Translations under genes and position numbers: made by a program
Notes under the pieces: model-generated
Databases searched by the model: none
What the model was told of the DNA's origin: nothing
What the model saw: only the letters and a program-made list of their open reading frames with translations
Assembly: GCA_003427395.1 (NCBI GenBank)
Contig: BFEA01000023.1
Location: 3,250,798 to 3,314,797 of the forward strand
Direction: 5' to 3'
DNA length: 64,000 nt
From: Chara braunii
Lineage: Eukaryota; Plantae; Charophyceae
Shown: in pieces, positions 1-64,000 of the stretch
How the letters are laid out: every line of letters begins with the position of its first letter
Numbering within the stretch: the first letter of the stretch is position 1

Positions 1-10874: not shown

Positions 10875-12041
10875 TCACTCGAAATCATCCTCAGAAAAGG
10901 ATTCCTCCGATTCCGAGAGTGAAGGTTTCGTTTCGTCCTTGATAACCACTCCTTTACTGGCCCTGGTAATAAACGGCAACGGGATGGTAGATGGGTCATA
11001 TGCCACAACAGACCTTCTAGTGATCAATCGCTTGATAGCCAAATCTCTGTTTCCATACGCTACCTTCTCCCTCCGGCAGGCTTCCTTCAATTCGTCAATG
11101 GTCAGGGCGTCATAGAAATCATGGCAGTCCTGTTCAAATTTCTCCTTACCTCCTGGACCACATGAAGCCATGATGTGCTTCAATGACAAGTCAATCTTCT
11201 TCGGCGTACTCGTCGTCCCGCCCTCCTTCAGCTGCTCGCTATTCAGCACTTCAATTCTTGTTTTCGCCTCCTCCCAGAGTCAGGTATTCGACCTCTTCTC
11301 GGGGGTGACGATCGGTGGACTATTCCCAACAGGTAAGTCGGGGCCACGCTTCCTTTTTTCCAACAATTCCAACCTCGCCGCTTGCTTGCGTAGGGCAAGC
11401 AGCTCTTCGTCCTCTGCTTCTTCCATCCCGAAAGTTCGTTGCGTGATGCTTCTCCGCAACCGCTCTTTTTCTTCATTAATTGCCTCCGTTCTTTCGATCG
11501 CACGCACCTGTTTCTTTCCTTTGTCTGCGCTTCCCACGCCCTCCCTTTGAAATTCGCTTCGCAAAATCCTCATTAGTCTAACATCGCGTTCCTCTTCGTG
11601 CCTTATCCTCTGTTCCTCTCTTAACGCCCTCCTGGTTTCCTTCGCCCGTCTCGCCTCGTCCTCCACTCTTCTTCGCTCCTCTTCCCTTTCACGTTCGATC
11701 CTCTCACGTCGTTCCTCAACCATCTGCATGAAGTACTCTCTCAGAAGCGCGTTCGTCTCCTCCGTACAATCCCCACGTTCATTACGATCCCCGCCACTTT
11801 CAGCCGAGCGGCTCCTCCGGAACCCGAAGCTGTCGCTGCCCGACGTTGATCATCCATACCGTGTTTGCCCAGTGGAAATAACCGATGGAGCGAATGGTCT
11901 CCCCTGTGCCTTTGCCCTCTAATAGTCCGCGCAATCACGGATGTAGTGACCACCCTCACCGCACTTATAACACTTCCCGCCATCTGGCGGCATCCCGCCA
12001 CCACCCTCAGTCCCCTTCCGAGAATCACCTTCCTCACTCAT
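10875..12041 (-). pseudogene. PLE-1 ORF1 (~388 codons): CCHC zinc knuckle, coiled coil, SAP-like motif, acidic tail; 3 internal nonsense codons
   Basis: ORF-track pieces 12158-11919, 11729-11280 and 11249-10875 share one frame; CYKCGEGGHYIRDC, E/R-rich coil, LTIDELKEACRREKV..RDLAIKRL. Confidence 0.8.
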
Positions 12042-12187
12042 CACCGGAAAAGTAGTACTTCGTCTCACCCAACTCGGCCACTGAAGCCAGTCACTCACAA
12101 CTCCTTCACAGAGAACACTTTTGTCTTGAACAACAACCGCCACCTCCGCTAGGTACAATTGCCTAGATGGTTATGACCCTAGGTAGT

Positions 12188-12912
12188 AGGAAAGCATAGA
12201 ACTGCATTTGTACATACGTAGTTTATACACCAAGAACTGCACGCAGTCGACAGCCCACGGACCAAGCCCAAAAGTTGCAAATAAACATAACATCTGATTC
12301 CGAAAGAAGAAAACACGTTAACCAAGTGGTGGGTTAATCGTGATCATGCATTCTGCCCATGGATGCTAATGAGTGAAAGCACATCCCGACTCCCATCCTC
12401 TCCTCTCCTCTCTCCTTCGCTACCACGCCCGCTCCATGGTTGCGCCATCGCCTCAAAGGCAAAAGAGGATTCTATCTACCGATACTACCCTACTTATGTC
12501 CTTCGTCAACCGAAATTCCCCGTCGGATTCGTACGCCGTACAGACAGTACCAACCTAACGACCATTCCTCCCGCCAATGCTTTCGACAATATCAGAATTC
12601 ACAAAAGACAAAAAAAGAAAGAACCACCGCATGCTATACTTCACACGGCGTTTCTGCAAATTGCGTGCGCGACTCACGGTACTTTCTGGAAAGTACAGAC
12701 ACCCAGTACTTTTTCCAGAAGGTATCGGTTCAGTACAAACCAGCGGACCCAAATTTTCAAAAAGAAGTCCCACGCCTGCTACACTACATACGGCGTTCCC
12801 ACAACTAACAGATGCAACCCTGGTACTTTCTGGAAAGTACGGGCCCAAGTACTTTTCACAGGAGGTATCAGTACAGTATATATCCAAGGACAATTTCCTG
12901 GTGCCAATACAC
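12188..12912 (-). repeat. PLE-1 5' pseudo-LTR
   Basis: Near-identical direct repeat of 7125-7850. Confidence 0.92.
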
Positions 12913-13508
12913 TCACTCATTTTAATTCTTTTTTTTTTTTTTCTTTTTTTTATCATAGTGTTTATTTTCTGTATTTGATTTTTAATTCAAATTTGGTAAA
13001 GAATTTGGATGTAGTGCCCGGGCAAATGTTGTTTAGTTTATTTTTCTCCGTAACATATTTGTTTCGCGGAATTTTTGGAAAACGTTTTTTTTTTTTTTTT
13101 TTTTTTTTTTTCCGTGTTCGGCCCGAATGGCCGAACGCCTTCCGAAGGGGTCCCGTATGTTCCAGCGTTCGGGTTCGGGCGTTCGGCCCATCCCGAACGC
13201 CGGTAACCCTGTATATATATATATATTTGAACAATTATTGCGATCAGGGTAACCGGTGTTCAAGACGGGCCGAACAGTCGATGCTGAACGCCCGAACGTA
13301 CGGGACCCCTTGGGGATGCGTTCGGCCGTTTAAGCTGAATGCAGACAAAAATAAATAAAAAATAGAAAAAATAAAAAATAAAAAATTAATAAATAAAAAG
13401 GTAATAAATAATAATAATAAAATAATAATAAATAATAATAAATAAATTATAAATAAATAATAAATTAAAAAAAACAAATCATAAATAAAATAATAATTCA
13501 AAAAAATC

Positions 13509-13579
13509 CTAGGCTACCAGCCTGTCCGCCCATGTTCCGGGTGGCCAGCCCATGCAAGGACTAGGAAGGTCCCAACAAN

Positions 13580-13611
<32 letters not shown>

Positions 13612-13776
13612 ATGTTATGGAGAAAAATAAATTGAACAACTTTTGTCTCAAGGTCACATCGAAATTCGTCAATACATTTAGAATAAAATTAAAATGTAAA
13701 AATAGTCCTTTTTTTTTTTTTTTTTTTTTTTTTGGCCCAGTCAGGCAAGTGACCCCGGACCACTCTGATAGACTAG
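13509..13776. mobile_element. Small hAT-like MITE-B (inverted copy)
   Basis: TIR CTAGGCTACCAG / CTGATAGACTAG; imperfect 8-bp TSD AAAAAATC/AAAAAAAC. Confidence 0.7.
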
Positions 13777-13983
13777 AAAAAAACTGAAAAAAAGTTACAT
13801 TATGACAAAAAATACAATAAACAATATTTGTTTGATTATTACATTTCAACTCCTTACCAAATTTGAAATAAAAATGAAACAAAAAAAAATAAAACTAATA
13901 AAGAAATAAAAAATAAAATGAGAATTAAAATTAGTGAGCGGGCGAGCACGTTTTCGACACGATAATTTTTGGCAAGTTTTCAT

Positions 13984-14279
13984 TTAGGCTACCAGAGTGG
14001 CCCGGGGTCACTTGCCTGGCCGGGCCAAAAAAAAATTTAAAAATAGAAATAAAAACAATATTTTTAAACTTTTATTTTTATTTTAAAATTGGTAAAGACT
14101 TTCGATGTGACCCTAGGGCAAAAGTTGTTCAGTTTATGTTTCTGCATAACATAGTTTGTTTTCGGAGTTTTGGGTTTTTTTTTTTTTTTTTTTTTTACTG
14201 GGAGCTCTTGTATGGGCTGGCCACCCAATCTTGTACGGGCTGGCCACCCAGGTTCCGGGCGGCCCGGCTGGTAGCCTAG
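13984..14279. mobile_element. Small hAT-like MITE-B
   Basis: TIR TTAGGCTACCAG / CTGGTAGCCTAG; perfect 8-bp TSD GTTTTCAT (13976-83, 14280-87). Confidence 0.85.
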
Positions 14280-14897
14280 GTTTTCATGTTTTTTTGGCAT
14301 AGCCAAATGCCCTGAAAATTTACAATTATGTACTTCATATAATACAAGAAGGAATAGGAAAGAGTGCAAAAGTGCCAAAACGCAATCACCTCACAACAGA
14401 CACGTCATAGTCGTAAACGACGCAAAGCCGCAAGCGACAAGGACGAAAGAAGTTGTACTTGCATTATGAAAAATATCGTCAACTCCTGGGAAAAGCCCGG
14501 TGGTCAACACACAGTGAAGCGCAAGCGTAAGCGGAAGGGCGACCGCCTGTTCGATCGGCAGAAGCCAAGAAAAGAACAGTCGACCGCTCATACCGCACTT
14601 GTGTCCTATCGGACAAAAAAGAGGTCCTAGTCGTCAGTCTTACTGTTTTTATCACAACCGACAATGACTATTCCCTTGCCTAATTTTAGATCGGCCTACC
14701 CCCCGCTACTTCCATCAGTATTCCCTAACCCGGATTGGTCCCAGTCTAGCACAGTTCCAATACCCAACCCTTATATCCCGAAACAGTACCCCCAGGTTCC
14801 CGATACCGATAGGGTATTCCCTGGTCCCAACAAACAAACAAGCAAACCCTTCCTTCCTCAGTACCTACAACAAATCAAAAACTTCCAATCCACACAT

Positions 14898-17810
14898 CTA
14901 ATCCATAATCCTAATGTCCGTCATCAACACGGCGAACATCTTCCAACTCTCATTCTTGTCCCTTGTGAAGTTCATGAGCGCCCGACTGAACCAACCATCC
15001 GGGTAATTGCACTTCTGCAATTTCATCCTCAGGAGGATCAGGGTCTCAAAGGCTTCCATGCTGTCCATGGAATTCTGATAGATCCGATGCAGCGCACTGG
15101 TCCAGGAATTAGATTCATGAAACGTCTGAAAAGGCAGTTGCACCCTCTTTCGCAATTCCGCATCATTCTTCATCCCCTGCACCGTCCAAATGAAAGGGAA
15201 CTCCTCCCTGATTGTCAATCTACATCCCAAGAACATCCATTGGTTTTCCACCTCATCAGTGCGTTTCAAGGTCAACGCCCCGTCATAACACCTCTCAAAT
15301 CTTCTGATTATCTCCCTAGCCTTCTCCTTGGATCCTGCCCTTCGCGGATTGTATGCTACGAAAATAGAAGCATCATCCACAAATCTTAGCCCACCAACCA
15401 ACCTCCTCTGACTCCCAAGCGTCAACAAAAAGTCCCATTCAGCCTTCCCACACATAAGGTATGCCAGTGGGGGGCTCGAGCTCTTCCCCATTGGTATCCC
15501 CACAATCTGTCTCAGCAACACTCCACATGCTCTAGTAAAACAAAACTCCAATTCAAACGACACGAATTCCACCAAATATCTAAATGAAATTTTGACAAAT
15601 CCCTCGATCACACCATTCTTACTCAACTTAACACCCCAACCCGACTTTTTTACAAAGATTCCATCGCAACCTTTTTGAGAGAAGTCTCATACACACCACT
15701 CGACAGCCCTCATGATTGTCTCGTGCGGGAGCTTATTAAACATATCTTTAATGTCATAAGAAGCTCCCAGCACAAGTACATCAGTATTAGTCCTTGCTAG
15801 TATATCATTCATTCTACTCAATTTTTCCTTCATCATTGAGACTGCTCGAAGGTTAAAATGACTCGTTTCTGGCAAAGCAAACAGCAATCCGTTCACCGCT
15901 TGCGAAATCTTCTTGCATGCTTTGACAGATGGTTCATCAAAGGTAGGGCAGATCGGACGGAATTTTTCCGTATCCTTATGCTTGGGTAATGCATACGCAT
16001 GCCCCACCTTTCCTCCCCCATCCCACTTTCCATGTTCCTCAAGCTGTCTCCGTATATACTCTTCACCTCCCATCCTCAGCACGACCCTCTCCTCCTCCAC
16101 ACACTCAAGGTATCCTTCGTTCTCCAAAAAGGTGGCTGCCATCCCCTTTGCGTATAGCACAGGACACATCACAAGTGTGTCACCGGGGTTTCTATCCAAC
16201 GGGGACAACACAAAGCCTTGGAGTTTTTCTCTCACCACCACAACTTCTTCTACACACGCCTCCCTCACTCTGTTCGCCTCTTTCGCGAAGCACTGTTCAA
16301 TTTCTGCCCTCGTGACATCAACTCGTCCTCCTTTGATCCCCGATTTTTCCTCGAATGTCCTGAACGCCTCCTCTATTTCGTCTTTTAGCGTCTCCCTTCT
16401 CACCCGACTCTCGTGCCTCGGAACGTTCTTGGAATTCCTCACTATCGTCGGGACACCTTCAAGATCGCCTATTCGAAAATGCACGTGCCCATCCTTTCTT
16501 GGATAGGGTCTGCCAGCACAAATACAGCTGGCCACACACAACGACGCAAAGCGCTGGTGGTTATGGATCAATTCCCCAACATTAGGACATCTAGTCCATA
16601 CCACACGTGTCCTTCTTTTTATCATTTCCTTCAGGGCACCTTCATTTTTGAGTCCCCCAATCTTCTTCCTCGCAATTTTGGTTACTTCATTCTTCCTTAT
16701 TCGGCCGTCGAAATTTATCTTCACAATCACCCTTCGTCTCACACCTAACCCATGTGCACTCCTAATCGCCTGGGATATCATACACCGAGCCTTCGTTCTA
16801 CTCCGCTTCGTCGTAAACGACTTAATGACACTGTAATACTTCAGCAACTCCACGAGACCCAAACGCTTCAACTTTGTCTTCAACTTCGGATTCTTGAACA
16901 TCTTCACCATCTGATCCCGCCGACGCAAGATCGCTGGAGAGGCCTCATCGATTCGCCTCACAACAATCTTTCCCCCTTCTTCAAAAAAATTCTTACAATT
17001 ACGCAAGGGCTTCGTTCTCTTCCCACGTCTGACTCTCGTTTCCCCAAACAACCTTCGCACCAACCTCCACCCGTCGGCCCACACGCTACCTCCTCCGGAT
17101 TCCAGGTGCGTGTCCCCCTTCACTCCGTCTTCATGCAATTTCCGAAGTAACTTCACGACACCTACCGTGGCATTGTGATCCCCTTTCCTTCGCAGTTCAA
17201 CTATCTTTCCAGACCCACAAACCTTCTTATCTAACAGTTCCCCACCCTTCGTAGTACTTTTCCTCCTCTGTCTCTCCTTCCTGCCCGGTCTTCTCTTCCC
17301 CTTTCTTCCCGATCTCTTTCCCCTGGAAACTCAAGAGTTAAGGCTAGGCGACCATATCCTGATCAGAGTCCGCTCCACAGCCTCGAGTTCCTTCCTTTCC
17401 TTACTGAAAAAAAACGGTATTGCGACATACTTCTGAGCTCCCACTTTCCCGAACCAGTTGTATAGTGCTCACCTCCGCTTACCCCCACTCCCCTTCCCGA
17501 GGCACGAATGCTCCCGCCATCTCGCCCACAATTGCCTCTCGGTCATCCCAATATACACTGGTTTGTACCATGGTGATATCAAGATATACACACATCCTTC
17601 CGGTTTACTCAGATTCAGACACCCCTTCTCCAGTTCCCCTTCCAAGTACCTTACGAATTTATCCCCCCATCCCACTTCTCCTTCCAATATTAACTTGATC
17701 GTGACTAATCGGAATAGTCTATCATCATCTTTGTTCTTCCCACCGTCAGCTCGTCTTCGCCCGCTGATATCCTTGGCTAAATCCCACAATTTCTCCCTTC
17801 TCCGACGTCT
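14898..17810 (-). pseudogene. PLE-2 ORF2: GIY-YIG + RT (disrupted)
   Basis: CVYILISPWYKPVYIGMTERQLWARWREH; YALPKHKD, YDIKDMF, QIVGIPMGKSSSPPLA, RFVDD. Confidence 0.9.
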
Positions 17811-17855
17811 TCATTCTTCCTTCTCAGATTCACTCTCTTCTTCCTCCGGTTTCGT

Positions 17856-18879
17856 TGTGAGGAAACCCGGGGAGGGGCACCTACCGTTCGCCGAAGCCAA
17901 GGGCAACGGCGTCTGTCACCCGCCGCGCCCGCTTCCGAGGTCCTCGGCGACCAGCAGGAATCGAAACTTGCGGCGTCCTATCACGCTTCCAATTTTCTTT
18001 TTCTTTCTTTTTGTAATTTAGCAACTTCACACAGCAAGGGGTTTCGACGGTCAACTGGTAATACCACAAGTTCACACAACCGTAAGTTTCAACAATCGAC
18101 TGGTTTAACAGCTAATCAACAGTTCAGCGAGTTCACGCAACGATGAGTTTCAATAGCTGGCTAGTAACTCAGCAAGTTCAAGCAAGAGTGAGTTTCAACA
18201 GCCAATCGACAGTTCAGCGAGTTCACGCAACAGTGAGCTTCAACAGTCAACTGGCAAATTAGCTACGGGCGCAGCAGCGAGTTTTCGGAGTCAACCTTGG
18301 ATGTGCCCCCCCTGGTTCTCTTTCTCTCTCTCTCTCTCTGTTCTCTCTCTCTCACTGTTCTCTGTCACTCTCTGTCGCTGTTCTCTCTCTCTCACTCTTG
18401 CTGTTCTCTCTCTCTCACTCTCGCTGTTCTCTCTCTCTCACTCTCCCCCGGTGTTTGGTAAGCTTTGTATACTCCATCATNANANAAGGTGCTGGCCAGG
18501 TCCGTGCGCTGTCTCGAGTAAACAAATTAATATGACATAAATTTGGATGCACACGTAGACCCGTTCGTGTCCCCTCCACCCAAGGTCTTCCATGAGAGTT
18601 ACCCACTTGGGTGTATCAATGGCTAGGTAATAGGGATGGGTACACTTCCTTGCAGTTCGCTCTTGCTCGATGCGGGCTGGGTTTCCCCCCAAATGAACCA
18701 AAAGGAATATTGCTCCTTCGCTAGTGTATGAGAAGATTCTCAGCCATACCCCCCTTTTATGTTGTGACTAGCGACTCAATTACTCTTCACATAATGAGAA
18801 AGAGTAATGTCAGGGGATCGCTGAGAGCTGTACCTCGAGTATTCACCAATGCAGTGGAGCAATAAAATCTGATCGAAAA

Positions 18880-18910
<31 letters not shown>

Positions 18911-19186
18911 TTATTATATATATTGCGACCTATCAATCCAGCGGGGACTCCGAGTCCGTGTATCTCTGAAGATCAGCGAGTACGCTCTTCTTTCCTTCGT
19001 TTTGTCTCCCTATTTTCCCCCTCTTTCCTTGAGACACTCACTCACACTTTCAGTCTCAGTCCCTCTCTCTCTCCTCTGGCTCTATCTCCCCCTCTCACGC
19101 ACACCAACACTTACGCATTCTTACCCCTAAGGACGCTCTCTCTCTGTGCTCTCCCTCTGTGCTCTCTCTCTGCGCTCCCCCTTTGT

Positions 19187-19242
<56 letters not shown>

Positions 19243-22200
19243 GCTCGCTCTCTCTCTCTCTCTCGCTTACTCTCTCTCTTCTCTTTGCTGTGTGTCAGTC
19301 CCCCTCTCTCTCTCTCTCTCCCAGCCTGCAGTGCTACGGCACGCTCAGGGGAGTTACAACCGCGCTGTCCCCTAGCGTTATGTTCATTTTGTCACGAAAA
19401 TAAGATCCGTACGGACAAAATTCGCGTTTTCAAATCCCCCTTGTGAATATGTGGTCTGATCTGCTATTGGCGCCGACAGTGGAGGATGCCAGCCTAGAAG
19501 TCGTCCTCATGTCGTCTGAGAGTGGTCGTTCCCGCGAACAGTAAGTATGGCTGATTGCATCATCAGCGGGAGCGGCTGTTCCCACGAACAGCGGGTATTT
19601 TTGGTTCTCCCTTCTGCGCGAGTGGTTGGATCACACCCACCCTGGGGGTTATTGATTGTCTCATCAGTATAAAATAACAGATGGCATAAATGATTACCTG
19701 CGACGTTCACATGACAAAATGTTGGTCGTAAGGATCGCATGTGTCGCAGAGATTATGCAGCGGGGGAAAGTGACTGGTCACACCAACAGTGGGTGCATCT
19801 GTTTCTCTCTTCAGCGTGAGCGCTGATCAATTCAACAGCGGGTGCCGATCACACCTGCAGTATGTCCCTCTTCAAGTCACAGATGCGCCTNGTANGCCGG
19901 TGCCCCTTTCCACACCCCGGTCATGGCTNCCTAGATAACGNCTTTNCCGCCTGCTCGCACTGTACTNCTGNCACTCTTATTCTCTCTCCTNTGTCTCTCA
20001 CATGGGAGTCTTCCATNGCTGTTGGTTCTGTCTTGTGACTCGGAACAGCTTTGGTTCTGTATTGTGACTCGGGAGGGGCATACTCATCTTCGTCTTCACT
20101 CCATAGCTCTGCGATAAGACTCCGAAGTCAATCGCGCTTATGCGAGGCACACCTGGCTCGNGACTCGGGAGGGGCATACTCATCTTCGTCTTCACTCCAT
20201 AGCTCTGCGATAAGACTCCGAAGTCAATCGCGCTTATGCGAGGCACACCTGGCTCGCTGCTTCCTCCCCGGTTGAAACGCGCTATGCTGAGTGCCCCCTA
20301 CGCCAGGCACTCCCCACCTTCTCGCCCAGTCTCTTTGCCTTTCTACTCCCACACGAGGAGCAACCGCTTGCGCGCTGGGGGTTCTGCCCCGTGCTTTCTC
20401 CTCGCCCGCGGTGCGCAACCGCCTGAGCGCCGATGCCCCCACTCCGAGCTTCGTGTCGCGGGTACACCTTGCTCATTTCGCCTTTCTCTTCCGACCGTCT
20501 TCCCTATATGGTTCCCTAGTTCACCCGAGCGTGGACCTCGGCCCACTCCCAGCCCGTAGGCCTTAGCAAACTAGAGGTAATAACTCAGTATGTCCCAACA
20601 GCCCCAACTGGTCCACCCTTACCACTCTGTTTCGGTATCAGAATAGCATGTTGCGTTCGCTGTGAGTCCCCACTGTCGACAGAGAGCCGCTGCGGCAGGT
20701 TTATGCCGATGCAAAAATATAGGACCGGAGTGATCATGAACCAGGCCTATTACCGCGACGTAGCCGATTTGGACCAGATCAGTGTTACACACCAAGACTT
20801 GCCATAGGAGCATCGTATCAGCATCAGCCATGAGGTTATACCACACCAGCGCTAGGAGTGACGAATCTGCAGTCGTACCAGTCTTGGGCCGCCGCGCCGA
20901 CGCTAATTATGAAGTTCAGAATTGCAACAATCCGCACCGTGCTAGTGTCGTCCCAGATCCGAACCCGAGTCGACCCGCTGCTGTAGTTCCGGGCCTGTCG
21001 TAAAATGGTGTAGCAGTTCCGGACCTGAGAGTTAATCTCCGCGGGAGCCTTAACCAGCGCAAAACCTGAAATAAGTTGATGTCGAACCCACACCGAGCCT
21101 GGAACAATTGTTGTAACGGTGTCGGTTCCGAACCCGAACTGAGCTACTGCGGTGGTCTCAGACCTGAAAATAAATCACTACGAGGGTTCTGACCCTGAAA
21201 ACGAGACGCCGTAGTGGCCTCATGCCTGAAACATACTGACGCCGGCCCCATACCGAACCAGAAATATACCGTTGCAGAGGCTGGAGGCCTGAAGATAAAT
21301 CACCGCGGAGGTTCTGAACCTGAAATAGATCGTCACAGTGCTCCCGGACCTGAAAATAAATCACCACAGATGTCCCGAACCTGAAGTAGATCATCACAGT
21401 GCTCCCGGACNNNNNNNNNNNNNNNNNNNNNNNNNNNNNNNNNNNNNNNNNNNNNNNNNNNNNNNNNNNNNNNNNCTGAAGTAGATCATCACAGTGCTCC
21501 CGGACCTGAGAATAAATCACCACAGAGGTCCCGAACCTGAAATAGATCGTCACAGTGCTCCCGGACCTGAGAATAAATCACCGCAGTGAAACAGGTGTCA
21601 CCGGGCCCATACCGTACCTGAAGCACGTTAGACACCATAGGATGTAGCCACTCCGTAACATCCCTCGTACCCGCACCGAACCAAACATCATAGTGACCCA
21701 AGGTAGCACCTGTCCATGCGTCTCCCGCTCTCAAAATATCCCAACTGCGGTAGTGTTAGTAATCAAGCAAACCAGCGAAAGCGACGCAGGGAACCTCGAC
21801 CATCGGCAGTATTGAAAACTGTTAAAATCCGGGGAAAATGTTCAATCCGGGGTCAAGGCTGATGGCGGGTAATCGAGGCGAAATTAGGCCACTCTCCGAA
21901 TAATCATGGGTTCCCGTCCCTTTCATCGTTTTTCATCGTTCTTCCCTTTCCTTAATTTTATTGTCGGAAATAGTGAATCAACTGTAAGTTCCCTAAAATT
22001 AAATTCCGAGAAAGTTTAAATAAATGGCCGAATTCCTTCTGTTTCTTTTCTCTTTTACCATTTTTAATCTCTTTCTATGTTTTTAATTTCTTCGCCGGGA
22101 ACATAAAATAACAAGAGTATTCCCCCTAGAATTAAATGCCGTGAAAAATAAAGAAATTAAGGGATATTATGTTTTTTTCCTTCACCCCTACCGGTCTTAA

Positions 22201-22576
22201 TCCTTTACCCCCTCTTTAATTTTGGTACTAAAATAGATAAAAATTTGAGGCCTCTTTTCGGCCCCGGTCGTATTGCTGCAAAAACGTTGTAGCGAGGTCA
22301 GTTCCCGCGATGCCTCTTCGCGACAGGCCAATCCGGGTCTAACCTTCTGAACGACTGGAAATAGCGGTCTCTAGATATGCCGAGTGCGCCTACCCATCTC
22401 ACCGTCTTTGAGGGTTAGTCGTAAGGTTCAGTGTGCCCAAAATCAGGGGTGCCCTGAGTTCCCCTAATTTTTGCTGCCTGGTCATACCAGAGTACCGTCA
22501 AAACACGGACTTGTCCTTGGGCCTAAGTCCCAAAACCGCAGATTTCAGGCGGCGCACTGCTTGTGGCCGCCTAACA
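17856..22576 (-). mobile_element. ~4.7 kb solo LTR of a giant-LTR (probably Ty3/gypsy) retrotransposon
   Basis: TG...CA termini, 4-bp TSD TCGT (17852-55, 22577-80), no coding capacity, both ends homologous to the LTR at 46897-48434 and 54020-57920; orientation taken from the PBS at 57925. Confidence 0.85.
21160..21590. repeat. ~30/60-bp tandem subrepeat inside the LTR
   Basis: CGGACCTGAAAATAAATCACC.../CGAACCTGAAGTAGATCATCAC units; a similar array lies at 47200-47540. Confidence 0.8.
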
Positions 22577-34972: not shown

Positions 34973-37822
34973 GAGCCTTGTCAAAGGCTCTGATTTCCGG
35001 TTCTTTTTTCCTGCCTTTTTGTTTTTTTTTTCCCCGTTTTCTGTCTTTCAGTAGTTGGCCATTACTGCGTTTTTTCTGGTCCTCTCAGAGGGATTGTCAG
35101 TGGAGATTACCCCCTTCCAAAAAAGAAGACCCTCCATTCCATCTAGTACACACAGTGCATGAAAGTCGGCGTTATATACTTATGATGTGCTATCGGGTCT
35201 CGCTCCCCCACTATACATGACTGTACATGCATTTGCCCGACTTGAGGACCAGGTGCATTCGGACGAGTCCAACGTTCTGAATGTACCGGGTCCAGAGTGT
35301 GCCGAAGTGCATGTAGACTGTTTGTGTAGTGGAGCGAGGGCCATCTTCTCTTGTACTACCAGCTTCGTTTTCTCTTTCTTTTCATCTTCTTTTTTTTTTT
35401 TTTTTTTTTTCCCGCTGTCTCTTCCTAACTCTTACACGTCCTCCTCCTCCTCCTCCTCCTCCAAAGTCTGCCATGTCGATCTGGCTTATCTATTTCTACT
35501 GTCGTCTTCCCCCGACCATAACGCACCGTGATAATGAATGTATGCAGCTATTTTCCCGGTTCGGTACATCCATAATGCCGTATAATGATTATAGGACTCG
35601 ACCCACCGCTATGTTTGCCGCCACGCTGGTCACCACCCACCGAACATCGGCTGGGAATTTGGGATCATAGAGTGAGCACTACCGGCAGCAGAGGGCATGC
35701 TCACGCTAGAAGCCTAGCACTGTTCTGAATGTATCTGACCGCAATTGCGGCCGGGTGTGAATGCACTTGACCCCAATCACGTCCATAATTCAGTCCAAAA
35801 AGTCTTCAAGTGTGAGTCTGCTCTGAGTGTGCTTGCTGGTTATGAATCACGGAGTGAGTGAATACCGGTGAACCACTCTTGCCGCTCAACGGGATTTCCT
35901 CTTCCCCTGCCTCTCTCCCCGTCCACCATCTCCTTTAGACATCTAAATGTATGTGACCGCAAATGCGGTAAGAAGAGCCCAACCTGCTGATATGTAAACT
36001 GTCATCACTGAGGAATCCTCCTTAGACATCTTTAAAGCACAATGCACCCACATTGACTGTGGTAGAATGGAGTAATCAGTAACCTGACTGGTGCCTACCG
36101 GCAGGTAACTGGGCCACTGAACTTGGAATCGCCCGGAATCACCCTTAGGGGCAAAGTACTCAGACTACCGTCTTCCGCCGAACACAACGCACCCTCATTT
36201 TGGCTGTATCTGGCCGCAAATATAGCTTGTATACATTCATTTTAAGGGCGCGTTATGTTCGGTGGAAGACGGTAGGCCCTCAAAGTGGCAGAATGGCAGT
36301 GAGCGCGGCCAGATAGAGTCCTCAGACATGTGGGAGGACTCTATCTAGTTGCTCATTTTGCGCCTTTTTGCGGTTTTGAGCACCTCGTGTGAGTATGCCG
36401 TGAATCGCCCTGAATCCCTCTAGTACAAACCGTAATTACTCGAGTACGAGATCCAATGTCTTGTCTTTCTTGCGTGGGCTCAGTAAAGTCAGGCCTTTGG
36501 CTTCAGGTACGTCGTGTGTCCTGAGGTTGCCTGGAAGTCCAGTCCACGTGGGAAATTGGTCATTTGATCCAGTCGAACTTTCCCAAATAGGTAAGAGAAC
36601 TCGAAGCAAGTACATTCATACGGCTCGTACCTAACCTCTTACAGGTGTCTGTAGTGAATATGGTGAAATCATACTCTTGCCCCATCCATCAGTAAAGGTG
36701 AAAGGTTATTTAATAAATAAAGAAGAAGAAGAAGAAGAAGAAGAAGAAGAAGAAGAAGAAGAAGAAGATCCGGGGTCGGTAGGAATACAGCAGCCAATTC
36801 AGGATAGATTCCGGGTCGGTAGGAATACAGCAGCCAATTCAGCATAGATTCGGGGTCGGTAGGAATACAGCAGCAGCCAATTCAGGGTAGATTCGGGGTC
36901 GGTAGGAATACGGCAGCCACTTCAGGCTCGATTCAGGCCTCTCGAGGTTCCTTAGAGGTATACCGCGCACACAGCGCCCGATTCACCGTCTGTAGGCTGA
37001 TTGAACATGTTCGGTATAGTGTAAGGACTGCCGTCAGATGACTGTGCCTACCAACCCTGAGTCAGCGTCAATTGACTCTGGATCAATCTCCTGACTCTGC
37101 TGAACTTTCCTCTTGCCCTGGCTCGCTCCTCGTCTCCTTTCCTTGCTAAGAAGTTCTGAGTTCTGTTGCTTGACACTAAGTTCTGTTGCTTGACACTAAG
37201 TTATGTTGCTTGACAGTAAGTTCTGTTGCTTGACACCCAAGCAGCTAAGTGCCAGGCTCAGCCTTGGGGGGTTTGAAGAGTCGTTCACTTCCATGATTGG
37301 TAATTGTACCGGGAAAGGAAGGCTTCATAATCAAGTAAAAGCGCTTTGAACATGTTTGGTGGGAGCCTAACCCACTCATGGGACAGAGGCAAGGCCCTGA
37401 TGTGATGTAGTGGTAATCAATCCGGAGTTTTGCGGACTGTGGCATTCTATTGTGGAAGCACTTACAGTTGTTACCAAAGCACTGCAGAAAACACCCAACT
37501 TTTCAGCCCAAAACTTACAGGTGTGTGTGTGTGTGTGTGTGTGTTTGTGTGTGTGTGTCTGTGTGTGTGTGTGTGTGGTGAACAGGTTAAAGGGGACTGG
37601 CTGAAACCTGGGGCCGCAGTGATTGATGTTGGAACAAATGCAGTGGATGATCCAACAAAGAAGAGTGGATACAGATTGGTTGGAGATGTTGATTTTGAGG
37701 AAGCGAAGAAGGTTGCAGGGCATATCACTCCCGTGCCCGGGGGAGTAGGCCCTATGACTATTGCTATGCTATTGCAGAACACTCTAGACAGTGCTAGAAG
37801 GTCCGCTGAAGCACAAGCATAG
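29727..37822 (+). CDS. folD: Bifunctional methylenetetrahydrofolate dehydrogenase/cyclohydrolase (FolD), probably the cytosolic form; join(29727..29834,31408..31591,32159..32316,34718..34930,37586..37822)
   Basis: Five exons with GT-AG introns join in frame: 108+184+158+213+237=900 nt = 299 aa + TAG. Motifs: [92 protein letters not shown]. No obvious transit peptide. Confidence 0.95.
29970..30559. other. Assembly gap in FolD intron 1 (other gaps: 21411-21475, 60326-60826, 62164-62653)
   Basis: N runs. Confidence 0.99.
30745..31032. mobile_element. MITE-B in FolD intron 1
   Basis: Homologous to 13984-14279; flanked by GTTAGTCG twice. Confidence 0.8.
31408..31591 (+). CDS. folD: FolD exon 2
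   Basis: ATCAG|[10 protein letters not shown]...NPDVH G|GTAGGG. Confidence 0.93.
32159..32316 (+). CDS. folD: FolD exon 3
   Basis: Polypyrimidine tract + CAG|(G)ILVQLPLP...PCTPK|GTGAGT. Confidence 0.95.
32915..33250. mobile_element. MITE-B in FolD intron 3 (with TTTG expansion)
   Basis: GCTACCAG/CTGGTAGC TIR; imperfect TSD TGGAAATA/TGGAAAAA. Confidence 0.8.
34718..34930 (+). CDS. folD: FolD exon 4
   Basis: GGCAG|GCVELL...AGRAHL|GTAAGT. Confidence 0.95.
36168..36272. mobile_element. 105-bp mini-MITE with TA TSD (Tc1/mariner-like), FolD intron 4
   Basis: TA|CCGTCTTCC...GGAAGACGG|TA, ~28-bp imperfect TIRs; second copy at 44919-45023. Confidence 0.75.
36720..36925. repeat. (GAA)n followed by 4 x ~40-bp minisatellite
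   Basis: Unit CGGGGTCGGTAGGAATACAGCAGCCAATTCAGGATAGATT. Confidence 0.9.
37157..37236. repeat. 4 x 20-bp minisatellite
   Basis: TAAGTTCTGTTGCTTGACAC. Confidence 0.9.
37586..37822 (+). CDS. folD: FolD exon 5
   Basis: AACAG|[10 protein letters not shown]...SAEAQA TAG. Confidence 0.95.
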
Positions 37823-37829
37823 CCACGTT

Positions 37830-37888
<59 letters not shown>

Positions 37889-38369
37889 CTGGGGGAGCGA
37901 AGGGTTCTCGGACTATGGATGGAAGAGATGTTTATGGAATTCACTGATGCGTGAAGAGAAGATTGAGGGGTTGAGATTGCTTAGGGTAGCAGCCTGGCTG
38001 GCTGTGTGAGGTAGGGTGGGGATGCTAAGTCAGTGGTTGGAGCGCAGTTAGTGGTTGGAGGGGGTCTTGTTGTTCAAATTTTTGGATTTAGCGGAAATGC
38101 ATTCCGCGGGAGCCAAATTTTGTCATTTTGATCAACGATGAGATTCTCGTGAAATTGATTGAGTCTGATGTTTCAACGGTTGTCAGAGTCAGCAGCAAGT
38201 CTGTCAGAGGGTCAATTATTGTTCTTTCTATCAGAATTTCTGGGAGCTGCAGTTGAATTGTTATTCTTCTATTAGATCTACTAGTCAATCATTTGTGCAC
38301 ATGTTTAGAGTCATTATGGATATTGGAGATGTTCCACACTTCTTTTGTGGGAGGAGGGAGGAGGGCGGA

Positions 38370-39275
38370 GTCCAGGAGGTGAAACGACTGTAGGTGGGGG
38401 TGTTAATTAGATGAAAATGAACGAAAATAACGAGGCTCCCTGCACATACGAGGTTCTAAGATATTCATCCGTTAACCAGTTCCTGGAAGCTGATATCTAG
38501 CCGGTTAACCAGTTCCTGGAAGCACATACGAGGTTCTAGATGAAAATGAACGAAAATAGCCGGTTCTCTGGGAGTTAACTGGGAGGAGATGATATCCCCA
38601 GTTCACTGGGAGTTAACTGGGAGGAGTCGATATCCGGTTCACTGGGAGTTAACTGGGAGGAGATCCTATCCTGTTCCAGGAGGTGAAACGACCGTAGGTG
38701 GGGGTACTCTAATTAGATGAAAATAACGAGGCTCCCTGCACATACGAGGCTCTAAGATATTCATCCGTTAACCAGTTACTGGAATCTGATAGACGGTTCA
38801 CTGGAAGTTAACTGGGAGGTGTTGATATCCGGTTCACTGGGAGTTAACTGGGAGGAGATGATATCCCCGGTTCACTGGGAGTTAACTGGGAGGAGATCCT
38901 ATCCTGTTCGATAAGAGTTAACTGGGACGAGGGCAATGGGAGTTAACTGGGACAAGGTGATATTCAGGGAACTGGGAGGAGGTGATTTCCAGTTAAACCG
39001 AAGGAGAGGCGATGATACCCGGTTAATTGGGAGGAGGTCATATGCAGTTTAAACCACCAGTACTTCCTAAAGTGGTGCCCGTTAACAAGCCACGATTTTA
39101 AAGGAAACGTACCGGTCACTACAGGAGCGCCCAAATTCATCCGACTAGAAACGTTTCTATTCTATTTTTCTGGACGGTCGAATCGGGTCGATAGCTGGGC
39201 CAAGTACAGTAACTTGTGGTTTCACGGTACTGGGAGGAGGTGATGTCCAGTTAACTGGGAGGAGTTGATATCCAC
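38370..39275. repeat. Complex tandem repeat downstream of FolD
   Basis: Many GGTTCACTGGGAGTTAACTGGGAGGAG units plus a duplicated ~130-bp block (38372-, 38675-). Confidence 0.8.
39048..39210. mobile_element. ~160-bp dispersed MITE-like repeat (copy also at 44486-44639)
   Basis: Shared body ACTACAGGAGCGCCCAAATTCATCC.ACTAGAAACG; composite TIR TTTAAACCACCAGTACTT / AAGTACTGGTGGTTTAAA. Confidence 0.65.
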
Positions 39276-39776
39276 CCCATACCAGTCACCAAGCGTGATA
39301 TGACGTAGCAGTGACAAATATGGGTGGGTGGGGTGTGAGGTGTCTTACCGGTAGAGAGAGGAAGGTGGTTGGTTGAGGGTTGGAGGTGAGTGGAGCGGCT
39401 GGTGACCGGTGGGGATGTGGGAATAATGTCCACGTGCGGCATCGCTCTGCTCAATTGTTGTGCGCTAAGCGGGTCGTGTCATCACCCCATACAGCTGCAT
39501 GAATGACAGCACGTGGCATTGGGATGCAGCTGCTCACGAGTGGAAAATTGACACGTGTCCATTTGTCTTTTTTGTGGGATGACCATGCATGGTTAATCAC
39601 GTGGGGCAATTGTCCCACGTGAGTAGAAACCCACTCACGGATGTGATGGGCTGAGACAATTACACGTGGATGAAGGTCATTTCGACTGGATGGAATTCAT
39701 TCAAGAACGTTGTTTGGCCTTCTTGGGAATGTCAGCCGATGATGCGGTGATGGATGTGTTTCTTTTCTTTGTTTTN

Positions 39777-39815
<39 letters not shown>

Positions 39816-40324
39816 CTGATTCCTCCCTTTTTGGGGGTATTCCTTCCCCCCTCCCCCCCCGCCTTTCCGTGGCTAGTTTCATCAAGCCAGTCTTTTTTCT
39901 TCTTTTTTCAACCACCACTACCTTCGAGCCGCTTTTTGTAGACGCGAAAAAGAACTGTTCGCCAAGCTTTGCCGAAGCTGCTTTTTTTTTCTTTCTTTTT
40001 TTTCTTTTCTAGTGCGACTTTTTTTCTTCTTTTGGCTGTGGGCCTGTGGGCACCACCAGCCACTTTGGTCCGGGGCTAGGAAGAATGCATTGTCTGGTAT
40101 TTTTGTGTTTTGAGTTTGCCTGTGAAAGGTAGTGGTGGTTTAAACCTCTTTCTTCTCTCTCTCTCTTTTTTTTTCTTTTCTTAACTAAGGTATATATTCT
40201 TCTCTCAAAATCACATTTCACTACCTACCTACCACTACTTTTAAGCCCTATAGGGAACCCCTACAAGCACAGATACTTCTGACAATCAAGGGGATGCATA
40301 TTGTCCCCCCCCCCCCCGCCCGAA

Positions 40325-40572
40325 TTGGCTAAAGAGCCGTGTCTAAACCCACAGCCAACCCACACCACACACAACCCACCCCCACACACAGCAACACACG
40401 TCACACTCACCAATGTTGGCTGAAGAACCTACTAATGATACTGACTACCGGTAGGGGGAGCAAGGCGACTATCTCAGCTTGTTGGCACCAAGCGTCCGCA
40501 GGCAATCTGTGGGGATTGAACCCACGACCTCCTGAATGCCACTTGCATGCGCAACTGACTGAGCTAGGCGCC
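40325..40572 (-). mobile_element. tRNA-derived SINE
   Basis: Minus strand GGCGCCTAGCTCAGTCAG (A box) ... GGTTCAATCCC (B box), then a GT-rich body shared with 44150-44354. Confidence 0.7.
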
Positions 40573-43500
40573 TTGCTTGCCTTAAAGTTTTTGAAAGGTC
40601 CGAGAACAGATTAATTAGGTACCCTGGGTCTCTACATCCAAGCTTGGACCTAACCCCCTTAGAACCCTAAGCATTTTTAATTACAGCTGAGCAATTTGGA
40701 ATAGCAGACCCCTCCTTCCACTTTACCAGTGTAGAACCCCCCTTCATCACACTGTCCCCATCACTTTGCACCGAACATCAAGTTAAGAGTAGACCGTACC
40801 AGTTTTGAAATGTCCGTACTGTCTGTAGATAACCAGCATTTTCATTTTGCTGGTTATCTACAGAGTCGAAGTACAGATAATACATCTAGGCATGTGCACC
40901 AGCGTACCCTGTACCCGTTTCGAAATGACGTGCCTGTCTGAGGTAGAACGTACCTGGTTATCTGCACAGTCCAAGTACAGATGATGCATCCGGCCGTGTG
41001 CACCATGCAGGCAGATTCTGTCAGGGTCAATTTTGACATTTACCATCCCATTGGGCTATTTGGGTTCCCAGTCCTCAAATGTGAACCCCACTTTCTCTTT
41101 ATATGGCACAGGATAATTTGGCAGGGTCCCCATTTTATTTTACAAGGGGAATCTGGCCATGACTGCCCCCCCCCCCCCCAACCCCCGCACCTCTCTTCAC
41201 TGAAGCAAATTCACAAAGCCAGGAATTGTATGGCAGAGGACTAAGGGGTAGGCCCCACTTGTGCTACGCTCATGCTTGGAGAGCATGAACCTGACCATGA
41301 TAACGACATGTCATGCCCCAGTGGTGCTACGCTCATGCCAGGGCCCAGGCTTTCTCAGCGTGAACATAACAACAGTGGAGCGTGGCCCTGACACCCACAG
41401 CAAGTGTGGCTGACTGTACACACTAGAAACTGTGGACAGTCGAGAGAGAAAGACGAGACCAAAAATGGCTTGCCATTGGGAAGCAACAAGCTCAGAGGAA
41501 TTGGAGAAAAGAACTTCCTTTTGTGCTTTTGCTGTTCAGCGGCCCTGTTCACGTTCTTACCTGCCCTTCTGCTCAAGATGGGACAGAAGGTTAACCGACC
41601 CCCCCATTTTGCACCCCCATTTATAAAAAAAAACAAAGGGTCATGGATGTGAAGGTTACCCTAGGGGTGGAAAGTGGGGGTACCTGTTAACCATTTGTGT
41701 ATCTCTTTTCAATTGTCGGCCATTGAAGAAACCATACTACAAAATGCAATGCTTTCTGTGGCCAAGCAGAGTTTAGGAGTGAGGCTAATCCCAGAGTCTG
41801 GAGATATGGACCCAATGCTTCTACGTGGATATACAAGATTGGAAGTCGAGCATTTGGTTAAAAAAAAAAAGAAGAAAAAAAGGTGTGTATACTAGATACG
41901 GCTTTTTTTTTTTTTTTTTTTTTTTTTAAAGCACCAGTACCTTTCCCGCGTGGGAAAATAGGGAAAACTGGCAGTTTTCCCAAGCCCTGAATTTCCGGAG
42001 GTCAGGCCCGACGACGACTACCGTTGATAAATCTGATCGGCGGCCAATGCCCTGGGGCCTGGTCCCACTAGCAGCTGTTTAGTTTAGAAATGTAATACAG
42101 TGGGACACGAGTGACACACTTTGGCCATTGGATGTAACAGATCGGACGCCCAGTCATGGTCATGGGCGGTTTAGAAGAATGCAATAAAATGTTAAAGAAA
42201 ATTCAAAGAAAGGCAACAAACAGAAAAGAATAGTCTCTTAACACTGGCAATGCCCACACAATCCTTTTCCCGCCCAAAGGCCCGCAGTCTTTGATTCTAG
42301 CCTACCAAGCAGTAGGCTAGAAACAAGGACTGCCTCCTGTGTGTGAAGAAAGCTGTGGTTGGTCTGTCAGTCGTCAGATTCAACTGTCAGGTCTCTCTTT
42401 ACTTTTTCTCTCTCAATGCAAATTTGATATAGCACATCTTTGTCAGGCAGCCCACTAATCTAACGGCTGCACAAATTTTAGCTTTTCTTTTCTTTGCTGT
42501 CCTGGCTGTCACACAACTCCAAAACTAAACTAAACCTCCCTCTAGTGGGTCCAGGCCCCTGGGGCACGGTTCCACTAGCACAAGAGTCATGGCCTGGTGC
42601 GACGCCTGCCACACTCCAGAAAAACGAAGAAAACTCCAGAAAAACGAAGAAAAGGGAAAAAAGAAAATTAAAGTGGTGACTTCTCAAGTCCCAAGGTGGG
42701 GACGAGCCCGACCTTTGGAAGTGCTGCAAGAGGCTGTGCCATCTTCTTGAACCGTAGAATGGACAATGGATGAATGTATCCCTCGCAGAAAGTAGCCAGA
42801 TTCACTTCTTCCATCTTTCTTTATTGCCTGAGGGTGCACTTATGACAAGTGCTACGTGACGATTGCAGTCCGAGTCTCACGTACCACAGAGAGGGAGTGG
42901 AGTCCCTTGGTGTGCCCGACGGGACTGCCTCCTGTGACGGTTCCCATGCTTGAAGTCCTTATATTTTGAGAAAGAAATTAAGTACTCGAGGGGCTTTCTA
43001 TTGACCGGAAAAGAAAGCACGGTCAATATGAACCGCTTAGAGTACTTGATTTATTTTTTTTGTTTTCGACAACTACCAATCAAAAACAGACTTGGTATTT
43101 CTTTTCCCCACATCCTGTTATTCACCAAAAAAAAACAAACAAGAAAAAGTAAATTAAAACACAAATTTTAAATATACACACATCTTTATTTTGCTACCCT
43201 CGGATTTCGATGCAGCAACGGCTGGTGGATGTCCCCCGGACGTCCCACAGGTGTCGCCGTGCGACAATATACCTTACTCGGTTGCTAGTGGACCCGTGCC
43301 CCTGGGGGGTACCCTTCGCGGCTGGGCTTTCGACCACGTGCGGCCTGGGGTGACTCACGCCAGCCGCAGATCGCCATCCACATCGACTGCCGTCATGTTT
43401 TGTAGTCGGGGAAGGCCGTCGTAATGGCACCCGGCCAGTAGGAAGTTTTAAAAATCTTTTGTGCCTGTTTTTGTTCGCCACATTCCGTTGGCGCGAAGCT

Positions 43501-44149
43501 TCAAAATCAGTGTTTTTTTACCCATGGGGTGATTTTGAAGCTTCGATTTTCCTTATTTTGTCGATGAAAAATTTAGAAAAATGTGGGATTCGGAGTCCTT
43601 CGGCTGTCGTTTGTGCGCAGTGGCCACGAAACACGGCGCGAAGAGATGTGCCAGTGTTGTCTTGTGGGTTCCTAGCACACAGTCCGAAGGCCGCGCTGCA
43701 CTTACATACCGAGAGCAGCGGCCGCACATGCCCACAATGTCCACCCGAATTCATCTGGGGCGGCGGCCAGCGGGGTCACATGCGTTCCATCGTTTTGGGT
43801 CCGGTGTCATAATGAGGGATGGCAGTCATAATTGCCGGTTACTTTTTTTTTTTTTTTTTTTTTTTTTTGGGGTGATTACAACTGTCTAGATTCTTCTCTC
43901 AACTTCTGTTTGTTTACCTTCCAGTAACTACTCCTAAGACTATCTAGAGGGGACCCCTGCAAGCATAGTTTTCCTCTCTCTGTGAAGGGGAGATTTCATG
44001 TTGCCCCTTGCCCCTAATGGTTAGGGTATAGGGTTGGGGCTGCCAGTGGGGGTCTGGCTAACACAAAGACTGAGACCTGCCAGTAGCTGTGCCTCACTGC
44101 CTCCCTTTCTCATCGTCCCCCACCCTTCATCGAGTAGCAGCAGAGGTTA

Positions 44150-44354
44150 TGGCTAACACTCTCCCACACACCACACACAAACCACTCGCGCTCACACTCA
44201 CACCCGTGTTGGTCATAGACCCCACTAATACCGATCAGGGGTATCCATAGGACTATCACAGTCCGTTGGCACTAAGTGCACCGCAGGCGGCCATGGGGCT
44301 TGAACCCACCACCTCCTGAATGCCACTTGCATGCCTAACCAACTGAGCTAGGCC
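44150..44354 (-). mobile_element. tRNA-derived SINE (same family)
   Basis: GGCCTAGCTCAGTTGG ... GGTTCAAGCCC head, homologous body. Confidence 0.7.
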
Positions 44355-44918
44355 ATTTTTGGTGTTCATCGCCTAAAACAAAAAATGGACGAAAACAATT
44401 TCTGGACATTTTTGTTAATGCTGAAAAAGTGCCAAACACCGATTTACGCTTCGCGAGTGGGTCGAGGCACCTGACAAGAAAGGACACCAGTACTTCCTAA
44501 AGTCTCGTAACGTTAACGCTATGCAATTTTAGGAAACGTACGGGCCACTACAGGAGCGCCCAAATTCATCCAACTAGAAACGTTTCTACTCTATTTTTTT
44601 TCCGCGGCTGATAGCTGGGCCAAGTACTGGTGGTTTAAATGATGCTATTTTTCCAGAGAGCTGGCAAGGTCTTAAACGAGCAGTACCTGGCCCATACATT
44701 GACTTTGACTGTGGGGGTTTCACGTTAACGAGCCACGACCTGTGGGCTCCGGGGGACCGGACCGCAAAACGGCGCCCCGGCAGTTCGGCAAAACTTGGCG
44801 TGCAGGGGGGTTCCTGGTGCGGCTTGGACAGGGGAGTTTAAGTACTTGTGGTTCAATGAGAATTGTCTCAGACCTCTTCCTCTATCGACCTTCGTACAGA
44901 ATAGTGGGGAGACAGCTA

Positions 44919-45023
44919 CCGTCTTCCCCTGAACACAACGCAACCTTATTTTGGCCGCATCTGGCTGGAAATATAGCTTGTATACATTCATTTTTAGGGT
45001 GCGTTATGTTCGGGGGAAGACGG
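44919..45023. mobile_element. 105-bp mini-MITE with TA TSD
   Basis: Copy of 36168-36272. Confidence 0.75.
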
Positions 45024-45258
45024 TAGTACACAGCCCCAGCCTCTCAGAAACTTTTTGTCGCCACAAGCAAAACTCGGAGGGGGCGTGCGGTCCGGGGCGC
45101 GCCATTGGCAAGAAAAATCGGCGGCCTTCGAAGTGGTGCGGGTTTCATGCTGACACCTGTGGACCTATGTGTGGCGTCAAGGTGGGCAAGTGCATCTCAA
45201 CAAAGTTCCTTGCTGGGTTGAATGAGAAACGGCCAACCAACAAGACTCGTGTTTTTTA

Positions 45259-45424
45259 GGGTCAGATCCCACTGGCAAAGAGGATTGGAATAAGCCTTTG
45301 AATCTGGACTTGTTTGTGGAGAGGTGCAAAAAAATGTGATTGATCTGCTTTTCTGCATCTTTGTGAGGAACACGTCCAGATTCGGCCACTTATTCCAATC
45401 CTCTTTGCTAGTGGGATTTGGCCC
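45259..45424. mobile_element. 166-bp Tourist/PIF-Harbinger-like MITE
   Basis: TTA|GGGTCAGATCCCACTGGCAAAGAGGATTGGAATAAG ... CTTATTCCAATCCTCTTTGCTAGTGGGATTTGGCCC|TTA. Confidence 0.85.
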
Positions 45425-45682
45425 TTAGGGACTGTGATTATGATGCAGAAGTGGCCTCGGTCAGCAATGACAAAGATTGTTATTGACCAGAACACTTGGG
45501 CGCAGAGAAGAATCAGTCAGCCTGGAAGTAGTACAGAAGCTCAGGACGGGAATAGAGGAGAACCATTGACAATTTTAGGATTGCCACATGGAATGTCCGA
45601 GGCCTGGGGGACACGACAAGGCGAGCGAAGAGGACCAGCCTCAAGTCATTGATTCATAAACACAAGGTGCACATCATACCAA

Positions 45683-45760
45683 GGGGCCTAGCTCAGTTGG
45701 TACGCACCTGAACTGTTGAAATACAGACTCAGGCTCGAATCCAGATGCCGTCAGATGTGG
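45683..45760 (+). pseudogene. Degenerate tRNA-like / SINE head
   Basis: GGGGCCTAGCTCAGTTGGTA (A box) ... GGCTCGAATCC (B box); no intact cloverleaf. Confidence 0.5.
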
Positions 45761-45939
45761 AGAACAAAATCATTCTGGTGGTTTGAACAAACGGACTCAC
45801 TAGAAAGGAGACGGACACGACTTATTCAACCCCGTTGAAGATACTCGAAGTGAAGAACTTGCTGTGAAGACTCAAGATCGTCGTGAAAAAAAATTAATGA
45901 GGTTGCTTCAGGTTGAACACAAAACCTGAAGGACCCAGG

Positions 45940-46896
45940 ACTGTTTGAGTGGGTAGGAAAATTTTGGAGCAAGTGAGAATCTTCCAAATCCCTCTTTCAG
46001 TCCTTAGGGGACTGGTGGGACACAGGCATCTCTATCACTTCCAACCTGCTTAGCATTTTATCAATGGTCCTGACAGCCAAGAGGAACGAAGAGGAACATG
46101 GTATTAGGGGCAGGCTAAGTAGAATCGAAGAAAGGATGGGCTTACACATGATCTCAGCGGCGGTTTGGGCGGAAGAAAGAGGAAAGGTATTGGCGGAATG
46201 GGATGAACAGCAGATCAAAAAATTGGAAATATGGGCGGAAAGGTTACGGTTAAAGGTATGGTGGTGTATGACAGGATGGCGAAAGACTCCTTTCAAAACC
46301 TCACTTCAAAATCAGCATCTCAATCGATGACTACTCTTCGACACCCCTTCGTCTCGGCTTGTCACCCGACGGGTTATTCCAAGGAATGTACGACTACTTC
46401 AAGAAGTTCAAGGACATCCTTACCTTTAGAAGGCCGAGCCAATGCATCAATCTGGATCTATCTTCTGGCTCAAACCACTGGTCTAAAGTAACAACTCGAT
46501 TGAGTTTATCAGACAGACAAAGGTTAGACTTAACAATCTCATGTCGAAGATGAAAGTAGCGGCCAACGCAATGGCGAAAGGAAAAGCCCCCGGAAGGGAT
46601 GGCTTGCCTATTAAGTTATACCTCCACCACTGGGAACTCCTTGGACCTCATTTGCATACGATGTACAGTGCAGTTATGGTAGGGGGAAATATGGCAACGC
46701 AAATGTCGTACGGATTATTTTTGCACTCTACAAGAAAGGCAACAAGGCAGACATAAGGGATTGGAGACCAATCTTCCTCCTTAAAGTATCATATAAATTT
46801 TTGGCTAAGTCCCTAGCTAGGTGCTTACCAATGTCTTCCTTGCTTGTAAGATAGGGATCAAACCGCCTTTGTGCAAGGCATAATGATATTCGATAA
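45940..46896 (+). mobile_element. L1/Tx1-type LINE ORF2 remnant, 5' part (linker + start of RT)
   Basis: KGKAPGRDGLP..Y...WELLG, KKGNKADIRDWRPIFLL.VSYKFLAK, DQTAFVQG..IFD. Confidence 0.85.
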
Positions 46897-59195: not shown

Positions 59196-62100
59196 TATCG
59201 AGGTGGCGAAGCGTGGCGATCGTTTCGTCTGTCGGGCTGGTCGGAGTAACCGGGGAAGTGGTTGCATTGAGGCACAGACAGGCCGAGAGGAAGGGGAGAA
59301 CAGAGACAGAAAGCGGAGTGTCAGACAGGCAGAGCGAGGCAGCCTAGCTACGGGCTAAGGCAGGCAGCGGACGGACAGGCGCTAAGGCTGAGGGGTGGTG
59401 CAGCAAAAAGAAGAACGGATCTNGACGGCCTANCGCGNGAGGTGCATGCGCAGAAGGAAGGAAGGCTATGGCGGAGTTAACATCGCAGTTTTCGCCCAAT
59501 CCTTGACGAAATCGGGCGATCCAAGTGTCGAAATTGGGGTTTTAGACTAAGGCGAATGCGTTGGAGGTGTTAGTTTTAGGAGGAAGTTAGTAGAATAGGC
59601 GGTAGAAGAAAGGATGGCCGCACGAAGCTATGGCGGAGGGAGAAAACGATGGGAGTGTAAAATTTGAATCTCGCTCGATCCTCGATGGATTCGAGCGAGA
59701 TAGAATGTTAGATAGGGGTTCTTGGGTGGGGCGACCACGATGATGGACTCCGAAAGGTGAGTAAGAAAGTGTGGGATGAGTTAGAACAGAGATATGCTGC
59801 GCGAAGTTGTCAAAGCTTGGATATGGTAAAGGGAAGGAAGACGATTGTGCGCCTGTTCGTTAATAGAAACAGGCGAAGAGGGAATCGTTCCTGGAGTTTT
59901 GGAGGGAAGCGAACCCGAACATGAACTTAGTTTGAGCAAAGAGTTAGTAGGATGTAAGTTAGTGAGGAAATGGAGTGCGTGGATGAAGTCGGGAAGGAAA
60001 GCGGAGGAGAGTAAAGGTTAGTTAAATCGACCGATTCGTGACCGTTTCTGACGGTCTAAGATAGTAGACTAAGGTTATAAGGTGCTACGAAGCAGTTGGT
60101 AGAACTAGATTCCGGGGAGGGACGTTAGTTTGTGTGCTGCGAGGAAATAAGGTTGCGCCAGGGAGTAGAGTGGTAAAGTATCAATGTATCTAACCGGAAT
60201 CTTGGGATAAATACGTTCCATTCTTTTTTTTTTTTATATCGGTAAAAATAGCGGAGGACATCTGCGGGATTGGAGACTTACCTGTTGACCCTTGCGCCGC
60301 TCTGTTGTTGGCTGAAACTTGCGCGNNNNNNNNNNNNNNNNNNNNNNNNNNNNNNNNNNNNNNNNNNNNNNNNNNNNNNNNNNNNNNNNNNNNNNNNNNN
60401 NNNNNNNNNNNNNNNNNNNNNNNNNNNNNNNNNNNNNNNNNNNNNNNNNNNNNNNNNNNNNNNNNNNNNNNNNNNNNNNNNNNNNNNNNNNNNNNNNNNN
60501 NNNNNNNNNNNNNNNNNNNNNNNNNNNNNNNNNNNNNNNNNNNNNNNNNNNNNNNNNNNNNNNNNNNNNNNNNNNNNNNNNNNNNNNNNNNNNNNNNNNN
60601 NNNNNNNNNNNNNNNNNNNNNNNNNNNNNNNNNNNNNNNNNNNNNNNNNNNNNNNNNNNNNNNNNNNNNNNNNNNNNNNNNNNNNNNNNNNNNNNNNNNN
60701 NNNNNNNNNNNNNNNNNNNNNNNNNNNNNNNNNNNNNNNNNNNNNNNNNNNNNNNNNNNNNNNNNNNNNNNNNNNNNNNNNNNNNNNNNNNNNNNNNNNN
60801 NNNNNNNNNNNNNNNNNNNNNNNNNNAAGGGGCAGAGGCGTACGTGCGGAATGATGCTTTGCCCACCCGCCGGTCGATTGACGGAAAGAGTGCAGAGGTC
60901 GACCGTGAAGAGGGAGGCTTATCTGTAAGGCGCTGCTCTGTCTGGCCTAATGGAAGGGGCGGGCAGATGCGTCAAGTACCAACTGGCGGTACCAAGGAAG
61001 AGGGAGGAGCAAGGGTGCAGAAACTGCAGCTTACCTGCTAGCCGATGCCCTTGCCACAGGCTCAGGTAATGGGGAATGACAGGTGGGGCATAAGCACTTA
61101 CCTGTGGGCTTGAGCAGGGCGAAGGGGGCTACAGGTAGAAGGTTTACCTGGCCAAGACTATGAACGTCTCGTCGGGCGCGGAGAGCAAGGAGTGATTAGC
61201 GGAGTTGGAGGTTGTTGGTAGATGGCAGGCCGATTGTCCCATCAAACATGGGATGGAACCAGACGGCTATGAAGGTGCAACGGTGCTTGCGGATAGTATA
61301 CTTAGTGATTGGGTCGTGAAGAGGAGCCAACGAGGTGTGACTTGGAGGAACGGGCAACCTATTGCTGCAATTCGAAGTGTCGCCAAAGAATCAGCAGTTG
61401 GGGTTTTGGTTTTAGTTGGTCGACGACTATGTGCTTTGGCCACCATTGCGGGGCCCCCAGGCGATCAAAGATAACAAGGCCCTCTCCAGTGAGATTGAGG
61501 GTACCCCTCTTGTATATGAGAGTCTCAACCCTTCTGCTTCTACCCTTCTCACTCTAAGTCTAGTCCTGTGGTTCTAAGAGGAAGGCGGCAGGCGGGATTG
61601 CAACCCGTAGGTCCGTATCAAGACTTTGTGGGGAGTCCACCCACCGATTACGGGAGCTCTGCAGGAACTCAGGAGGAGTTCTGGAGGCAGGGAACCTTCA
61701 GGTAAATCATTTTTATCTGTATAAACCCCACTATTACCCATGTTTGCCTATCTCCCTGCAGTATGACTTTTGTATGCATGCGTTTGTCCCTATGGTTTTT
61801 GCTTTCTCTTCAGGACTAATCAGACTAATTGGAAAGAATGTGTGAGAGTGAAGCCTAAGTTTCTACTTTGTTCTGATTGAAAGTAGACTAAGGATGAATT
61901 GGGGGAGGGTGAAAGGAAGGTAGACTGCATGCGTTTGACCGGGTCAACCAAAGCCTGAGCATTGTTTCTACTGTGAATGGCTCAGGGCTATGTTTATTTG
62001 GATGTTTTATGAAGGACCAGACATTGTTTCTACTGTGAATGGCATGGTCGCTGTGTTTATTTGATTGTTTTCTTGGGAGCCAGACATTGTTTCCACTGTG

Positions 62101-62959
62101 AATGGCCTGGCTACCTTACTTAACTCTGAGGGTTGTCTGATTGAAGGGGTTTAAATTCTCGTTNNNNNNNNNNNNNNNNNNNNNNNNNNNNNNNNNNNNN
62201 NNNNNNNNNNNNNNNNNNNNNNNNNNNNNNNNNNNNNNNNNNNNNNNNNNNNNNNNNNNNNNNNNNNNNNNNNNNNNNNNNNNNNNNNNNNNNNNNNNNN
62301 NNNNNNNNNNNNNNNNNNNNNNNNNNNNNNNNNNNNNNNNNNNNNNNNNNNNNNNNNNNNNNNNNNNNNNNNNNNNNNNNNNNNNNNNNNNNNNNNNNNN
62401 NNNNNNNNNNNNNNNNNNNNNNNNNNNNNNNNNNNNNNNNNNNNNNNNNNNNNNNNNNNNNNNNNNNNNNNNNNNNNNNNNNNNNNNNNNNNNNNNNNNN
62501 NNNNNNNNNNNNNNNNNNNNNNNNNNNNNNNNNNNNNNNNNNNNNNNNNNNNNNNNNNNNNNNNNNNNNNNNNNNNNNNNNNNNNNNNNNNNNNNNNNNN
62601 NNNNNNNNNNNNNNNNNNNNNNNNNNNNNNNNNNNNNNNNNNNNNNNNNNNNNAATGGTCCAGCTCTATGTCTTATGTAAGATGGGTATAAGGATTCAAG
62701 AACTTAAAGATTTATGAACTATCTATATGGAATAAACTTGGGGTGGTGAGAGTACTTACATTGGTGGTTTGGTTTGCATATGACTGGACGGGATGGCTAG
62801 TTTGTTTAAGTTTTATTACTATAGGTAGTTGCTGTAGTTGCTCGTCACGTGCTAGAGTCATAGGAGTTAGTGTCAATTCCTGCATTTTTTTGTAATAACG
62901 TTTTTTTCTACTTAGGTCAATTCCTGCATTTTCTTAGATCTTTTCTTATACTTGGCTTT

Positions 62960-63640
62960 GTATAAATCTTGGCGAGTTACTTTTCCTCCAGGAAGCGCTG
63001 CCGAAATTTCTGCAAATCCAAGAAGTGAGTCAACTTTTGACTTGTCAGAGTTCAACTTGTTTTTTTCATATATGGATTAGTATAAATATGGAAAGTCTCA
63101 TTTTCTAGAGGGAGTGCTGCCCAAATTTTTACGAATTCAGAGAGTTAGATAAAATTGGACTTTGAGAAGTCAAAGTTATTCTCAAATTCTGGTCCTCGCT
63201 TTGTATAAATTTTGGGAGAGCACTTTTCTAGAGGGAGTGCTGTCGAAATTTCTGCAAAATTAAGGAGTTAGTTAAATTCAGTCTAAAAGTTGAGCTCGAG
63301 CTGTTGTTCGAGTTCGTATCTGACTTAGTATAAATATGGGAAGTCTCTCTTTCTAAAGGGAGTGCTGCCCAAATTTCTACTAATTCAGAGAGTTAGACAT
63401 AAGTTAACTTTCAAGAGTAAGAGATTAATTCTGCTTTCGTATCTGACTTAGTATAAATCTGGGAAGTCTCCCTTTCTAAAGGGAGTGCTGCCCAAATTTC
63501 TACTAATTCAGAGAGTTGGACAAAATTTGACTTTGCAGGAGTTAGAGATTATTTCGGCTCCCATATCTGGGCTTATATAAATTATGAAAAGACACTTTTC
63601 CTACAGGAAGCGCTGCCAAAGTTTTTTTAGTTTACAGGAG
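62960..63640. repeat. ~6 x ~122-bp tandem array
   Basis: Recurring GTATAAAT.TGGGA..TTTCTA.AGGGAGTGCTGCCCAAATTTC at ~62990, 63110, 63233, 63358, 63481, 63606. Confidence 0.85.
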
Positions 63641-64000
63641 ATAGATTATATTTTGATAGGTAAATTCAGGCGATCCACCCAGAATAGGGGGGATTTTGCA
63701 GTTGGTCTACCTTCAGCTTAGGCACTAACTTAAAAGTAGACTTAAGTTCAGCTAATAAAGAAATTTTGAGTGAGGATGTATTATGGAGTTGTATTCTCCA
63801 TACACTTATGATCCTAGCTTGGGGATTGGTCTGCCGTGTGTTACAGGTCCTTTTGATCATTTAATCCAAGTTCAGGGCTAGATCCAGCTTGATCCCTTGA
63901 GGATCACTTACTGTTATCACAAGCAACAGGTCGGTTGCCGATTCGTCGGTCTACGACTCAATTTCAACTCTCCCTCTACACTCAACCTAAAAGGCTTTAG

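What the first reader, a model, noticed from the sequence alone, without database searches (positions are those of the whole stretch)
12135..12187. Conserved stem-loop at the 5' leader of two PLE families whose pseudo-LTRs are unrelated
Seen on the minus strand right after the upstream pLTR. PLE-1: AGGGTCATAACCATCTAGGCAATTGTACCTAGCGGAGGTGGC. PLE-2 (23812-23855): AGGGTTGCAACCTGCTAGGCGATTATACCTACGCTAGGTGGC. Both form TAGG-[C(A/G)ATT(G/A)TA]-CCTA with an 8-nt loop, extendable by ACC/GGT and G-U-rich pairs. It is the only clearly shared non-coding block I could find between the families. PLE pLTRs often contain hammerheads, and I found no canonical one here. Inference: a cis-acting RNA element (cleavage, circularisation or RT template switch) or a promoter element defining the unit 5' end.
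Basis: partly seen in the sequence, partly recalled or inferred. Interest (0 to 1): 0.7.

Follow-up and report, generated by a model that had tools for sequence, protein, structure and literature searches.

The report
Conserved hairpin beside retrotransposon copying start
Several distantly related jumping-gene families in a stonewort alga keep one 45-letter sequence right beside the point where their inserted copies end; it likely folds into an RNA hairpin that would tell the element's reverse transcriptase where to start copying.

Summary
The shared block is real. PLE-1 (12139-12180) and PLE-2 (23813-23854) match at 31 of 42 nt. This is their only non-coding similarity above shuffles; their pseudo-LTRs align at chance level. 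The elements are decayed Chara braunii Chlamys-type Penelope-like elements (zinc-knuckle ORF1, GIY-YIG then RT) and have no hammerhead. The block is not coding. Many genomic contigs share only this block. By eye, two published relatives (Chlamys-2 and -5_cBra) begin with a look-alike that keeps the pairs through double changes at four positions. PLE-2 folds into it robustly. The PLE-1 copy does not, but it carries a minority base at one pair. Both elements' 3' ends map 16 nt upstream of the conserved ACC, as does the curated start of Chlamys-2 (21 nt in Chlamys-5). Best reading (about 0.5): the RNA docking signal that positions internal reverse-transcription initiation, the Chlamys counterpart of the Penelope/Poseidon 'tail' stem-loop. 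No known ribozyme matches, and function is untested. New variant of a known kind.

The parts
12135..12179 (-). Conserved 45-nt block of PLE-1. Predicted outer helix (ACC/GGU core, A.G mismatch, G-U-rich extension), internal loop, inner CUAGG/CCUAG stem and 8-nt loop.
   Evidence: Contig depth peak and loose ends at 12137/8 and 12177/8. The window base at 12174 is the minority allele that breaks one G-C pair.
23809..23853 (-). Conserved 45-nt block of PLE-2, same register
   Evidence: Core pairs have P 0.84-1.00 even with 60-nt flanks. A common variant at 23823 restores the C-G pair under the inner stem.
12180..12187 (-). 8-nt A/C-rich linker (6 of 8 A or C) between the element's 3'-end position and the block
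23854..23861 (-). 8-nt A/C-rich linker (7 of 8 A or C); 5 nt if the TC shared with the target duplication is counted as element
12188..12912 (-). PLE-1 upstream pseudo-LTR (5'-truncated upstream copy), joined to the host repeat through about 15 nt of imperfect microhomology
   Evidence: 95% identical to 7125-7850; junctions
7125..7850 (-). PLE-1 3' end (3' pseudo-LTR); it ends without the block
23862..24345 (-). PLE-2 upstream pseudo-LTR
   Evidence: 95% identical to 14348-14834
14351..14834 (-). PLE-2 3' end (3' pseudo-LTR); it ends without the block and is followed by a 14-bp target duplication (14336-14349, twin at 24401-24414)
10875..12041 (-). PLE-1 ORF1, gag-like with a CCHC zinc knuckle, interrupted by stops; ATG at 12041, about 95 nt past the block
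   Evidence: Pfam zf-CCHC E 4.8e-6; C. braunii homologues start at the equivalent Met
7964..10874 (-). PLE-1 ORF2: N-terminal GIY-YIG, CxC motif, RT; interrupted by stops and frameshifts
   Evidence: 52-58% amino-acid identity to PLE-2 ORF2; RVT_1 only weak, E 0.062
22545..23717 (-). PLE-2 ORF1 remnant with zinc knuckle
   Evidence: Pfam zf-CCHC E 3.1e-8; 50-58% identity to PLE-1 ORF1 in frame-matched blocks
14898..17810 (-). PLE-2 ORF2 remnant (GIY-YIG then RT), separated from its ORF1 by about 4.7 kb of other repeats
   Evidence: Pfam GIY-YIG E 9e-4, below the gathering score

Best explanation
The block is a conserved non-coding element at the unit boundary of gag-bearing Chlamys Penelope-like elements that likely folds as an RNA stem-loop and would dock the element's RT-endonuclease so that reverse transcription starts internally about 8 nt upstream of it. 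Shown: the conservation, the non-coding character, and the position 8 nt past both window elements' 3' ends. Inferred: in a read-through RNA that crosses a pseudo-LTR/body junction (tandem array or circle), the protein binds the ACC/GGU helix with its purine-G mismatch and the apical loop, the nicked target primes on the A/C-rich linker just 5' of the stem, and the new copy therefore ends at a fixed distance from the hairpin and lacks it. A second start site at the 3' foot of the stem would give the optional 30-40 nt 'tail' known from other PLEs. Only the hairpin is under selection, so the pseudo-LTRs and leaders are free to diverge.
For: (1) Only non-coding block above chance; 74% identity, against 65-71% in the long alignable coding blocks. 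(2) In two DNA runs of one study, contig depth over 12137-12187 is 262-404 and 422-812, against 36-47 and 52-90 over the zinc-knuckle region. Contigs leave the window sequence at both edges of the block (9 contigs at 12137/8 and 9 at 12177/8 in run X1), so many otherwise diverged repeats share just this block. (3) Broken pairs in the window copies are repaired by common natural alleles: 12174 (301 of 361 depth, 23 contigs in X1; 414 of 469, 21 contigs in X4) and 23823 (31 of 60 depth, 4 contigs in X1). No variant is listed in ACC, TAGG, CCTA or GGTGG at the thresholds used. (4) PLE-2 folds into the structure with core P 0.84-1.00 regardless of flanks. (5) By eye, 2 of 3 published type-2 consensus sequences (Chlamys-2 and -5_cBra, PMC8557442 File S6) begin with ACC-N21/24-GGTGRC around a hairpin, with double changes at four pair positions, one of them showing three pair types. 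That pattern occurs only 3 more times in 128,000 strand positions of the window. (6) Element 3' ends lie 16 nt before ACC in both window elements although the end sequences differ; the curated Chlamys-2 boundary is also 16 nt before it. The distance to the ORF1 start codon varies from about 100 to about 870 nt. (7) Precedent: in the anole PLE, RT starts internally at two sites in an AC-rich stem-loop at the pLTR-ORF junction, these sites define the tail, and the hammerhead is dispensable (PMC11167929).
Against: No binding or RT activity was tested. Folding z-scores are not significant, and are slightly better on the antisense strand. The PLE-1 copy does not adopt the outer stem. RNAalifold on the two copies picks a different fold, pairing GGUGG with the pseudo-LTR end. 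The window pair shows no double change, and one mismatch in PLE-2 (23849/23812) is not repaired by any listed variant. Covariation rests on a by-eye alignment of four sequences with a pattern relaxed after seeing them; Chlamys-2 also breaks two outer pairs. The fixed distance rests on two insertions (one with 3 nt of ambiguity) and one consensus; Chlamys-5 gives 21 nt, and Chlamys-3 (termini ambiguous) lacks the sequence. No tail-bearing copy was demonstrated. The contigs come from one study that may be the window's own source, and their depth is not a copy number. A fixed distance fits an endonuclease site, a transcription start or a ribozyme equally well.
Confidence: 0.5

Rival explanations
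1. It is a DNA recognition site for the element's GIY-YIG endonuclease. The protein binds the quasi-palindrome in double-stranded DNA and nicks a fixed distance away, which homes new copies to the element's own junction and builds tandems.
For: The Drosophila Penelope tail was required for endonuclease recognition of plasmid DNA (as stated in PMC11167929). Nested inverted repeats suit a dimer. GIY-YIG homing enzymes cut at a distance from their binding site (recalled).
Against: The two inverted repeats are not co-centred, their spacing differs between families (24 vs 21 nt), and changes keep G-U-type pairs, which matter to a single strand rather than a duplex. Both window elements inserted into an unrelated host repeat without the block.
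Confidence: 0.15
2. It is a packaging or chaperone signal bound by the ORF1 zinc-knuckle protein, like a retroviral psi hairpin in the 5' leader.
For: The sequence was seen only in families with the zinc-knuckle ORF1 (PLE-1, PLE-2, Chlamys-2, -5) and in 0 of 8 other Chlamys or PLE-X consensus starts read by eye.
Against: Lineage restriction follows equally from shared descent. It does not explain the fixed distance to the element end. The three ORF1-less type-1 Chara families begin with their own conserved hairpin-like block.
Confidence: 0.12
3. It is an internal promoter or an RNA-processing signal (transcription start at the unit boundary, or a splice acceptor region), and the hairpin is incidental.
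For: Drosophila Penelope has an internal promoter within about 46 nt of its start site (PMC2377424), and Chlamys-3_cRei has a 5' UTR intron across the pLTR/body boundary (PMC8557442). Both copies have a pyrimidine tract and AG just before the block.
Against: Pair-preserving changes are not expected of a duplex promoter. Pol III A-like and B boxes occur in PLE-1 only, about 9 nt apart, and not in PLE-2. Some contigs of other families leave the window sequence within the AG/GG junction, and the two G's there vary.
Confidence: 0.12
4. It is a new small self-cleaving ribozyme that cuts tandem transcripts into unit-length RNAs about 8 nt upstream of the fold.
For: Fixed distance to the element end; PLE-1 and PLE-2 lack the hammerhead of their relatives.
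Against: No Rfam ribozyme hit. No HDV-like topology and no pseudoknot partner of 5 bp or more at the same offset in both copies. The bases at the putative cut and in the linker are not conserved. Relatives carry both the block and a hammerhead.
Confidence: 0.06
5. It encodes a conserved N-terminal extension of ORF1.
For: It lies upstream of ORF1, and the block-internal length difference between families (24 vs 21 nt) is a multiple of three.
Against: PLE-1 has a stop inside the block in the ORF1 frame, and the two copies read it in different frames relative to the zinc knuckle. None of six translations matches any of 33 Chara ORF1-like proteins above shuffled peptides. In 7 of the 8 proteins with an intact knuckle the protein starts 14-25 residues before it. 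Variants in ORF1 fall at third codon positions (10 of 13, p=0.002), while the block has only 3 variable sites in 43 nt, 1 at a third position.
Confidence: 0.02

Closest known systems
RT-initiation stem-loop and 'tail' of Poseidon from Anolis carolinensis (PAc; PMC11167929)
   Same: Lies at the pseudo-LTR/body junction just past the element's 3' end; stem-loop with an A/C-rich start region; length comparable to the 30-40 nt tail; independent of the hammerhead.
   Different: The PAc site lies inside the ORF of a C-terminal-endonuclease element and is shown biochemically. This one is non-coding, belongs to the N-terminal-endonuclease Chlamys clade, is conserved across families, and is untested. 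No sequence comparison with the PAc hairpin was made, and its figures were not seen.
Chlamys type 2 of Chara braunii (Chlamys-2, -3, -5_cBra; PMC8557442)
   Same: Upstream zf-CCHC ORF, GIY-YIG then CxC then RT, partial-tandem pseudo-LTRs; Chlamys-2 and -5 begin with a look-alike of the block.
   Different: The published families have a hammerhead near the 3' end, which PLE-1 and PLE-2 lack. The parts of the paper read describe no conserved 5' stem-loop ('hairpin' has 0 occurrences in the main text).
Hammerhead ribozymes of PLE pseudo-LTRs; HDV-like ribozymes at the 5' end of R2 elements (R2 recalled)
   Same: Small structured RNA at a retroelement boundary.
   Different: No catalytic core, no three-way junction, no nested pseudoknot, no Rfam match.
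Hepadnavirus epsilon and the telomerase template-boundary helix (both recalled)
   Same: Works-like analogy: an interrupted stem-loop that an RT binds to set where copying starts or stops. PLE RTs are the sister group of telomerase RT (PMC8557442 abstract).
   Different: No sequence or structural homology was tested; no evidence of protein priming or repeat addition.

Membership tests
Chlamys clade of Penelope-like elements (host elements) | GIY-YIG endonuclease N-terminal to RT | tested here: met
   Pfam GIY-YIG E 9e-4 (below gathering) upstream of the RT region in PLE-2; PLE-1 collinear at 52-58% identity
Chlamys clade of Penelope-like elements (host elements) | CxC motif between endonuclease and RT | tested here: met
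   CxC read directly in both translations, after the 'HNH' stretch
Chlamys clade of Penelope-like elements (host elements) | Partial tandem giving pseudo-LTRs | tested here: met
   726- and 487-nt direct repeats at 95%
Chlamys clade of Penelope-like elements (host elements) | Placement in the RT phylogeny | not tested
   No tree was built
C. braunii Chlamys type 2 | Upstream ORF with gag-like zf-CCHC | tested here: met
   Pfam zf-CCHC above the cut-off in both elements
C. braunii Chlamys type 2 | Canonical hammerhead near the 3' end | tested here: not met
   No core in the pseudo-LTRs and no Rfam hit; the elements are treated as hammerhead-less relatives of type 2, not as full members
PLE tail / RT-initiation stem-loop (PAc type) | Located immediately past the pseudo-LTR end in read-through sequence | tested here: met
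   8 nt past the end in both elements
PLE tail / RT-initiation stem-loop (PAc type) | Forms a stem-loop | tested here: inconclusive
   Robust in PLE-2, not in the PLE-1 copy; z-scores not significant; covariation by eye only
PLE tail / RT-initiation stem-loop (PAc type) | Present as an optional 30-40 nt extension on some genomic 3' ends | tested here: inconclusive
   Absent from both 3' ends in the window; loose ends at 12137/8 may be tails or other families' leaders
PLE tail / RT-initiation stem-loop (PAc type) | RT initiates there in vitro | not testable with these tools
   Needs purified protein
Hammerhead ribozyme | CUGANGA and GAAA core on a three-way junction | tested here: not met
   positive control found at 215-269
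HDV-like ribozyme | Nested double pseudoknot with the L3 and J4/2 motifs | tested here: not met
   No Rfam hit; 0 hits of my own descriptor, which had no positive control
Twister, twister-sister, pistol, hatchet ribozymes | Match to the family's covariance model and pseudoknots | tested here: not met
   No ribozyme among the Rfam matches at E<=10; no shared loop partner of 5 bp or more at the same offset
Pol III type-2 internal promoter | A box and B box at working spacing in all copies | tested here: not met
   Only in PLE-1, about 9 nt apart; none in PLE-2

The most novel reading that the evidence does not exclude
The block is a new class of small self-cleaving ribozyme that cuts tandem Chlamys transcripts just upstream of itself, creating the template end for reverse transcription and making the hammerhead dispensable in these families.
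Probability: 0.06. Interest if true: 0.9.

Novelty: new variant of a known kind. Interest (0 to 1): 0.5.

Why it matters
How Penelope-like elements, the sister group of telomerase RT, choose where to begin reverse transcription is an open question with one in vitro example (the anole element). If the best reading holds, this is a 45-nt signal with defined pairs and conserved unpaired bases that can be mutated directly, in the other major PLE lineage (N-terminal endonuclease). It would show that a structured RNA ruler, not the hammerhead, sets the element's 3' end. It would also serve as a marker for finding unit boundaries of these abundant repeats in Chara. If it is only a promoter or packaging signal, it is still a usable boundary motif, of lower interest.

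Tried and rejected
No whole genome is held for this window, so copies could not be collected and no covariance model or R-scape test was possible. Exact pattern scans of metagenome, viral and prokaryote genome contigs found 0 matches each. An ORF1-profile scan of metagenome contigs gave 395 pattern matches and 0 confirmed. Expression: no RNA holder listed. Raw oligo-dT reads laid 0 (X5, 6% of the run read), 2 partial reads under 90% alike in the pseudo-LTR (X6, 12%) and 0 (X7, 13%); this is no test of expression or of RNA ends. Rfam gave only chance-level matches (CrcZ, mir-1422, sR14, HTH-XRE, beta_tmRNA, sR53, SOX2OT). Rejected: coding extension, Pol III boxes and HDV topology, conserved loop pseudoknot (one 4-bp coincidence at the same offset, one 5-bp pair 3 nt apart, from 77 and 43 candidates). 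The alternative RNAalifold structure was set aside because it rests on two sequences and Chlamys-2 does not show that pairing by eye; PLE-1, PLE-2 and Chlamys-5 could form it, so a switch is not excluded. The majority-allele form of the PLE-1 block was not folded, so whether that allele restores the outer stem in the ensemble is open. The published consensus sequences were compared by eye only. Earlier findings of this scan: three look-ups, all empty. Literature: seven searches listed no paper describing this motif; subscription papers are mostly outside the library.

Full report
Observation. Both quoted strings are present on the minus strand, at 12139-12180 and 23813-23854, and match at 31 of 42 positions. 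Against 500 dinucleotide shuffles of pLTR plus leader, the block is the only alignment above chance (score 32, shuffle maximum 31), while the pseudo-LTRs align at chance level. A degenerate 30-mer finds exactly these two places in the window, against 0 expected.

Host elements. Both are decayed two-ORF retroelements: ORF1 with a CCHC zinc knuckle, and ORF2 with GIY-YIG, CxC and RT in that order. All 33 distinct ORF1-like proteins found are Chara braunii models. This is the architecture of the second Chlamys type described for that species (PMC8557442, section 9), except that the published families carry a hammerhead about 200-330 nt from the 3' end (supplement) and these two do not. Rfam does find a hammerhead elsewhere in the window, so the search works. 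PLE-1 has pseudo-LTRs at 12188-12912 and 7125-7850; PLE-2 at about 23862-24345 and 14351-14834.

It is not coding. In the ORF1 frame PLE-1 has a stop inside the block, and PLE-2 reads it in a different frame relative to the knuckle. No translation matches the 33 proteins above shuffled peptides. Seven of 8 proteins with an intact knuckle start 14-25 residues before it, which in PLE-1 is the ATG at 12041. In contigs, 10 of 13 variable sites in ORF1 are third codon positions, while the block has 3 variable sites in 43 nt at the 5% threshold despite about tenfold more depth.

It is shared widely. Laying contigs of two DNA runs at 80% likeness gives depth 262-404 (X1) and 422-812 (X4) over 12137-12187, 84 and 190 in the next bin, and 5-90 elsewhere, including the knuckle. 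Contigs leave the window sequence at 12137/8 and 12177/8, and some rejoin it at the ORF1 start, so other families share the block and ORF1 but not the leader between. PLE-2 shows a smaller peak. These runs belong to one study that may be the window's source; depth is not copy number; they show within-genome diversity only. By eye, the published Chlamys-2 and Chlamys-5_cBra consensus sequences start with ACC, a hairpin and GGTGRC within 60 nt. Chlamys-3 (termini ambiguous) starts with a different hairpin. Eight other starts that I read (Chlamys-1, -4, -6_cBra, PLE-X2_cBra, meVir, cAtm, bBra, pPol) lack the sequence. The relaxed pattern has a background of about 0.001-0.002 per 40 start positions in this window, but I chose it after seeing those sequences.

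Structure. Numbering from the first G of GGGT (12179; 23853), the proposed fold pairs 2-7 with 40-45, leaves 8 opposite G39 unpaired, pairs ACC 9-11 with GGU 36-38, and closes an inner stem 14-18/27-31 with an 8-nt loop. Of 28 cells in the two copies, 25 pair, with two one-sided and no double changes. PLE-2 folds this way with core probabilities 0.84-1.00 even with 60-nt flanks; the PLE-1 copy does not. Two of the three broken cells are repaired by common alleles (12174; 23823); the third is not. By eye, the published relatives add double changes at 5-42 (C-G, G-C, A-U), 12-35, 15-30 and 18-27, and keep G6-C41, ACC/GGU, G39 and a loop with G/A-U-A; Chlamys-2 breaks 7-40 and 4-43. Against the fold: z-scores are not significant and do not favour the sense strand, and RNAalifold on two sequences prefers another pairing. 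I rate a conserved single-strand stem-loop as likely (about 0.75), not shown.

Position. The 3' copy of PLE-1 ends at the position equivalent to 12188, and unbroken identity in PLE-2 ends at 23862 (23859 if two letters shared with the 14-bp target duplication are counted). Both are 8 nt before the block and 16 nt before ACC, although the terminal sequences differ. The curated start of Chlamys-2 is also 16 nt before ACC, and that of Chlamys-5 is 21 nt before. The distance to ORF1 varies from about 100 to about 870 nt. The block is therefore tied to the element end, not to the ORF.

Mechanism. In the one PLE studied in vitro, RT starts internally on RNA crossing the pLTR-ORF junction, at two sites in an AC-rich stem-loop; the stretch between the sites is the genomic tail, and hammerhead cleavage is not needed (PMC11167929). 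The Chara block sits at the equivalent place, follows an A/C-rich linker, has about the tail's length and persists with or without a hammerhead. I infer that it is the docking hairpin that fixes the RT start (0.5). One consequence is that copies like these two, which lack the block at their 3' end, could only be copied in full from tandem or circular RNA. Rivals: endonuclease DNA site (0.15), ORF1 packaging signal (0.12), promoter or splice signal (0.12), new ribozyme (0.06), coding (0.02).

What I read. PMC8557442: outline, passages, sections 9, 15 and 19, supplement parts 1, 2, 45, 46, 47 of 59 and two supplement searches. PMC11167929: parts 1-2 of 4 of the text (all results, start of methods); its supplement gave only figure lettering, and Figs S1B and S2, which show the hairpin and start sites, could not be seen and may bear on the comparison. 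PMC2377424 and PMC3846280: passages. bioRxiv 10.64898/2026.07.22.740005: abstract and outline only. Remarks on R2, hepadnavirus epsilon, telomerase boundary helices and distance cutting by homing endonucleases are recalled. Seven searches listed no description of this motif.

Verdict. A real, lineage-wide, non-coding boundary element, not described in the papers I could search, likely a structured RNA signal for RT initiation. New variant of a known kind; interest 0.5.

Noticed in passing
window 215-269, minus strand: Canonical type III hammerhead ribozyme (Rfam RF00008, 48.7 bits against a gathering score of 48.5, E 2.8e-9), not part of PLE-1 or PLE-2; its host element was not identified.
   Followed up: partly
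window 6777-7128 with 12909-13172; 13975-14350 with 24402-24679; uninterrupted copy 26727-27263: Both PLEs inserted into copies of the same abundant host repeat, at sites within about 100 bp of each other in the repeat and in opposite orientation. PLE-2 made a 14-bp duplication; PLE-1 removed about 20 bp of target. This may be target preference or just repeat abundance.
   Followed up: partly
window 24346-24400: The 5' junction of PLE-2 holds a 25-nt piece of its own pseudo-LTR and a roughly 30-nt echo of nearby host sequence before the pseudo-LTR proper, suggesting template jumps.
   Followed up: no
PMC8557442 File S6, starts of Chlamys-1, -4, -6_cBra: The three type-1 Chara families begin with their own shared block of about 65 nt that looks by eye like an interrupted stem-loop plus a second hairpin, of unrelated sequence. 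A lineage-specific boundary hairpin may be general in Chlamys.
   Followed up: no
window 12188-12205 and 23862-23885: Both pseudo-LTRs end in a pyrimidine-rich stretch with TTTCCT, and loose ends of other families' contigs upstream of the block are also T-rich on the sense strand; not significant by alignment.
   Followed up: partly
window 49475-49996 and 53092-53613: Long inverted repeats (523 nt, 88%) around about 3.1 kb, probably a DNA transposon.
   Followed up: no
window 1112-1616; 62941-63624: Tandem arrays with units of 54 nt and about 123 nt.
   Followed up: no
window 17810-22545: About 4.7 kb of other repeats split PLE-2, including a segment (21559-22580) 87-88% identical to 47513-48438.
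   Followed up: no
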